Of a stretch of 54,347 nucleotides of DNA, positions 1 through 54,347 are shown piece by piece. Numbering within the stretch: position 1 is the first letter of the stretch; every line of letters begins with the position of its first letter. Source of the stretch: a virus. Taxonomy: Duplodnaviria > Caudoviricetes. The translations under genes and the position numbers were made by a program. Below the pieces are notes generated by a model that had not been told where the DNA came from, searched no databases, and worked only from the letters and a program-made list of their open reading frames with translations. The stretch lies in the IMG/VR virus record IMGVR_UViG_3300032342_001249, positions 1 through 54,347 of that record. One strand, written 5' to 3'.

Positions 1-312
1 ACTATCGCAACAAAAACTTTTGATCTTGCAGTTAATATGGGAGCAAAACGTTCTCACATTCTTCTTCAGACGGCAGTCAACAAGGCCTTTGGTCTTAACT
101 TGACGGTTGATGGTAATCTTGGTAAGGCCTCTTACAATGCCATTAACGCATGCCACGATGGTGATGATGAACAAACACTTCTCACTGCATATTGTCATGA
201 AGTGTGGGCTTTCTATCAACGGTTGATTGCCAACAATTCAAAATTGAAAGTATTTGCTAAGGGTTGGAAGAATCGCGCCTATGATTTGGGACAAGCTAAT
301 CAACTAGGTTGA
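1..312 (+). CDS. GH108-family lysozyme/endolysin C-terminal part with peptidoglycan-binding domain (5' truncated by window)
   Basis: Frame open from base 1; FDLAVNMG..LQ..LTVDGNLG..S and F.KGW.NR motifs typical of GH108/PG_binding_3 proteins. Confidence 0.75.
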   Translation, partial: TIATKTFDLAVNMGAKRSHILLQTAVNKAFGLNLTVDGNLGKASYNAINACHDGDDEQTLLTAYCHEVWAFYQRLIANNSKLKVFAKGWKNRAYDLGQANQLG

Positions 313-361
313 TTTGTTAATCTACTTCTTTGACAATCATTATTTCATAAAAGGAATCCAC

Positions 362-1393
362 ATGTTGAAGATTACACCATTGCATAGTCCAACGCATGAA
401 CAAGTCGTTCAATTTAATGATGATAACACAGGATTACAAGCCATCATTGCTATTCACTCAACAAAAAGAGGACCGGCACTTGGTGGTACACGGTTTTGGT
501 CATACGCTACTGAACAAGATATGCTTAATGATGTGCTTGCTTTAAGTGAAGCAATGACATACAAGAATGCAGCGGCAGAATTGCCATGTGGTGGTGGCAA
601 AGCTGTTATAAATTTGCCTCCCGGGGTAAAGAAAACTTCCGAGTTGTTAAAATCATACGGTGAAGCAGTTAATTATTTCAATGGCACATATATCACTGCG
701 GAAGATGTTGGTTGTCAACCGGGTGACATGACAATTATTTCTTCGGTAACTCCATACTGTCCGAAGAATGAAAAACCATCAGGACCAGCAACGGCACTTG
801 GTGTTTTATCTGCCATGATTGCTGGCATTAAACTTGGTATATATGAACTGCGTGATGCAACTGTCGTTGTTCAAGGTGTTGGAAATGTTGGTTCAATGTT
901 ATGTGAAATGTTGGTTCATGCAGGAGCAGAAGTGATAGTGACGGACACGGATGGCTGGAAGGTTAATGCGTTGATCAAACGGTTCCCTTCTATTAAGGCG
1001 TTACAGTCATCATCTTATTTGCAACCAGAACCACTTGCAGGAAAAATCAAAATATTTGCACCATGTGCATTGGGACCAGCACTTCGTGTTGGTGATGCAG
1101 CATTGATGGCATCACATTACGATATCGTTTGTGGTGCTGCAAACAATGCTGTTGAAAAAGCAGCAAATCAAGAACTAGAAGCCGCTGGTATTACGTATTG
1201 TCCTGATTTTATTGCAAATGCTGGCGGTGTAATTTCCGTTCACCATGATATCATTGGTACAACCCATCCAATGGTTGTGGCTGCTGATATTATTCGTATT
1301 GGTTCAAGAATGTTTGATATTCTTGATGGCATGGTGAATCATATCACCGCTATGGACAGTGCTATTGAATATGCAAAAGAGCGTTTGAAATAA
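362..1393 (+). CDS. Glu/Leu/Phe/Val dehydrogenase (leucine dehydrogenase-like)
   Basis: IAIHST.RGPALGGTR, AMTYKNA, GGGKAVI, YITAEDVG, VQGVGNVG, PCALG, GAANN, PDFIANAGG motifs; AAGGA SD before ATG 362. Confidence 0.92.
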   Translation: MLKITPLHSPTHEQVVQFNDDNTGLQAIIAIHSTKRGPALGGTRFWSYATEQDMLNDVLALSEAMTYKNAAAELPCGGGKAVINLPPGVKKTSELLKSYGEAVNYFNGTYITAEDVGCQPGDMTIISSVTPYCPKNEKPSGPATALGVLSAMIAGIKLGIYELRDATVVVQGVGNVGSMLCEMLVHAGAEVIVTDTDGWKVNALIKRFPSIKALQSSSYLQPEPLAGKIKIFAPCALGPALRVGDAALMASHYDIVCGAANNAVEKAANQELEAAGITYCPDFIANAGGVISVHHDIIGTTHPMVVAADIIRIGSRMFDILDGMVNHITAMDSAIEYAKERLK

Positions 1394-1457
1394 AAGTTTT
1401 GCACTTTGTATCTCACTGCTCAATACATCGAACCCCGTCGATTGAAAAATATGTGAT

Positions 1458-1955
1458 TTGAAATTTAGGAGTTGTATTGTGCTGGACTATCGGATGGTCA
1501 TCAATAAGATTTATTTGTCACTAAGATGTCTCCTTGTGGCAGCATTGCTTATCACCACCGACTGTCACGCCACCGATCTTGATATTGAAGGCCGTGAAAT
1601 GTTTAAAATCCTACACGATGAACAAGGCTGGCCATTACCAAAAGAGTATCCTCAGTACACACTTGGTATAACAGATGATGCTCCTCTTGTTTGTAAGAAA
1701 TCAGGCCGGGCCTGTTATTCAAATGGACGAATATGGATCTCTCGTGAACTTCTTGATAATGATATGATGCGTAAATCCGTAATTTTACACGAAAATGTTC
1801 ATCATTTACAGCAAGAAAAAAGTGGACCAGCTGTAACATGTATTCAAAATTGGAAGAGAGAAATAGACGCCTATCATGCACAACAGACGTATCTTTCTGA
1901 TCATTATAGAATATTTCTTGGACTCACTGTATCTATATTTTGTGTCCCCGAATAA
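1458..1955 (+). CDS. Putative exported zincin-like metallopeptidase (start uncertain)
   Basis: Hydrophobic N-terminal segment, HENVHH (HExxH) and downstream EIDAY. Confidence 0.5.
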   Translation: MKFRSCIVLDYRMVINKIYLSLRCLLVAALLITTDCHATDLDIEGREMFKILHDEQGWPLPKEYPQYTLGITDDAPLVCKKSGRACYSNGRIWISRELLDNDMMRKSVILHENVHHLQQEKSGPAVTCIQNWKREIDAYHAQQTYLSDHYRIFLGLTVSIFCVPE

Positions 1956-2646
1956 TAGAAACTAAGCGCACCGTCCATCCTTTGTATTCAGTTCTTCGTC
2001 CTTTACTGACATCGATAATTGCATCGGGACGAAGAGCGTGTTCTCTACAAAACTTAACCATACCACCAGTTATTAGATGAATTAATCCGTTGGGGTCAAT
2101 AAACTCAAAAGTTTTTGCGTTGGGATTGTTGGGGCCTTTACCTGATCGTGTTAATCGAATTCGTTTCATATCATTAGAGTGTTGTTGTCGAAGGTGTGTC
2201 GCTTTTTCTATTCCATGAACTTCTTCATAAGTTTTGTTTGCTAGTCGTTCTTTTGTTAATTGTCCAATTTTTTCTTTAACTTCTTTGGTGTGTGTTCTTC
2301 CGTACATACCATTATCTTTGCCTCGAAGAATGGGGCCACTATTACCACCAAGTGTGGTGTTATAGCCATTATAAAAAGTGTCATACGTGTCGATTAGTTC
2401 TATTTCAGCTCGGAATGCTTCTTTGGAACTGTCACAGACGTATAATAGTGTTTTTGTCCATACAGACTTCTCAAACTTGGCTTTGCGAATAGCACGATGA
2501 AACTTACTTTTGATATGAAGCGTACATCGCGCCTCGACGACGTGTTTGTTGAACCGCCAATCAATAGTTTTGCTAGTTGTGCCAATATAGGACTTTCCTG
2601 TATGCTTGTGGCTAAACATATAAATAGAGTGTGTGTATTTGTTCAT
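1933..2646 (-). CDS. GIY-YIG homing endonuclease with NUMOD3-like repeat
   Basis: SIY..KSYIG motif, E.ELI..YDT..NGYN.T.GG, NGMYGRTHT.E.K.KI. Confidence 0.85.
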   Translation of the reverse strand: MNKYTHSIYMFSHKHTGKSYIGTTSKTIDWRFNKHVVEARCTLHIKSKFHRAIRKAKFEKSVWTKTLLYVCDSSKEAFRAEIELIDTYDTFYNGYNTTLGGNSGPILRGKDNGMYGRTHTKEVKEKIGQLTKERLANKTYEEVHGIEKATHLRQQHSNDMKRIRLTRSGKGPNNPNAKTFEFIDPNGLIHLITGGMVKFCREHALRPDAIIDVSKGRRTEYKGWTVRLVSIIRGHKI

Positions 2647-2671
2647 ACTTCTTCCAAGGAAACATGTATAT

Positions 2672-3475
2672 ATGATTATAAGACCGATCAGTGATCTCCA
2701 CTTGGAGTTTGCTCCAATTCTTCGAATGATTGAACTTGAAACAGACAAGGACACTGTTCTTGTACTGGCGGGAGACGTATGTGCAGTCCCTCATTATGAT
2801 AGAATTGGAAGACGATTCTTCAAAATGATGTCCGAACAATTCAAACACATCATCTATGTATTTGGCAACCACGAATTCTATAATGGCGGATCGTTCCTCT
2901 ACAGTCGTGAGTGGCTCAAAGAACATTTTGCAAAAGATGGTATCACTAACATTCACCTTTTAGAAGATGAAACAAAAGTGATTGATGATGTAGCATTTGT
3001 TGGAGCTACGTTGTGGACGGATTTTAATAAAGGCAATCCAGTAGTGATGGAATTGTCAAGACACTACATGGCTGATTATTCACAAACGTTTTGGGATCAT
3101 CCGGACCGTCGAACGAACAATGATTGGCGCAGGTTATGCCCACAAGATACGTATGATGTTCATAAAGCTTCAAAACAATATGTTTTTCAATCTGCTAAAG
3201 AGCAGAAAGATTTTGGTCGTAAGGTTGTCGTTGTGGTCCATCATGGGATTAGTGAAGAATCAGTCCATCGGCGCTTCAAAGGCAATCACATGAATCCGGC
3301 GTTTATTTCAGATTTGGTTCCTGAAATACTTGAAGTTCAGCCAAACATAGTCGTTCATGGACATGTGCACAATTGTTTTGATTACATGATTGGAGAAACA
3401 CGTGTTATTGTCAATCCTCGTGCTTATCCAAATGAGCACTTTGAGTGGGATGAAGCTTTGACAATTGAATTGTAG
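2672..3475 (+). CDS. Calcineurin-like metallophosphoesterase
   Basis: SDLHLE, LAGD, GNHEFY, VVHH, HGHVH motifs. Confidence 0.9.
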   Translation: MIIRPISDLHLEFAPILRMIELETDKDTVLVLAGDVCAVPHYDRIGRRFFKMMSEQFKHIIYVFGNHEFYNGGSFLYSREWLKEHFAKDGITNIHLLEDETKVIDDVAFVGATLWTDFNKGNPVVMELSRHYMADYSQTFWDHPDRRTNNDWRRLCPQDTYDVHKASKQYVFQSAKEQKDFGRKVVVVVHHGISEESVHRRFKGNHMNPAFISDLVPEILEVQPNIVVHGHVHNCFDYMIGETRVIVNPRAYPNEHFEWDEALTIEL

Positions 3476-3541
3476 GAAGGGTTGGGAAACTAGCCCTTTC
3501 TTGTTTCTCCGTATAAATAGAATGACTTAGGAGAATTCACA

Positions 3542-3796
3542 ATGAATCTTAATTACATTCGCAAAGTTGCCGGTCTTCCACTTGTGGAAGCTAGTGATGC
3601 ATCACCAGCACACGAACAGAAAGAACATGCACTTTTCAAAAAGTGTTGCGAGGATCTCGCAAAGGTTCAATCAATGTGCGAAGCACGTTTGAAAGAAAAA
3701 TTGACAGATGAGCATAAAAAGCAATATACAGATCTTTGCAATTGCGCAAAGGGATGTTGCGAAGATATGCGTAAACATCTAACAAGCTACAAGTAA
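3542..3796 (+). CDS. Hypothetical protein, Cys-rich, late promoter upstream
   Basis: TATAAATA at ~3512, GGAG SD, 84-aa ORF. Confidence 0.6.
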   Translation: MNLNYIRKVAGLPLVEASDASPAHEQKEHALFKKCCEDLAKVQSMCEARLKEKLTDEHKKQYTDLCNCAKGCCEDMRKHLTSYK

Positions 3797-3860
3797 TTGC
3801 CAATAAATCTAACCTGTTGACCTTATAAGTTAAACAGGTTAGGATGATTATAAGCTTTTA

Positions 3861-3906
3861 CGGATTGGAATAGACCGATCTGTTTTAATATCGAGGAGTT
3901 CGATAT
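3861..3906 (+). promoter_or_regulatory. ATAGA-loop hairpin plus SD-containing hairpin upstream of NadM-Nudix
   Basis: cggattgg-aataga-ccgatctg then atatcga-ggagt-tcgatat(g); same architecture at 38782-38827. Confidence 0.55.
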
Positions 3907-4927
3907 GTCAAAAATCTACGATTACGTTATTTTCATTGGACGGTTCCAACCATTCCATGCTGGCCACAAACTAGTGGTTGATACTGCTTTATCAATCGCT
4001 GATAAGGTTATTATTTGCATGGGAAGTTCTTTTTCTCCTCGTACACCTAAGAATCCCTTTACCGTTACCGAACGTGAAAGCATGTTATACGACACGTTTC
4101 CGGATCAAGTTGCAAATATTAGGGTTGCTTTCATTCGTGATCAGTTGTATAACGATCAAATGTGGGCGGCTAGTATTCAAGAAGAAGTTGATCGAATTGT
4201 TCATAGTAATGGATGGACAGACAAACCTCCCCGTGTTGCAATTATTGGTCATTCAAAAGATGACAGCAGCTATTATCTGAAAATGTTCCCACAGTGGACT
4301 CTCATTGAACACGAGATGGATGACATGGTTAATGCGACAGACATTCGTGAGTTGTATTTTGAAGGTAAGAATTTGAAGTTTTTGCAAACTATTCTGTCAG
4401 CGCCAGTGTTCCGTCGTTTGGAAGTGTTCAAAATGACGCAGGAGTATAAAACACTGGTAAAGGAACATACCATCATCAAACAGTACAAGAAACGTTGGGA
4501 AGTTGCTCCATTCCCGCCGACGTTTGTTACAGTTGATGCTGTGGTTGTTCAATCCGGGCATGTCTTAATGGTCACTCGAGATGCTGCACCAGGGGAAGGT
4601 CTGAAAGCGTTGCCTGGTGGATTCCTTGAACAAGATGAAACTTTGATCGATGGTGTTATTCGTGAACTTCGTGAAGAAACCGGTGTAAAAGTACCTGGAC
4701 CAGTGTTGAAAGGTTCTATTAAAGCATCACATGTGTTTGATGCTCCAAAGCGTTCTTTGCGTGGTCGCACAATTACTCATGCGTTCTTGATTGAACTTCC
4801 ACCTGGTACACTACCACCTGTTAAAGGTGGTGATGACGCCCGCGATGCTTTTTGGGTTCCTGTCAGTGAAATTCATAGTGATGAATGTTTTGATGATCAT
4901 TATGATATCATTCATTATTTTCTATAG
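3905..4927 (+). CDS. nadM: Bifunctional NMN adenylyltransferase / Nudix ADP-ribose pyrophosphatase (NadM-Nudix)
   Basis: FIGRFQPFHAGH, KNPF, NATDIR; Nudix box GGF....E......RELREETG. Confidence 0.93.
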   Translation: MSKIYDYVIFIGRFQPFHAGHKLVVDTALSIADKVIICMGSSFSPRTPKNPFTVTERESMLYDTFPDQVANIRVAFIRDQLYNDQMWAASIQEEVDRIVHSNGWTDKPPRVAIIGHSKDDSSYYLKMFPQWTLIEHEMDDMVNATDIRELYFEGKNLKFLQTILSAPVFRRLEVFKMTQEYKTLVKEHTIIKQYKKRWEVAPFPPTFVTVDAVVVQSGHVLMVTRDAAPGEGLKALPGGFLEQDETLIDGVIRELREETGVKVPGPVLKGSIKASHVFDAPKRSLRGRTITHAFLIELPPGTLPPVKGGDDARDAFWVPVSEIHSDECFDDHYDIIHYFL

Positions 4928-4978
4928 TTGTATTCTCTAGAACGGTGAGGTAATATCACCGTTCTAGGAGATTTAGTA

Positions 4979-5521
4979 ATGCAAGAAAATAAAAAACTAA
5001 CAGTTATAAATTTCTTTGGTGGTCCTTTCGTTGGCAAATCAACTATTGCTCCTTTACTCTTCGGCAAGATGAAGAAGAAAGGTTACAAAGTTGAATTTGT
5101 TCATGAATTCGCAAAAGATTGTGTGTGGGAAAGCATGTCACACATCTTTACCGAACAAGACTATATCTTTGCCCAGCAACATCGGATGATTCGTCGTCTC
5201 GTTCGTCATGATATTGATTACGCAATCGTTGATAGCTCAATTCTTCTGGGACTCTTGTATATGCCTGATTGGTTTCCTAAAACATTTGAACCATTCTTAC
5301 TTGAAGTGTTTCATTCGTACACCAACATTAATATCTTCCTAGAACGCAATCTAGCAATTCCTTATATCGAAGCCGGTCGCAATCAAACAGAAGAACAGGC
5401 AAAACAGAAAGATGTTGAATTGAAGGAATTGTTACATAAGCATTCAATTCCATATGAAAGTTTTATTGTTGATGATACGGTTGAAGATCGTATTTTAGCT
5501 CAACTTCCAAATCTATGTTGA
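4979..5521 (+). CDS. P-loop NadR/AAA_28-like kinase
   Basis: INFFGGPFVGKST Walker A, EFAKD, VDS, GRNQ. Confidence 0.7.
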   Translation: MQENKKLTVINFFGGPFVGKSTIAPLLFGKMKKKGYKVEFVHEFAKDCVWESMSHIFTEQDYIFAQQHRMIRRLVRHDIDYAIVDSSILLGLLYMPDWFPKTFEPFLLEVFHSYTNINIFLERNLAIPYIEAGRNQTEEQAKQKDVELKELLHKHSIPYESFIVDDTVEDRILAQLPNLC

Positions 5522-5556
5522 CTTTACCCTCAATCATAAATAAGATGTACTTCTAT

Positions 5557-5629
5557 TGCGGGATAGAGCAGTGGCAGCTCGTCAGGCTCATAACCTGAAG
5601 GCCGGGGTGTTCGATTCCCTCTCCCGCTA
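5557..5629 (+). tRNA. tRNA-Met(CAT), initiator-like, bulged T-stem, no encoded CCA
   Basis: Cloverleaf, TCAGG-CTCATAA-CCTGA, 1:72 mismatch; sigma70-like TTGACT-17-TAAGAT just upstream. Confidence 0.85.
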
Positions 5630-5694
5630 ATGCGAGGAGTTAATCACTTCTCATGGTTTTGTTCGAGTTTTAATATCGAACCATAAATAGTGAT

Positions 5695-6375
5695 ATGGAT
5701 GAATATCATTATGTGGTGTACAAAACTATAAACAATGTGAATGGTAGAACGTATGTTGGAGTTCATAAAACCAAAAACATTGATGATGCATATCTGGGGT
5801 CGGGTACGCTTATCAGGCGTGCTGTGAAGAAATATGGCCGAGAGAACTTTTCGAAGGTGATATTGGCCGTCTTCGATAATCCTGATGATATGTTTTTTAT
5901 GGAGGAACTGCTCGTTAACGAAACAACCCTTCAAGAAAACAAATCATACAATCTTGTTCGAGGTGGACGAAATTCCATTAGCTTTGTTAATGATAACCTG
6001 GAACAATTTCGTCCTGCGGAAAAAAGGAAACAATGGGCGGCAAAGGGTCGCCAGGCAATAAACGAGTTATATACCATTGAAGAGCGCCATGTCTGGAGCA
6101 TTCGAGGAACAAATCGTGCGAAAGAGCTTCAAGTTGGCTTGTATAATTCTGCTAACAGAGCTTTGGGTGGGTTTGCAGGGAAACAACATACGGAGGAAAG
6201 TAAGCGAAGTATTGGCGAAAAGAACTCGCAACTCCAGAAAGGAAAACGCAATTCTCAATTTGGTAAAATTTGGATTTACAGCGACAAACAGAGAAAATGC
6301 TTGTCAGTTCTTAAAGATGCTGCTAATGTCTATCTTGAACAGGGATGGAAAAGGGGTCGTAAGAAATACATGTAG
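5695..6375 (+). CDS. GIY-YIG homing endonuclease (Seg-like)
   Basis: VVYKT.N.VNGRTYVGVH, YLGSG, YNL..GG, GKQHTEESK. Confidence 0.88.
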   Translation: MDEYHYVVYKTINNVNGRTYVGVHKTKNIDDAYLGSGTLIRRAVKKYGRENFSKVILAVFDNPDDMFFMEELLVNETTLQENKSYNLVRGGRNSISFVNDNLEQFRPAEKRKQWAAKGRQAINELYTIEERHVWSIRGTNRAKELQVGLYNSANRALGGFAGKQHTEESKRSIGEKNSQLQKGKRNSQFGKIWIYSDKQRKCLSVLKDAANVYLEQGWKRGRKKYM

Positions 6376-6392
6376 AGGAGGAAAGCTCCTAC

Positions 6393-6701
6393 TGGGTCAA
6401 GCTGGTAATCTACGCCAATCAGTTGCATGGGTGAGTGATACTTCATCTACTGTAGCCTATATGGAGTCTTCAAACAAGTTCGCTTGAATGATAACTGTAT
6501 AGCGTTGTTGATAACGTATATCAATCCCTTCGTAAGGGTTAGAAACGGTCCAACTATTGGGTAGTATAGTCCTGGCTGATGGTAACAAGCCGCTACGGTT
6601 CGAGGAATGCTGGATTGAAAGATACCAGTATACTGAGAGTCTACAAGAGTGTGGCACTGACCAACTTTATCTCTGATTGGCCCTTTGGGTGGCTTGACCC
6701 A
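6393..6701 (+). ncRNA. Unassigned ~310-nt structured RNA candidate
   Basis: Terminal helices tgggtcaagc/gcttgaccca and gccaatcag/ctgattggc enclosing several hairpins; no credible ORF. Confidence 0.55.
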
Positions 6702-6723
6702 AATAGACTATAAGAAAGAGCAA

Positions 6724-6948
6724 ATGCCAAAGATTGATCTTAATCCAGAAAGACAGTCCATTAAGGACATCGAAGTCGCCCTTCGTAAATTGAAGAAGAA
6801 GGTTGAAGCCGGTGGTGTCCTCAAAAAGCTCCACGAACTTGAGGCATACGAGCGCCCAGGCATCAAACGCAATCGCAAGCGTTCAGCGGCGATTATGCGT
6901 TGGAAGAGGGAGCAAGACAAAACAAAACTTCCGCCAAAATTATACTAA
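6724..6948 (+). CDS. rpsU: Ribosomal protein bS21
   Basis: IEVALRKLKKKVE..GVL.....EAYERPGIKR.RKR.AA..R matches the S21 pattern. Confidence 0.85.
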   Translation: MPKIDLNPERQSIKDIEVALRKLKKKVEAGGVLKKLHELEAYERPGIKRNRKRSAAIMRWKREQDKTKLPPKLY

Positions 6949-7014
6949 GTACAAATTCTTCATGAGCAATTCATTCAAGAAACTAGTAAAGCTATTCCAA
7001 CAGGATACGGAAAA

Positions 7015-7251
7015 ATGAAAGCACTAAAACTTCCGGTAGTCATTCAGAAACTAATAGATCGCGCCTTTATGAAAAAATGGCTCCATTCCACCTATTCGTC
7101 TCATTATGATTCTAAGCCTGGTGATTTGATTGAATCCTTAACAGTACGAGAACGTGAATTGCTTATGAAAGCAACACAAGAAGATTTTCAAGACACCGAT
7201 CATCGAATTGAACAAGATTTGCAAGCCGCCAATAAACGTAAAACAGTTTAA
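7015..7251 (+). CDS. Hypothetical protein
   Basis: 78-aa ORF in gene run. Confidence 0.5.
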   Translation: MKALKLPVVIQKLIDRAFMKKWLHSTYSSHYDSKPGDLIESLTVRERELLMKATQEDFQDTDHRIEQDLQAANKRKTV

Positions 7252-7383
7252 GGAACTTCACGTTTATAACACATATATAGAACTACACACGACTTAGAAG
7301 GCTGGGTAGTAGTACCGAACCTTCACTTAACTCACTTTAATAAATTAGGATCTTAGTGAGTGGTCCGTATAAGAGGGGTCGCA

Positions 7384-8313
7384 ATGATGTATGGAAATAA
7401 GCTAGCCGTAGCTATCAAATCCAACGGTAAAGTCCTTCGTGAATTTAAGGACATCGTTTATCTGCCATTCAGCGCAGAATACTCAATTTTTATTAAGAAT
7501 CTCGAAACAGTTCGTGCTTCAATCAAAATTTTGATTGACGGCAATGATATTGGTGAAGGAACGACGTTTGTCATTCCTGCGAGTTCGTCTATTGAAATTG
7601 AGCGATTTGTTAAGAATGGAAACTTTAACAAAGGTAATCGCTTCAAGTTTATTGAGCGCAACGCCTCCGTTGAAAATCATCGAGGTATTGGTGGTGAAGA
7701 TGGATTAGTTGTTGTTGAATATCAATTTGAACAACGTGCACCAAAAACTGAATATGTTTATAAAGAGGTTGTTGAAATTGAACGACGTTGGCCACGACGC
7801 TTGGGTTGGAATGAACTGCATACTCCTCCACCAATTTGGTACGGCGCCGGGGCGATATCGAGTTCGAATCTAATCCAAGCTAATTCCGGAACTAGTAATT
7901 TGAGGGGAGCAACTCTTAATTCTAGTGGTGGTCAAGGAGTAGAATCCGCTACATCGCTCATCGGCTCTAGTGGTGATCACGGTGAGCAAGTATTGCTAAA
8001 TTCAGCAAATACATTCTCACAAACAGTGTATGATTCATGTCCAGCATCCTCTGGAAATTTTTCTGCAAACGATGCTGGTATTACTGCTGCAGGTTCTGTG
8101 TCAGAACAGAAATTTCAAACAGCAGCATGGTTTCCAACACAAGCTGAAAAGTACAGTTTGGTATTAAAGTTGTTGGGACAGACGGAAACAGGTAAACAGG
8201 TTGTACAAGCAGTTACAGTAAAAAAGAAACAGAAGTGTTCCACATGTGATCACATGAATAAGGCCAATGCCAAGTTCTGCACAGAATGTGGTACCTCGTT
8301 GGAAATAGTGTAA
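7384..8313 (+). CDS. Hypothetical protein with C-terminal zinc ribbon
   Basis: CxxC..N...AKFCxxCG at C-terminus; hairpin terminator follows at ~8318-8345. Confidence 0.75.
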   Translation: MMYGNKLAVAIKSNGKVLREFKDIVYLPFSAEYSIFIKNLETVRASIKILIDGNDIGEGTTFVIPASSSIEIERFVKNGNFNKGNRFKFIERNASVENHRGIGGEDGLVVVEYQFEQRAPKTEYVYKEVVEIERRWPRRLGWNELHTPPPIWYGAGAISSSNLIQANSGTSNLRGATLNSSGGQGVESATSLIGSSGDHGEQVLLNSANTFSQTVYDSCPASSGNFSANDAGITAAGSVSEQKFQTAAWFPTQAEKYSLVLKLLGQTETGKQVVQAVTVKKKQKCSTCDHMNKANAKFCTECGTSLEIV

Positions 8314-8380
8314 TAATCGGGGGCCATGTGCCCCCGAGTTTTCCCTGCCAAACATAAATATCCTCAACTGGAGGATTCAC

Positions 8381-8752
8381 ATGGCTGTATCCGATTTTTT
8401 ATCTGCTAATAAATTACTTACAAAAGTTGCTGCCGGAGTAGCGGCGATTGTTACCATTGCAACCGCTGCTGCAGCAGTAGATGGTCGGTATGTGAAAACA
8501 GCTAACTTTGAACAATACCAACAACGTCAAGAACAACTTAGTCAAAAAATTGTTGTTCGTCAGGACATGACCTCATTTCAAATGAGAGTTCAACAATTGG
8601 AAGATAAGTTGTTTGAGCTTCGTCAGGTGGAACATCCATCAGCAGCTCAAAGAGCTATGGTTCTTCGATATCAAGATCAACTTCGAGCTGCTCAGACTGC
8701 ATTACGAGATGCAGAACAGGCTCTCAGAATTCTGGAAGTCCCGAGTCGTTAA
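8381..8752 (+). CDS. Membrane-anchored coiled-coil protein
   Basis: N-terminal hydrophobic helix, Q/E-rich coiled coil, GGAGG SD, CATAAATA upstream. Confidence 0.6.
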   Translation: MAVSDFLSANKLLTKVAAGVAAIVTIATAAAAVDGRYVKTANFEQYQQRQEQLSQKIVVRQDMTSFQMRVQQLEDKLFELRQVEHPSAAQRAMVLRYQDQLRAAQTALRDAEQALRILEVPSR

Positions 8753-9423
8753 TTTGTCATCGTTTTTTCTGGACCAAGTGAGCTTAGTCCGTTTACTGTA
8801 GGCTGACCTGTTGGCAGTTTAATAAATGATCGAACTTTAAGAACTGACACGCCAATAGCAATGTAATGATGCATATCAGAAATATTGAAATTTGGTGGAC
8901 CTTGTGGGATACCAATAATTGAATCAACGATTGCAACGAGTTTGCTATCTTTCTTCGTAAACATTCCACCGCCGGAATTACCAAACGTAATATCCACCGT
9001 TGTTACCATTTGTTCATTCTTATTGAGACCTTGAAAGCGACCCTCTGTTGCAAGTTGAACTTCCACAAGTTGATACAGAGGATAACCAACACCAACTAAT
9101 TCTTCATCGATGCTTGGAATACCATCCGCCAAAGGTGCACAAGGACAGTGTATATCTGGTGCATATAATAATGCCAAATCGCCAAAAGGATCTATCTTGA
9201 CAACACGTGCCCTGGCATAATTATCAATGACAATTGACCCTTTTGGAATAGCTAAAACCACATGAGCAGAAGTAATCAAATAACCATCAGCAATTGACAC
9301 ACCAGAACCACTAGCTGTTTGAATTTGAATTTGATGAACATACGAACGTTCTTTTGAAAAGTCTTGAGCTGATACACCCACTGTACTGATCAGTAAGCAA
9401 AGTGTTAATAGTAGTCTCTTCAT
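8749..9423 (-). CDS. Secreted trypsin-like (S1) serine protease
   Basis: Signal peptide; TSAHVV, DLALL, GNSGG catalytic triad motifs. Confidence 0.88.
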   Translation of the reverse strand: MKRLLLTLCLLISTVGVSAQDFSKERSYVHQIQIQTASGSGVSIADGYLITSAHVVLAIPKGSIVIDNYARARVVKIDPFGDLALLYAPDIHCPCAPLADGIPSIDEELVGVGYPLYQLVEVQLATEGRFQGLNKNEQMVTTVDITFGNSGGGMFTKKDSKLVAIVDSIIGIPQGPPNFNISDMHHYIAIGVSVLKVRSFIKLPTGQPTVNGLSSLGPEKTMTN

Positions 9424-9547
9424 TTCATTCTCCTGGCTTCATAACCCTATTTATAGATTAGTTGAAAGGGGACGGCGTCTCGAAATAAAGTGTAAAAAAT
9501 CAAAAATACCGTCCGAGTTCTATAAACGAACTTCGACTGCTGATGGC

Positions 9548-9937
9548 TTGCAACGTCAGTGTATTGTATGCATGAAACAAAATGACGCAATGTACTATCA
9601 AGCGAACAAGAAAAAGTTGATTAAGCGTTACGTGCGACAACAAAAGAGTCGTGCTCAAAAATTTTACAATTTGTTTAAGCAGTATGCTTACTGTACGGTC
9701 TGTCAAGAACAAGATGTGTGTTGTTTGGACCTACATCATATTGACCCTAAACAAAAAGACTTTACAATTTCATCTGTTTTAAGAACCTATACATGGGAGC
9801 GAATTGTTGACGAAATGGAGAAATGTACCGTATTATGTCGTAATTGCCATTCAAAGGTTCATAAGTATGGTGAGGCGTTTGTCGCTCAAAAGACCCTAAA
9901 TCAAAATCTAGCAACAAAGTTTTTGAAGCTCGTATAG
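9548..9937 (+). CDS. HNH endonuclease (start uncertain); stop codon lies inside the downstream tRNA
   Basis: CxxC..CLDLHH.....KDFTI..KC.VLCRNCH.K.H. Confidence 0.8.
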   Translation: MQRQCIVCMKQNDAMYYQANKKKLIKRYVRQQKSRAQKFYNLFKQYAYCTVCQEQDVCCLDLHHIDPKQKDFTISSVLRTYTWERIVDEMEKCTVLCRNCHSKVHKYGEAFVAQKTLNQNLATKFLKLV

Positions 9938-10002
9938 TTCAGAGGTAGAACGGGGAATTCTAAATTCCTGCGTCGCGGGTTCGAGTCCTGCTGCGGGCAC
10001 CA
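9928..10002 (+). tRNA. tRNA with CUA anticodon (amber suppressor-type)
   Basis: GCTCGTA/TGCGGGC acceptor, GGGAA-TTCTAAA-TTCCT anticodon arm, GCGGG-TTCGAGT-CCTGC T arm, ACCA end. Confidence 0.85.
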
Positions 10003-10099
10003 TATTTTGGAAACTCGTGTTGTTTCCATCATAAATACGTTGTCATTTATATGACAGAAGAGAATACATTTTTAACTTTTATCAGACGGGAGAAGGAAC

Positions 10100-11419
10100 A
10101 TGAAGACATATGTAGGTATCGCACGCGATCATAGCGTTTCAATTCGCAGTTACGGTCTCGAAGGTGCATGCACCAAAGACTACAATACGCAAATCGCGGC
10201 AATTCAAGCAGGTTCAACACAATACAATCAAGACTCAATCGTTAGCGTTGTTCGTTTCAGCGACGTCGTCGAACGTGAAGTCGTCAATTCGCCGGTTGGA
10301 GTTTTGACACCTATCACAATATATCGTGCTAATGGTGGTTCGACCCGATTGTACGACGGTATCGGCGAACTGATTTCAATTTTCGAAAAGTTACCAGATG
10401 CAAACGATCCGAACGTTGCGTTCTTGATTATGGCTATTACCGACGGCGAAGAGAATTCTTCTCGTACCTGGCGTAGTGATCATCTGCAACGTAAGATGCA
10501 TCAATTGCAAGGAACAGATCGTTGGACATTCACGATTCGCGTCCCACGCGGGTTCAAACGTGCGTTGGTTCAACGTGGGTTCTATGAAGGTAACGTCTTC
10601 GAATGGGAACAAACACAACAAGGAATGCAAATTGCAGAAGCGGCAACTTCACTCAGTGTTGGTTCTTACTATGCAGCACGTTCACGTGGTGTAACGATGA
10701 CCAAATCGTTTTACACAACGGATTTGAGCAATGTTAATATCAAGACAATTCAAACGAACTTGATTGATATTTCCAAGCAAATTAGTGAATGGAAAGTCAA
10801 TACTGATACAGAGTCACAAATGCAAATTCGTGAATTTGCAGAAAAGATGAGTGGTAAGCCAATGCTTCGTGGGGCTGCATTCTACGAACTAGTTAAGAAA
10901 GAAGATGAGGTTCAAGAATATAAATTGATCATGATTCGTGACCGTGCAACACGTGCTGTATATTGTGGTCCGAATGCACGTCAACTTCTCAATCTACCAA
11001 CAAGTGGCACAATTCAACTTCGTCCAGGTGATCATGCAGCGTATGACGTGTTTATCCAATCAACCTCTGTTAACCGCAAGTTGCCAGTTGGCACGACATT
11101 GATGTATTGGCCAAATGTTGGTGTGGGGTACATTGAAGGCAAGAGTGCACCAAAAGCTGCTGCATCAACTCCAGCCGTCAAACCTGCTCGCAAAGTTGGT
11201 GATCCCTCTCAACTAGTTCGTAAGCAACAAATTGCTGCTGGTATTGTTCCAACGACACCTTCGGGAGGAGATTGGAATGCTGGTTATACGACTGGTTATA
11301 AACATGGCCGTGGAAAACAAGCCAATCTAGCAAAGAAAGGTACGTTTGCCGGTAATGCGACTGCATATCAAGAAGGTTTCACTGATGGTAAGGCAAAGAA
11401 GGCAAGTAAAGTCAAGTAA
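10100..11419 (+). CDS. von Willebrand factor A domain protein
   Basis: RDHSVS MIDAS-like, GSTRLYDGIG, ITDGEENSS. Confidence 0.8.
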   Translation: MKTYVGIARDHSVSIRSYGLEGACTKDYNTQIAAIQAGSTQYNQDSIVSVVRFSDVVEREVVNSPVGVLTPITIYRANGGSTRLYDGIGELISIFEKLPDANDPNVAFLIMAITDGEENSSRTWRSDHLQRKMHQLQGTDRWTFTIRVPRGFKRALVQRGFYEGNVFEWEQTQQGMQIAEAATSLSVGSYYAARSRGVTMTKSFYTTDLSNVNIKTIQTNLIDISKQISEWKVNTDTESQMQIREFAEKMSGKPMLRGAAFYELVKKEDEVQEYKLIMIRDRATRAVYCGPNARQLLNLPTSGTIQLRPGDHAAYDVFIQSTSVNRKLPVGTTLMYWPNVGVGYIEGKSAPKAAASTPAVKPARKVGDPSQLVRKQQIAAGIVPTTPSGGDWNAGYTTGYKHGRGKQANLAKKGTFAGNATAYQEGFTDGKAKKASKVK

Positions 11420-11433
11420 TTTAGTTTCAAACT

Positions 11434-11466
11434 GAAAATGCCCGTTTCGACGGGCATTTTTCTTTT
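11434..11466 (+). terminator. Intrinsic terminator
   Basis: aaaatgcccg-tttcga-cgggcatttt followed by T-rich tract. Confidence 0.8.
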
Positions 11467-11542
11467 GGGGGGTCAATAAGATAAAAACGTTAGTTGCCCC
11501 TTGTCTCCTATAAATATCATCACATCCATGGGAGATTCCACA

Positions 11543-13312
11543 ATGAAACAAGGCTTCATCATTGCTAAGAACAAGCAATCTAAGCTGTTCTTCAGCTCGC
11601 TCGGCTCTTACGACCGTCCTATTTGGACGGACAAATTAGAAGAAGCCGCATCATTTCACAGTGATTCAGTTGCTCATGCTTCAGTCAAGAAGCTATGGGA
11701 ACATCGTCATTGGTCATCAAAAGTTGTTGCTATTTCTGAACTAGAAGCATTTAGAATCGATCCAGCAACACATGACAAATTACCAATTGTGCCACAAGGT
11801 GAAACTGGTGACGCTGTATCTCCAGACGATGCTTCTGCGGATGTTGATTCACATTCTGAATATGCACCTGATGATGAACATGATGAACATGATGAACATG
11901 ATGAACATGATGAACATGATGAACATGATGAACATGATGATCCAGAAGATATGGATTCTGATCCAAACTCAAGTGAAAGCGAAACAGATCACATGGATTC
12001 TGATTCGTCTGATTCTATGGAAGATCAGCTCAGCGCAGATTCAACAGCTGATGAAGATAGTGATGTTGATGGTGATCAAGGCGATGAAGAATGTCCAACA
12101 TGTCATAAACATGCTGGTCAACATGAAGAAAATTGCGAAATGTCAATGCCTGTTGTTTCTCAAGAAGAAGAACACACACGTGGCGTGTTCAGGGATGGTG
12201 AGAAGGTAAAGTGGCACGGACATGATGCAGAAATCATCGGTCACCGTCGCGGTGAAACTGATTTTGTTGTTGTTCGTGTGGGTGGGCTTGACCGCAAAGT
12301 TCCGTACACGGAAATTACAAAAGTAACGGAATCAATTGAAGGTGTAAATCCACATATTGGTGCTCAAACAGCATCGGCTCATCCAGCCGGTGAACGTGCT
12401 GGACAGGCCCGCGCCGGAGAGCATGCCTGGTCAAATGCAAAACATGTATACGTATATCTCAATGGTCGCAAATACGATTTTGAAAATAATGCACCAGCTG
12501 CAATTCTGTTCATCAAGAAGTTAACTCCTGATGAACAGAAACTTGCAAAGATGGTTACAGAAAGTCCAGCATTAACTCTGACAAATCTTCCAGCCGGTGA
12601 ACGTGCTGGACAGGCCCGCGCCGGAGAGCATGCCTGGTCAGATCCATCGCAGGCAAAACATGTATGTGTATATCTCAATGGTCGCAAATACGATTTTAAA
12701 AACAATGCAGCTGAAGCTGTTCGATTCATGCAGAGGTTAACTCCTGATGAACAGAAACTTGCAAAGATGGTTACAGAAAGTCCAACGATGCCTAAGCGTC
12801 CTGGTAACGATCCTGCTCCACCACAAGAAAATAAGGATCTAATTCCAAACCTAACAAAACCAAAAGTTACAGACATTGGTTTTGATGATCCAGCTAATAT
12901 TCCTCACCCACCAGAAACCGATCTTACATACGCAACAGCGATGGCGCATGATGAAAAAGTAAAGATTCCTGGTAATGTGTTGGCAGCCTTGAAAGATAGT
13001 ATCAATGTGTTCCGTAAAGCAGCCGACTATAACAATAATCGTGATGATGCACAATCATCATTCTGTATGACAGTTACGGGTGCACTGGAAGAGCTTCACG
13101 ATCATATTAGTCAGGGTACAGTTGAAGGTCTTAAGCAAGCACAAATTAAGATGTCTTCTTGGATGAATCCAATTACAACAAACATTCCTGATGTTGTTCG
13201 TTTGTTTGTCGTTAATGGTGGACGCCAGCCAACATTGAAAGATATGTTTGACACTAAGCGTGGTGAAGCACTATTGAAGCGTGCATCCAAAGGCTTTGGA
13301 TATAAGGATTAA
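11543..13312 (+). CDS. Large acidic protein with low-complexity and duplicated segments, probable virion internal protein
   Basis: TATAAATA upstream; (HDE)n tract; internal ~62-aa duplication. Confidence 0.7.
   Translation: MKQGFIIAKNKQSKLFFSSLGSYDRPIWTDKLEEAASFHSDSVAHASVKKLWEHRHWSSKVVAISELEAFRIDPATHDKLPIVPQGETGDAVSPDDASADVDSHSEYAPDDEHDEHDEHDEHDEHDEHDEHDDPEDMDSDPNSSESETDHMDSDSSDSMEDQLSADSTADEDSDVDGDQGDEECPTCHKHAGQHEENCEMSMPVVSQEEEHTRGVFRDGEKVKWHGHDAEIIGHRRGETDFVVVRVGGLDRKVPYTEITKVTESIEGVNPHIGAQTASAHPAGERAGQARAGEHAWSNAKHVYVYLNGRKYDFENNAPAAILFIKKLTPDEQKLAKMVTESPALTLTNLPAGERAGQARAGEHAWSDPSQAKHVCVYLNGRKYDFKNNAAEAVRFMQRLTPDEQKLAKMVTESPTMPKRPGNDPAPPQENKDLIPNLTKPKVTDIGFDDPANIPHPPETDLTYATAMAHDEKVKIPGNVLAALKDSINVFRKAADYNNNRDDAQSSFCMTVTGALEELHDHISQGTVEGLKQAQIKMSSWMNPITTNIPDVVRLFVVNGGRQPTLKDMFDTKRGEALLKRASKGFGYKD
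11873..11940 (+). repeat. 9-bp tandem repeat GATGAACAT, about 7 copies, in frame (DEH)n
   Basis: Directly visible. Confidence 0.95.
12383..12784 (+). repeat. Two ~190-bp near-identical in-frame direct repeats (12383-12568, 12590-12784)
   Basis: ccagccggtgaacgtgctggacaggcccgcgccggagagcatgcctggtca ... gatggttacagaaagtcca occurs twice. Confidence 0.92.
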
Positions 13313-13471
13313 TTTGATGACACTTGATGAGATTGTAGTTGAGAAAAAGGTTCTAAAAGAAGGAACTGCACCACGTGCGACTTCACCCATGGCGAAGTCG
13401 TCAAACAAAGGAAAGCAGAAAACTACAAAACGAGCAAAAGCTCGTCGTGTTACTTTTCAATGGTCCGGCGG

Positions 13472-13500
13472 TTGATTTACTATAACAAATCACATATACT
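13472..13500 (+). promoter_or_regulatory. sigma70-like promoter
   Basis: TTGATT-17 nt-TATACT. Confidence 0.65.
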
Positions 13501-13598
13501 TACAAAATATTGAAACTTGACAGTTGGAAAGACAACGGCTACCCAAAGTGCTAATGGAGAGTGGTTGGATACATCCATTGAAATAGTTTCAAAAACTG

Positions 13599-13627
13599 TT
13601 GACCTCTTCTATAAATAGAGGTACAGT
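13599..13627 (+). promoter_or_regulatory. sigma70-like promoter with an embedded late-type TATAAATA
   Basis: TTGACC-17 nt-TACAGT; TATAAATA at 13610-13617. Confidence 0.6.
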
Positions 13628-13670
13628 AATTAAATATTTGCTTTACAAAATTTAACCGAAGGGTAATGAA

Positions 13671-13805
13671 ATGCAACATTGTCTACACCAACATAGCTGG
13701 CAACTGAGCGATAGTTCGCTCGGGCTGAGCTCTATGCGTTCATATCGATTTGAACGTGTTGAGCAGCCTAGCAGCTCCCTTCGTGGAGATGATCTGAGAG
13801 CATAA
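13671..13805 (+). CDS. Putative attenuator leader peptide, 44 aa (MQHCLHQHSWQLSDSSLGLSSMRSYRFERVEQPSSSLRGDDLRA)
   Basis: GAAGGG SD at 13658-13663; ORF contains a segment complementary to the terminator 5' arm; below the ORF-track length cutoff. Confidence 0.7.
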   Translation: MQHCLHQHSWQLSDSSLGLSSMRSYRFERVEQPSSSLRGDDLRA

Positions 13806-13829
13806 TTTCAGAAAATCAGAACAAACACG

Positions 13830-13867
13830 AAGGGCAGCTCCGGAAACGAAGCTGCCCTTTTTATTTG
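13830..13867 (+). terminator. Intrinsic terminator of the putative attenuator
   Basis: aagggcagct...agctgccctt followed by tttattt. Confidence 0.85.
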
Positions 13868-13877
13868 CTCTTTGATG

Positions 13878-14107
13878 TACGTCCAGATAGGAAACGAGAT
13901 CCTACTGTGGACGTAAAATATACAGGAATTGTCGGCGGCTAGGATGAAAGTACTGGCGTGAACAGTACGAGTAAAAGTAGTCACCACAGGGACAGCCTGT
14001 GGTAGAGTACGATAAGTATTCTAGAGGAACACTATAGAGGATGGTGGATTCCCGTATGGGGATTCACTGCTTAGTCTGCGGACAAAGGTCTTCTGTAGTG
14101 TTCTTAG
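13878..14107 (+). ncRNA. Multi-hairpin structured RNA between the attenuator and the first array tRNA
   Basis: tacgtcca/tggacgta, gtactg/cagtac, accacagg/cctgtggt, tagagtac/gtattcta, gaacactatagagga/tcttctgtagtgttc. Confidence 0.55.
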
Positions 14108-14124
14108 TGGATTTTCACTTCAAT

Positions 14125-14201
14125 GGTGGTCGTAGTGTAGTGGTTCTGCATACTTGGCTGTGAACCAGGGGGTACCGGATCGTAACCGGTCGATCACCCC
14201 A
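14125..14201 (+). tRNA. tRNA-His(GTG)
   Basis: G-1:C73, CTTGG-CTGTGAA-CCAGG, atypical T-loop ATCGTAA, CCA. Confidence 0.88.
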
Positions 14202-14241
14202 AGTTCAACTATAAATAAAGTTGAACTCAATAGGAAGTGAA

Positions 14242-14664
14242 ATGTCAGCAAAACGAAAAATTTGTACACAATGTAAGAAAGAGAAAGCTATCACAGAATA
14301 TCGCCGTGATAGACTGCGAACAGACGGTCGAAATTCAGCTTGTAAAGTTTGCATGCGAAGTTTGCAAAGTAAACGATATAAAGAACTTTATTCACAAACA
14401 AGAGCAACACGTGATAAAGCTCTTAGAGATGAAAATCGAAAGAAACTTGATGAAATTAAACGGTTTTGTGGATGTTCGTGTTGTGATGAAAAAGAACTTG
14501 TATGTTTGGAATTTCATCATCGCAATTCATCGCAAAAAGATTTTACAATTGGTCAAAATACTCACAGAACGTGGAATTATATTGAAAGTGAGATTTCAAA
14601 ATGTACGATTGTGTGTTCAAATTGTCATAAAAAGATTCATGCTGGCTTAGTGAAAATCCCCTAA
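14242..14664 (+). CDS. HNH endonuclease
   Basis: CxxC.....CLEFHH....KDFTI..KC.IVCSNCH.K.H; TATAAATA upstream. Confidence 0.85.
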   Translation: MSAKRKICTQCKKEKAITEYRRDRLRTDGRNSACKVCMRSLQSKRYKELYSQTRATRDKALRDENRKKLDEIKRFCGCSCCDEKELVCLEFHHRNSSQKDFTIGQNTHRTWNYIESEISKCTIVCSNCHKKIHAGLVKIP

Positions 14665-14684
14665 GAGCATTACGTGTTCTTAAT

Positions 14685-14759
14685 TGGAGAGTAGCTCAGA
14701 GAAAGAGCACCAGCAACTACGGCTGGATGTCGATGGTTTAAGTCCATCCTTTCCAACAA
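14685..14759 (+). ncRNA. Atypical tRNA-like RNA A (loop AACTACG, no D-loop GG, T-loop TTTAAGT)
   Basis: All four stems pair but conserved loop nucleotides are replaced. Confidence 0.65.
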
Positions 14760-14761
14760 AT

Positions 14762-14852
14762 GGTAGATTGGCAGAGTGGCGATTGCAGCGGTTTGCTAAA
14801 CCGTAGACTGGCGAAAGTCGGTCCATAGGTTCGAGTCCTATATCTACCGCCA
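14762..14852 (+). tRNA. tRNA-Ser(GCT)
   Basis: Cloverleaf with long variable arm, TTGCTAA loop, GCCA. Confidence 0.92.
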
Positions 14853-14913
14853 AATTGATAAGCACATGTTGAGGGACTGAAAAGACATGTCACCACTGGT
14901 CAACGTTCCAAAT

Positions 14914-14985
14914 ATCTCGTGTAAGGGAATTACCTCGGACCCTGCGAAGGTTTGAAGTGCCGTTCAACTCGGCAACGGGATGCCA
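14914..14985 (+). tRNA. tRNA-Arg(GCG), short atypical D arm
   Basis: ATCTCGT/ACGGGAT, GGACC-CTGCGAA-GGTTT, TGCCG-TTCAACT-CGGCA, GCCA. Confidence 0.7.
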
Positions 14986-15000
14986 AATTAAAAGTTTAAT

Positions 15001-15076
15001 ACCATCATAGTGTAGTGGTTCTGCACGCGATCCTGTCACGGTTGAAGTAGGAGTTCGATCCTCCTTGGTGGTGCCA
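15001..15076 (+). tRNA. tRNA-Asp(GTC)
   Basis: Cloverleaf, CTGTCAC loop, GCCA. Confidence 0.88.
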
Positions 15077-15087
15077 AATTATTATAT

Positions 15088-15173
15088 GGGGTGTTAGCAT
15101 AGTCTGGCTTAATGCGCTTGCCTGTCACGTGTCACGCAAGAGATCACGAGTTCAAATCTCGTACATCCCGCCA
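15088..15173 (+). tRNA. tRNA-Asp(GTC) with 7-nt tandem duplication in the anticodon loop
   Basis: CTTGC-C(TGTCACG)(TGTCACG)-CAAG; the rest is canonical. Confidence 0.75.
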
Positions 15174-15175
15174 AT

Positions 15176-15250
15176 AGGAGAGTAGCTCAGATGCAAGAGC
15201 GCAGCCCACGGGGGCTGAGGTCGATGGTTTAAATCCATCCTCTCCTACCA
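15176..15250 (+). ncRNA. Atypical tRNA-like RNA B (no 7-nt anticodon loop), paralog of RNA A
   Basis: AGGAGAG/CTCTCCT-ACCA, cagccc-acgg-gggctg, T arm GATGG-TTTAAAT-CCATC. Confidence 0.65.
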
Positions 15251-15342
15251 ATTATAAGGAAAAGAGATACCGTGATCTTCCAGCCAGCAAGGGCTGGTGA
15301 CTTCCACAACCGGGAAGTCTAATAAATGCACGGGCCAATTTT

Positions 15343-15427
15343 GCGTGTGTGCCCGACCGGTAAGGGGCGAGGCTGTAACCCTCGAGCATGCTAGCCATAG
15401 GTGGTTCGATTCCATCCACACGCACCA
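15343..15427 (+). tRNA. tRNA-Tyr(GTA)
   Basis: CGAGG-CTGTAAC-CCTCG, variable arm, ACCA. Confidence 0.88.
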
Positions 15428-15437
15428 AGTTTTAAAT

Positions 15438-15520
15438 GTATCGGCTGGGCATTGGCGAGCCCAAGTGGCTGTAACCCACCCGTCTAGGCTGTGGCGGTTC
15501 AACTCCGTCCCGATACACCA
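15438..15520 (+). tRNA. tRNA-Tyr(GTA), second copy
   Basis: GTATCGG/CCGATAC, CTGTAAC loop, ACCA. Confidence 0.85.
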
Positions 15521-15583
15521 TTGATTCAAGCGGAAAAAGCTGCCCCAACACCTTGGAAAGGTATGGGGCACCTATACCAATAT

Positions 15584-15659
15584 GGTGCATTGGCAGAGCG
15601 GTTAGTGCGTTTCCCTCATAAGGAAAAAAACAGTGGTTCGAATCCACTATGCACCACCA
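15584..15659 (+). tRNA. tRNA(CAT): elongator Met or Ile2
   Basis: TTTCC-CTCATAA-GGAAA, ACCA. Confidence 0.88.
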
Positions 15660-15690
15660 AGTTGTGATTAACTTAACTTTCAGAAATAAT

Positions 15691-15777
15691 GCCTTTGTGG
15701 TGGAATTGGTATACACACGATGTTGAGAACGTCGGCCCTTAAGTGGGATGCAGGTTCGATTCCTGTCAAAGGCACCA
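15691..15777 (+). tRNA. tRNA-Leu(GAG)
   Basis: CGATG-TTGAGAA-CGTCG, variable arm, ACCA. Confidence 0.9.
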
Positions 15778-15781
15778 AGTT

Positions 15782-15879
15782 GTTGCGTAGTAAGACGGTT
15801 ACTTCACTTATGGAAAAAGAGAGTTAGAGGTTCGATTCCTCTCCTGGAAAGCTGGTGCTACTTCGTCACTGTCTGCGAC
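15782..15879 (+). ncRNA. Y-RNA (YrlA)-like RNA 1
   Basis: GTTGCGTAG..GAC..TACTTCA 5' motif pairing with cgtc..ctgtctgcgac; internal T arm agagg-ttcgatt-cctct. Confidence 0.5.
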
Positions 15880-15897
15880 TTTAACTCAGCTTGAAAT

Positions 15898-15970
15898 GGC
15901 GAGATAGTTTAATGGAGAACATCCCCAAATGGAGGGGATAGCGTAGGTTAGAATCCTTCTCTTGCCTCTA
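15898..15970 (+). pseudogene. Atypical tRNA-like gene (anticodon loop AAATGGA, T-loop TTAGAAT)
   Basis: GGCGAGA/TCTTGCC, TCCCC/GGGGA stems; U33 absent. Confidence 0.55.
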
Positions 15971-16042
15971 ATTAACTGGACGAGAAAACCCACGAACCTG
16001 ACATGATGGATGGTTCAAAGCACGAATCAAAGTAAAAATTAT

Positions 16043-16119
16043 CAGGGTGTGATGCCAATTGGAAGGCGACCTCTTTTGGAAAGAGGAATATGCACGTTCG
16101 AGCCGTGTCACCCTGACCA
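16043..16119 (+). tRNA. tRNA-Pro(TGG)
   Basis: C1:G72, CCTCT-TTTGGAA-AGAGG, ACCA. Confidence 0.88.
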
Positions 16120-16130
16120 AGTAATACAAT

Positions 16131-16209
16131 CTCTCTTTCGCCTAGTCTGGTTATGGCACCTCGTTTGGGGCGAGGAAAAACGTCCGTTCGAATCGGACAA
16201 GAGAGACCA
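16131..16209 (+). tRNA. tRNA-Pro(TGG), second copy
   Basis: CCTCG-TTTGGGG-CGAGG, ACCA. Confidence 0.88.
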
Positions 16210-16213
16210 AGTT

Positions 16214-16291
16214 GTCCCTATCGTCTATTGGTTTGAGGACGGGAGCCTTTCAAGCTCCAGAGCGCGGGTTCGAATCCCCGTAGGGACGCCA
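16214..16291 (+). tRNA. tRNA-Glu(TTC)
   Basis: GGAGC-CTTTCAA-GCTCC, GCCA. Confidence 0.92.
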
Positions 16292-16296
16292 AGTAT

Positions 16297-16387
16297 GGAA
16301 GATATCGCGACGGCTCGCGGCCTTGCCTTGAAAACAAGTACAGCGGTGATGAACCGCTGGGGGATCGACACCTTCTATCTTCTGCCA
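16297..16387 (+). tRNA. tRNA-Ser(TGA) with tRNA-Sec-like scaffold
   Basis: Possible 8-bp acceptor GGAAGATA/TATCTTCT, 5-6 bp D stem with 4-nt loop, long variable arm, CTTGAAA loop, GCCA. Confidence 0.7.
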
Positions 16388-16394
16388 AGTTAAT

Positions 16395-16471
16395 GCACAG
16401 GTAGCTCAGCCTGGTAGAGCAGCTGGTTGAAAACCAGCGTGGCGGTGGTTCAATTCCATCTCTGTGCACCA
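16395..16471 (+). tRNA. tRNA-Phe(GAA)
   Basis: GCTGG-TTGAAAA-CCAGC, ACCA. Confidence 0.92.
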
Positions 16472-16483
16472 ATAAATAACACC

Positions 16484-16873
16484 ATGAAACTAACCGAAAT
16501 CATTACTGATGACACTGAAACATTTAAGAGATTGTTTCAAGTATTTATCAACAGTAGACAGCGTAATCAGTGGTTGGAAACTGACACGATCAAAATCTAC
16601 ATACGCAAAGGTACACACATGATTGATGGAAATCTTGCCAAGACCCTCGACATCGCAAATATCAACATCGATGAAACGGAGCGTGGTCAGGGTGTTGGAA
16701 CAATGTTGATCGATTGGCTGCATCAACAAAATCCGTTTCCTGTAACACATGTTGAAAATATTCAAAATCCACGTTTGTATACACACCTAAAGAGGCTCGG
16801 TTGGTTAGATGTTGCTGGTACGGAGCCGCCAAGTGTTTACAAACTCAAATACATCCATCGACTAACGGTTTAG
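16484..16873 (+). CDS. GNAT-family acetyltransferase-like protein; 3' end overlaps tRNA-Glu
   Basis: ANINIDETERGQGVGT acetyl-CoA binding motif; N..L...L.RLGW. Confidence 0.7.
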   Translation: MKLTEIITDDTETFKRLFQVFINSRQRNQWLETDTIKIYIRKGTHMIDGNLAKTLDIANINIDETERGQGVGTMLIDWLHQQNPFPVTHVENIQNPRLYTHLKRLGWLDVAGTEPPSVYKLKYIHRLTV

Positions 16874-16923
16874 GTCGCTACGTTCTCAGCGTGGAAATAC
16901 CGGCTCGAATCCGGTTGGGTGTA
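16851..16923 (+). tRNA. tRNA-Glu(CTC), no encoded CCA
   Basis: ACATCCA/TGGGTGT, CTACG-TTCTCAG-CGTGG. Confidence 0.8.
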
Positions 16924-16938
16924 CATTAGTTACTCGAT

Positions 16939-17012
16939 GGCCCTGTGGTGTAGTGGTAACATGACTGTCTCCAAAACAGATGACCGAGGTCCGATTCCTT
17001 GCAGGGTCGCCA
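16939..17012 (+). tRNA. tRNA-Trp(CCA)
   Basis: CTCCAAA loop, GCCA. Confidence 0.88.
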
Positions 17013-17156
17013 AATGAAATACTATTGTGATGATCGAAGACATCTTGGTTCCATGGCGAACGATATCCACATTACGATATTCCAAAACGAAGAATTGTTG
17101 AAGTGACAACAAAGTGCAATTTAGTAAGTAGTAAAGAATTATTAACAATGATTAAA

Positions 17157-17235
17157 GCAGCCGTGGCAGAGGTGGTCCTACGTGCGCGAGCCTGAAGAGC
17201 TTGAGATATCCGTTCGATTCGGGTCGGCTGCGCCA
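17157..17235 (+). tRNA. tRNA-Phe(GAA), enlarged D-loop, G73
   Basis: CGAGC-CTGAAGA-GCTTG, GCCA. Confidence 0.78.
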
Positions 17236-17248
17236 ACTAAATAGTAAC

Positions 17249-17290
17249 GGTCTCGTGGCGGAATTGGTAGACGCGCAAGCTTGAGCTTGG
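17249..17290 (+). pseudogene. 5' half of tRNA-Leu(GAG)
   Basis: GGTCTCG-TG-GCGGAATTGGTAGACGC-G-CAAGCTTGAG then breaks off. Confidence 0.75.
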
Positions 17291-17313
17291 TAGACTTGCT
17301 CATAAATAAGAGC

Positions 17314-17760
17314 ATGAAGTATACCAAAGAATTATTAGAACAACACGTCCCCCACGTTCATTCAAATGCGGAATTAGCACGCAGACTGGGGATTGTTCCC
17401 ACAGGAAGTAACACAACCAACCTGGCAAAGCGGTGTCGTCAGCATAACATAGACACCGCTCATTTTACAGGTCAAGCCCACAAACGTGGCAACCATGCTA
17501 ACAATCGATTAGCACATTCGGAAGTGTTGGTGCTGCGCGATAAGATGCAAGGTAGAAACTCTGTTGCAAGGTTACGTAGAGCCATGTTAGAGTCAGGAAT
17601 ACAATACCGTTGTGAGTGTGGCAATGAGGGAGTGTGGAGAGAAAAACTACTACCCCTTGACATTGATCATATCAATGGTGAATTTTGGGATAATAGGCGC
17701 AGCAATCTGCGGTTCATGTGTCCAAATTGTCATAGGCAAACGGATACGTGGGGTAAATAA
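17314..17760 (+). CDS. HNH homing endonuclease
   Basis: LDIDHINGEFWDNRRSNLRFMCPNCH; CATAAATA upstream. Confidence 0.9.
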   Translation: MKYTKELLEQHVPHVHSNAELARRLGIVPTGSNTTNLAKRCRQHNIDTAHFTGQAHKRGNHANNRLAHSEVLVLRDKMQGRNSVARLRRAMLESGIQYRCECGNEGVWREKLLPLDIDHINGEFWDNRRSNLRFMCPNCHRQTDTWGK

Positions 17761-17761
17761 T

Positions 17762-17847
17762 GGGATCGTGATGTAATTGGTAGCCTTCACACGTTGAGAT
17801 CGTGTGGCTCGTAGAGCGTGGGGGTTCGAGTCCCTCCGAGACCACCA
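17762..17847 (+). tRNA. tRNA-Leu(GAG), chimeric, two acceptor mismatches
   Basis: ACACG-TTGAGAT-CGTGT; GGGATCG vs CGAGACC. Confidence 0.75.
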
Positions 17848-17864
17848 TTAGAAAGGGAGTACAA

Positions 17865-18407
17865 ATGAAAGTACGCATCGGTAAATATCGTTCATGGATC
17901 GGTCCATATCAACTTGCTGACATGTTGCAGTATGTTGGTTTGTCTGAAGATCGCTGTTATGCAATTGGAAAGTGGTTAGCAGAAACATGGCTCAATACTG
18001 CATGTGAATGGCTCCATAGTAAGAAGAACCGAGCAGTAAAGATTCATATTGATGATTATGATGTGTGGTCAATGGATTCCACGTTAGCGTATATTGTGTT
18101 GCCGATGCTGAAAAAACTTCAAGAAGTAAAACACGGCTCGCCCATGACGGATGATGAAGACGTACCGGAACAACTTCGTTCAACGGCAGCTCCTCCAACA
18201 AAAAGTGAATGGGACACGGATGATCTATTTCATGATCGTTGGGCGTACATTCTTGGTGAAATGATTTGGGCATTTGAACAAATTCATCCTGAGAACGAAG
18301 AGGAACAATTCAAAAAATACAAGGATGAAGAGAGAGACGAGAGAGAAAAACGAACCAGCAATGGCCTGCGATTGTTCGGGAAGTACTTCCGAGCATTGTG
18401 GGATTGA
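17865..18407 (+). CDS. Hypothetical phage protein
   Basis: AAGGGAG SD; D.WSMD.TLA.I..PML..L and GL.LFGKYF..LWD pattern. Confidence 0.75.
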   Translation: MKVRIGKYRSWIGPYQLADMLQYVGLSEDRCYAIGKWLAETWLNTACEWLHSKKNRAVKIHIDDYDVWSMDSTLAYIVLPMLKKLQEVKHGSPMTDDEDVPEQLRSTAAPPTKSEWDTDDLFHDRWAYILGEMIWAFEQIHPENEEEQFKKYKDEERDEREKRTSNGLRLFGKYFRALWD

Positions 18408-18409
18408 TA

Positions 18410-18931
18410 ATGAAGATTGAAGACATTATCGAATCGTTAAATTTCACAACCAACATCGCATGGAACGGCGACGTGGGTACATTTGAAGTTAACAACCAAA
18501 AGTTTGTGATTACCGTTCGCCCAGCAAATGCCAATGAGAGACAAACGTTTGTTCCATTCTTTGGCAATCGTGCAAATGTGGGAAATGTTGACTTTTCTGC
18601 CGTTACACCAGATGGAACATTGACACAAGATTTAACATCCACGTCTGGAGCAACAGCAATGAAAGTTTTTTCAGTTGTTGCTCAAGCAGTAGCAGAACAA
18701 ATTGCGCAACATCAATACAATATAGTCGTATGTGTTGCAAAACAGAGTGCAAGTCCTACCAACTATACTAATCGTGTTGTCGCGTATGAAACAATCATTG
18801 AACGGGCGGCACGAAAAGCAGGAATGTTGTCAATGACATTGGTGAGCAACGTAACAGAGACTGTATATGTTGTGTATAAACTTGAGCTACATGCTGAAAT
18901 GCAACACGTTAAACAACATTTAGATACTTGA
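18410..18931 (+). CDS. Hypothetical protein
   Basis: MKIEDIIES start, contiguous with the previous gene. Confidence 0.65.
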   Translation: MKIEDIIESLNFTTNIAWNGDVGTFEVNNQKFVITVRPANANERQTFVPFFGNRANVGNVDFSAVTPDGTLTQDLTSTSGATAMKVFSVVAQAVAEQIAQHQYNIVVCVAKQSASPTNYTNRVVAYETIIERAARKAGMLSMTLVSNVTETVYVVYKLELHAEMQHVKQHLDT

Positions 18932-19165
18932 TTTGGACTTTTGAACAAATTCATCCAGACAATGATTGGGAATGTCAATATTTTGGACCCACGTTTAATA
19001 TGGAAGGTCATGATAAACATAATCAACGAATCGAAAATGGTTTACGATTGTTTGGGAAATATTTTCGAGCGTTGTGGGATTAAAATAATGTCAAGTTTCC
19101 TTAGCAAAGAATGGTGATTTTTCGTTTTCGAATAGTAAATAGATTTCGAAAGCGAGGAGAATCAC

Positions 19166-19594
19166 ATGAAAACGTGTTCATCGTGCAGTAAAGGGAAATC
19201 AAACAATGATTTCCGACGTAACAAAAATGCACCAGACGGCTATCAATATTACTGTAAGCTGTGTGCGAGTGAAAAGATTCGATCTGCTTATAAAGCAAAG
19301 TATGCTTACAAGGTTAGAACGCGATCGAATAAGCGTCTTGCGGAGAATCGACAACGAATTCAGAATTACAAGCTGCAGCATCCATGCAATTGTGGTGAAA
19401 TTCATGTGGCTTGTCTTGAATTTCACCACACAGGTGGAAAGGATTTTACCATTGCTGAACGAATGACTAATGCATGGGAAACGATTGAACGCGAGATTCA
19501 AAAATGTATAGTTGTATGTCGTAATTGTCATGCAAAAATACACTGGGAAGATCAACTGGACAGGCGCGCCAGAGCTGATTCGAAATCAGATTGA
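19166..19594 (+). CDS. HNH endonuclease; 3' end runs ~50 nt into a tRNA gene
   Basis: CLEFHH..KDFTI..KC.VVCRNCH.K.H; AGGAG SD. Confidence 0.85.
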   Translation: MKTCSSCSKGKSNNDFRRNKNAPDGYQYYCKLCASEKIRSAYKAKYAYKVRTRSNKRLAENRQRIQNYKLQHPCNCGEIHVACLEFHHTGGKDFTIAERMTNAWETIEREIQKCIVVCRNCHAKIHWEDQLDRRARADSKSD

Positions 19595-19635
19595 ACCGGT
19601 AACGGTTTGGGCTTCGATTGCTCGATCTTCCACAA
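19546..19635 (+). tRNA. tRNA(CGA, Ser) with 8/4 acceptor/T-stem fold
   Basis: GGAAGATC/GATCTTCC 8 bp, GGGC-TTCGATT-GCTC 4 bp, TTCGAAA loop, long variable arm. Confidence 0.75.
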
Positions 19636-19644
19636 ATGTAATAT

Positions 19645-19730
19645 GGCCATGTGGTGGAACTGGTATACACGCTATCCTCAGAAGGTAGTCCTCGCAAGGG
19701 GTTGCAGGTTCGAGTCCTGTTATGGCCACA
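19645..19730 (+). tRNA. tRNA-Leu(CAG)
   Basis: CTATC-CTCAGAA-GGTAG, variable arm. Confidence 0.88.
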
Positions 19731-19770
19731 AACAATGTGAACTGTTACGATCGAACAGTAATAGTCATTT

Positions 19771-19845
19771 GCCCTCGTGGTGTATTGGAGAACATATGAC
19801 GCTTCGAACGTCATGAAAAGGGTTCGATTCCTTTCGAGGGTACCA
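19771..19845 (+). tRNA. tRNA-Arg(TCG)
   Basis: TGACG-CTTCGAA-CGTCA, ACCA. Confidence 0.9.
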
Positions 19846-19860
19846 AATTAGGAGCATATT

Positions 19861-20076
19861 ATGGGATGGAGTTTCATGCAACGTCAATGTCAAAACTGGC
19901 AAGATCAGTCAAGTTGGCGTAAACATGACGATACCTGTCCCTATTGGATGGGACATAGCAAACGAAAGCGTGCCTTGAAGTGTGTTGGTGACTACCACTT
20001 TAATCAGTACTGTAGAGCGTCAGCACGGTTGCGTAAGTTGTATTGGAAATTACATCCACAAGAGAGAAGTTTTTAA
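19861..20076 (+). CDS. Hypothetical basic protein
   Basis: AGGAG SD, 71 aa. Confidence 0.55.
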   Translation: MGWSFMQRQCQNWQDQSSWRKHDDTCPYWMGHSKRKRALKCVGDYHFNQYCRASARLRKLYWKLHPQERSF

Positions 20077-20079
20077 ATA

Positions 20080-20262
20080 TTGAGAAAGTGCGGTGTGGGC
20101 ATCTGCTATCGAGGCGGAAATAGACACACAGGGCTGCGCAGGTCGTATGGTCCGGGCACAAACGGTAGAAGCTGACGACGAGCTAACCCAAATGGGACTA
20201 CTGTATGGCACTCTGAATGCTGGGTTGTGCGGATTGGTGTGAATCCAATCATTTTCTCAACA
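20080..20262 (+). ncRNA. ~180-nt RNA with tRNA-like acceptor and T arm and a large inserted domain
   Basis: ttgagaaagtg/cattttctcaa closing stem, gattgg-tgtgaat-ccaatc arm, ctgcgcag/ttgtgcgg helix. Confidence 0.55.
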
Positions 20263-20270
20263 GAATCCAT

Positions 20271-20357
20271 CGCGGAATCGAGAAGTGGCTGTCTCACCGG
20301 GTTCATACCCCGGGCACGAAAGTGCAAGGTCTGGTTCGAATCCAACTTCCGCAACCA
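20271..20357 (+). tRNA. Initiator tRNA-fMet(CAT) with extra variable-arm hairpin and bulged T-stem
   Basis: C1:A72 mismatch, CCGGG-TTCATAC-CCCGG, GCAC-GAAA-GTGC, ACCA. Confidence 0.82.
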
Positions 20358-20378
20358 AGTTATCATGTAAGTAAAATT

Positions 20379-20455
20379 CTAGATGTGGGAAAGCCTGGTT
20401 AATCTACCTCCCTCGGAAGGAGGAGACGCTGGTTCGAATCCAGCCATCTAGACCA
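20379..20455 (+). tRNA. tRNA-Pro(CGG)
   Basis: CCTCC-CTCGGAA-GGAGG, ACCA. Confidence 0.9.
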
Positions 20456-20575
20456 ACAGTTGCGTAGGAGTGACATACTTCAATCCAAACCGCGAATAGG
20501 AGTTCGATTCTCCTGTAGTCGTCTAATGGTAAGACAGCGGTCAATAAGAACGTCATATCCGAACTATCTCTGTTG
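20456..20575 (+). ncRNA. Y-RNA (YrlA)-like RNA 2, T arm before D arm
   Basis: aggag-ttcgatt-ctcct (20498-20514) precedes gtct-aatggta-agac (20521-20535), enclosed by ccgc/gcgg; same 5' motif as 15782. Confidence 0.6.
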
Positions 20576-20579
20576 ATAT

Positions 20580-20667
20580 TGGGGCGAGGAGTGAAGTGGT
20601 CGAGCCAGCAGCCTTTGAAGCTGTTCGCGAAAAGCGAAAGTACGTTCGAGTCGTACCGCCCTAACCA
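20580..20667 (+). tRNA. tRNA-Gln(TTG) with long variable arm
   Basis: TGGGGCG/CGCCCTA, GCAGC-CTTTGAA-GCTGT, TCGC-GAAAA-GCGA, ACCA. Confidence 0.78.
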
Positions 20668-20668
20668 A

Positions 20669-21448
20669 TTATGGAGTTTGACAGCCTTTGAGTAGCTTAT
20701 CTTGTGCTGCTGGAGACATTGCAATAAAACCTGTCGTAGCCATTTGTTTGCCCTTGATGTACAAATAATTATTTCCGGCACCTGGACTACTTTCGTATTT
20801 GTACCAAACAAGATCACCACCAAGTGAATCACCACCAGCAATTACAGCAAATGTTCGTAAATTTTGAGTCCTTCCACGAAAAGATAAATTATAAACAATT
20901 GTGCTGCTATACACAGTGTTAAATTCCAATCCATTTCGTAGTGCTGCTTTTCGAATAGCCAAAAAATTATTAGTTTGAGGACCCCAGGTGAATCCAGAAG
21001 GATCTCCAGCATACAGGTCTGTTGTTCCTTTGAAATATGGATTGTTAATTTTCTTGCGATGATCAGCCGCGGTAAAGATGTGATGGGGAATATTCTTTTT
21101 TGATATTTGTGTTACCGATCCTAATTTGGATTCCTGAGCAACAAGTTCTTTTACAGCGGTTTTTAACGCTTTACGTCGTGCTAGTGCGGCTGGCAATCGA
21201 ACTATATATCCGTGCATTGTTGGCACGTAAGTTTTAAGAATCTTATCTTCTTGCAACATGGGATTTGGACCGCCAATGTATTTGATGGTTGTGTACGCAT
21301 GTGGTGTGGAGGTATAAGCTTTATCAATTGAACTAACGATAATATGAGCCTGAAGCGCATCATCCCATAAGCTTTGATAATGAGCAATGTGGTGATCAAT
21401 GATGGAAATTTCTCGTTCCAGCCCCGCTAATTTTTCATCGAATATCAT
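20669..21448 (-). CDS. Hypothetical protein, paralog family X member 1
   Basis: Shares motifs with 21445-22233 and 23865-24647. Confidence 0.75.
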   Translation of the reverse strand: MIFDEKLAGLEREISIIDHHIAHYQSLWDDALQAHIIVSSIDKAYTSTPHAYTTIKYIGGPNPMLQEDKILKTYVPTMHGYIVRLPAALARRKALKTAVKELVAQESKLGSVTQISKKNIPHHIFTAADHRKKINNPYFKGTTDLYAGDPSGFTWGPQTNNFLAIRKAALRNGLEFNTVYSSTIVYNLSFRGRTQNLRTFAVIAGGDSLGGDLVWYKYESSPGAGNNYLYIKGKQMATTGFIAMSPAAQDKLLKGCQTP

Positions 21449-22233
21449 ACTTGTACTGCCGATGGTTGATGTATTAATTGTATTTTTTTCAAAGCATTGA
21501 TGATTCTACTTGGTTGAAGCGCACGAGATGTCTTGTGCTGTGTACCAAGAAGAAATAGGCGAGTGGTACGGTCATGACTAGGCTTGCGTGTATAGATAAT
21601 GTCACCATGCCCACCAACAGCTAGAAAAGCAGGATTGCCTCTGCTTCCTTCACTGGCATATACAACATCGAAGTGTAGACCATACTTGGCCATTAATTGT
21701 TTGAGATTATAAAATTCAACAGCTGCAATTGCATCCCAATTAAAGCCTTCAGGTGAACCAGCGTATCGGTTTATAGTCGAAAAATAATATGGATTATCAA
21801 CAGTGTCACGACCACTCAACCTAACTACCTTAGGTACTTGAAAAGCAGGAATTTGTATTGCTGCTGCTTGTGGATCCGCAATAACAGATTGTTTCATTGC
21901 TGATCGCTGAGCTTTTCGATTTTTATCGATCTCTTTTTCTAGTCGATCACCAGCACGGCTGATGTTGTTTAATTCTATTGCTAACCGTTGATGCTGTGGA
22001 GTGTTAGTAATGTATATTACACCACCACGACCATATGGTGACTTTAATGATAGATATTCAATATCGTTAGGATTCTTTTTTACATGAATGGGATTCGTTT
22101 GTGATATTTGATTTTCAAGATCACCAAAAATACTTCGATAATGATTTAATCGATGATCAAGCGACTTTTGAACTCGTTTGAGACGAATTAGTTGGTCTTC
22201 AACAGATTTCCCGGCAAAATCATTAATTTTCAT
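21445..22233 (-). CDS. Hypothetical protein, paralog family X member 2
   Basis: NPYY..RYAGSPEGFNW, YGLHFDVVY. Confidence 0.75.
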   Translation of the reverse strand: MKINDFAGKSVEDQLIRLKRVQKSLDHRLNHYRSIFGDLENQISQTNPIHVKKNPNDIEYLSLKSPYGRGGVIYITNTPQHQRLAIELNNISRAGDRLEKEIDKNRKAQRSAMKQSVIADPQAAAIQIPAFQVPKVVRLSGRDTVDNPYYFSTINRYAGSPEGFNWDAIAAVEFYNLKQLMAKYGLHFDVVYASEGSRGNPAFLAVGGHGDIIYTRKPSHDRTTRLFLLGTQHKTSRALQPSRIINALKKIQLIHQPSAVQV

Positions 22234-22302
22234 AAGGTAGTTATCTTTTGGAGTTCATGAGCTAGTATTTATAAATATCCCTGAATCCAAGGAAAATACA
22301 CC

Positions 22303-23199
22303 ATGAAAATTAAAGACGTTCTAGCAGAAATGGCCAAGAAAGATGATGCAGAAGCTCTGTATCTTCAGCACGTAATAAACAGCGGAATGAGTCGTAGTGA
22401 TTTCATTAGCCTATTACAAAAGCAATTGGGTATGACACCAGCTGGTGCTGCGACATACTACCACAATGCTAAAACAGCTCATACTGCTGGGAAGATTAGT
22501 GGAAGTCCTGCATCACCAATCGCACCCGCTGCTCTAAATCCTGCACACGCGGTTTCAACACCTCGTGCAGCTAAAGTTGCTCCAGTCCCTGTTCAAGCAG
22601 CCCCAGCACAGTGGCTCTTGGATAAAAAAGTGAACGCTACAATAAATCCAAGTGGTCTTTATGATGTACAAGGTGATGTGGATCTTGGTCCAATAAGTGA
22701 AAAAGAACTTCCAATAGCCTTTGGACATGTGGCAGGGAACTTTTTATGTTCTGGTGGCGACTTAATGACCCTAAAAGGATGTCCAACATTAGTTGATGGT
22801 GATTTTTTTGTTGATCACAATCAATTGGCGTCTCTCGTTGGTGGACCAACGGCAGTTGGACTACACGTGACCGTATCAGGAAATGAACAACTTTCTTCAC
22901 TGGAAGGTGCACCACAACAAATTGGTGGTAAGTTGTATCTTCAAGCACTTCCAAATTTGAAATCATTGCAGAACATTCACAAGTCAATAAAACAAATTAA
23001 TGGCGTGATTGACCTGACTGGAACACCCATCCAATCTAACGTTCTTGGGTTGTTGATGATTAAGAAACTTCCAAGTGTGAAAATGGATAACAAAAAAGTG
23101 ATGGAAATTATCAATAAACATCTTGCCGCCGATCGTGATATTCACCAGTGTCAGGAAGAATTGCTTGAAGCAGGACTTGCAAATTTCGCTCGTCTTTGA
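22303..23199 (+). CDS. Protein with L.SL.G.P leucine-rich-like repeats
   Basis: LMTLKGCP, LASLVGGP, LSSLEGAP repeats; TATAAATA upstream. Confidence 0.75.
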   Translation: MKIKDVLAEMAKKDDAEALYLQHVINSGMSRSDFISLLQKQLGMTPAGAATYYHNAKTAHTAGKISGSPASPIAPAALNPAHAVSTPRAAKVAPVPVQAAPAQWLLDKKVNATINPSGLYDVQGDVDLGPISEKELPIAFGHVAGNFLCSGGDLMTLKGCPTLVDGDFFVDHNQLASLVGGPTAVGLHVTVSGNEQLSSLEGAPQQIGGKLYLQALPNLKSLQNIHKSIKQINGVIDLTGTPIQSNVLGLLMIKKLPSVKMDNKKVMEIINKHLAADRDIHQCQEELLEAGLANFARL

Positions 23200-23206
23200 G
23201 ATTAAT

Positions 23207-23280
23207 TGCCTTGTAGTGTAATGGTAGCACACGAGCCTCTGAAGTTCGTTGTCTTGGTTCGAATCCAGGCAGGGTAGCCA
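23207..23280 (+). tRNA. tRNA-Gln(CTG)
   Basis: CGAGC-CTCTGAA-GTTCG, GCCA. Confidence 0.9.
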
Positions 23281-23334
23281 ATTACAATTGAGGTTGTCAA
23301 AGAGGGGAATAAGTAGTACAGTGATCGTTTAAAT

Positions 23335-23412
23335 GCACACGTGTCGGAGTGGTCAAACGAGACTGCCTGCAAAGCAGTAAAATCGGGAGTTCGAATCTCT
23401 CCGTGTGCTCCA
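23335..23412 (+). tRNA. tRNA-Cys(GCA)
   Basis: ACTGC-CTGCAAA-GCAGT, U73, CCA. Confidence 0.9.
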
Positions 23413-23437
23413 ATAATCAGATAAATAGAGGTGTTAG

Positions 23438-23758
23438 ATGACAGAGCATGATCAAGATGGTGGAACAGGTACGATTTCGATCGAAAGAGAAGAAATTAGT
23501 ATTAAGCAACCATCGATGTATCAGGTCATACTGTATAATGATGACTACACTCCATTCAATTTTGTAATGGATGTATTGGTGAAATTCTTTCAGATGGATA
23601 GCCAAAAGGCTTTTAATGTCATGATGGTTGCTCATACAACTGGGAAAGTAATTTGTGGCGTATATCCGAAAGATATCGCTGAAACAAAAGCTAACCAAGC
23701 TACAGAGTATTCAAAAGTACGTGAACATCCGTTACAGTTTTCTGTAGAAGAAGTATAA
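23438..23758 (+). CDS. clpS: ATP-dependent Clp protease adaptor ClpS
   Basis: PSMYQVILYNDDYTP.NFV..VL, AH..G..ICGVY..DIAETK, HPL. Confidence 0.93.
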   Translation: MTEHDQDGGTGTISIEREEISIKQPSMYQVILYNDDYTPFNFVMDVLVKFFQMDSQKAFNVMMVAHTTGKVICGVYPKDIAETKANQATEYSKVREHPLQFSVEEV

Positions 23759-23775
23759 AGTGACGCAAATTTAAT

Positions 23776-23849
23776 GCGGGTATGGTATAAAGGTTGTGCC
23801 CCAGACTTCCAATCTGGAGATAAGGGTCCGAGTCCCTTTACCCGCTCCA
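23776..23849 (+). tRNA. tRNA-Gly(TCC)
   Basis: GCGGGTA/TACCCGC, CTTCCAA loop, TCCA. Confidence 0.92.
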
Positions 23850-23864
23850 AGGAGTACAGCAGCA

Positions 23865-24647
23865 GTGGAATTAGAAGAATTATTTGAATCGGACGATGAG
23901 ATGCTTAGTCGGTATGACCGACAATTGCGTTCGATTAATCACCGTCTCCAGTTTTGGAAAGATCAGTGGGATGATTTACATACTTCACCCCATATTTTTT
24001 CATTGTGGCGTGCGGGTGTGTCCGGAATACCAATACATAATCAAAAAGTAATTGGAAATGACCTGGTCGATGAGATTAATCATCCAGAATTGGTGACTGC
24101 ATTGACAAATATGCTTGCAAAGAAGGAAACACTGGTCGCGAAAAAAGCTACCACCATTAGACAGCAAAAAGCAACAGCACATAAGATTTCAAAAGCGAAA
24201 CAAGCAACAAAAATTTCAAGTACGATTGCGAACATACCACCAACAATCGATCTACCACATAAAAGTTCAACAGGGGTGAAGTTCCGAACAACCCGAAATC
24301 CATATTTAGATTTTTCACATTTTCAATTTGCAGGTAATGCTGATGAATATCATTGGAAGGGTGATGTTGTTTATTATCTTAAACTTAAAACCCTGCTTCA
24401 TAAGTATGGTTTAAAATTTGATGTTGTATATGTTAGCCGTGATGCAGATCCAACAAAACCAGCTGCGTTTGCCGCAATTGGACAAAGTCCAAAAGGACCG
24501 TTGGTGTGGTATCGTGGCGGTAATGGAGGAAAATCTAGTCGTTTCTATGCACCAACATTTTGGCATCTTGGTGTAAATGTAAAATCTTTAACAACGTGGC
24601 CTGATAGTTGGGTACACTCTTTTAAGGAATTATCTAACAACCCATGA
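23865..24647 (+). CDS. Hypothetical protein, paralog family X member 3 (GTG start)
   Basis: AGGAG SD; NPYL..QFAGNADEYHW, YGLKFDVVY. Confidence 0.7.
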   Translation: MELEELFESDDEMLSRYDRQLRSINHRLQFWKDQWDDLHTSPHIFSLWRAGVSGIPIHNQKVIGNDLVDEINHPELVTALTNMLAKKETLVAKKATTIRQQKATAHKISKAKQATKISSTIANIPPTIDLPHKSSTGVKFRTTRNPYLDFSHFQFAGNADEYHWKGDVVYYLKLKTLLHKYGLKFDVVYVSRDADPTKPAAFAAIGQSPKGPLVWYRGGNGGKSSRFYAPTFWHLGVNVKSLTTWPDSWVHSFKELSNNP

Positions 24648-24720
24648 CGTGATGGCTGAATGGTCAGGCGGCAATTTGCAAAATTGTCTTATGTAGGTTC
24701 GAATCCTACTTACGTCTCAA
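24646..24720 (+). tRNA. tRNA-Cys(GCA), second copy, no encoded CCA
   Basis: GCAAT-TTGCAAA-ATTGT, U73. Confidence 0.85.
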
Positions 24721-24736
24721 ATAAGGAATTTGTATC

Positions 24737-25210
24737 ATGGAACAGCCTAACCAAGATAATCACCCTGATTATCATAGTGGCATTGGTACTATTGTGTATG
24801 ATCCATATCGTGGAGATATGAAGGGTCGTACAAAGTGGTGGTGTATTGTTGAAGTTGACAAAGAAATTACGCGCTACTACCGTTGGTGGTTGCAACGTGA
24901 AAAACACATTATTCTTCAAAAACCAGCATGGGATGCTCACATTTCTGTTATTCGAGGTGAGCATGCTTGTTCTCAACATCCTGAATTTTGGAAAAAGTAT
25001 CAGGGTCAGAAAATTCATTTCAAATACGAACATGGCAACCTTTGTCGGGAAGCTGATGCGGATGGTGGATTTTTCTATTGGATCGACGTAGACTGTAATT
25101 TCTTAAATCAAGTTCGTGCGGAATTTGGATTGCCACGTGGTTGGCGATTTCATCTTACTATTGGACGTACGTATCAGTACGAAGCACGAAAACCAAAGGG
25201 AAAATTATGA
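24737..25210 (+). CDS. Putative 2H phosphoesterase
   Basis: Two Hx(S/T) motifs: AHISV and FHLTI. Confidence 0.6.
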   Translation: MEQPNQDNHPDYHSGIGTIVYDPYRGDMKGRTKWWCIVEVDKEITRYYRWWLQREKHIILQKPAWDAHISVIRGEHACSQHPEFWKKYQGQKIHFKYEHGNLCREADADGGFFYWIDVDCNFLNQVRAEFGLPRGWRFHLTIGRTYQYEARKPKGKL

Positions 25211-25346
25211 AAAATATGTGGATTGATATTCAGTTGTGGTGGGATTCGCTCTCCTCCGAATTACGAGAAGTACTAAAAATGACCATTTTTGTTTTCATTA
25301 TCATTATACTTTTAAGTTCATTATTATTATCCTTATTAAATAACGA

Positions 25347-25661
25347 ATGAGTACCTGGAAACCAACATCTGTTGAAGAGACACCAGTCTTGCGTCTTAGT
25401 GCTTGGGTTGTATATGAATTGCCAGACGGCAGTCGACATTTCAATGGATTTAACATGACAGAAGGCGAAGGTCGTGTGTCTTCACCAATTGTACAATGGG
25501 ATCCAATCACACGTTGTGGAGTAACACGTAGTGGACGGGTATACATGCTTGAAGGTGCTTCCTATATGAACATAGAAGCATCATACGTTTGGGATACGTG
25601 GCGGCATATCTACGGAATTATGAAATATACTGATGTTTCAAACGAATATGAAAATCAATAA
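25347..25661 (+). CDS. Hypothetical protein
   Basis: 104-aa ORF with GRVSS.I and GVTRSGRVY.L.G. Confidence 0.65.
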   Translation: MSTWKPTSVEETPVLRLSAWVVYELPDGSRHFNGFNMTEGEGRVSSPIVQWDPITRCGVTRSGRVYMLEGASYMNIEASYVWDTWRHIYGIMKYTDVSNEYENQ

Positions 25662-25674
25662 ATAGGGAATTACA

Positions 25675-25749
25675 GGGTGGTTAGCTCAGCGGTAGAGTTT
25701 TTGCCTTACACGCAAGATGTCGGGGGTTCGATCCCCTCACCACCCACCA
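25675..25749 (+). tRNA. tRNA-Val(TAC)
   Basis: CTTACAC loop, ACCA. Confidence 0.92.
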
Positions 25750-25770
25750 AAATACGGAGATTTATACAAA

Positions 25771-25995
25771 ATGACGAAACAGTTGTTGCTGCCGAATTTT
25801 CTTAATATATTCGAACATAAACTTGTTCGAATGAAGAAACAAATCAAAACTGAACTCGATAAGCCAAAAAAAGAAAGGAAACGTGCGGAATTGAAAGATT
25901 TGCTTAAGGGTGCAAAACACTTGCAAAATGCAATTGGTAAAGTGAAGAAACAAACTATCAAGTTGTGCCCGCATTGTGGTAAAGAAGTTGAATAA
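25771..25995 (+). CDS. Small basic protein with CPHCG
   Basis: GGAG SD; 74 aa. Confidence 0.6.
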   Translation: MTKQLLLPNFLNIFEHKLVRMKKQIKTELDKPKKERKRAELKDLLKGAKHLQNAIGKVKKQTIKLCPHCGKEVE

Positions 25996-25997
25996 CT

Positions 25998-26023
25998 GGG
26001 AGTATGGCGTAATGGCAGCCGCA
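25998..26023 (+). pseudogene. 5' fragment of a Leu-type tRNA
   Basis: GGGAGTA-TG-GCGTAATGGCAGCCGC then breaks off, immediately before tRNA-Leu(TAG). Confidence 0.55.
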
Positions 26024-26030
26024 AAAATTA

Positions 26031-26115
26031 GGGCCGGTGGCGGAATTGGTAGACGCACCAGATTTAGAGTCTGGCATCGAAAGGTGTGAGAGTTCGAGTC
26101 TCTCACGGCCCACCA
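26031..26115 (+). tRNA. tRNA-Leu(TAG)
   Basis: CCAGA-TTTAGAG-TCTGG, ACCA. Confidence 0.9.
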
Positions 26116-26414
26116 AGGAGATAGTATGAATTATGTAAAATGGGGTGTTATTGCTGTATTTGCTCTTATATTTGCTCTTGTAGTTGCATGGTTAGGAATC
26201 GGAGCGTGGCATCAAATACAGTACGTGAAAGTTTTGTGGCACTCGTAAGAACGTGTTGGAGATGTAATACGCCCATACAACAATGTATGGGCGGTATTGC
26301 TGCTGGCAATCTTCTTGCATTCTGGGAGGGGAAACAAACAACTATTCGCGAAACTTGTGGAACGTGTGTTCTCGAATATGAAATTCGACCATATCTGCTC
26401 CCATCAGAAATATA

Positions 26415-26506
26415 GGAAGAATGGCTGAGTCTGGCTTAAGGCACTACGTTGGAAACGTAGCGGAGAGGTAACTCTCCCGTGGGTTCAAATCCCACTTCTT
26501 CCACCA
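26415..26506 (+). tRNA. tRNA-Ser(GGA)
   Basis: CTACG-TTGGAAA-CGTAG, long variable arm, ACCA. Confidence 0.9.
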
Positions 26507-26568
26507 AAATAATTTCATATATACTCTAATACACCCTTACATAAGTTTGGGGTTAATAGGAGCCGACC

Positions 26569-26976
26569 ATGAAACATATTATCTCTATCGCAATTGCTGC
26601 TGTGTTGTCTCTAGCTGCTTTTGGTAGCTGGGCACAAAGTGAAAATCTTCCAAATGATGTTTGTACACTCCGTGGTAACATTGCTTCCATGATTGTTGGT
26701 CAAAAAAGTCAAGGCGCCCCTCTAGAGGCACTAAAAGGCTCGTTTGGCAGCTGGCTAAGGAGTGGCATGCGAGGCTCGGATCAATTGCGACAAGCTCAAA
26801 TGAAAGATTGGTTCAATACGTGGACAGGAGAAGTTTTTGAGCGCTGGTTTGAATCAGTGTACACAAAATATGACGTTGATTACAAAAAAGCATATGAACA
26901 AGAACATGCTGATTGCTTGGCACGTAATAATGCAAAGCCGGTTGACACAGAGGTTGACACAACAGAGGTAAAATAA
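26569..26976 (+). CDS. Secreted hypothetical protein
   Basis: Sec signal peptide ending SWA, GGAG SD. Confidence 0.7.
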   Translation: MKHIISIAIAAVLSLAAFGSWAQSENLPNDVCTLRGNIASMIVGQKSQGAPLEALKGSFGSWLRSGMRGSDQLRQAQMKDWFNTWTGEVFERWFESVYTKYDVDYKKAYEQEHADCLARNNAKPVDTEVDTTEVK

Positions 26977-27193
26977 CTGTTTTATGAGATTATGTGCCCG
27001 AATCCCTGTATGGTTAAGACACATAATCAATAGTCTGGTGGACCAAAGAAGTGGATTACGCAGAGGAAAGGCGCCTAACCGTTGAAGCGTAGTCTTGCCG
27101 TAAGGAAGGGTAGCTCATAAACTATCCGTGGCGAAGTGGAAGCCGCACCGCGTGGCTCAATACCCAGCAGAAAGGTGGAATGCCTTTCTTTTT

Positions 27194-27269
27194 GCCCTCG
27201 TAGTTCATTGGATAGAACGCTTCGCTACGAACGAAGAGGTAGGGGGTCCGATTCCCTCCGAGGGTACCA
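27194..27269 (+). tRNA. tRNA-Arg(ACG)
   Basis: CTTCG-CTACGAA-CGAAG, ACCA. Confidence 0.92.
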
Positions 27270-27271
27270 AT

Positions 27272-27347
27272 TGGCGATTAGTTTAGAGGCAAAAACACTA
27301 CCTCGACATGGTAGAGACCACAGGTCCGAGTCCTGTATCGCCAACCA
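27272..27347 (+). tRNA. tRNA-Val(GAC), C33
   Basis: CTACC-TCGACAT-GGTAG, ACCA. Confidence 0.85.
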
Positions 27348-27405
27348 CATCTTTAATCGAAGTCGTCATAAATATCTCTTACAACACAGTTTTCGTGGAG
27401 ATGTG

Positions 27406-27621
27406 ATGAAGATTCTCGAAATCCAAGAGCGCTTGCTTGAACACCAACGTTTGAAAGAAAAACAAGCTGCTTCCCCTTTAGTTGAACGTGTGGTACAATC
27501 ATCTCGTTCATCTCATGTTTTCGGCTTAGACCCAATTCTTGATGCAGACACCATCGAACAAATTGATGCCTTCAAACACAGCAATCCTCAGTTGTACAAA
27601 AAAATCATGAATATGGACTAA
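27406..27621 (+). CDS. Hypothetical protein
   Basis: CATAAATA and GGAG upstream; first gene of the AAA/vWA unit. Confidence 0.6.
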   Translation: MKILEIQERLLEHQRLKEKQAASPLVERVVQSSRSSHVFGLDPILDADTIEQIDAFKHSNPQLYKKIMNMD

Positions 27622-27624
27622 CAC

Positions 27625-30183
27625 ATGAAAAATCAGCTAGTTCGTCTTGCCGAGAAAGTTCTTGGCCACATGTCACACTATAGCGAAGGACACCATAAGG
27701 GTGGTGTCCTTTTAACTGGCGATCCAGGCGTGGGAAAAACAACATTTGTTGAAACACTTGCAAGCCTTCTAGGCATTCATGCTGTTGTTGTGGAAGTCCC
27801 CCACATTACTGAAGAGCATTTGATTAATATTCCGTTCATTGTGTTTAATCCACAGTCTAATTCCACCCAAACTGGTGTTCAGCAAATCACATCTGAATAT
27901 AAACTGGTATTGGCTCAGTCGAACCTGTACAATCAACTCGCTCATGCTCGTCCAATGGAAGATCATGCGTATATAGAGCATATCAAGCATTCTCCAAACT
28001 ACATCCAACAATTGTACAAAGCGTTCGGTGGAACAGAAACAAAAATTCCTGACGCATTCAAACAGGCACGTCAAACATATGGTGTGATTTTGTTTCTTGA
28101 CGAATACTATCGTCAAACATCCATGAGAATTCGAAATATTCTCCGTGGTATTTTGAACAATAAAATTGGAATGCATACAATTCCTGATAATGTGTATATC
28201 ATGTATGCATCAAATATGCGCGATCAGGGGTTGGAGAGTATTCCTCCAAATAATCAATTTACGGCTATCGATTATAAAACACCTCGTAAAGAGGACTGGT
28301 TTGATTGGCTCGTGGCTAAGTATCAAAATGATACGCACGTTCGTCTCAACGAAAATATCATTAAACATTTTAAAAAGTTGTTAAAAGATGAACACATGAG
28401 TTACGTTGATGTTGCAAAGGAAGTTCGCACGTCACCACGCCGCTGGGAACAACTTTTGTTGTACATTAATTCTGGCATTCCTGTACGTGACGAACAAGAT
28501 GCACGTGCGTTGATTACAAACGTTCGCAACAACTTTATTAATTATCAAACTGGTCAACATAGTGATTTAGCGGATAAAATTGTTGATGCAACGGCCAAAT
28601 TGATCAAAGAAACATCGAATGTTGATGTGAGTAGTAGCAATCTTCTTGAGCCACACGAGTGGCGTGAAGCGCTAAACCATCAAGTTGAGCAAGCAATGAA
28701 ACTTGGTGAACGTCGCAAGTACATTCCTGTTGTATCAGGACCTCCAGGAATTGGAAAAACAGCTCAAGCCGCCGCCGTTGCCGATAAACATAATCTGCGT
28801 TTGATTGAAATTGAAGTTAGCCAATTAAATCCAGATGATGTTGTAGGGTTACCGCTTCCTGGCGATCGCAAAGATGAAGAAATTGCCGTGAAATTCTCAG
28901 TACCTAAGCTGTATCGAGAAATTATGGATAAGATTAAGCACGCTGATGAAGCGTATATTGCTGACCTAAAGAAGAAGTATGGAACTGATGCAAACAAACA
29001 TATCAGTGCCTATATGGATCAGCGTTGGAAATATTTGATTTTCTTTGATGAAATCAACACAGTTGATGAAAAGACTTTTAATGCTCTGCGTCGTGTTATC
29101 TTAGAAAAAAACTTCGGTCCATCTGGTGACGAAAGTGGAAAACTTATTGAACTACCAAAGAGCGCTATTGTTGTTGCTGCTATGAATCCTCAAGGTAGTC
29201 ACACAACAGAAATGACACAGCATTTTAAAGATGTGGTTGATATTATTCCGGCGTCTGCTAGTTGGAAACAAACGAAACAGTGGCTTGGAGCTAAAAAATT
29301 CAAAGGAATCCCTGAAGAAGTTTCCACAGTTGCAATGAATGTTATGCAAGCGTTTGTTGATAAGTTCAAGGAAAAAGGTTCGGAACATTCTGCCGATCAA
29401 CGTCCATTTCACTTGGATGTGGGATCACCATTGTATATCTCTCCACGCGAATATACGGATATTTACGCAACATTGGTTCGTGAGTTGAATTCAGGAATTT
29501 CAAAAGTACTTAACGATGACTCAATTAAGGCTGATCAAATTCGTTCAGAGATTGATGATGTTATTGGTGAAGCATTGGAAGATTCATTGAATTTTATTTT
29601 CGACAAGCATGGAGTAGACAAGGAAGAATTCATGCATCAGTTGAAGGCATGGGTCTCTGCACTTGATGCAAGTATTTTAGGTGGCGTGTTGTCAAAGAAA
29701 GCTAAAACAACACCAATGGGACAAACATTGTCCAGCTATATGGATGGTAAAAACATCACAAACATGTCCGATGATATTGACATCATCAATGCCAACAATT
29801 CAGTCAACAATGCTCAATTCATTGAAGACGTTCGCGATATGATTGTATCTAAACTGAAAGATGATGCTTCAATTCAACAATATATTTTGAAAGAAGATCA
29901 GCCAAAAGTGACATTGAAAGGTGATACAATTACTACAGATCCAAGTACAAAAGTTTCATCTTTTGAGAACTTCATTCTTGCGTTGTTGTATACATTACAC
30001 ATTCACAAATATCAGAATGATCGCGTTGCATCTGTGGGACGAGCTTTGTCTTCTTCATTGTCAGAAACCATCAGCAAGTTGTTTAAAGCTAATAAAATTA
30101 CAGATGATGTCAAGGATGAAGTTGCAACATCAACAGTTCAACTGCGAAGCGATATCCACGATCTTCTCTCCAAATTGAAGTGA
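27625..30183 (+). CDS. Tandem AAA+ ATPase (MoxR/dynein-related type)
   Basis: Two Walker A (GDPGVGKT, GPPGIGKT), two Walker B (LFLDE, IFFDE), SPR motifs. Confidence 0.88.
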   Translation: MKNQLVRLAEKVLGHMSHYSEGHHKGGVLLTGDPGVGKTTFVETLASLLGIHAVVVEVPHITEEHLINIPFIVFNPQSNSTQTGVQQITSEYKLVLAQSNLYNQLAHARPMEDHAYIEHIKHSPNYIQQLYKAFGGTETKIPDAFKQARQTYGVILFLDEYYRQTSMRIRNILRGILNNKIGMHTIPDNVYIMYASNMRDQGLESIPPNNQFTAIDYKTPRKEDWFDWLVAKYQNDTHVRLNENIIKHFKKLLKDEHMSYVDVAKEVRTSPRRWEQLLLYINSGIPVRDEQDARALITNVRNNFINYQTGQHSDLADKIVDATAKLIKETSNVDVSSSNLLEPHEWREALNHQVEQAMKLGERRKYIPVVSGPPGIGKTAQAAAVADKHNLRLIEIEVSQLNPDDVVGLPLPGDRKDEEIAVKFSVPKLYREIMDKIKHADEAYIADLKKKYGTDANKHISAYMDQRWKYLIFFDEINTVDEKTFNALRRVILEKNFGPSGDESGKLIELPKSAIVVAAMNPQGSHTTEMTQHFKDVVDIIPASASWKQTKQWLGAKKFKGIPEEVSTVAMNVMQAFVDKFKEKGSEHSADQRPFHLDVGSPLYISPREYTDIYATLVRELNSGISKVLNDDSIKADQIRSEIDDVIGEALEDSLNFIFDKHGVDKEEFMHQLKAWVSALDASILGGVLSKKAKTTPMGQTLSSYMDGKNITNMSDDIDIINANNSVNNAQFIEDVRDMIVSKLKDDASIQQYILKEDQPKVTLKGDTITTDPSTKVSSFENFILALLYTLHIHKYQNDRVASVGRALSSSLSETISKLFKANKITDDVKDEVATSTVQLRSDIHDLLSKLK

Positions 30184-30190
30184 GATACTA

Positions 30191-31993
30191 ATGGGCCGCT
30201 TGCGTAGAGTGTTCATGGAAGGTCTCGAGAACAGGAAATATGCACCTGGTCAGGTGAAGTTTTCTGCTTCAACTTTAAACGATCCTCATATTCGTAAAAT
30301 TCTACAAGAAATTTCAACCACTACAGGAAAGCCTGTCAGCGAACTTGCACAACATATTGCAAAAGAACAGGCCGAATTTCAAGACATTGCTAAGAAGGCA
30401 CCTGTATTGTATTCAACTCTTGAAAAGAACGTTGTTGAAGATTCTACGTTTAACATGTTTCAAAAAGCAAAAGTTCCAGTTAATGGACCAAAATTAAACA
30501 CCACAACATTTTATAGATTAATGCGAAGCATTCGTGCCGACCATGATGAATTTCTTCCCTTGCGAAGTTTTGTTGATCGTAGAACACTAACAACTCCCAA
30601 GATTATCTTTACACAAGAGGGTGATACAGGTCCATATCGATCAGTTACCACTGCCGCTGCAACACCAACTGGTGATTTCATTTTTAATGTACCATTCTGT
30701 CAAGCATTACTTGACTATGCTCATCTTAAAGGCCTTAAACCTAAAGGTCATAAGTACATTTCCAATGGTGGTGATATTCCCGACGAATATGCTTATATTG
30801 AATTCTTGATTATGCATGAATTTATGCATTACAGTAATGATGATTTTTTCTATCAAAAGATCATTCCGAATGCTAATCCCAAAATCATTAACTGGGTTGG
30901 TGATTTTCGAACAAACTATCTACTTGTCAAGAGTGGATACGAGCAACTCCCCATAGGATTATTTAATGATGATATTAACTACGATCGACAAGCACATTAC
31001 GTTGATATGTACAAAATTGTTGAAGATGAATTCAAAAAACTTGGCAAAGATCAACAAGATAAACTACGAGCAAAGCTTGATGGCATGTCTGATGATCATG
31101 AACCCGGACAACAGCAGGGTGAGGAAGAAGAAATTCCTGATGGAGTTACTCCATCTGATATAGATGCTAATGGTACAAGTATTGATAGAAAAATGCGAGA
31201 TGCCACAGATTCTACCAATGAAGAACGTGATAAAAAGCAAGAAGGAGAAGGAAAAGGTCCGGGTCAAGGTGGCACACCTGGTACTGCAAAGCACGAAAAA
31301 CCGCAAGGAATTGATTATTCAAAAATTATGCCAACGTTCAATTGGCAAACGCTAATTCGACGTTTTGTTTCTTCAGCACGTCCACGTTCAGAAGAAACTT
31401 ATGCAAAGCCACACCGTCGAAATGTATCAGGATTAGATAGTGCACGTCAGGTTGGTGCATCTGCTATTAAACCAGCAGAGAAACCAATGGATTTTGCAGA
31501 TATTTCGCTTGGATTTGTCATTGATAGTTCCGGATCAATGTCAAACGTTATCACTAGTGTCATGTCAAACGTTGTTAATTTAATGAAAACACCAATATTC
31601 CGCAAAACACAAGTGTTATTTTTTCGTTTTAGTGGTTCATACGAAATTTACAAAATGGTATTCTCTACTAATCAAGCTGGAAAAGTGGATACGTGGACAG
31701 CTAAACCAAAATATGACCACAAAGCAATTGATTTACTTAATCAACATTTTGGTGCTGGAACAACATTTTCTTCCGCTTTGGCTGGAGAAATTGGTGGAGC
31801 ATTAAGTGCAGGATATAATATGGTATTTTTCTTAGATGCGGATATTAACAGTGGTGAAAATCTTCAAAACTTTGCCGCGTTGGTTAAAGCCCATCCAAAA
31901 AATGTATTTGTGATATTTGATAGTCGTGCCACATATATTAGTTTCCGTCAAATATCAGGCATTTCTACACCAAATATTACGTATTTTCAGTAG
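30191..31993 (+). CDS. Metallopeptidase-like plus vWA domain protein (DUF2201-like), AAA partner
   Basis: TAAAT, HEFMH, IDSSGSM MIDAS, GAGT.F. Confidence 0.82.
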   Translation: MGRLRRVFMEGLENRKYAPGQVKFSASTLNDPHIRKILQEISTTTGKPVSELAQHIAKEQAEFQDIAKKAPVLYSTLEKNVVEDSTFNMFQKAKVPVNGPKLNTTTFYRLMRSIRADHDEFLPLRSFVDRRTLTTPKIIFTQEGDTGPYRSVTTAAATPTGDFIFNVPFCQALLDYAHLKGLKPKGHKYISNGGDIPDEYAYIEFLIMHEFMHYSNDDFFYQKIIPNANPKIINWVGDFRTNYLLVKSGYEQLPIGLFNDDINYDRQAHYVDMYKIVEDEFKKLGKDQQDKLRAKLDGMSDDHEPGQQQGEEEEIPDGVTPSDIDANGTSIDRKMRDATDSTNEERDKKQEGEGKGPGQGGTPGTAKHEKPQGIDYSKIMPTFNWQTLIRRFVSSARPRSEETYAKPHRRNVSGLDSARQVGASAIKPAEKPMDFADISLGFVIDSSGSMSNVITSVMSNVVNLMKTPIFRKTQVLFFRFSGSYEIYKMVFSTNQAGKVDTWTAKPKYDHKAIDLLNQHFGAGTTFSSALAGEIGGALSAGYNMVFFLDADINSGENLQNFAALVKAHPKNVFVIFDSRATYISFRQISGISTPNITYFQ

Positions 31994-32083
31994 TTGGTAG
32001 ACTTGTGTGACTTCATGGAGCAAATTATAAACGCGTTGACAGACTCAAAGGAATCGTTGAATATATAAGGGCATGATTGTAAT

Positions 32084-32169
32084 ACCAGTGTGGACAAATT
32101 GGTAAAGTCGCCAAGTTCAAACCTTGGTCTCGTAAGACATTGTCGGTTCGACTCCGACCACTGGTACAA
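32084..32169 (+). tRNA. tRNA-Leu(CAA), no encoded CCA
   Basis: CCAAG-TTCAAAC-CTTGG. Confidence 0.88.
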
Positions 32170-32193
32170 ATTAACTAAACTAGATGAGCAAAA

Positions 32194-32400
32194 ATGGCAA
32201 CTACAGCAGCAAATAAGAAACTTGAAGGTCTTTACATTCGCAAATATAATGGTAAGACTGTTGTTTCTTGTCTGTACAACGGGCGTGGTATCGGACATGG
32301 TAAGTATTTCGCTGCCATGGTTGATAGTGCTCTTGTACTAGATGCAACTGGTCGTCCAATTCCTTTCACCGAACTTGGTGATCTTGTGCGAGCACTTTAA
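32194..32400 (+). CDS. Hypothetical protein
   Basis: 68-aa ORF coupled to the next gene. Confidence 0.55.
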   Translation: MATTAANKKLEGLYIRKYNGKTVVSCLYNGRGIGHGKYFAAMVDSALVLDATGRPIPFTELGDLVRAL

Positions 32401-32639
32401 TGGTAGAATCTGATTCTATTACAGTTAATGGATTGTCACTTCCATCAAGAATCGCCCTCCGAATTTTTGTGATTACATATCTTTTATGTTGTTGGACGAT
32501 TATTGGATATGTTATTGGATGGGGTGATCCAGACAATAGTCTTCACACTTCTGCTCTGGCATGGTCATTTGGAACATCATCTGCAACGTTATTCGCATAC
32601 TGTGTTGATAATTGGAATGTAATACGAAATGCAAAATAA
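32400..32639 (+). CDS. Small two-helix membrane protein
   Basis: Two hydrophobic segments. Confidence 0.55.
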   Translation: MVESDSITVNGLSLPSRIALRIFVITYLLCCWTIIGYVIGWGDPDNSLHTSALAWSFGTSSATLFAYCVDNWNVIRNAK

Positions 32640-32643
32640 TAAT

Positions 32644-32680
32644 GCCCTCGTGGTGGAATGGTAGACACGGGATATTTAGG
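32644..32680 (+). pseudogene. 5' half of tRNA-Leu(TAG)
   Basis: GCCCTCG-TG-GTGGAATGGTAGACAC-G-GGATATTTAGG then breaks off. Confidence 0.7.
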
Positions 32681-32688
32681 CCACGTTT

Positions 32689-32772
32689 GCCGGAATGGCT
32701 TAGGTAAATTGGTACAGCCGCTCGACTTAAGATCGTGTGCTTTTGTGGGTTCGAATCCCTCTTCCGGCACCA
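32689..32772 (+). tRNA. tRNA-Leu(TAA), enlarged D-loop
   Basis: GCCGGAA/TTCCGGC, CTTAAGA loop, ACCA. Confidence 0.8.
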
Positions 32773-32789
32773 AAAAATGGAGAAGAAAT

Positions 32790-33107
32790 ATGTTGGATAT
32801 TACTAGAGAGAATTTGGGACAAGAAGTTTTAAGTTCCGAAATACCAGTAGTGTTAGATTTTTGGGCGGCGTGGTGTGGTCCTTGTAAGATGATGGCACCA
32901 GTGTTCGAACAGCTGGCCGAACAATTTAAAGATAAAGCAAAATTCGCCAAAGTAGATATTGATACCAACACAGACCTAGGACAAAAATTCAATGTTCGTG
33001 GCATTCCAACGTTTGCATTAATCAAAGCTGGAACAGTCATTGATGTTGTGGTTGGAGCAAGATCGCAATCACAAATGCAAGCATGGTTGGAAAAAAATCT
33101 AAGCTAA
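32790..33107 (+). CDS. trxA: Thioredoxin
   Basis: DFWAAWCGPCK, VRGIPT. Confidence 0.95.
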   Translation: MLDITRENLGQEVLSSEIPVVLDFWAAWCGPCKMMAPVFEQLAEQFKDKAKFAKVDIDTNTDLGQKFNVRGIPTFALIKAGTVIDVVVGARSQSQMQAWLEKNLS

Positions 33108-33181
33108 TAATTCAGGATTGACCTATTTCTTTTCTTGATGTAAAATTCAGACTTTCCTAAACAAATGTAAATACAAAAATA

Positions 33182-33271
33182 GGAAGTGTGGCAGAGAGGT
33201 CTATTGCACCTGCCTTGAAAGCAGGCGAGCCTGCAAGGGCTCCGTGGGTCCGAATCCTACCACTTCCGCCA
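33182..33271 (+). tRNA. tRNA-Ser(TGA)
   Basis: CCTGC-CTTGAAA-GCAGG, long variable arm, GCCA; TTGACC-17-TAAAAT promoter upstream. Confidence 0.92.
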
Positions 33272-33379
33272 ATTACGGCTGGCAAATGCATGCTGGGTAA
33301 TCGTGGTGAGTCGATCCAGGAAACTGGGTTGTGCAGGTGAATTAACACTGGCGAAGCCACGCCAATAGACGAGGGCTAT

Positions 33380-33835
33380 ATGACTACTATTAAAAAAGGT
33401 TATCGTTTGACAGTAACTTCGTGGGAGAATGATTCTGATAACCATTGGACCATTTCTCATGAAGGATACACGCAAGAAGAAATGGCTTTCTTAGTCGACT
33501 TTGTACAGTTGTTTTATTCAAAGAACGATTACAAAGGCCGGGAGGGATTTGGTAATATGTACGACCCGCATCAGTGCGAATGGGAAGGTTTGGTGGCAGC
33601 ATTTACCAAACTCGTCAAAAAACATGGTGTGACAGTTCTCAATACATTAGAGTACGAAGTCACACAAGAGGAAATGAGTGACGAAAATACTTCGAGCGAT
33701 CTCGTCTCTGAGCTTCACGGAAAATTTTTTGGTTACGGGGACTTTACGACACGTGTATTGGACACTTTTATTGTCGAATACATTCCGATGGACGTAGAAC
33801 TGAAGGACGTTACAGCGCAATTTGTGAAAGTATGA
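33380..33835 (+). CDS. Hypothetical phage protein
   Basis: GAGG SD, 151 aa. Confidence 0.65.
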   Translation: MTTIKKGYRLTVTSWENDSDNHWTISHEGYTQEEMAFLVDFVQLFYSKNDYKGREGFGNMYDPHQCEWEGLVAAFTKLVKKHGVTVLNTLEYEVTQEEMSDENTSSDLVSELHGKFFGYGDFTTRVLDTFIVEYIPMDVELKDVTAQFVKV

Positions 33836-33870
33836 AAGTAAGACATTAAGTTCGAAGAGGAGTCGGAATC

Positions 33871-34122
33871 ATGAGCGAGAAGTGGAATGCTGATGAAGTA
33901 ATCTGCCCAAATTGCTGCCACCAGTTTCGTGCAATCCCAGTGAACGTGGTTGAAAAGATGAGTGAACTCGAGGCATGTATAAAAAACCAGGAGGCTCAAA
34001 TTGTAGGGAGGCATCAATACGTCGGGCAAGATTTTCAATTTCGACTTGATAGAGCACTCAGACGGGCCGAAGCCGCCGAGGAGACAGTGCGCAGGTTCGA
34101 GTCTGGAACCGATCGCCGATAA
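33871..34122 (+). CDS. Hypothetical protein with CPNC
   Basis: GAGGAG SD. Confidence 0.55.
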   Translation: MSEKWNADEVICPNCCHQFRAIPVNVVEKMSELEACIKNQEAQIVGRHQYVGQDFQFRLDRALRRAEAAEETVRRFESGTDRR

Positions 34123-34145
34123 GATAAATATCTCGGAGAAATCTG

Positions 34146-35006
34146 ATGCGCAGTGATTTGAACAAACAGTTGTGTGAGCGTCAACGACGTGGGTCGTCGA
34201 TGTCTTACAGCCCATGGCGTCGCGACAAACGTCATGAAGAACAATATCAAGTTGGTCGCGAAGACGATGAAACTTTCGATGGTGTAAGTTCTGGCCATCG
34301 TGAAAGCATGACCAAGCGGTACGGTTGGGATCGTAAATCTTTCAATGAAAATTTAAAGCCGCTCTACGGCTTTATCCACAAATCTGTTGGTCGCAAGTGG
34401 GATGATGTTTACAGCGAAATTTGTTCCGTGTTTGACAAGCGCTCGGTCATCAATCAACATATTCTGACTCACCTCGAACAGTACGTTGAGCAACAAATTA
34501 ATGTTGGCGAAGATGGTAAGTTATATATTGCTGATTATCAATATATCACTCCACGGAAGTTGCCACATCTTCTCGAAGAAAGCTCTTACACTGAGTACTA
34601 CGTCGACCCTCGCGATGGTATTCTTAAGCGGAATGTTGTTGCTATTTCCCGCAAAGAAAGCAATAAACGAGCTCGTGTACGTTTGGAAGCCAAAAAAGCT
34701 CTAACGCAACGAATTGTCAACAAGACAACAGAATTGCATAAAATCAAGTTTGTTAAGGTTGATGGCATTGTCCATGCCGAAGATGGTGTTTGGTACGAAG
34801 TTAAATTTTCGGAACAGAAACCTGTTCGTCGCTTCGAATATTGGCAACCTATTTGGGCCAAGAAACCCATGTCTCGTGAAGTAGTTGAATATCCATATGC
34901 TATGGATGTGTTGCGAGGCGCTGTTCATGAAAAGCGCTATGCTTCGGAAAAACGACAACTGGCTCGTAAAGATCTCAAACACTACGGTTTGACAAACGGT
35001 GAATAA
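34146..35006 (+). CDS. Hypothetical basic protein
   Basis: ENL.PL..F..K.VGR.WDDVYSEI, YYVDP.DGIL. Confidence 0.75.
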   Translation: MRSDLNKQLCERQRRGSSMSYSPWRRDKRHEEQYQVGREDDETFDGVSSGHRESMTKRYGWDRKSFNENLKPLYGFIHKSVGRKWDDVYSEICSVFDKRSVINQHILTHLEQYVEQQINVGEDGKLYIADYQYITPRKLPHLLEESSYTEYYVDPRDGILKRNVVAISRKESNKRARVRLEAKKALTQRIVNKTTELHKIKFVKVDGIVHAEDGVWYEVKFSEQKPVRRFEYWQPIWAKKPMSREVVEYPYAMDVLRGAVHEKRYASEKRQLARKDLKHYGLTNGE

Positions 35007-35035
35007 TTTAGTATAGTGATCACAAAGGGAATCAC

Positions 35036-35305
35036 ATGAATATGTTTACACTTGAACCAGAACAGCTCGCTAAAATTCACGAATGGTCTCATGCACAAGA
35101 TCAAATTGTAATTGCAACCCAACGTGAAAAAATGTCGCCAGAAGAATTTGATCATTTAACAATGAATGGAGATTATGCTTATTATGGTGCAATTGGTGGT
35201 GAATTAACGTACTGTTTTACTCCCAATGGGTTGGGATGTGTAGTTGTAGTACGGCACAGTGGTACAAATGCTGAATTGGACGTTTCTGAGTACGATAGTT
35301 GGTAA
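35036..35305 (+). CDS. Hypothetical phage protein
   Basis: GAIGG..TY.FTP.GLG motif. Confidence 0.65.
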   Translation: MNMFTLEPEQLAKIHEWSHAQDQIVIATQREKMSPEEFDHLTMNGDYAYYGAIGGELTYCFTPNGLGCVVVVRHSGTNAELDVSEYDSW

Positions 35306-35522
35306 ATATGATTTGTATCGCTGATGCTCGTAACTTTATCCTCTACGATTTTTGCATTCGTCCGCCTACACATATAGTTGATGCTCGCGTACGTAGTCGA
35401 GACTTATTGTGTGATTATCCATTAGATGATCAAACAAAGCAGCGGAAAGTAATTGAATATGTCGTAGAAACATGGTTTCCAAAAGATCAACAGCGTCCGA
35501 AATTGCAGGTGGTGAAGTGAAT

Positions 35523-35596
35523 ACCCTGTCCGGCGGAGTTCCGGCGGCGACGGTCCTAACGTTGCTTAGAAGGTTCGACTCCTTTACAGGGTGCAA
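35523..35596 (+). tRNA. tRNA-Arg(CCT), atypical D arm and G32
   Basis: ACCCTGT/ACAGGGT, GCGACG-GTCCTAA-CGTTGC, GAAGG-TTCGACT-CCTTT. Confidence 0.7.
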
Positions 35597-35838
35597 ATGA
35601 TGGCGTACTGGAATATTTTTGTTCGAGATTGTAATGGTGTTGTTTGGGGACACCGTATTTATTTTGATCGACATCAGTTTTGGGGAATTGAAAATTTATA
35701 TCGAGTGTTTCCACCAAATCAATGGACTGTGTTTTTACATAAACTTTTCACTGATAATACAGGTAGTGTGACAATTACACGTGCAGATGGAGAGACAAAC
35801 GTTATTAACTGGATTAAAGAGTAATGCAAATTTATAAA

Positions 35839-35920
35839 GCTGGGTTCGCATAGCGGCGATTGCACCTGCTTTGTAAGCAGGTATCCCACATCGGGGGTTC
35901 GAGTCCCTCACCCAGCACCA
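35839..35920 (+). tRNA. tRNA-Thr(TGT), extended variable loop
   Basis: CCTGC-TTTGTAA-GCAGG, ACCA. Confidence 0.88.
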
Positions 35921-36026
35921 AAATTTATGACACAACCAAGTTGACGTTTCACCCTTAATCATAGATACTCATTAATGAACGGCTGGTCTATCGCTGGTCT
36001 TTTGTTTTGAAAGGGAGCAGATAACA

Positions 36027-36770
36027 ATGTTTTTAAGTCGGTTTCGAGGCAATTACTGGTCGTGCAGTGAATTTGCAGACTGGGTCCGTCGTAAGTTTGG
36101 TGGCATTGAGAAGCCACTTGCTGCCACAATGGAAGAGTGGGATCAATATAAAGTTGACGCTCAAGCAAAGAGCAAGGTTGTGTATTGGTTGACCGGTGAT
36201 GGATTGACAATACTGCAAAACATTGTTTATTTTCCTTACGATGTTCTTGACGCAGTTCGTTATTACTTTGTCACTCGTTTTATTACAAAGCCACACATGG
36301 TTCCAACACGATTGGAGCCAGGTGTGTATCACGAGACTGACACACGCTTGTTTCACGGAGCGTTTGAGCTTCTTGTTGACTTCATTGAAATTGAAAAGGC
36401 ATGGATGGCAGTCGTGTTTGATAGCAAGGGAGAAGAATGGGAAAAGTATGGATATCCACGGTGGTATCGTTATCGTTTGTTGAGATGGACACGTAAGTTT
36501 CGTAGTCCAGAAGCAGGACTGGCACATCTTGAGTGGGAGATGTCTCTTGACAACGATGGTCCAGAAGGATGTCCGTCACAGGCAGCAGCGGCTCGTGAAC
36601 AGCTCGCAATATACAAGTGGTGGAAGACAGAACGGCCAGCTAGAGTTGAACCATACGATGTAAAGGGTTTGACGTACGAACAGCGTCACGAAATGGAAGA
36701 AAAGTATTTTCAAGAAGACGACGAGATGTTTATTCGTTTGATCAAGGTTAGAAGGAGTTTGTGGACATAA
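36027..36770 (+). CDS. Hypothetical phage protein
   Basis: GGAG SD; LVDFIE.EKAW, QA..ARE...Y.WW...RP.R, RLIKVR.SLWT. Confidence 0.75.
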   Translation: MFLSRFRGNYWSCSEFADWVRRKFGGIEKPLAATMEEWDQYKVDAQAKSKVVYWLTGDGLTILQNIVYFPYDVLDAVRYYFVTRFITKPHMVPTRLEPGVYHETDTRLFHGAFELLVDFIEIEKAWMAVVFDSKGEEWEKYGYPRWYRYRLLRWTRKFRSPEAGLAHLEWEMSLDNDGPEGCPSQAAAAREQLAIYKWWKTERPARVEPYDVKGLTYEQRHEMEEKYFQEDDEMFIRLIKVRRSLWT

Positions 36771-36774
36771 AGAG

Positions 36775-37036
36775 GAGATAGATTGAGCTATCGCTGCCTT
36801 GAAAACAAGGTAGAGGAAGTTCAGGGATGCCTAGAACAGGATTCAACGCAATGTGGGAGGGACTGTGGTCCCATTCGCACCATAACGTTGGCCGCATTAA
36901 GCTAAACAGAATCCTATGACGCTGTTCGCCGAGGATTCGGGTTAGTGCAGTCTTCTATAAACGGAGACCAAACAGTTTAAAACTGTTTGAGACGAATGAT
37001 AGCATAAAACAGAACCCTGGCTACGGATCTATCTAC
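36775..37036 (+). ncRNA. rnpB: RNase P RNA (compact, ~260 nt)
   Basis: P1 agatagat/atctatct, P2 gctatcg/tgatagc, P3 ctgccttg/caaggtag, CR-I GAGGAAGTTCAGGG, CR-IV AGACGAAT, CR-V AACAGAACCCTGGCTA. Confidence 0.85.
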
Positions 37037-37116
37037 TTTTTGTTGTTTTGTTTAGAACACCTCTTATTAGCCGTTCACAAATAAAGCATAAATACCCTTC
37101 TACACGAGGGTATTTC

Positions 37117-38190
37117 ATGCGTTTCCTACAAGAACTAGAAGGTAATCGAGCAATTGCCAAGTCAGTTGAGAAAACTTACTTCAATGTAACCTTTCACGAA
37201 TCGTTTGGGGCGTTTCTGGAAGCCTTGCGATGTGAAAAACTCATACTTGAAGATACACAGCGAGTGGTTGTAGAACGTGGACATCTATGGGCTGATTGTC
37301 GTCGACAAGAAGGTATTATGGTTATTACAGAAGATAATCCGCTACTTACAAAAGCCACAAAGCGAATGATTGTCGGCGCTACTCGATCTACATTGGAATT
37401 ATTTGAACACGTTTTATCCCGGTATGCAACGTATTGTATTACAGAAGATATTGAACCTGACCAAATCAAAGTTAATGCTCAATATCACGAAAAACTCAAT
37501 CCATTATTTTGGGATGAATATGAAGATGGTCCACGGCTGAAAGATGATATCCGCAAGAAAATGCTTGATATTTCTGATGCATTCTGCAAATATTTGAAAA
37601 TGCCAGAAATGCATATTAGTGATATTATCTTGACAGGCAGCAACGCAAATTTTAATTGGACGGATGAGAGTGATGTTGATCTTCACGTCATTGTCGATAT
37701 GAACCAAGTTGTGAATGTGTATGGTCAGATTGTTCCAGAATATTTGGAAACAAAGCGCCGATTGTGGAATGATCAACATGAAATTACACTACACGATAAG
37801 AATGTGGAAATATATGTTCAAGATGAACAAGAACCACACACATCATCTGGAATTTATTCACTCAAGCAAAATGCGTGGGTAACAGAACCAAAATACGAAA
37901 AGCCAGAATATGACACAATTGCTGTTCGTACAAAGATAGCGAAATTTGTAAGCCACATAGATGATCTAATAGACTCAGAACAATGCGATCCAAGATGTGC
38001 AGAAGATATGATAAACAAACTTAAACGATACCGCAAAGCAGGTCTTCAGAAGAGCGGCGAATTCTCAGTTGAGAATTTGGTGTTCAAGTATCTTCGTAAC
38101 AATGGTTATCTAGAAAAGATCTCCGAGTGTAAACGACAAGGAATTGATTCGAAATTATCCATTGAAGATGAAGAATGGTGGAAAAAGTAA
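37117..38190 (+). CDS. Pol-beta superfamily nucleotidyltransferase
   Basis: DIILTGSNANFNW...SDVDLH, VEIYVQD, GEFSVENLVFK. Confidence 0.8.
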   Translation: MRFLQELEGNRAIAKSVEKTYFNVTFHESFGAFLEALRCEKLILEDTQRVVVERGHLWADCRRQEGIMVITEDNPLLTKATKRMIVGATRSTLELFEHVLSRYATYCITEDIEPDQIKVNAQYHEKLNPLFWDEYEDGPRLKDDIRKKMLDISDAFCKYLKMPEMHISDIILTGSNANFNWTDESDVDLHVIVDMNQVVNVYGQIVPEYLETKRRLWNDQHEITLHDKNVEIYVQDEQEPHTSSGIYSLKQNAWVTEPKYEKPEYDTIAVRTKIAKFVSHIDDLIDSEQCDPRCAEDMINKLKRYRKAGLQKSGEFSVENLVFKYLRNNGYLEKISECKRQGIDSKLSIEDEEWWKK

Positions 38191-38338
38191 CTTACCCTAA
38201 GGAGAATAACATGGATCTAGTTACATTGGTAATTGGGGTTGTAGTAGGCGCAGTCTTCTCTCCATTTTGGATGAAAGTTTGGAATATGGTCAAAGGCTGG
38301 TTCACGAAGTAAGGTTGTAAAGTTGAGAGGTGTGTATC

Positions 38339-38686
38339 ATGTCGTCGTTGCTTCGATTAATTTTTTGGGGTGCGCTCTGGCTAACCGCTTGGGTGTTTAC
38401 TACATTACTTCGAAGAGTTACAAAGAAGCCACGATTGGACAATTGTCTTACTTGGTCTCTTCGCCGATGGGATGAAGAAGGTGGCTACCTCGTTATCAGA
38501 TGGGGCCGGAGCGCCCGGTACAGCTGGATGAGGTGGCCACATTTTTTGTGGCTACCAGAAGACCAAAATGAGCAGCTTCGTCATTTTTTGCCCCGTGATG
38601 AAAAACATGATGAAGTGTTACTTCCTGCTCCATGGTTTGAAGGATATATTCAAAAGGGTGATCCTAAAGATATTTCAGAAAATTAA
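38339..38686 (+). CDS. Hypothetical membrane-anchored protein
   Basis: N-terminal hydrophobic helix, NCL..., WPHFLW. Confidence 0.55.
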   Translation: MSSLLRLIFWGALWLTAWVFTTLLRRVTKKPRLDNCLTWSLRRWDEEGGYLVIRWGRSARYSWMRWPHFLWLPEDQNEQLRHFLPRDEKHDEVLLPAPWFEGYIQKGDPKDISEN

Positions 38687-38781
38687 GAAGGCATAATAAA
38701 TACTGTTGTCAAACGAGTGGATTACTCGTACAGTGAAATGTAATAAGGTCAGTTAGGAACCTCAGCTCCTAACAAGAAGTG

Positions 38782-38830
38782 CTCAAGTGGATAGACTGCT
38801 TGAGGGTTAAAGCAAAGGAGCTTTGCTATG
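38782..38830 (+). promoter_or_regulatory. ATAGA-loop hairpin plus SD-containing hairpin upstream of nadV
   Basis: ctcaagtgg-ataga-ctgcttgag then agcaaag-gag-ctttgct-ATG. Confidence 0.55.
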
Positions 38831-40213
38831 AAATCGAATCTCATTCTCAATGGTATTCTCAATACCGACAGTTACAAACTTTCCCACTGGAAACAATACA
38901 AGCCGAATACAGCGACCGTTGTTTCATATATCGAATCCCGCGGTGGTTCATTCGACTATACCCAATTTTTTGGACTTCAGATTTACCTGAAAGAATATTT
39001 GTCTCAACGAATTACGCTGGAGATGATTGATCAGGCTGAAAAGATTGCACTTGCTCACGGTGAACCGTTCAATCGCGAGGGTTGGGAATACATCGTAACT
39101 ATTCACGAAGGTCGTCTACCACTTCGTGTCAAAGCAGTTCGTGAAGGTACGAATCTTCCAACCAAAAATGTTCTTGTGACAATTGAAAATACTGATCCGA
39201 AATGTTTTTGGTTGCCATCGTATGTCGAAACTGGTGCCCTACGAGCAGTATGGTATGGTACGACTGTGTCAACAATCAGCAAAAATATTAAGAAAGTTAT
39301 TGCTGAATACTTGGAAGAAACGGGTGATCCTTCTCTGATCAATTTCAAACTCCACGATTTTGGTGCACGTGGTGTTTCTTCAAAAGAAAGTGCTGGTATC
39401 GGTGGGGCAGCACACTTGGTTAATTTCATGGGTACGGATACAATTGAAGGTCTCCTGTATGCCATGGAATACTACAATACTTCTGAAGTTCCTGGTTACG
39501 GCATTCCAGCTGCCGAACACAGTACAATTACAGCATATGGTCGTGATGGTGAAGTTGACGCCTTTCGCAACATGCTTCAACAATTCGGCAAGAAAGGTGC
39601 ATTGTTTGCCGTTGTATCTGACAGCTATGACATCTACAACGCTGTTACTAATCTGTGGGGTGGAGAACTCAAACAGGAAGTAATTGACAGTGGTGCAACA
39701 TTGGTTGTTCGTCCTGACAGTGGACACCCGGCCTCGGTTGTACTCGAATGTGTGCATCGTCTTGATACAGCATTTGGTTCTGTGGTCAATGCCAAGGGTT
39801 ATCGAGTTCTCAATACTGTTCGTGTCATTCAAGGCGATGGCATCAACGAAGTGAGCATTCGTGAAATTCTGTTCACGTTGAAGATGCATGGGTATTCAGC
39901 TGACAACGTTGCGTTCGGTATGGGAGGCGCTCTCCTTCAACATATGAATCGTGACACATTGCAATTTGCTCAAAAAGCTTGTGCAATGTTGATCGACGGA
40001 AATTGGGTTGATATCTACAAGGATCCTGTTACCGATCCAGCCAAGAAGAGTAAACGTGGTCGGCTCGGATTGTACAAGAATGAGCAAGGTGAATATTACA
40101 CAGATCGTGAAGATCTGACAAAAGAAAGCCAACTTGTAACAGTTTTCGAAAATGGTACTATAACGAAGGAGTGGACGTTCGCTGAAGTACGTGAACAGGC
40201 CAACGCATCATGA
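38828..40213 (+). CDS. nadV: Nicotinamide phosphoribosyltransferase (Nampt)
   Basis: TDSYK.SH, LHDFGARG, PAAEHS, VSDSYD, VRPDSG, IQGDG, FGMGG. Confidence 0.95.
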   Translation: MKSNLILNGILNTDSYKLSHWKQYKPNTATVVSYIESRGGSFDYTQFFGLQIYLKEYLSQRITLEMIDQAEKIALAHGEPFNREGWEYIVTIHEGRLPLRVKAVREGTNLPTKNVLVTIENTDPKCFWLPSYVETGALRAVWYGTTVSTISKNIKKVIAEYLEETGDPSLINFKLHDFGARGVSSKESAGIGGAAHLVNFMGTDTIEGLLYAMEYYNTSEVPGYGIPAAEHSTITAYGRDGEVDAFRNMLQQFGKKGALFAVVSDSYDIYNAVTNLWGGELKQEVIDSGATLVVRPDSGHPASVVLECVHRLDTAFGSVVNAKGYRVLNTVRVIQGDGINEVSIREILFTLKMHGYSADNVAFGMGGALLQHMNRDTLQFAQKACAMLIDGNWVDIYKDPVTDPAKKSKRGRLGLYKNEQGEYYTDREDLTKESQLVTVFENGTITKEWTFAEVREQANAS

Positions 40214-40896
40214 AAAAGTTAGCTTATGGTATTTTCGCAGTCATTTCTCTGATGCTTTTTGCTGGGGCATATTACGAGATACTACCCACCACGATCCCTG
40301 AAGTCTTGGGGTTTGTAACAGGGGTCGTGTGTGTATGGCTCGTTGTTAAAGAGAATATGTGGAACTGGCCAATTGGAATTGCGAATAGTGCATTCTTCCT
40401 GTACACATTTTGGATAGCAAATTTGTTCGCTGACTCCATGCTACAAGTTGTTTACATTGTTCTAGGTTTTCTAGGATGGTACTGGTGGAAATTTGGGGGC
40501 GATAGTCGAAAGGAACTTACAGTTGGACGTGTGAGTTATCTCGAGATGATTTTGTTGGCAATAGCTGCTGGAATTGGTACTGTCTTCATGACACAATATC
40601 TCGAGAGTATCAAAGACGCTGCCCCATTCCTAGATGCTGTCACAACGATTTCTAGCCTCGTTGCACAATACCTTTTGTCGAGAAAGTATCTTGAGAACTG
40701 GTATGTTTGGATCGTTACTGACGTGGTGTACATCTACTTATACATCATCAAAGGACTTTACCTCACAAGTGTAACCTATATTGTGTTCTTGATTCTTTGT
40801 TTTATTGGATTAGTTGCTTGGAGGAAAACATGGAACAAACAACTGGACTCGTCATCGGCAAGTTCTATCCATTCCACCATGGCCACAAATTCCTAA
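40210..40896 (+). CDS. pnuC: Nicotinamide riboside transporter PnuC
   Basis: Multi-TM; WNWPIG, GWYWW, PFLDA..T..S..AQ.L..RK..ENW..W...D. Confidence 0.9.
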   Translation: MKKLAYGIFAVISLMLFAGAYYEILPTTIPEVLGFVTGVVCVWLVVKENMWNWPIGIANSAFFLYTFWIANLFADSMLQVVYIVLGFLGWYWWKFGGDSRKELTVGRVSYLEMILLAIAAGIGTVFMTQYLESIKDAAPFLDAVTTISSLVAQYLLSRKYLENWYVWIVTDVVYIYLYIIKGLYLTSVTYIVFLILCFIGLVAWRKTWNKQLDSSSASSIHSTMATNS

Positions 40897-41801
40897 TTGA
40901 GTTTGCAAGTGGGTATGTTGATCAGGTGACGGTAATTGTTTGTTACAAACAGGCAGACATAATTCCCGCATTTCATCGAGTAGAGTGGATCAAAGAGGCG
41001 CACCCCTCTGCGATTGTTCTTAGTGTATTATGTGATCATTTAGCAGACGACGACTCAGGAGCTTGGGCGGACACTGTTCGTAATATGATTGGTGTTCCTG
41101 ATTTTGTGTTTACCTCTGAAGATTATGGCGATCCGTTTTGCGCTTTTTTAGGTTCAACACACATTCTTGTTGATAAACAAAGATTGCATGTACCAATTTC
41201 TGCAACACTCATTCGTTCAAACCCGCAAGCCCATTTTGAAAGACTTGATCCGTGCGTTCGAGCGTACTTTGCAAAACGAATTGCTTTTGTTGGGGCAGAA
41301 TCGACAGGAACTACAACACTTGCTAAAGCAGTTGCAGCAAAGTACCACACACCGTGGGTTCCTGAGTATGGCCGCTTATATGCCGAAGGGTTAGTAACAA
41401 AGGGATTGAGTTGGTTTGATGATGATTTTGTGCACATTGCTCAGACCCAAAATGCCATCGAAGATCACATGGCTCGACAGTCAAATGGATATTTGATCGT
41501 TGACACAACGTCGTTTGCTACGTCAGTGTTTCAATTGAAATATCTGGGACATGTCACACAAAAAGTTCTTGATGTTTCAAAAGATCGAAAATATGATATG
41601 TACTTTGTTACCTATCCAGATATTCCTTTTGAACAAGATGGTACGCGCGACTCTGTTGATGATAGAATGACTATGCATCAAATGTTTATTGATGCATTAG
41701 AACGAACTGGACAACGTCACATTGTCGTCAAAGGAACTCTTCAGCAGAGACTTGATGTAGTTAGTGCGTATGTTGACAAAGGGTACTATTCGAACGTATA
41801 G
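40830..41801 (+). CDS. nadR: NadR-type NMN adenylyltransferase / ribosylnicotinamide kinase (no HTH)
   Basis: GKFYPFHHGH, ISAT.IR, GAESTGTTTL, EYGR, QDGTR. Confidence 0.9.
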   Translation: MEQTTGLVIGKFYPFHHGHKFLIEFASGYVDQVTVIVCYKQADIIPAFHRVEWIKEAHPSAIVLSVLCDHLADDDSGAWADTVRNMIGVPDFVFTSEDYGDPFCAFLGSTHILVDKQRLHVPISATLIRSNPQAHFERLDPCVRAYFAKRIAFVGAESTGTTTLAKAVAAKYHTPWVPEYGRLYAEGLVTKGLSWFDDDFVHIAQTQNAIEDHMARQSNGYLIVDTTSFATSVFQLKYLGHVTQKVLDVSKDRKYDMYFVTYPDIPFEQDGTRDSVDDRMTMHQMFIDALERTGQRHIVVKGTLQQRLDVVSAYVDKGYYSNV

Positions 41802-41825
41802 TGTTTACTCTTTAGGAGTTTCAAA

Positions 41826-42041
41826 ATGTTACGATGGTTTTTGCAGAGTATGGTTTGGCTTGGTGATGTTGCTGTCATCGGAATTGCTTCGTGGTTGATT
41901 TGGTTGTATCCTACTCAACCGTTGATTTGGATCATCGTTGCTTTGTCTTTTCAAGCATGGTATAAAACGGGCGGATTTGACGGATGGAATCCGCATAAAA
42001 TTAAACAATTTATTTCTAATGCGAAGAAGGTGGGGTTATGA
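41826..42041 (+). CDS. Small membrane protein
   Basis: AGGAG SD, two hydrophobic segments. Confidence 0.55.
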   Translation: MLRWFLQSMVWLGDVAVIGIASWLIWLYPTQPLIWIIVALSFQAWYKTGGFDGWNPHKIKQFISNAKKVGL

Positions 42042-42331
42042 AAATACTCGAACAGGGTCCAGGTTGGAGCATGGAGATGATTTGTACCGGTAATGGCAAT
42101 GGAGGCGCCGGGTGCGCATCAAAGTTATTGGTTGAGGAATGTGATCTGTTCATAACAGGACATGGTTACATGGATGGCTCATTTGATCATTTTGTTACAT
42201 TTCGGTGTTGCAATTGTGGTACCGAAACGGATGTAAATGTTCCACATCGCATACGGAACGTATTGATGAAGGCACATCGCGAAAGAAATGGTGTAGCGTG
42301 GTCTCACTTAAAAAGTTTCCCGGCCAATTAA
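42038..42331 (+). CDS. Small zinc-binding hypothetical protein
   Basis: CTG.GNGG.GC...L and C.NCG.ETD. Confidence 0.6.
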   Translation: MKILEQGPGWSMEMICTGNGNGGAGCASKLLVEECDLFITGHGYMDGSFDHFVTFRCCNCGTETDVNVPHRIRNVLMKAHRERNGVAWSHLKSFPAN

Positions 42332-42332
42332 T

Positions 42333-43175
42333 ATGTTTACTTCCGTATTTGCAGTACTCCATCCAACGAAGAAACCTGCACGTGTTCAAATGATGCTTGA
42401 AGCAATTCAAGCGGCGTGTCAACGTGCTCATGTTAATTTTGTTACTGAAGAAGCAGCTATCTTCAATACGACGTTAATTGTTGCAATTGGCGGCGATGGA
42501 ACAATGTTGCAAGCAATGCGAACTGCTGTTTTGCATGATGCAACTGCTGTTGGCATCAATCTTGGACGAGTTGGTTTTTTGACTGATATTAACTCCAGTC
42601 AATTTCCATCACAAGTCAATTTTGAAGACTTTTTCACAAATTTGTTGACAGGATCTAATGTGAATCAATTTGTTGAACAGCGAACAATGTTGTGGATCAT
42701 TCGTGGTGCAAAACCAAATCTTGCTGGAAATGAAGTTTCAATTTCTCGTACTGGTTCGGACAGTATGATTGAATATAGCATTTATGTTAATCGTTCTGCA
42801 GTTGGCACTCACCGCGCTAATAGTATTTTAATTTCAACAGCAACAGGCTCAACCGCGTACGCTCTATCTGCAGGTGGTGCTCTTATGCTTCCGGCGCTCG
42901 ATGCTTTTCAAATTGTCCCAGTTGCTCCTCTAACCTTAACGTCTCGCCCAATTGTTGTTCCTGGTGACAGTTTGATCACAATTGAAGCGTGGGCAAGTGG
43001 TATTTCCGTACGTGCAGATGGTAATGTTATTGAAGAAACAAACCAAACCTTTACACGAGAAAATCCCTTTAGCATCACGCTACAAGCGTTTGAACGTCGT
43101 TGTAAAGTGTTACATTTAGATGGTTGGAATTTCTTTGATATTCTTTCTGAGAAGTTAGGTTGGATCAAAGAATGA
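42333..43175 (+). CDS. nadK: NAD kinase
   Basis: GGDGT, GINLGRVGFL, NE, STATGSTAYALSAGG. Confidence 0.93.
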   Translation: MFTSVFAVLHPTKKPARVQMMLEAIQAACQRAHVNFVTEEAAIFNTTLIVAIGGDGTMLQAMRTAVLHDATAVGINLGRVGFLTDINSSQFPSQVNFEDFFTNLLTGSNVNQFVEQRTMLWIIRGAKPNLAGNEVSISRTGSDSMIEYSIYVNRSAVGTHRANSILISTATGSTAYALSAGGALMLPALDAFQIVPVAPLTLTSRPIVVPGDSLITIEAWASGISVRADGNVIEETNQTFTRENPFSITLQAFERRCKVLHLDGWNFFDILSEKLGWIKE

Positions 43176-43210
43176 AATACCTTCTCCAACAAGAGGTTAG
43201 TTTAAAAGTT

Positions 43211-43870
43211 ATGAAGCTAAACGAAATTAAAATTGACGTCGATGACGAAAAATCACTCGATATTGAACCTCTCAAGCATGTCAAGCCAACATACAATCAA
43301 TACCGCAAGCAATTGAACACCATGGCTGCTTGTAACATGATTAAGCAGCTTGGCGAGCCTGGAGTGTTTGGAGTTGCATATGCGTCTCCAAACGATCCAA
43401 GATTGGCTGTAAAAACGTATAAGATGAATGCTAAATATCCCGACTATCAATGGGATGCTTATACGCAGTATTTGATGCAAGTCATGAATCGAAAGCACAA
43501 TCCTTACTTTCCAAAAATCTATGATGTGCAAATTTTTGCCTGCACATCAGGTCGTGGACAACCAAAGATGTATGGTGTTGTTCATATGGAAAAATTACAT
43601 CCTCTTGGTAAAGACTATAGGAAGTTTTATCCATTTAATGATCCAGAATATGATTTATCTGATCCTGATCAATTTAACGATCCAGATCGAATGTTTTTCT
43701 TGCTTAAAATTCTTCGTGGAAAAGATCCAGCATTATACGATACGATTAACCTGATTCATCGTCTTGCAGATAATCATAGTTTCACACTCGACACACATGA
43801 AGCAAATGTTATGTGGCGTGGCACAGGATCAGATCGCCATTTAGTTTTCACAGATCCTCTCGCTTGGTAG
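43211..43870 (+). CDS. Protein kinase-like fold protein
   Basis: LGEPGVFGVAY, AVK, MEKL, DTHEANVM, VFTDP. Confidence 0.7.
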   Translation: MKLNEIKIDVDDEKSLDIEPLKHVKPTYNQYRKQLNTMAACNMIKQLGEPGVFGVAYASPNDPRLAVKTYKMNAKYPDYQWDAYTQYLMQVMNRKHNPYFPKIYDVQIFACTSGRGQPKMYGVVHMEKLHPLGKDYRKFYPFNDPEYDLSDPDQFNDPDRMFFLLKILRGKDPALYDTINLIHRLADNHSFTLDTHEANVMWRGTGSDRHLVFTDPLAW

Positions 43871-43908
43871 TTGTCTCTTCCCTGTATAAATGAGATACTG
43901 TCTATTCT

Positions 43909-44346
43909 ATGGACAAAATCTCAACTTTTTTTGGTGCTCATCGCTTTCTCTCGAATTTTTGGCCCGCTCAATTCGTGTGGGATAATATCGTTTGGGAATC
44001 TAGTGAACATGCTTACGTGGCTGCAAAAACTCTTGATCGAGACCTTCGTATCAAAATTTCTAAAATGGATGGTAAGGGGGAAGTTAAACGATTTGGACGT
44101 ACTATTGAACTTCGTTCCGATTGGGAACAAGTTAAAGTTGATCTAATGTACGAAATTGTTTATGCAAAGTTTTATCAAAATCCAAACTTAAAACAAAAAT
44201 TACTCAACACTGGTGATGCTATTCTTGAAGAAGGCAACACTTGGGGAGACCGTGTGTGGGGCATTAGTCCACCTGATAGCGGCAACGGTCGCAACGAACT
44301 TGGAAAAATCTTAATGCGTTTAAGAACAGTATTAGGAGGTTCATGA
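43909..44346 (+). CDS. NADAR (YbiA-like) ADP-ribose/N-glycosidase family protein
   Basis: FLSNF, SSEHAY.A.K, KF.QN..L...LL.TGD..L.EGN.WGD..WG, G.N.LGKILM. Confidence 0.9.
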   Translation: MDKISTFFGAHRFLSNFWPAQFVWDNIVWESSEHAYVAAKTLDRDLRIKISKMDGKGEVKRFGRTIELRSDWEQVKVDLMYEIVYAKFYQNPNLKQKLLNTGDAILEEGNTWGDRVWGISPPDSGNGRNELGKILMRLRTVLGGS

Positions 44347-44389
44347 TGTGGTACCATCGTATAAATACCCGCATAACGGAGAATAATTG

Positions 44390-44965
44390 ATGGGACTAAC
44401 ACGAAAAGCAACAAATCGAGAACTCGAAATACGAAATGAGAACAGGTATACATTACATCCACAAGAGAAAAAACGATGCACGCAGTGTGAAATTGTTTAC
44501 GACGATATTGAAACAAACTTTGATATTCATCATAAACAAATTGATGGACGTTATGGCTATAGTGGGCAATGTAAACATTGCTTACAGACAATACGAGCTG
44601 ATCGAAAAGATCGGCGGAAACGGGACGTAAAGTGGTATGGTGAATGGTTGCTAGCACACATAAGGTTTCGTGCTAAAAACTCTGATCTTGCTTTTTCACT
44701 AACGGCACAATTTTTATTTGATTTGTGGGTGGGACAAAATGGTAAGTGTTTTTATACTGGCGAAGAGATGGATTTCTTTGCTGTAACGTCCGATAAAAAA
44801 TCACCACATAAAGATTTTCCTTCGTTGGATCGAATGATTCCTAATGTTGGATATACAGAACAGAATGTTGTTTGGTGTAAGTGGGGAGTAAACAGAATGA
44901 AAAACGATTTGACAAAAGATGAGTTTGTCGCCTTTTGTCTGCAGGTGATAAAAAATGTTAAGTAA
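44390..44965 (+). CDS. His-Me finger endonuclease
   Basis: QNGKCFYTG, SLDR......GY...NV..C...VN.MK. Confidence 0.8.
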   Translation: MGLTRKATNRELEIRNENRYTLHPQEKKRCTQCEIVYDDIETNFDIHHKQIDGRYGYSGQCKHCLQTIRADRKDRRKRDVKWYGEWLLAHIRFRAKNSDLAFSLTAQFLFDLWVGQNGKCFYTGEEMDFFAVTSDKKSPHKDFPSLDRMIPNVGYTEQNVVWCKWGVNRMKNDLTKDEFVAFCLQVIKNVK

Positions 44966-45503
44966 AAACATATATTATTGCGGGATTGGAAGTCGCGAAA
45001 CTCCGGAAGATATTATTGTTCAAATGAAAATATTTGCTGGCGAAGCAGCATTATGTGGGGCTGTTCTTCGTTCCGGTGCTGCAGCAGGTGCCGACATGGC
45101 CTTTGAAGAAGGATGTGGCAAAGGACCAAAACAAATTTTTATTCCATGGAATGGTTTTCAAAAGAAACGTGAAGATACTCAAACATTCCTTCCGTTGGAC
45201 GAAGCCGGTGATTTGGCAGCAAAGGTTCATCCATATTATAGAACTATGCGTCGACCGAACAAATTATTAATTGCCCGTAACATGCATCAAATCATGGGAC
45301 CAGATTTAGATACCCCTACAAATTTTGTAGTATGTTGGACTAAGGATGGCTGCACGGATCATCATACCTATACTCCACAAAAAACTGGAGGGACGGGATC
45401 AGCTATTGCTCTTGCCTCAACACAAAAGATTCCTGTATTTAATTTGTTACATCCACAGCATTTGCAACAAGCATATCAACAACTTGTTGAGATTATGAAG
45501 TAA
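44955..45503 (+). CDS. SLOG/DprA-like nucleotide-binding protein
   Basis: GIGSRETP, LRSGAA.GAD.AFE, ARN..QI.G, GGTG.A, PVFNL. Confidence 0.8.
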   Translation: MLSKNIYYCGIGSRETPEDIIVQMKIFAGEAALCGAVLRSGAAAGADMAFEEGCGKGPKQIFIPWNGFQKKREDTQTFLPLDEAGDLAAKVHPYYRTMRRPNKLLIARNMHQIMGPDLDTPTNFVVCWTKDGCTDHHTYTPQKTGGTGSAIALASTQKIPVFNLLHPQHLQQAYQQLVEIMK

Positions 45504-45625
45504 GTTAGCGATAATTAAATCACTTATTAAGGAGTTCAAAATGTTATTTCTTGCATTGTTCACATTCTGCGTTGCGTTAGCTTTCCACGCAATATTCGGA
45601 ATCGGCAGTTAAGGATCTTTAAATA

Positions 45626-46339
45626 ATGATCAATCATCCTCTGTATCCTAATGGTAATTTGTATTTGTCTGGTGGAATGCAATTCGCAGATAACTTAGGT
45701 GCGTCATGGCGTGAACAATGTTCAATTACTTTGCGGGGAATGAAATACTACCCAATCGATATTACATCGCTCGATAAAGAATATTCAGCGGTGTGTGGAC
45801 ATCCATATATGTTCCTCGAAACGACAGATTTGCTTCAATACAAGTCAAATATTCGTCGACAGATTGTTCGTGCTGATATTGAATTAGTTCGCCACCATAG
45901 TCATGCACTGGTAGTTTATTTCGACGTTGCAGCTCAACGTGGAGCTGGAACGCAAAGCGAATGTCAAGAAGCATATGATCACGATGTGCCATATTTTCTA
46001 GTAAATGGTCTACCAGAATGGAAACAAGTGCCTGGTTGGATCCGAGCAAATGCTACGAGAATGTTTGATACATTTGACGATCTGCATCAATATTTGGGCA
46101 AATTACCAGACAGAATTTTACAACGTGACGTATATGGAAATCGTCATGCTGCTCCATATTACTTATGTTCACTATGTGGTGACCCATTTACGAAGAGTGG
46201 TGCACAATTTGTATCAAAATTAACTCCGATCTATTGCAAAAGTTGCGTTGATATTGTTAAAAGAACTCATGAAGCTCATGCAGATCGGTACGAATTCTTT
46301 ATCCAACAAATGGAAAAAGACGCTAAGCAAGGAGAATAG
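45626..46339 (+). CDS. Nucleoside 2-deoxyribosyltransferase-like protein with C-terminal Zn finger
   Basis: YLSGGM, D...V, GAGT.SE...A; CxxC..CxxC. Confidence 0.65.
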   Translation: MINHPLYPNGNLYLSGGMQFADNLGASWREQCSITLRGMKYYPIDITSLDKEYSAVCGHPYMFLETTDLLQYKSNIRRQIVRADIELVRHHSHALVVYFDVAAQRGAGTQSECQEAYDHDVPYFLVNGLPEWKQVPGWIRANATRMFDTFDDLHQYLGKLPDRILQRDVYGNRHAAPYYLCSLCGDPFTKSGAQFVSKLTPIYCKSCVDIVKRTHEAHADRYEFFIQQMEKDAKQGE

Positions 46340-46341
46340 AT

Positions 46342-46626
46342 ATGCCATATATTGTAGATGAGAAAAGAAACGTGCTAGATCCTCATATTGAGGCGATTTT
46401 AAATGCCCTTAGGGAGTTAGAGTCGGATGATCCGTCCAACAACATGGAAGGTAACATTAACTACATTATTACACGAATTTTACATCGTGTGTACAAAGAC
46501 GGTGGATATCGTGGTGTCAATGATGCGATGGGAGCAGTTTTTTGTGCTTCTCTCGAATTTTACCGCAAAGTCGCCGCACCGTACGAAGATCAAAAAGAGT
46601 TTGAAAACGGTCCTGTACAAGGGTAA
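46342..46626 (+). CDS. Conserved hypothetical phage protein
   Basis: MPYI, G.INY.IT, EFYR.VAAPYED.K...NG.V. Confidence 0.7.
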   Translation: MPYIVDEKRNVLDPHIEAILNALRELESDDPSNNMEGNINYIITRILHRVYKDGGYRGVNDAMGAVFCASLEFYRKVAAPYEDQKEFENGPVQG

Positions 46627-47074
46627 AGGCTTGGGGCAAATTTTGCGGGTAAATACTCCGAAAGGAGATTATTATGCTTACAGAAGTTGCCCCAACTCGT
46701 TATATCGTTAAAGTGAACGGTGTTGCCGTTTGCACTCCACAACCCACGTACCAATTAGCAGAAGCTCAGATTCTATCTCTGCCAGAAGCATCACGTCAGT
46801 ATGCTCAAGTCATTCCTGTGACTGTCGATAATAAAGAACTTTTACTTGGATAAACATGCTCCTCTGTAAATAGCATCACTTTTACGGAGGTACCATGACA
46901 GTTGTTGAAGATCTTATCGATCGTGTAGATATGATTCTAACGATCCTGCGCGAGGATGAAGCGCAATTTTACATCGTTTTAGAACTTGCTCACCAGCTAC
47001 GAGACGAGCTTACCCAAATCTCATCTGAACCAGAAGGCGACGACTAAATATCCATATATTTTACGGAGATATTG

Positions 47075-47302
47075 ATGCGTTTAGATGAAATTATTAGTCC
47101 AATTGAAAACCCCATTGAAACTCGTGGGGCAGATGATAAATACCGTGAGACATTAGTTGATGGTGTTAATGACATAGTTAATTACGGCGAGAAATACGTA
47201 CAAGCACCAAAAAAGCGTAAAAAACGCATGCCAGCAACTGATCCAGCAACAAATTCAATTATCAACACACTCTGGCACTACCAGAATGCGGACGCCTCGT
47301 AA
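47075..47302 (+). CDS. Hypothetical protein
   Basis: TAAATA and GGAG upstream. Confidence 0.55.
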   Translation: MRLDEIISPIENPIETRGADDKYRETLVDGVNDIVNYGEKYVQAPKKRKKRMPATDPATNSIINTLWHYQNADAS

Positions 47303-47314
47303 GGGAGAACGGAT

Positions 47315-47821
47315 ATGCCAGCAGTAAGCAGAGCTCAACAACATTTTTTCGGTATGGTGCATGCCCTTAAGAAGGGTACGCTAAAAATGTCAAGTCTCCC
47401 ATCTAGTCTTGTTGGAAAACTTCAAACGGCGGCAAAAAGCATTTCCGGTAAAGCTGCTAAAGATTTTGCAAAGACAAAGTCGAAGAAACTTCCTCAACAT
47501 GTGACCGAAAGTGTAGAATTTGTACTACCAGAAATGTCATTCAAAGACTATTTGATTTTTGAATACACAATATGTGAACAAATAACCCAAGAAGAAATTG
47601 TGTTGGTTGAAACACTTCTTCTTGAAAAAAAGAAACCTTCTGCAGGTCTTTCCAAGAAAAAGAAGCATGCAATTGCTATGAAAGCTGCTCATGGAAAAGA
47701 TATTGGTAAAAAAGGTAAGAACTTTAAAAAAGTTGCTGCAAAAGCAGCAAAACGATATGGCAGCAAAGAAGCTGGTGATAAAGTTGCAGCTGCAGCAATG
47801 TGGAAGAACGCCAGGGGATAA
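47315..47821 (+). CDS. Basic hypothetical protein (possible DNA-condensing head protein)
   Basis: PAVS.AQQ.FFGMV N-terminus, K/A-rich C-terminus. Confidence 0.7.
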   Translation: MPAVSRAQQHFFGMVHALKKGTLKMSSLPSSLVGKLQTAAKSISGKAAKDFAKTKSKKLPQHVTESVEFVLPEMSFKDYLIFEYTICEQITQEEIVLVETLLLEKKKPSAGLSKKKKHAIAMKAAHGKDIGKKGKNFKKVAAKAAKRYGSKEAGDKVAAAAMWKNARG

Positions 47822-47823
47822 AA

Positions 47824-48552
47824 ATGAAACTTAGTGACATTTTGAATGAAGGTCCATTAGATTTTGTTGGTGGAGCAGCTAGTGAGCTTGGTCGAATGAC
47901 TGGACGCAGTGCTCCTGTTCGAGCTGTTCGCAACGTTATTGGTGCAGGGCAAGCAGCATCACATGCTGCAAATATTCGTCGCTCCTTAAATAAATTAGTT
48001 GTTCAGTTTGTTCGCACAGCAGAAAAGCTTTCAAAACTTTCTGGACAATTTACACCTCCTACAGTTCAACAAGCTCCTACAGCAAAACCAGTGCAAAAAC
48101 GTGGGCCACCACCTCCTGCATCATCTCAGGTGCCAGATGCATTTCGTACAAATGGAACACCGTCAATGAGCAATGGTGGATACGATTTTGCGTCATTTAT
48201 GAAACAATTTAATGGTGAACAACTTGCAGAAGGACCAATCGACTTTATTAAAGGAGCCGGCCATTATGTTGGTAATTCAATAGCTAATTACATTTCATCT
48301 CGCCAACATCCCATTGTAAAGGGCTTTCAGAACATGGTTAATGCTGGTCATGCAGCTTCACAAAAAGGTGATATACGAAAACAAATTGCTCTAAAGCAAC
48401 AACTTTTACAACTTGCTGCACAAATTCAAGCAACAGTTAAACAAAATCCTGCTGTGTGGTCTCAAGTTCAACAAATTATCAAAAATAGCACTCAAAATGG
48501 ACAGCAAATTGAAACTCAATTGCGTCAAGCGATGGCGAGGGCACCTCGATGA
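47824..48552 (+). CDS. Hypothetical protein with internal duplication
   Basis: EGPLDFVGGA..AGQAAS and EGPIDFIKGA..AGHAAS. Confidence 0.7.
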   Translation: MKLSDILNEGPLDFVGGAASELGRMTGRSAPVRAVRNVIGAGQAASHAANIRRSLNKLVVQFVRTAEKLSKLSGQFTPPTVQQAPTAKPVQKRGPPPPASSQVPDAFRTNGTPSMSNGGYDFASFMKQFNGEQLAEGPIDFIKGAGHYVGNSIANYISSRQHPIVKGFQNMVNAGHAASQKGDIRKQIALKQQLLQLAAQIQATVKQNPAVWSQVQQIIKNSTQNGQQIETQLRQAMARAPR

Positions 48553-49520
48553 ACTTGCGTGAATTTCTATTGACAGAGGCAAAAGCGAAGAAGAAAAGCA
48601 TTAAGAAAGTTGCCCGCCGCGTGTATCATCGTGATTACGAAAAAACAAAGAACAAGCCATATCGTAAATACGATCCTAAACAACACGAGCATCAAAGCCT
48701 TTCAGAACATGAAGAACCAATGACGGGTGATCAAATGATGCGTCTGTCGAAATTTCTTTCACATCATAATGAACATGATGCAGATCGCAAACTTCGGTAT
48801 GATCTACATCTGCTTCGTTTGATTAGTCGTGAGACACAACCAAAAGGAACGGAAGTTACAACGGAACATGGACAAAAAATCGTCCGTTATTTCTATTCCC
48901 TACAAAATAAACCATCAGAAGTGTTCTCAAAATTCAAAGAGATATTTGGAGTTCCTGTAGATCGTTCATCTTCAGGCCGTAATGAAATTACCGCCAAGTT
49001 TAAAGATAAACTAACTGGTACTAGTCTTAACCTTCGATATAGTCCAACACAACAGTATTTCGTTGCAGAATATCCACTTCACTCTGATACTGGTTCAAGT
49101 CCTGTTGCTGAATATTGTGTTGCACAAATTTCCAACGTTGTTAAGTTTCTTTCTGAAGGTAAGATTGGTAATAAAGATATTTTCCTGATACTTGTTGAAA
49201 CTCCAGGCATTGGTGCACCATTCGGTGGCGGAGCTGCAGCTGATCAAAATAATGGCACGGCCGATTTTCGTAAAGATGTTTCAGGAATGACTGATCAAAT
49301 TGTTCATATTCGTGGCGCATTGGCAAACCATCTTCGTGCCGACAACCATGATTGGACATACTTCGAAAATGCACCATCAATTGATGATGCAGCAAAAAGA
49401 CTTGTACAAATTATCAACAAACTTCCAGAAGCAACGGGTGCATCTATAGCTGCTGTTCAACAAACAGCACAGCAAGTTGCCCGTGTGTATTGGGGACAGA
49501 ATAACGTCGGCGAGCAATAA
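48549..49520 (+). CDS. Hypothetical protein
   Basis: 323-aa ORF coupled to the previous gene. Confidence 0.7.
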   Translation: MNLREFLLTEAKAKKKSIKKVARRVYHRDYEKTKNKPYRKYDPKQHEHQSLSEHEEPMTGDQMMRLSKFLSHHNEHDADRKLRYDLHLLRLISRETQPKGTEVTTEHGQKIVRYFYSLQNKPSEVFSKFKEIFGVPVDRSSSGRNEITAKFKDKLTGTSLNLRYSPTQQYFVAEYPLHSDTGSSPVAEYCVAQISNVVKFLSEGKIGNKDIFLILVETPGIGAPFGGGAAADQNNGTADFRKDVSGMTDQIVHIRGALANHLRADNHDWTYFENAPSIDDAAKRLVQIINKLPEATGASIAAVQQTAQQVARVYWGQNNVGEQ

Positions 49521-49578
49521 TTTCTGTTGCCTTTTGACCCTGATTAGTTGACCATGCATCAAATGTGTGGAGGGTCTC

Positions 49579-49839
49579 ATGAAACTTTTCAAAATTCAAG
49601 AAGGTACTGCTGCTCGTCTCGTTAATGTTGAAAAACAAACGGAACAGCCATTCGTTACTCGAAAAGAATTGTTGCTCGATTGTGAAGACATTCTCTTCGA
49701 TCCCGTAAGTGTATACAATCAAACGAAACAAATCATCAGCGAATATGGAATTATGCAAGGTGATATCGATCAACGTGCAAAATATGTGTTGATCGTTCCT
49801 GCAATATTTGTTGAAATTCAGATTGAGGATGACGAATGA
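49579..49839 (+). CDS. Hypothetical protein
   Basis: GGAGG SD, coupled to cca. Confidence 0.55.
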
Positions 49840-50876
49840 AAATCTATCAAGTAGGCGGTTGTGTCCGAGACAAGTTACTCGGCTTGACACCTAAAGATAT
49901 TGATTATGTTGTTGTGGGGTCAACTCCACAGCAAATGCTCGACTTGGGCTATCAACAAGTGGGGTCAAGCTTTCCCGTTTTCTTGAAGGACGGTGAAGAA
50001 TATGCTCTTGCTCGTACGGAACGAAAGACTGGTGTGGGCTATAATGGCTTTGAAACAAAACACGATCCAAATGTTACTTTGGAAGATGATTTGTGTCGGC
50101 GAGACTTAACAATCAACTCTATGGCGATGGATGAAGATGGTCATCTATTTGATCCACATGGTGGTCAGTCAGATCTTCAAGCACAAATACTGCGACATAC
50201 CAGCGAAGCGTTTGCTGAAGATCCTGTTCGTGTTCTTCGTACAGCCCGATTTGCAGCCCGGTACAAGTTTGACATTGCTCCTGACACAATTGAATTGATG
50301 AACAAAATTGCTCATGAATTAGATTTTATTCCACAAGAGCGAATTTGGACGGAGATTGAAAAAGGGTTGATGGAAAAAACTCCTGCAGTAATGTTTGACA
50401 CGTTGACACGATGTGGTGCTTTTACTCGATCCGATGCTCTTAAACCATATTGCAAGTACAGTTCCAATCGATTGTGGCAGGTTACTTCTGAACATGATTT
50501 GATTGTTCGATTTGTATTGATTTCTCATGCTTTCGCAGATGACGATTATACAACGTGTCGTATTCCAAACGATTGTGCTGAGGTTAGCCGCACTTTCAAC
50601 AAACATTTCAACGATTTTGTGCATTATTCGTTCTTCACTACGGCACAATGTTTGGATGTGTTATATGAGATGCGAGCATTTAGTGGATCGGCAATGGTTA
50701 TGCAAAAGTGTGTAGAAACATTAGCATTATTTCCAGAACTGGACGTTCAACTGTCAATGATTATGAGTGATTGGAAAAATGCTAAGAGCGTTGATGCTGC
50801 TTCAATTGCAATAAAATGTACAACGGGTCAACAGATCAAAGAAGCAATATACTCTGCACGATTGACAGCTCTATAA
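49836..50876 (+). CDS. cca: tRNA nucleotidyltransferase (CCA-adding enzyme, class II)
   Basis: [53 protein letters not shown]. Confidence 0.93.
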
Positions 50877-50877
50877 A

Positions 50878-50908
50878 GAGAGGGCAAAAAATGCCCTCTC
50901 TTTGTTTT
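50878..50908 (+). terminator. Intrinsic terminator
   Basis: gagagggca-aaaaa-tgccctctc followed by T tract. Confidence 0.8.
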
Positions 50909-50954
50909 CCCGACCCTGTAAATACACTACACTTCTCAAGAAAAGGAGAATGTA

Positions 50955-52277
50955 GTGTTTGAAGCAAGGGCGATGTACATAGCACAAGCTATGGGTGCAA
51001 AGGTTGTAAAATCAATCGAGCGAGATCGAACTGTTCCGAAATCTTTCAAGAAGAAAGATTTCGTTCTTGCTGACACGAGTAACCTTGATCTCTCAACTAT
51101 TATTACGTTTTTAGATCGTCTTAAGCAGGCCGACCCGACACCAAATCATCAATACTTGCAATGGATTACCAAACGATATTGTGAAGGAGATTTTCACTTT
51201 GAAGACTTGGAAAGAGTAAAGGACGAAGTTGAAGCCTTTCACAACTACAAACCACGTCTCAAACGAGATAGAAAGCCGACAGATATCAACCAATACAAAT
51301 CAACTGCTGAAGTGTTTGCATTGGTTGAAGACTATCGAACAGAAAATGTTGCTCCTTCACAAAAAGAAGCGGGGAGGCGCCAAGAACATCAATTAATCGT
51401 CGACGGAAAAGCGTATTGGAAGTATCAGGGAGAAACAATCAAAGTGATAGTACCTCGTACGAAAGAGGCAGCAATTCACTTCGGTAAAGGAACTCGTTGG
51501 TGCACTTCTGCAACACAAAGAAATTACTTTGATATTTATAATAAAGAAGGCCCCCTTTATATTATCATGTCAGATTCTGGAAAGTATCAGTTTCATTTTC
51601 AATCACACCAGTACATGACAGCACTCGATCAACGAGTTACCCTTGGTCCATTAATTAAACAGTACCCAGAACTGAAAGATGCTTTTGACGACATAGCACA
51701 ATCGATTGGGTTCATTCCTTTGATGAAAATTGTTACATCTGAAGGATTACTCGCAGCACTACAATCATCACTGACATCTCGCAATGTCCAATACTTCCAA
51801 GATGGATTTCTTTCTATAGCTGATCTTTTAGATTGTGTTGACAAAAGAGCACAAAATGAAAAAATTGCTCTCTTGGTTGTAGGGCACGATCCAAGTCTTG
51901 CATTGAGATTGATTAGACCAGATTTACAACAACTTGCATCTTTTCAATCTGCAATTATTGAACGCCGTCCCGAACTACTGCAATCAGCCAATCCAGCTAT
52001 TCAAACTCCTCAACTTGTGTCAGCAGTTCTTCGACGTGCCCCAACGATGCTTCGATATGTTCGTCATGATTTAATGGAAAAATCCTTATTATTAGAAGCA
52101 GTTAAAACAACTCCGGAAGTGTTAGGACAAGTACCAATACATTTGCAAGACATTGATGTCATCAAATGTGCTATGCGAGCAACAACTAATCGTAATACAA
52201 AACGCCGCCTGATAAATATGGTACATGATCTAAAATTACGCAAATATCTCAGTGACGCATTAAAAGAGGCATCATAA
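50955..52277 (+). CDS. Hypothetical phage protein (DPT...Y..W, GT.WCTS, KYQFH motifs; helical repeat C-terminus)
   Basis: 440-aa ORF, AGGAG SD. Confidence 0.7.
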   Translation: MFEARAMYIAQAMGAKVVKSIERDRTVPKSFKKKDFVLADTSNLDLSTIITFLDRLKQADPTPNHQYLQWITKRYCEGDFHFEDLERVKDEVEAFHNYKPRLKRDRKPTDINQYKSTAEVFALVEDYRTENVAPSQKEAGRRQEHQLIVDGKAYWKYQGETIKVIVPRTKEAAIHFGKGTRWCTSATQRNYFDIYNKEGPLYIIMSDSGKYQFHFQSHQYMTALDQRVTLGPLIKQYPELKDAFDDIAQSIGFIPLMKIVTSEGLLAALQSSLTSRNVQYFQDGFLSIADLLDCVDKRAQNEKIALLVVGHDPSLALRLIRPDLQQLASFQSAIIERRPELLQSANPAIQTPQLVSAVLRRAPTMLRYVRHDLMEKSLLLEAVKTTPEVLGQVPIHLQDIDVIKCAMRATTNRNTKRRLINMVHDLKLRKYLSDALKEAS

Positions 52278-52278
52278 T

Positions 52279-52620
52279 ATGACACAAGTAGTGAATTTAA
52301 CCGAAGCAGCAATTTTTCACATTCAGAAAGCAATTGAGAAGCGAGGAGCAGGTATTGGCATTCGTTTTGGTATAAAAAAGGTGGGTTGCACAGGATACGC
52401 TTACGTTACTGAATACGTGGATCAACCCATTGCCCCGGCATTGGAACAAATATTTGAGGGATTTACGGTATTCATTAAACCTGAAGATGAGCGATTTGTT
52501 ACAGGATTGATGATTGATTATACACGGAAGGGATTTCAAGAAGGCTTCCAATTTAACAATCCTAATGAGAAGGCTCGATGCGGGTGCGGTTCGTCCTTTA
52601 CTATAAATACCAATGAATAA
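52279..52620 (+). CDS. iscA: Fe-S cluster assembly A-type carrier
   Basis: GCTGY.Y, F.F.NPN....CGCG.SF. Confidence 0.92.
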   Translation: MTQVVNLTEAAIFHIQKAIEKRGAGIGIRFGIKKVGCTGYAYVTEYVDQPIAPALEQIFEGFTVFIKPEDERFVTGLMIDYTRKGFQEGFQFNNPNEKARCGCGSSFTINTNE

Positions 52621-52674
52621 TTCATAAAATGTCAACTTTTTCGTTCTGTTTATAAATATAACAGGAGAAAAAGA

Positions 52675-53268
52675 ATGTATCTGAAACAAGAACGTATTTC
52701 TTATGAAAATCAGGAATCAACAAGATTACGGCTTCGACACCGAACGATTGTGCACTTCAAGTGCGACAATTGTGGACAACAATTCACACGAAATCGTGGT
52801 GACGTTGCTCCAAAACGACTAACGAACAAATATAAGCATTACTGTGAAAAATGCCCGTCCATCCACCTAGCTCACGCTGAAGGGCTTAAAGTCCGCCGCC
52901 AGCGTTGTTATGAAAAGGTTGGTGAACGACGAATGGGTACAGAAGGATACAATCAAATTTATGTCGGTCCTGACTATCCTTTCCTTCCTCGTCGTAAATA
53001 TAGTAGTTATTACTGGCTTGATGAACACGTTTATATCATGAAGAATAAACTTCAACGGCGATTGAAATCAAAGGAAGTTGTACATCATCTTGATGGAAAT
53101 AAAACGAACAATACCGAGAATAATTTGGTGCTGCTAACTGTTCAACAACACAACAACTGCCACGCAAAAGCGGAACAAGTTGTATTTGATTTATACAGAA
53201 AGGGGCTTGTTCGTTTTGACAACATTACTAATCTATACGAATGGTGCGGAGAAAGTTTTTCCATGTAA
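52675..53268 (+). CDS. HNH endonuclease
   Basis: EH..IM...L.R.L...EVVHHLDGNKTNN...NL; TATAAATA upstream. Confidence 0.85.
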   Translation: MYLKQERISYENQESTRLRLRHRTIVHFKCDNCGQQFTRNRGDVAPKRLTNKYKHYCEKCPSIHLAHAEGLKVRRQRCYEKVGERRMGTEGYNQIYVGPDYPFLPRRKYSSYYWLDEHVYIMKNKLQRRLKSKEVVHHLDGNKTNNTENNLVLLTVQQHNNCHAKAEQVVFDLYRKGLVRFDNITNLYEWCGESFSM

Positions 53269-53456
53269 GAGGAGGATCCCAGTGGATTCACGTTTTTGGT
53301 ATTGGGAAGGATGGTGGGCTTTTCATAAAGGATGTCTTATAAGCGACTGCCCGTATGAATTTGGGACACAAGAATATAAAGACTGGATCACAGGGTGGTA
53401 TGACGTGTCAAGAGAAGTCGATAGCGCATAAATAAGAAGAATCTAGGAGAAAATTA

Positions 53457-54248
53457 ATGACAGCTACACAAACCGTTGGAACACCAGAGTATTTCGTTGT
53501 CACTGGAACAATCGTAGGCATTGCTGCCTTCAATGCTGCAGTTGAAGTGAAAATCAATGCAGGGTATGCTCCAATCGGTATTCCTTATACTGACGGTGTA
53601 AACATTGAACAGGTAATGTTTCGAGGCGTTGTCGCATCGTTTATTGCACAGTATGCAATTTTGGCTCTCCCCGGAGCATCATCAGCAGGATACCAAGTAG
53701 TTGATACAGGTGGTGGACACGTTGGTGCAGATCCAACGGGCCTAACGCCTGATGCAACGGTTTATACAGCATCAGTCGTTGTAGATGGTGGAGCACCACA
53801 ACTAATTGATGTTACGGGTTCTACAGCACAAGACTACACTACACTTATTGCTGAACTTCAAACTGATACAGTTGGTGCAACATGGGCACTTGTCGGTGGT
53901 GATCTTCGACTCACCTCAAATACAACTGGTGTCACTTCAACAATTGCCATCACAGACGTGGATTTGTTTGCTACATTAACAGGCTTTGTCGCTATCAATG
54001 CTGCCGTACCAGGTACAAACACAAATCCTGATTCATTTCAGGTGGATGGCGATCAAGCAGCTGACTTTCAATCAGGATATCGTTTCACTGTTTCAGGCTC
54101 CACTGGTAATGATGGCGTATACACAGTGTATCCAACAGGACCAGTTGTTATAGGAGGTCCACTTACAAACATTCCAGTAGTCGAAACAGTTCCTGATTCA
54201 ACACCAGACGGATTTATCGTTGCTTACGCACCATCCGTAGGTCCATAA
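53457..54248 (+). CDS. Probable virion structural protein (T/G/V-rich beta protein)
   Basis: Composition, LTSNTTG.TS.I.I and VSGSTGNDG.YTV motifs; CATAAATA upstream. Confidence 0.6.
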   Translation: MTATQTVGTPEYFVVTGTIVGIAAFNAAVEVKINAGYAPIGIPYTDGVNIEQVMFRGVVASFIAQYAILALPGASSAGYQVVDTGGGHVGADPTGLTPDATVYTASVVVDGGAPQLIDVTGSTAQDYTTLIAELQTDTVGATWALVGGDLRLTSNTTGVTSTIAITDVDLFATLTGFVAINAAVPGTNTNPDSFQVDGDQAADFQSGYRFTVSGSTGNDGVYTVYPTGPVVIGGPLTNIPVVETVPDSTPDGFIVAYAPSVGP

Positions 54249-54347
54249 GGAGAATAACATGGCAACAGCATCCTATAGTTTCGAACCAGGTCAAACAGTG
54301 TGGTGTATTGTTAGTAGCCCACCATTTGTTCAAGCCGCAGTCGTCGC

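Follow-up and report, generated by a model that had tools for sequence, protein, structure and literature searches.

It has long been asked what purpose large tRNA arrays serve in phages and at which times they are put to use, and the region described here, which lies in front of such an array, raises it as a question of control: could the supply of phage tRNA be switched by a ribosome on a short leader? The window, i.e. the whole stretch of 54,347 nucleotides that was analysed, is a fragment of a jumbo phage with a G+C content of 41.2%. A preliminary description had placed a ribosome-coupled attenuator at this position. In the trp model a leader ORF is translated and the leader RNA has three overlapping pairings (1:2, 2:3 and 3:4), with the order of folding deciding between them. 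From sequence comparison and folding we lean, with some caution, towards a ribosome-dependent transcription attenuator of this trp type at the start of a phage tRNA unit, in which the Shine-Dalgarno sequence itself would be segment 1. The features are collected in Table 1.

Table 1. Predicted features of the leader region and of the sequence that follows it (positions in the window).
Feature	Position	Strand	Remarks
Promoter region, sigma-70-like, TTGACC-17-TACAGT	13599-13627	+	Encloses the invariant TATAAATAG (13610-13618)
Shine-Dalgarno sequence GAAGGG, doubling as segment 1	13658-13663	+	7 nt upstream of AUG
Leader ORF	13671-13805	+	44 codons plus UAA
Three-way folded core within the ORF	13696-13775	+	Closing stem 13696-13699/13772-13775
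Core hairpins	13706-13721 and 13722-13769 (long)	+	Inside the three-way fold
Segment 2, CCCTTCGTG (RNA CCCUUCGUG)	13777-13785	+	Codons 36-39; pairs with the Shine-Dalgarno sequence or with segment 3
Segment 3, CACGAAGGGC, putative antiterminator partner	13826-13835	+	Overlaps the base of the terminator 5' arm
Segment 4, GCCCUU			Terminator 3' arm
Intrinsic terminator	13830-13867	+	Stem of 13 bp interrupted by one mismatch, GAAA loop, U-tract 13860-13867
Conserved, strongly folded RNA	13873-14125	+	Between terminator and tRNA-His; no Rfam match
tRNA-His(GUG)	14126-14201	+	First gene past the terminator

DNA was compared from three lineages: the window, the viral contig L002 (to which L016 is near-identical) and the viral contig L011. 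None of these contigs is a complete genome (completeness 16%, 68% and 35%). Scans of viral contigs, metagenomes and genomes gave only L002/L016 and L011 as further DNA homologues, and a match in L017, which sits in a G+C-rich coding region, was discarded as chance. A DNA similarity search of GenBank phages with the window gave no match, and tblastn of one peptide of the leader family against GenBank phages gave nothing at E <= 10. Contigs from four DNA runs matched 13480-14300 as fragments only, with no variant letters. The nearest named phage is RsoM2USA, with 43% identity on one 600-aa protein, and a profile of 16 leader peptides had no match in the whole RsoM2USA record. An nhmmer profile of the leader found a single copy in each record over 426 kb of records, i.e. 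no paralogues, and neither leader nor peptide matched a family in Rfam, Pfam or PHROGs. The whole unit is kept in the three lineages with DNA, including the start context, frame, stop position, alternative pairing (both the overlap of antiterminator and terminator and the pairing of the Shine-Dalgarno sequence with segment 2) and terminator, so that the attenuator layout of the preliminary description is found in each of them. The unit lies directly upstream of tRNA-His(GUG) every time, at 8360-8433 in L002 and 6226-6298 in L011.

The promoter, Shine-Dalgarno sequence and 44-codon ORF of the preliminary description are all present where it had placed them. Matches to the hexamer pair are as a class not above chance (43 against 40.8 +/- 7.5 in shuffles). 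The site at 13599-13627 is set apart from the others by GTTGACC and TATAAATAG, which are unchanged in all three lineages; the -10 hexamer differs in L011. The motif TATAAATA has eight other exact copies on the plus strand of the window, each ahead of another gene and, in the six clearest cases, about 13-25 nt upstream of an ATG. No sigma-70-like site was found on the plus strand from 13627 to 14582 and no TATAAATA-like motif from 13618 to 14210, an absence between terminator and tRNA-His that covers the scanned consensus motifs only. The terminator thus separates the promoter from the genes that would be regulated, with no scanned promoter in between, as in an attenuator.

The RNA that follows the terminator is itself conserved. 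Its fold has a z-score of -7.7, none of 200 shuffles was equally stable, and compensatory changes across the three lineages affect nine of its 32 predicted pairs. The distance from the last U of the U-tract to its start is about 6 nt in the window, about 39 nt in L002 and about 6 nt in L011. Because no promoter motif precedes tRNA-His and, in the window and L011, so little sequence separates the U-tract from the folded RNA, tRNA-His would need readthrough, and the folded RNA is a probable cargo of the same readthrough. A second TATAAATA promoter motif is found immediately 3' of tRNA-His in two lineages, which suggests that control by the element may be limited to the structured RNA and tRNA-His and exclude the rest of the array.

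It could be argued that tRNA-His is instead expressed through leaky termination or owes its transcription to a phage promoter that went unrecognised, since jumbo-phage promoters may escape the scans used here. The region in front of it would then be a self-contained small gene, in which a promoter, a folded RNA of 240 nt and/or a 44-aa peptide, and a constitutive terminator give a stable phage small RNA or the mRNA of a small protein. The pairing of the Shine-Dalgarno sequence with segment 2 would merely limit translation, and 2:3 would be a passing stage of folding, or would follow simply from the resemblance of segment 3 to the Shine-Dalgarno sequence. We regard such a gene as unlikely; it leaves unexplained why, in two lineages, a conserved RNA and a tRNA follow some 6 nt past the U-tract with no promoter motif between, and further evidence on both sides is given below.

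The leader ORF is the sole open frame among the three in each lineage. It has 44 and 43 codons in the relatives and ends with UAA in all three lineages, and the Shine-Dalgarno sequence, conserved as GAAGG(G/A), and the AUG context are likewise shared. A codon-blind alignment of the window with L011 has gaps of 3, 3, 3 and 3 nt in the body of the ORF and of 2+1 nt in its tail. The tail nucleotides GAYCTGR are homologous across the three DNA lineages, yet they are read in three different frames. Simulated substitutions alone keep the frame open in 29-39% of runs, so it is the indels, the position of the stop and the codon bias that carry the argument for the frame. The excess of substitutions at third positions is mild (5/8/11 by codon position against L002 and 9/6/14 against L011). 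We infer from these comparisons that the leader ORF is translated.

Protein searches rendered 13 more forms of the peptide, of 43-51 aa once upstream starts were trimmed, and thus 16 forms in all; because the 13 were taken from protein databases, lineages with a broken frame could not show up. The stop is found 5-7 codons past the Arg/Cys codon of segment 2 in all 16 forms and the tails are unrelated in sequence. The conserved feature is the position of the stop and not the peptide sequence. The family does have a conserved core with five invariant residues (G18, S21, R29, E31 and P33), and gene callers have predicted the peptide in several assemblies, which would fit a functional small phage protein with RNA pairings that are incidental to a structured mRNA. 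Such a protein is very unlikely in our view, given that the invariant residues are on paired nucleotides and the variable residues on loop nucleotides, that the N-terminus and the tail vary freely and that Pfam and PHROGs hold no match. The apparent conservation of the peptide maps largely to paired nucleotides, so that a folded non-coding RNA accounts for part of it. Residues of segment 2 vary only as A to V (one form), L to F (one form) and R to C (three forms); the latter two are chemically radical replacements that nevertheless keep the pairing, and each of the replacements would correspond to a single C-to-U change that retains a G.U pair. A hand count over codons 1-40 gives about 11 non-synonymous against 5 synonymous changes between the window and L002, which also speaks against a functional protein.

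The pairing on which the attenuator reading depends has one of its two strands, segment 2, within this ORF. Segment 2 is invariant in the three lineages. It forms nine perfect pairs with segment 3 in the window (13777-13785 with 13826-13834) and the complement is 10 nt long in the relatives, a length matched by five of 3000 shuffles for the window and by one and none of 3000 for the relatives; RNAalifold picked the 2:3 helix unprompted. The preliminary description was right about the complementarity of this part of the ORF to the 5' arm of the terminator, including its extension of the helix across one bulge. The 2:3 helix and the terminator are mutually exclusive, 2:3 occupying only the lower 5-6 bp of the 13-bp stem. 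In the alternative 1:2 pairing, the Shine-Dalgarno sequence is joined to segment 2 by 6-7 bp, with 95% of cells paired, and could act as an anti-antiterminator. The alignment of relatives, put forward earlier as a check, thus recovers a conserved ORF and a conserved alternative pairing; the covarying antiterminator also expected is instead invariant, as nine of nine pairs in 2:3 and five of seven in 1:2 never vary and none has changed on both sides.

The terminator behaves differently along its length. The block ACAAACACGAAGGGC is invariant in the three lineages and the upper stem covaries, with three of ten counted pairs changed on both sides. A frozen base, common to 2:3, below a covarying upper stem is what dual pairing predicts. 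A self-contained small gene leaves this unexplained, as well as a complement of 9-10 nt that is rare by chance and the fixed distance from the stop to segments 2 and 3 while the sequence and frame of the tail drift. The stem scan lists the terminator on the minus strand only, where its 13 pairs (8 of them G-C) make it the longest of the stems listed from 9 to 28 kb; it is missing from the plus strand because a C.A mismatch pushes the loop past the limit of the scan. The plus-strand terminator folds in every ViennaRNA model, in agreement with the strong terminator first described from the sequence.

The leader as a whole is also stably folded (z = -5.6), and three pairs in the core helices are changed on both sides and still paired. 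This very stable fold, with compensatory pairs within an ORF, is what a small RNA gene would have. The conserved three-way core, and the invariance of CAGCCTA.CAGC.CCCTTCGTGGAG and ACAAACACGAAGGGC far beyond what the pairing needs, might also be explained by antitermination that depends on a factor, where 2:3 or the core is stabilised by an RNA-binding protein of phage or host origin, or else by an RNA, for instance a tRNA, and the ORF is not the sensor. This, too, appears very improbable, as no Rfam leader family reaches threshold (the best one other than tRNA, L20_leader, has 20.2 bits against a cut-off of 58.7), and a factor does not account for the maintained frame, the 3-nt indels, the conserved Shine-Dalgarno sequence and AUG, the place of the stop or a codon bias that is specific to the frame.

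Folding of the full-length RNA gives a minimum free energy (MFE) structure with 1:2 and the terminator in all three lineages. The Shine-Dalgarno sequence is then sequestered in each of them, and a forced 2:3 falls 2.7-5.4 kcal/mol short of the stability of the terminator, which always wins at equilibrium; both observations fit a small gene with a strong, constitutive terminator. For an attenuator the same difference means that the choice has to be kinetic. RNA that ends at segment 3 contains 2:3 in all three lineages. With a ribosome modelled at codon 8, 20 or 30 the MFE structure is 2:3 before segment 4 exists, and one placed at codon 35 or on the stop codon leaves segment 2 no longer free to pair. 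These effects were computed from equilibrium folds with a modelled ribosome; in the attenuator reading, the position of the ribosome would decide termination. RNA that ends at segment 3 favours 2:3 over 1:2 when no ribosome is included, which makes the default state without translation ambiguous.

A trp-type attenuator at this locus would work as follows. The phage promoter, with TTGACC and TATAAATAG, would give an RNA of about 240 nt with four interacting segments. The UAA is 14-17 nt past segment 2 and 20-23 nt ahead of segment 3. During prompt translation the ribosome would cover segment 2 and then stand at the UAA, so that 2:3 is blocked, 3:4 forms and transcription stops at 13867. A ribosome delayed before about codon 30 would leave segment 2 free as segment 3 emerges, and 2:3 would form first; with the base of the terminator taken, the polymerase would continue into 13873-14125, tRNA-His and perhaps more tRNA genes. 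Without a ribosome, the Shine-Dalgarno sequence would pair with segment 2 around the three-way core and 3:4 would terminate transcription. On balance, slow translation would raise the output of phage tRNA. We likewise infer which codons would count and where readthrough would end. Arrest by the nascent peptide, as in TnaC, was considered and dropped, because a ribosome arrested close to the conserved Pro would hide segment 2, making termination more likely.

What such a ribosome might sense is less certain. The preliminary description held that the leader mirrors the tRNA set of the phage. Recounting bears out the composition that it gave and yields 10 Ser with all six Ser codons, 6 Leu with four codons, 5 Arg with three codons, no Lys, Asn, Ile or Thr, and Ala as the last codon only. 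The composition is mixed and rich in Ser, Gln, Leu and His, and no single regulatory codon is repeated in a run. Codons for Lys, Asn, Ile, Thr and Ala make up 6 of 111 in the ORF frame but 43 of 108 and 35 of 108 in the other frames of the same nucleotides, a frame-specific depletion that points to selection through translation. The depletion is family-wide upstream of the pairing segment, where a stall would matter, and the tail shows none. Of the 38 tRNA genes that ARAGORN found in the window, 36 lie past the leader, and there is none for Lys, Asn, Ala or Ile(GAU), as had been noted by eye. Its Thr(UGU) call at 15088, read directly, looks Asp-like with a duplicated 7-nt anticodon loop, and the single distal tRNA-Thr of the preliminary description (35839) stands. 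The arrays of all three lineages are without the tRNAs for these five amino acids. RsoM2USA is reported to have 44 tRNAs for every amino acid except Ile (PMC8504454), so that the missing tRNAs could sit in unsampled parts of the three genomes.

The depletion supports the mirror claim in part; a match between leader and tRNAs at the level of codons fails in two of the three lineages. The leader of L002 carries Asn, Thr, Thr and Ala and that of L011 carries Asn, Asn, Ile and Ala, and at the codon just ahead of the pairing segment Lys is what the family has most often (8 of 16 forms). Total absence of Lys, Asn, Ile and Thr codons is thus peculiar to the window. Coverage of leader codons by array tRNAs is significant in the window (41/44) but in neither relative (27/44 and 31/43), and Pro is scarce in the leader although the arrays hold several tRNA-Pro genes. 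It is a tentative and rather doubtful proposal that the leader is a many-codon sensor of 'hungry' codons tuned to the tRNA repertoire of the phage, giving a homeostatic, defence-responsive feedback on tRNA supply. The leader before segment 2 would be made almost only of codons for amino acids supplied by the array, with many His codons ahead of tRNA-His and with Lys, Asn, Ile, Thr and Ala avoided. Depleted or cleaved tRNAs would slow the ribosome and turn on transcription of replacement tRNAs, and restored translation would turn it off. Induction by tRNA depletion or by anticodon nucleases is purely speculative.

The element is small, self-contained and conserved, which makes direct testing feasible. 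If the attenuator reading is true, it would provide the first regulatory link from translation stress to viral tRNA supply, and the second conserved folded RNA (13873-14125) is flagged as part of the regulated cargo. No attenuator ahead of tRNA genes is described in the open-access literature searched.

Like T-box leaders, the element would use a switch between terminator and antiterminator through which genes that serve translation respond to the tRNA pool. No T-box, with its specifier loop and T-box sequence, was matched by Rfam in 13450-14230 at E <= 10, and among curated Rfam cis-regulatory leaders and small RNAs none reaches the gathering threshold, only tRNA passing it. Unlike in T-box leaders, the sensor would be a ribosome on an ORF and the cargo a tRNA gene, not a synthetase. 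The terminated RNA and the peptide are potentially products themselves, as for rnTrpL and peTrpL in Sinorhizobium (PMC7968998, PMC7298713), where an RNA and a leader peptide derived from an attenuator are reported to act in trans. That precedent would also suit a self-contained small gene; the sequences are unrelated, however, and there is no sign of a trans target here. Phage tRNAs have been proposed to act in counter-defence or as codon supplements (PMC10264068, PMC11555353, PMC11464382), which would explain why a phage might increase its own tRNA supply once those of the host become limiting or are cleaved. As far as the excerpts of these papers go, they treat the roles of the tRNAs and not a cis-acting transcription switch.

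The closest likeness is to the attenuators of amino-acid operons, in enterobacteria, among them pheL (PMC3082878). As in the trp, his, leu, thr and pheA attenuators, there is a short ORF in the 5' leader, here predicted to be translated, and there are three overlapping pairings. Of terminator and antiterminator the former is the more stable, which would leave the decision to the order of folding, and the stop is placed where a terminating ribosome would prevent 2:3. In contrast to these attenuators, segment 1 of the phage element is the Shine-Dalgarno sequence itself and not a part of the coding region, and the stop is 3' of segment 2 and not before it. The phage leader is 43-51 codons long with no run of a single codon, and a three-way folded core fills most of its ORF. 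The cargo, finally, would be RNA genes, i.e. the folded RNA and tRNA-His, and not biosynthetic enzymes; if true, attenuation by a leader peptide would reach beyond amino-acid operons and include RNA genes.

The preliminary description had placed a promoter-like site, an SD, a 44-codon ORF and a terminator upstream of the phage tRNA array, and all four lie where it had placed them. Promoter-like hexamers as a class show no excess in this region (43 against 40.8 +/- 7.5 by chance), terminator-like sites do (30 against 14.6 +/- 3.3), and the stem of the leader terminator is the longest among the terminator-like sites listed. The transcript 13634-13875 has a fold with z = -5.6 that none of 200 shuffles equalled in stability, and when the upstream RNA was dinucleotide-shuffled 3000 times, a perfect complementarity as long as that between segments 2 and 3 arose only 5 times.

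Features of the leader unit, its surroundings and unusual tRNA genes (window coordinates unless a related record is named)
Feature	Position	Strand	Remarks
Suppressor-type tRNAs, anticodon CUA	9928-10002; 14685-14757		ARAGORN label 'Pyl'
Large protein, ~590 aa	11543-13312		no Pfam family; acidic DEH repeat tract
Promoter-like TTGACC-17-TACAGT	13599-13627	+	hexamer scan
SD GAAGGG (segment 1)	13658-13663	+	
Out-of-frame ORF, 13 codons	13666-13707		AUG 5 nt ahead of leader start
Leader ORF, 44 codons	13671-13805	+	
Segment 2, CCCUUCGUG	13777-13785	+	perfect 9-nt complement of 13826-13834
Segment 3, CACGAAGGGC	13826-13834	+	as pairing partner of segment 2
Terminator	13830-13867	+	
Segment 4, GCCCUU			terminator 3' arm
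Conserved folded RNA	13873-14125; L002 8176-8359; L011 6050-6225		between terminator and tRNA-His
HNH endonuclease gene	14239-14664		phrog_2255, E = 1e-28; between tRNA-His and next tRNA
Asp-like tRNA	15088-15173		7-nt anticodon loop duplicated in tandem; ARAGORN label Thr
Odd tRNAs	15176-15250; L050 545-619		6-nt (or 8-nt) anticodon loops; no ARAGORN assignment
tRNA genes with ~27-nt anticodon-loop hairpin inserts	G002 74597-74696; G002 27827-27925 (L053/L054)	+; -	found by Rfam, missed by default ARAGORN
Nicotinamide phosphoribosyltransferase gene	38828-40213		Pfam NAPRTase, E = 1e-60, and NAMPT_N

Scans of viral, metagenome and genome contigs for relatives returned two more viral lineages: L002, of which L016 is nearly a duplicate, and L011; L017 was a chance match. 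The leader unit stands directly ahead of tRNA-His(GUG) in all three lineages. Their alignment has a mean column identity of 77%, with GTTGACC, TATAAATAG, the SD/AUG context, ACATAGCTGGC, CAGCCTA.CAGC.CCCTTCGTGGAG and ACAAACACGAAGGGC as invariant blocks, and the comparison supports the attenuator layout first read from the window alone. The out-of-frame AUG at 13666 is not kept, being ACG in L002.

In the full-length minimum free energy (MFE) folds of the three lineages, pairing 1:2 closes a three-way core and the terminator 3:4 is also present, and RNA truncated at segment 3 adopts the 2:3 fold in all three. When 2:3 is forced, the 3' part is less stable than in its terminator fold by 5.4, 4.3 and 2.7 kcal/mol, so the outcome would have to be decided by folding order. 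The terminator base common to 2:3 never varies and three upper-stem pairs are changed on both sides; all nine 2:3 pairs are invariant across the lineages, which makes covariation uninformative either way. The geometry is conserved: in the window, L002 and L011 the stop comes 17, 17 and 14 nt after segment 2 ends, and segment 3 begins another 20, 21 and 23 nt on. If a ribosome is modelled at codon 8, 20 or 30, the MFE structure prior to the appearance of segment 4 is 2:3; at codon 35 or the stop, the ribosome covers segment 2 or has passed it, and the terminator alone forms. A ribosome at codons 8-30 would leave segment 2 free for the antiterminator, and one at codon 35 or the stop would make it unavailable and favour termination. 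The leader unit is probably, with no great firmness, a ribosome-dependent attenuator.

Such a switch would depend on translation, and the leader ORF is the sole open frame of three in each lineage (44, 44 and 43 codons in the window, L002 and L011). The stop is UAA and not UAG in all three, set against the two CUA suppressor-type tRNAs of the window. In a codon-blind alignment of the window with L011, each of the four gaps in the body is 3 nt long, and the tail carries a 2+1 pair. Substitutions are weak evidence of frame maintenance because the frame stays open in 29-39% of simulations with substitutions alone. A word-indexed protein search gave three matches to the leader peptide, whose clusters hold two further members, and HMMER run in full against 1.84 billion representatives found 11 at E <= 0.001. 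The distinct peptide forms number 16, three translated loci included, and span 43-51 aa once upstream alternative starts are trimmed. The stop lies 5-7 codons past the segment-2 Arg/Cys codon in all 16 and the tails share no common sequence; database peptides are open by ascertainment and thus cannot demonstrate the absence of broken copies.

Substitutions at codon positions 1/2/3 number 5/8/11 (window and L002) and 9/6/14 (window and L011), no more than a mild enrichment at the third position. Synonymous differences separating the window from L002 are compensatory pairs located in two hairpins. The family-invariant residues G18, S21, E31 and P33 are encoded by both strands of one helix, with the variable residues 19-20 in its internal loop. 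At the positions encoded by segment 2 the sole replacements are A->V, L->F and, in three forms, R->C; judged from the peptides alone, each would be a single C->U that preserves a G.U pair. Because of these compensatory changes, helix-mapped residues and segment-2 replacements, most sequence constraint appears to be on the RNA fold and not on the peptide, and a functional peptide is very unlikely. A self-contained unit, be it a small RNA or a small ORF, is unlikely. The frame, start and stop position appear to be under separate constraint, as would be expected for a leader ORF.

The preliminary description further proposed that the leader amino acids match the phage tRNA set and that stalled ribosomes switch on the tRNA supply. 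Residue coverage agrees with the match to the tRNA set in three lineages and codon-level coverage is significant in the window only, the lineages not being independent samples and all three contigs being partial.

Leader residues and codons served by the same phage's own tRNA set (residue-level P against three nulls), and gaps in these sets, from partial contigs
Lineage	Amino-acid coverage	P	Codon-level coverage	P	Amino acids without tRNA found	Remarks
Window	43/44	<= 0.002	41/44	<= 0.005	A, I, K, N	Thr at 35839 only
L002	41/44	0.015-0.036	27/44	0.19-0.28	I, K, N, T	single Ala-UGC at ~220.7 kb, far from leader at ~16 kb
L011	39/43	0.007-0.019	31/43	0.06-0.12	A, I, K, N, T	

Lys, Asn, Ile, Thr and Ala account for 6 of 111 codons in the ORF frame; read in the two other frames, the same nucleotides give 43/108 and 35/108, so the depletion is specific to the ORF frame. 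When each residue type is counted once per alignment column across the 16 peptides, the five make up 15/151 (9.9%) through segment 2 and 11/44 (25%) in the tail, against a uniform-codon expectation of 24.6%. The claim of a leader without missing-tRNA amino acids is retained family-wide as a depletion before segment 2; their total absence is peculiar to the window, which speaks against mirroring, as do a Lys codon right before segment 2 as the commonest family state (8 of 16 forms) and the rarity of Pro despite several tRNA-Pro genes in the arrays. His makes up 12.9% of codons 2-16 and Gln 21.7%, whereas the long ORFs of the phage have 3.0% and 4.4%. A tuned multi-codon sensor, as a sub-case of the ribosome-dependent attenuator, is conceivable but doubtful.

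Of the 38 tRNA genes that ARAGORN predicts in the window, 36 follow the leader (14126-35920), as do 24 and 27 in records L050 and L053 of the other lineages. In none of the three lineages does the array hold a tRNA for Lys, Asn or Ile(GAU), and those for Thr and Ala occur at distant sites at most; the five amino acids constitute about 31% of codon use in a 41% G+C genome. A few tRNAs whose anticodon loops are odd or interrupted carry no amino-acid assignment; among them, the opposite-strand tRNA of L011's record (G002 in the feature table) may be Ile(UAU).

The folded RNA behind the terminator starts ~6, ~39 and ~6 nt beyond the U-tract (window, L002, L011), has z = -7.7 and shows compensatory change in 9 of 32 predicted pairs among the lineages. 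Rfam offers no match at E <= 10. In the window the last hairpin is enlarged by an extra insert of ~45 nt, and the next gene is tRNA-His. The scan found no sigma-70-like site on the + strand in 13627-14582 and no TATAAATA-like motif in 13618-14210. Factor-dependent antitermination, with an RNA-binding protein or an RNA stabilising 2:3 or the folded core of the leader in place of the ribosome, is very unlikely.

Exact copies of TATAAATA occur on the + strand at 2619, 3512, 11509, 13610, 14210, 22270, 44360, 52602 and 52651 and on the - strand at 9447. The eight + strand copies besides 13610 each lie ahead of another gene, co-oriented, and the six clearest cases are ~13-25 nt from the ATG; the HNH endonuclease gene has the motif ahead of it. 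It looks like the phage's own promoter motif, which may resemble T4 late promoters. Both the window (14210) and L011's record have a copy immediately behind tRNA-His, so the reach of the proposed ribosome-dependent switch may be limited to the folded RNA and tRNA-His.

The window spans an entire IMG/VR virus record (54,347 bp, 41.2% G+C), and its completeness rating of 16% suggests a jumbo phage with a genome of about 340 kb. The ~590-aa protein has an internal ~70-aa duplication in which a ~28-residue block is repeated nearly verbatim; the L002 copy is 79% identical and none lies upstream of the leader in L011. The closest named phage is Ralstonia phage RsoM2USA (43% identity across a 600-aa protein), for which the published description gives 343.8 kb, 41% G+C and 44 tRNAs for every amino acid except Ile, plus a CUA suppressor (PMC8504454).

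No family in Rfam, Pfam or PHROG fits the leader unit, and no attenuator ahead of phage or bacterial tRNA genes was found described in searches of a mainly open-access literature collection. The proposed logic of the leader unit is that of trp-type attenuation. Unlike trp-type attenuators, the phage leader uses the SD as segment 1, has its stop downstream of segment 2 and is long with mixed codons, and the probable cargo of the unit is RNA genes.

Follow-up and report, generated by a model that had tools for sequence, protein, structure and literature searches.

Can a bacteriophage encode an RNase P RNA of its own? RNase P is considered an enzyme common to all cells, and the translation-related components known from phages include tRNAs, tmRNA and translation factors. 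No prior report of a phage-carried RNase P RNA was found in the searchable literature. The question was raised by DNA of 54,347 nucleotides from a virus of the Caudoviricetes (IMG/VR record IMGVR_UViG_3300032342_001249), and this whole stretch is referred to below as the window. A preliminary description, made from the letters of the window, had placed a compact phage RNase P ribozyme at positions 36775–37036. By estimate, the source record covers 16% of a genome about 340 kb in size.

Identification of the RNase P RNA gene

Using a covariance-model search, the bacterial type A RNase P RNA model RF00010 was aligned end to end (model positions 1–367) with one region of the window, with a score of 66.9 bits and an E value of 3.4e-20:

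36775–37039, + strand: complete gene for the RNase P RNA, about 262 nt (RF00010 full-length match and MFE z = −5.4)

A second covariance-model search found the RNA at the same place (E 7.3e-22), and RF00010 was the top-scoring Rfam clan member at this locus, none scoring higher. The MFE of the RNA was −91.3 kcal/mol compared with −64.6 ± 5.0 kcal/mol for shuffled sequences (z = −5.4), and 0 of 200 shuffles were equally stable. The proposed RNase P identity was thus upheld by an end-to-end covariance-model match (E 3e-20). The span given in the preliminary description agrees with that of the match, and the RNA is indeed compact, with about 262 nt against a model of 367 positions. Note that 66.9 bits is under the Rfam gathering score of 100; the RNA is missing from a gathering-threshold scan, and routine annotation therefore overlooks it.

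Structure of the catalytic domain

The catalytic domain of the window RNA was found to be complete. It contains P1–P5, the bulged U of P4, the P6 pseudoknot, P15–P17, the GGU of L15 and the joining strands J3/4, J18/2 and J2/4, located as follows:

36776–36784 with 37026–37034 (3' strand 37025–37034), + strand: P1, 9 bp (from the sequence)
36787–36792 with 36998–37003, + strand: P2, GCUAUC/GAUAGC (alignment A2: 100% paired, compensatory pairs 5/6)
36794–36813, + strand: P3 hairpin, 8 bp, AAAA loop (covarying base pairs)
36813–36826, + strand: J3/4 and the 5' strand of P4, GAGGAAGUUCAGGG, with the bulged U at 36821 (aligns with the consensus GAGGAAAGUCCGGG)
36827–36830 with 36894–36897, + strand: P5, AUGC/GCAU (compensatory pairs 4/4)
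36834–36838 with 36923–36927, + strand: P6 pseudoknot, GAACA with UGUUC of the L17 loop (A-U in the window vs. G-C in 4 relatives)
36901–36946, + strand: P15 GCUA/UAGU, P16 GAAUCC/GGAUUC, P17 with loop L17, and L15 CGGGU (model alignment, subgroup pairing)
36990–36998, + strand: J18/2, AGACGAAUG (aligns with the consensus AGAugAAUG)
37009–37022, + strand: J2/4 ACAGAA and the 3' strand of P4, CCCUGGCU (consensus alignment)
37036–37056, + strand: U-rich tract past P1, possible transcript end (from the letters)

P1 can be extended to 36770/37040 via one G-A mismatch. A P1 of 5–15 paired positions and differing sequence was present in all 34 family sequences examined, with covariation in 9/9 P1 pairs. 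P4 (36818–36826 with 37015–37022) was 99.2% paired, and its column pair 50:294 is A-U in nine sequences and G-C in six. A position-by-position comparison with the Rfam consensus revealed no indels in P4 and the preserved arrangement of 3 bp, bulged U and 5 bp. Three pairs are exchanged relative to this consensus, namely A-U to G-C, G-C to U-G and C-G to A-U, and this signature is common to the phage family described below. One of them, A36823–U37018 (C-G in the consensus), is the compensatory change to which the preliminary description had drawn attention. The P1, P2, P3 and P4 pseudoknot that it reported were all located in the window, while the true P15, P16, P17 and L15 (36901–36946), as well as P5, P6 and P7, had been overlooked.

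Among 26 sequences, 44 columns were invariant and lay on J3/4–P4, the CGGGU of L15, J18/2 and J2/4–P4. The columns of J3/4 and the 5' strand of P4 were either invariant or covarying across these sequences; CGGGU (36938–36942, GGU motif 36939–36942) and the AG..GAAUG of J18/2 were invariant in 26/26. The GGU of L15 pairs with the 3'-CCA of tRNA. In the subgroup to which the window RNA belongs, P15 was 100% paired, with compensatory changes in three of its four pairs. No terminator was called at 37036–37056 by a consensus scan, the sole + strand call being a hairpin at 37096–37110.

Reduced specificity domain and inserts at the P18 position

Two stretches of the model are replaced by other elements in the window RNA:

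36839–36893, + strand: reduced specificity domain, a single irregular hairpin (about 140 model positions replaced by 51 nt)
36950–36989, + strand: two hairpins at the P18 position (23 model positions replaced by 38 nt)

The first of these is composed of P7 (GG/CC), a P10-like stem (CAACG/CGUUG), a P11-like stem (UGUGG/CCAUA), the dinucleotide 'GA', a P12-like hairpin (GGGAC-UGUG-GUCCC) and AUUCGCA. All its stems are paired in 5/5 subgroup members, partly via compensatory changes. A complete P7–P14 domain was not found: P8, P9, P13 and P14 are absent from the window RNA, and J11/12 consists of the 2 nt 'GA' compared with the 12-position consensus ACAGAAAacAgA. The earlier view of a reduced specificity domain lacking P8 and P9 proved correct when the RNA was set against a full-size relative that had been aligned to the model. 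In bacterial RNase P, pre-tRNA should be bound less well once the J11/12 module is lost. The suggestion that the reduced domain may relax T-loop recognition has some factual footing, namely the 2-nt J11/12 and the 10/38 window tRNAs with a non-RUUCRA T-loop.

The two hairpins at 36950–36989 fill the P18 slot without aligning to the P18 of the model. They had been described as 'P15-like' (36950–36968) and 'P18-like' (36969–36989); the hairpins themselves are real, but the names are wrong, and both are variable inserts at the P18 position. They are missing from the closest relative, L095, and from most members of groups II and III. Other two-hairpin inserts at this position were found in L122, L138, L153, L148 and the phage DLP6.

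Covariation analysis

A total of 45 hand-assigned pairs were evaluated in 15 sequences using five measures, with slid partners and 500 shuffles as controls. It was found that 95.5% of the cells were paired compared with 26–41% for slid partners, a comparison biased in favour of the assigned structure, which was built from the same sequences. Compensatory changes were present in 32/45 pairs, and 0/500 shuffles matched any of the five measures. In structure-free MAFFT alignments, 20 of the 32 RNAalifold pairs were compensatory. Within the subgroup of the window RNA (5 sequences, 55 pairs), 97.0% of the cells were paired compared with 35–47% for slid partners, and 20 pairs were compensatory. The compensatory covariation, observed in every helix of the related viral RNAs, further supports the RNase P identity.

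Analysis of the P6 pseudoknot in 10 group II relatives, with the register fixed, gave 95% paired cells compared with 27–52% for slid partners; shuffles attained two of the five measures (64/500 and 424/500). The length of the best P6 helix was not significantly different from that in shuffled loops (mean 6.6 vs. 5.6 bp; 4/30 members individually significant).

Family of phage RNase P RNAs

Relatives were identified using a regex pattern, MAFFT alignments and the RF00010 model. The pattern GAATG-N6-14-ACAGAANCCYGGCT, which misses P4 variants such as that of DLP6, matched 46 viral loci. In 33/46 of them, the unselected 5' strand of P4, GAGGAAG[C/U]UC[A/G]GG, was located 150–310 nt upstream and P1 was present as well. 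The 33 further loci, on uncultivated viral contigs, comprise 30 distinct sequences with a length of 196–365 nt, one being 652 nt long; the smallest relatives are 196–203 nt. RF00010 independently matched 15 of the 46 records, six of them above the gathering score. The full-size members reach 118–189 bits, over that score, and retain intact J11/12 and J12/13 in sister phages. Since the window RNA was missed at the threshold and only 15/46 records were matched by RF00010, standard annotation misses such RNAs, and surveys of phages and metagenomes undercount them.

The hosts of the family include complete phage genomes of 330–455 kb. One relative, G015, belongs to a 358 kb genome with terminal repeats, and a BLASTN search with one family member revealed an unannotated copy between tRNA genes of the cultured Stenotrophomonas phage DLP6, where it occupies 228 nt at positions 105781–106008 of KU682439.2. 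These two findings argue that the window RNA belongs to phage and not to host DNA. Among at least 120 pattern matches listed from bacterial genomes, only three had the P4 variant, and one of the three was identical to the copy of a 455 kb phage. The possibility of an attP site, i.e., integration homology to a host rnpB, was rejected, since covariation shows the conservation of a complete gene that has diverged from cellular rnpB.

The BLASTN search with the window region yielded no match in 50,697 phage records, and the only match of the full-size L142 RNA was rnpB of a Salmonella chromosome record. The nearest sequenced phage, RsoM2USA, contained no copy according to either the model or the pattern, which indicates that the RNase P RNA gene is dispensable for that phage type. 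The 14-mer GAGGAAGTTCAGGG alone was unspecific (at least 118 loci), and among the matches listed the 3' strand fitted only L095; the two-strand pattern at the spacing of the window gave 0 matches. Contigs from 4 DNA runs contained near-identical copies, with one substitution in the RNA at 36843 (an unpaired junction, depth about 5), as well as short fragments of other family members and one relative with the upstream ORF that diverges from position 36770 on. The sequencing runs listed as containing the locus included none of RNA. An ORF within the RNA of G024, which may be HNH-like judging by a Cys/His motif, matched no Pfam family.

Genomic context and tRNA genes

The following genes of the window were considered together with the RNA:

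5556–35920, + strand: 38 tRNA genes, presumed substrates (ARAGORN; 30 above the Rfam gathering score)
36027–36770, + strand: upstream ORF, 247 aa, no family, stop codon adjoining the RNA (protein-family searches)
37117–38190, + strand: downstream ORF, 357 aa from ATG (PF01909 E 0.003 and PF18765 E 0.003, both sub-threshold matches to the nucleotidyltransferase fold)
49836–50876, + strand: CCA-adding-type class II nucleotidyltransferase, head and neck only, 346 aa (PF01743 E 9e-20, PF12627 E 3e-11)

The nearest tRNA gene of the window is on the same strand and ends 855 nt upstream of the RNA without adjoining it. At the family loci with any tRNA, the nearest one was on the same strand in 31/31 cases. 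In 21 of the 33 loci it lay no more than 300 nt away, and in 14 the distance was 0–18 nt. The five relatives that are at least 90% complete contain 42–76 tRNAs each, and a tmRNA was called at the locus L126. Canonical T-loops were found in 28 of the 38 window tRNAs; RUUCRA is missing in the other 10, five of which have a common UCCGA, the tRNA at 27194–27269 being one of the five.

CCA is encoded by 25 of the 30 window tRNA genes above the Rfam gathering score, which fits the invariant GGU of L15. The preliminary description had also credited the phage with 3' tRNA maturation by a cca gene. The nucleotidyltransferase is present, but it is more likely to be a repair enzyme than a maker of 3' ends, because 25/30 tRNA genes already encode CCA. 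Its match to NF008137 (E 1e-95) is below the curated cut-off and covers model positions 1–204 of 409.

The upstream ORF has one homologue (36% identity, in L002), and the L002 record contains no RNase P RNA. The downstream ORF had no NCBIfam match. Relatives sought via the neighbouring proteins were found at 0, 1 and 0 loci, the one being L002. Of the eight window proteins around the RNA, none had a homologue at the compared loci of the closest RNA relatives, except for one 89-aa ORF on L153.

Proposed protein partner and function

The protein component RnpA (PF00825) was not found in the window, which represents about 16% of the genome, in line with the preliminary description, nor in any of the five relatives at least 90% complete. 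The same search recovered RnpA in 10 of 14 reference genomes used as a control. Since a phage copy is undetectable, a host RnpA partner is assumed.

The analysis has shown homology, structure, conservation backed by covariation, a place in a family of phage RNAs and location with tRNA arrays. With good confidence, we regard the window RNA as a genuine RNase P RNA gene of a very large phage, under selection and of bacterial type A origin; its expression and catalysis are predicted from the sequence, and it would be a working ribozyme maturing the phage tRNAs with host RnpA. The RNA would be transcribed together with or beside the phage tRNAs, and it would cut the 5' leaders of the 38 or more pre-tRNAs of the phage. 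It would hold the substrate mainly via the acceptor stem and the CCA–L15 pairing and less via the T-loop, with the RnpA protein borrowed from the host. The benefit would be an extra or host-independent capacity for tRNA maturation in a phage whose own tRNAs flood the cell.

Could the RNA instead serve mainly to bind host RnpA, either starving the host holoenzyme or redirecting the protein, with catalysis secondary or lost? The bacterial RNase P protein sits at the P2/P3, J18/2 and J2/4 regions, and these are kept, whereas the substrate-reading module of the specificity domain is gone and the phage, as far as the window and the 5/5 near-complete relatives indicate, has no RnpA. However, a decoy could do without the P4 geometry and its invariant bulged U, without an L15 GGU reading the CCA of tRNA and without a P6 pseudoknot, and all of these are conserved or covarying. 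The genes are also located inside tRNA polycistrons, and the full-size members with intact J11/12 and J12/13 in sister phages indicate ordinary enzymatic use. We consider a role as a decoy unlikely.

Similarly improbable, in our estimation, is an active ribozyme with shifted substrates, acting mainly on tRNA-like structures, atypical phage tRNAs or polycistron spacers including its own ends. The reduction of J11/12 to 'GA' and the non-canonical T-loops in 10/38 window tRNAs, five with UCCGA, are consistent with such a shift. So is the position of many members 0–18 nt from a tRNA, where cutting the tRNA 5' end would make the 3' end of the ribozyme. Nevertheless, 28/38 tRNAs have canonical T-loops, the pairing of CCA with GGU is standard in bacteria, and no non-tRNA substrate was identified by the present evidence. 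A host rnpB that was captured and is now decaying without a function, or host DNA wrongly assembled into a viral contig, might explain the score under the gathering threshold, the deletion of large parts of the model and the lack of the gene in the closest isolate, but it is very hard to reconcile with helices that are all kept paired by compensatory changes across dozens of diverged copies, with 44 invariant columns on the catalytic core, with the presence of copies in a cultured phage as well as on complete genomes of phages, and with a P4 variant that is common to the phage family and rare among the bacterial matches listed (3 of at least 120).

Comparison with known RNase P RNAs

The reading as a phage ribozyme for tRNA maturation was compared with known systems. 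The window RNA resembles the type A RNAs of RF00010, with E. coli M1 RNA as their classic example, in P1–P5, P4 with 3 bp, U and 5 bp, P6, P15–P16–P17 and the GGU of L15, as well as in the joining strands J3/4 GAGGAA, J18/2 AGAYGAAUG and J2/4 ACAGAA. It differs from them in its length (about 262 nt vs. the 367-position model), the missing P8, P9, P13 and P14, a J11/12 shortened from 12 positions to 2 nt, two unrelated hairpins in place of P18 and the three exchanged P4 pairs. In addition, it is phage-encoded and no rnpA gene adjoins it. Reduced RNase P RNAs are known from Mycoplasma fermentans, mitochondria and plastids and as the engineered 'Micro P'; they tolerate the loss of peripheral helices and of part of the specificity domain. 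Those RNAs are products of genome reduction or design, whereas the RNA considered here is viral and has full-size sister copies in related phages.

According to PMC7191817, the P6 pseudoknot with P16/P17 separates type A from type B, and the M and T types are described for archaea only. Type T, found in Pyrobaculum and relatives within the Thermoproteaceae, is given there as about 200 nt long, with most of the specificity domain lost (P11, J11/12, J12/13 and P12 being absent) and catalytic activity retained (PMC7191817, citing Lai et al. 2010). Measured against this description, the window RNA, which keeps P10-, P11- and P12-like stems, resembles type T solely in how far it is reduced; the smallest phage relatives (196–203 nt) are of similar size. 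Type T belongs to archaea and has archaeal proteins as partners, whereas the phage RNAs are of bacterial type A by their sequence and by P6/P16/P17/L15 and keep a P10/11/12-like hairpin.

Huge phages carry tRNAs, tmRNA and SmpB according to the main text of PMC7162821, in which the terms 'RNase P' and 'ribozyme' have 0 occurrences. Like phage tRNA arrays and tmRNA, the RNase P RNA is a stable RNA of the translation apparatus that a phage genome has retained from a host; unlike them, it is a processing ribozyme and not a substrate of translation. As far as the searchable literature shows, it is a new item in the phage repertoire.

More tentatively, and with a probability that we place somewhat short of even, the family may represent a lineage of large-phage RNase P ribozymes that was reduced stepwise from full type A to about 196 nt, the steps being visible in living relatives. 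Its members would then be smaller than any other natural RNase P RNA of bacterial type and in effect form one more structural class. Without the T-loop-reading module, they would capture host RnpA and control the maturation of arrays of 40–76 tRNAs, including atypical ones, and their own 3' end would perhaps be self-cut from the polycistron, since many copies adjoin a tRNA. Within the type A framework, the family descends from full-size members to RNAs of about 196 nt, a natural reduction series that exposes the parts dispensable in vivo, and the family raises the question of how substrates are recognised without a T-loop module. With the unannotated copy carried by DLP6, a cultured phage, the phage RNase P RNAs are directly open to testing at the bench.

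Identification of the RNase P RNA

The window (54,347 bp) comprises an entire viral record of IMG/VR, estimated to represent 16% of a genome, which corresponds to a genome of about 340 kb. At the Rfam gathering thresholds, its sole matches were 30 tRNAs. A permissive-filter scan of positions 36600–37200 with RF00010, the Rfam model of bacterial type A RNase P RNA, revealed a match at 36775–37039 (+) covering the whole model (1–367; 66.9 bits, E 3.4e-20), which is under the gathering score of 100. The RNA stretch is located between the plus-strand ORFs 36027–36770 and 37117–38190, and its folding energy was −91.3 kcal/mol versus −64.6 ± 5.0 for shuffles (z = −5.4). A preliminary description had placed a compact phage RNase P ribozyme at 36775–37036. 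The covariance-model match, the related phage RNAs and the covariation support this identity and position, and the description was essentially right apart from the names of two helices.

In the DNA run X11, an abundant relative with the upstream ORF was found on a 3551-nt contig. It shows 29 differences in 168 nt over window positions 36603–36770 and diverges completely from 36770 on, the exact start of the RNA gene.

Anatomy of the RNA

The following elements were assigned from the sequence, the RF00010 alignment and comparison with relatives.

Elements of the RNase P RNA in the window
36776–84 with 37026–34 (+), P1
36787–92 with 36998–37003 (+), P2
36794–36813 (+), P3
36813–26 (+), J3/4 and the P4 5' strand, GAGGAAGUUCAGGG
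36827–30 with 36894–97 (+), P5
36834–38 with 36923–27 (+), P6 pseudoknot, GAACA with UGUUC of the L17 loop
P7, GG/CC
36844–36890, single irregular hairpin: CAACG/CGUUG, UGUGG/CCAUA, 'GA', GGGAC-UGUG-GUCCC, AUUCGCA
P15, GCUA/UAGU
P16, GAAUCC/GGAUUC
P17, present; its loop L17 is the P6 partner
36938–42 (+), L15, CGGGU
36950–89 (+), two hairpins at the place of P18 in the model
J18/2, AGACGAAUG
37009–22 (+), J2/4 and the P4 3' strand, ACAGAACCCUGGCU

Compared with the consensus strands GAGGAAAGUCCGGG and ACAGAACCCGGCUU of RF00010, P4 contains no insertions or deletions and retains 3 bp, the bulged U and 5 bp. Swaps affect three of its pairs (A-U to G-C; G-C to U-G; C-G to A-U), and the third swap is the compensatory A-U change noticed previously. 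The helices formerly labelled P15-like and P18-like are both hairpins at the model's P18, where 23 model positions are replaced by 38 nt; these hairpins (36950–89) are missing from the closest relative.

The S-domain is reduced from about 140 model positions to 51 nt. From the alignment of a full-size phage relative with RF00010, the parts without a counterpart in the window could be read off, namely P8, P9, the 12-position J11/12 (ACAGAAAacAgA), most of P12, J12/13 and P13/P14, in agreement with the initial impression of a reduced S-domain lacking P8/P9.

A family of phage RNase P RNAs

Searches with the neighbouring proteins revealed almost no relatives. The nearest sequenced phage was Ralstonia phage RsoM2USA (344 kb; AAA protein with 42% identity across 94% of the query), in which no RNase P RNA was found by the model or by a DNA pattern. 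This pattern, which combined the window-type P4 3' strand with J18/2, P2 and J2/4, matched 46 loci in IMG/VR. The 5' P4 strand GAGGAAG[C/U]UC[A/G]GG, for which the pattern did not select, was present 150–310 nt upstream in 33 of the 46, and all 33 contained P1, with a sequence varying by member. Another five loci carried partial or insertion-bearing copies (L123, L126, L134, L151 and L152), and eight look like chance matches within coding sequence. On the whole records of these loci, RF00010 gave matches in 15 of 46 (six above the gathering score; 4/9 among records at least 90% complete). Thus, the Rfam model catches only part of the family. The trimmed RNAs were 196 to 365 nt long, plus one of 652 nt, and carrier genomes include G015 (358 kb, with terminal repeats), G023 (332 kb), G024 and G039 (360 kb each) and G029 (455 kb). 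The family to which the window RNA belongs is sizeable and unannotated.

An unannotated copy was also found in the cultured Stenotrophomonas phage vB_SmaS-DLP_6 (DLP6) by blastn with a 198-nt family member. This copy of 228 nt (KU682439.2, 105781–106008; L303, 2467–2694) lies in a tRNA array between a hypothetical gene and tRNA-Arg, 17 nt upstream of the latter, and scored 28.5 bits (E 3.7e-7) with RF00010. Its P4, GUUCGCGA/UCGCGGCU, contains one more swap, G-C to C-G, and its J18/2 is AGAUAAAUG in place of AGAYGAAUG. Since the DNA pattern cannot match such a P4, the family exceeds our sample. With DLP6 as a cultured representative, functional questions become testable.

The same pattern gave at least 120 matches in 185,579 species genomes, a number compatible with chance by our own estimate. 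Among the 120 matches listed, three were phage-type RNAs (L192, L233 and L266), L192 being identical to the copy of the 455 kb phage G029; one was a classical rnpB (L256, Citrobacter, with GAGGAAAGUCCGG), and the remainder had no matching 5' strand. No bacterial lineage with the phage P4 signature was found among these 120 matches.

No report of an RNase P RNA encoded by a phage or virus was found in the searchable full-text literature. The terms 'RNase P', 'ribonuclease P' and 'ribozyme' do not occur in the main text of a paper on huge phages (PMC7162821) or in that of the DLP6 paper (PMC5349666), which reports 30 tRNAs. The P Finder paper (PMC7191817), in which 'phage', 'virus' and 'viral' do not occur, describes RNase P RNAs of five structural classes, the smallest of which, M and T, are archaeal only.

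Several family members carry additional sequences. The 652-nt RNA of phage G024 (L143, 11471–12122 (−); 118 bits with RF00010) owes its length to an ORF of 105 aa, containing Cys and His residues in pairs, inside the S-domain (RNA positions 180–494). This ORF matched no Pfam family and may be endonuclease-like by its Cys/His motif; the insert could represent a homing element or intron within the ribozyme gene. The related RNAs of L123 (~7700–8215) and L126 (~2240–2760), with GAGGUAAG as J3/4, contain an insert of ~190 nt at P18, whose end resembles the T-arm, acceptor stem and CCA of a tRNA, although ARAGORN did not call one. Neither RNA was found in the RF00010 scan. In L150, L160 and L159 (records G031, G041 and G040), with RNAs of 198–200 nt, a second 5' P4 strand is located upstream of the first, at a distance of 247 nt. 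Next to it comes a P16/P17/L15 segment of the type of group I, one subset of the family, which abuts P1 of the complete RNA, a member of another subset, group II. The upstream segment appears to be the truncated remnant of an older copy, which a newer one has displaced.

Conservation and covariation

When 26 compact members were aligned with MAFFT, 44 columns were invariant, located on J3/4-P4, L15, J18/2 and J2/4-P4; for the same alignment, RNAalifold predicted 32 pairs, 20 of them with compensatory changes. In a 15-sequence alignment, 45 pairs were assigned by hand (P1, P2, P3, P4, P5, two S-domain stems, P15 and P16). Standard pairs occupied 95.5% of cells versus 25.7–41.0% with partners slid by 1–3 columns, although here, as in all covariation tests, the structures were derived from these same sequences and so have an advantage over slid controls. 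Both sides had changed in 32 of the 45 pairs, and none of 500 shuffles, a control that throughout disregards relatedness between sequences, reached the observed value by any of five measures. For the window subgroup (window, L095, L122, L138 and L266), 55 pairs including P4, P6, P7, P17 and three S-domain stems were 97.0% paired versus 34.5–47.2% when slid, with 20 compensatory pairs versus 8.5 in shuffles.

By best-helix length, P6 was no better than shuffled loops (4/30). In fixed register, 95% of its cells in 10 group II members were paired versus 27.5–52.5% slid, seven of eight pairs were compensatory, and the covariation score was 1.03 versus 0.38 (0/500 shuffles); two coarser measures were reached by 64/500 and 424/500 shuffles. 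P6 of the window subgroup has a single compensatory pair, which is A-U in the window and G-C in the other four.

tRNA genes and the putative mode of action

ARAGORN detected 38 tRNA genes in the window, all on the plus strand within 5556–35920, the nearest ending 855 nt upstream of the RNA. Of 33 loci examined, two had no tRNA; in the other 31 the nearest tRNA was always co-stranded with the RNA. It lay within 300 nt in 21/33 loci, within 1 kb in 24/33 and at 0–18 nt in 14, while L142 has tRNAs at 4 and 6 nt from the two RNA ends. The flanking genes of the window RNA were not shared with the examined loci of the RNAs most closely related to it. In five relatives that were at least 90% complete, the tRNA matches numbered 42, 49, 49, 54 and 76. 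As the preliminary description had stated for the window, no bacterial RNase P protein RnpA (PF00825) was found there, nor in these five relatives (control: 10/14 genomes positive).

In bacterial RNase P, the active site and the grip on the acceptor end of the substrate are formed by P4 with its bulged U, J3/4, J18/2, J2/4 and the L15 GGU. The RF00010 alignment indicates that the T-loop-reading part is gone from the window RNA. Conservation of the active-site parts together with this loss allows us to assume that the RNA is most likely an active ribozyme using the acceptor stem and CCA, through which pre-tRNAs would mainly be recognized. CCA is encoded after the discriminator base in 25 of 30 window tRNA genes, which fits the invariant L15 GGU. 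The best matches of a 346-aa nucleotidyltransferase encoded in the window were CCA-adding enzymes (NF008137, E 1e-95, N-terminal half only, below the cut-off). The canonical RUUCRA T-loop is missing in 10 of the 38 tRNAs; five (16939, 23776, 27194, 27272 and 33182) share a UCCGA T-loop with C at the place of the near-universal U55. The ribozyme may depend on the RnpA of the host. Gene order suggests that it could be co-transcribed with tRNAs; where a tRNA follows directly 3', the RNase P cut at the tRNA 5' end would also free the ribozyme's own 3' end.

In addition, the window contains two tRNAs with a CUA anticodon, i.e., amber suppressors (9928–10002 and 14685–14757; ARAGORN label 'Pyl'), the second with an unusual UUUAAG T-loop; TAG is the stop codon of 13 of 66 ORFs called under table 11. 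In L126, a permuted tmRNA was detected by ARAGORN (9797–10238) in the same phage locus as the RNase P RNA and 16 tRNAs. Metabolic genes are located in the window at 314–1393, 3905–4927, 38828–40213, 40797–41801 and 42333–43175; the set includes a Glu/Leu/Phe/Val-type dehydrogenase, and NAD-related genes encode an NMNAT-like cytidylyltransferase-Nudix fusion, NAMPT, a NadR-like cytidylyltransferase that also has an AAA_28 kinase domain, and NAD kinase.
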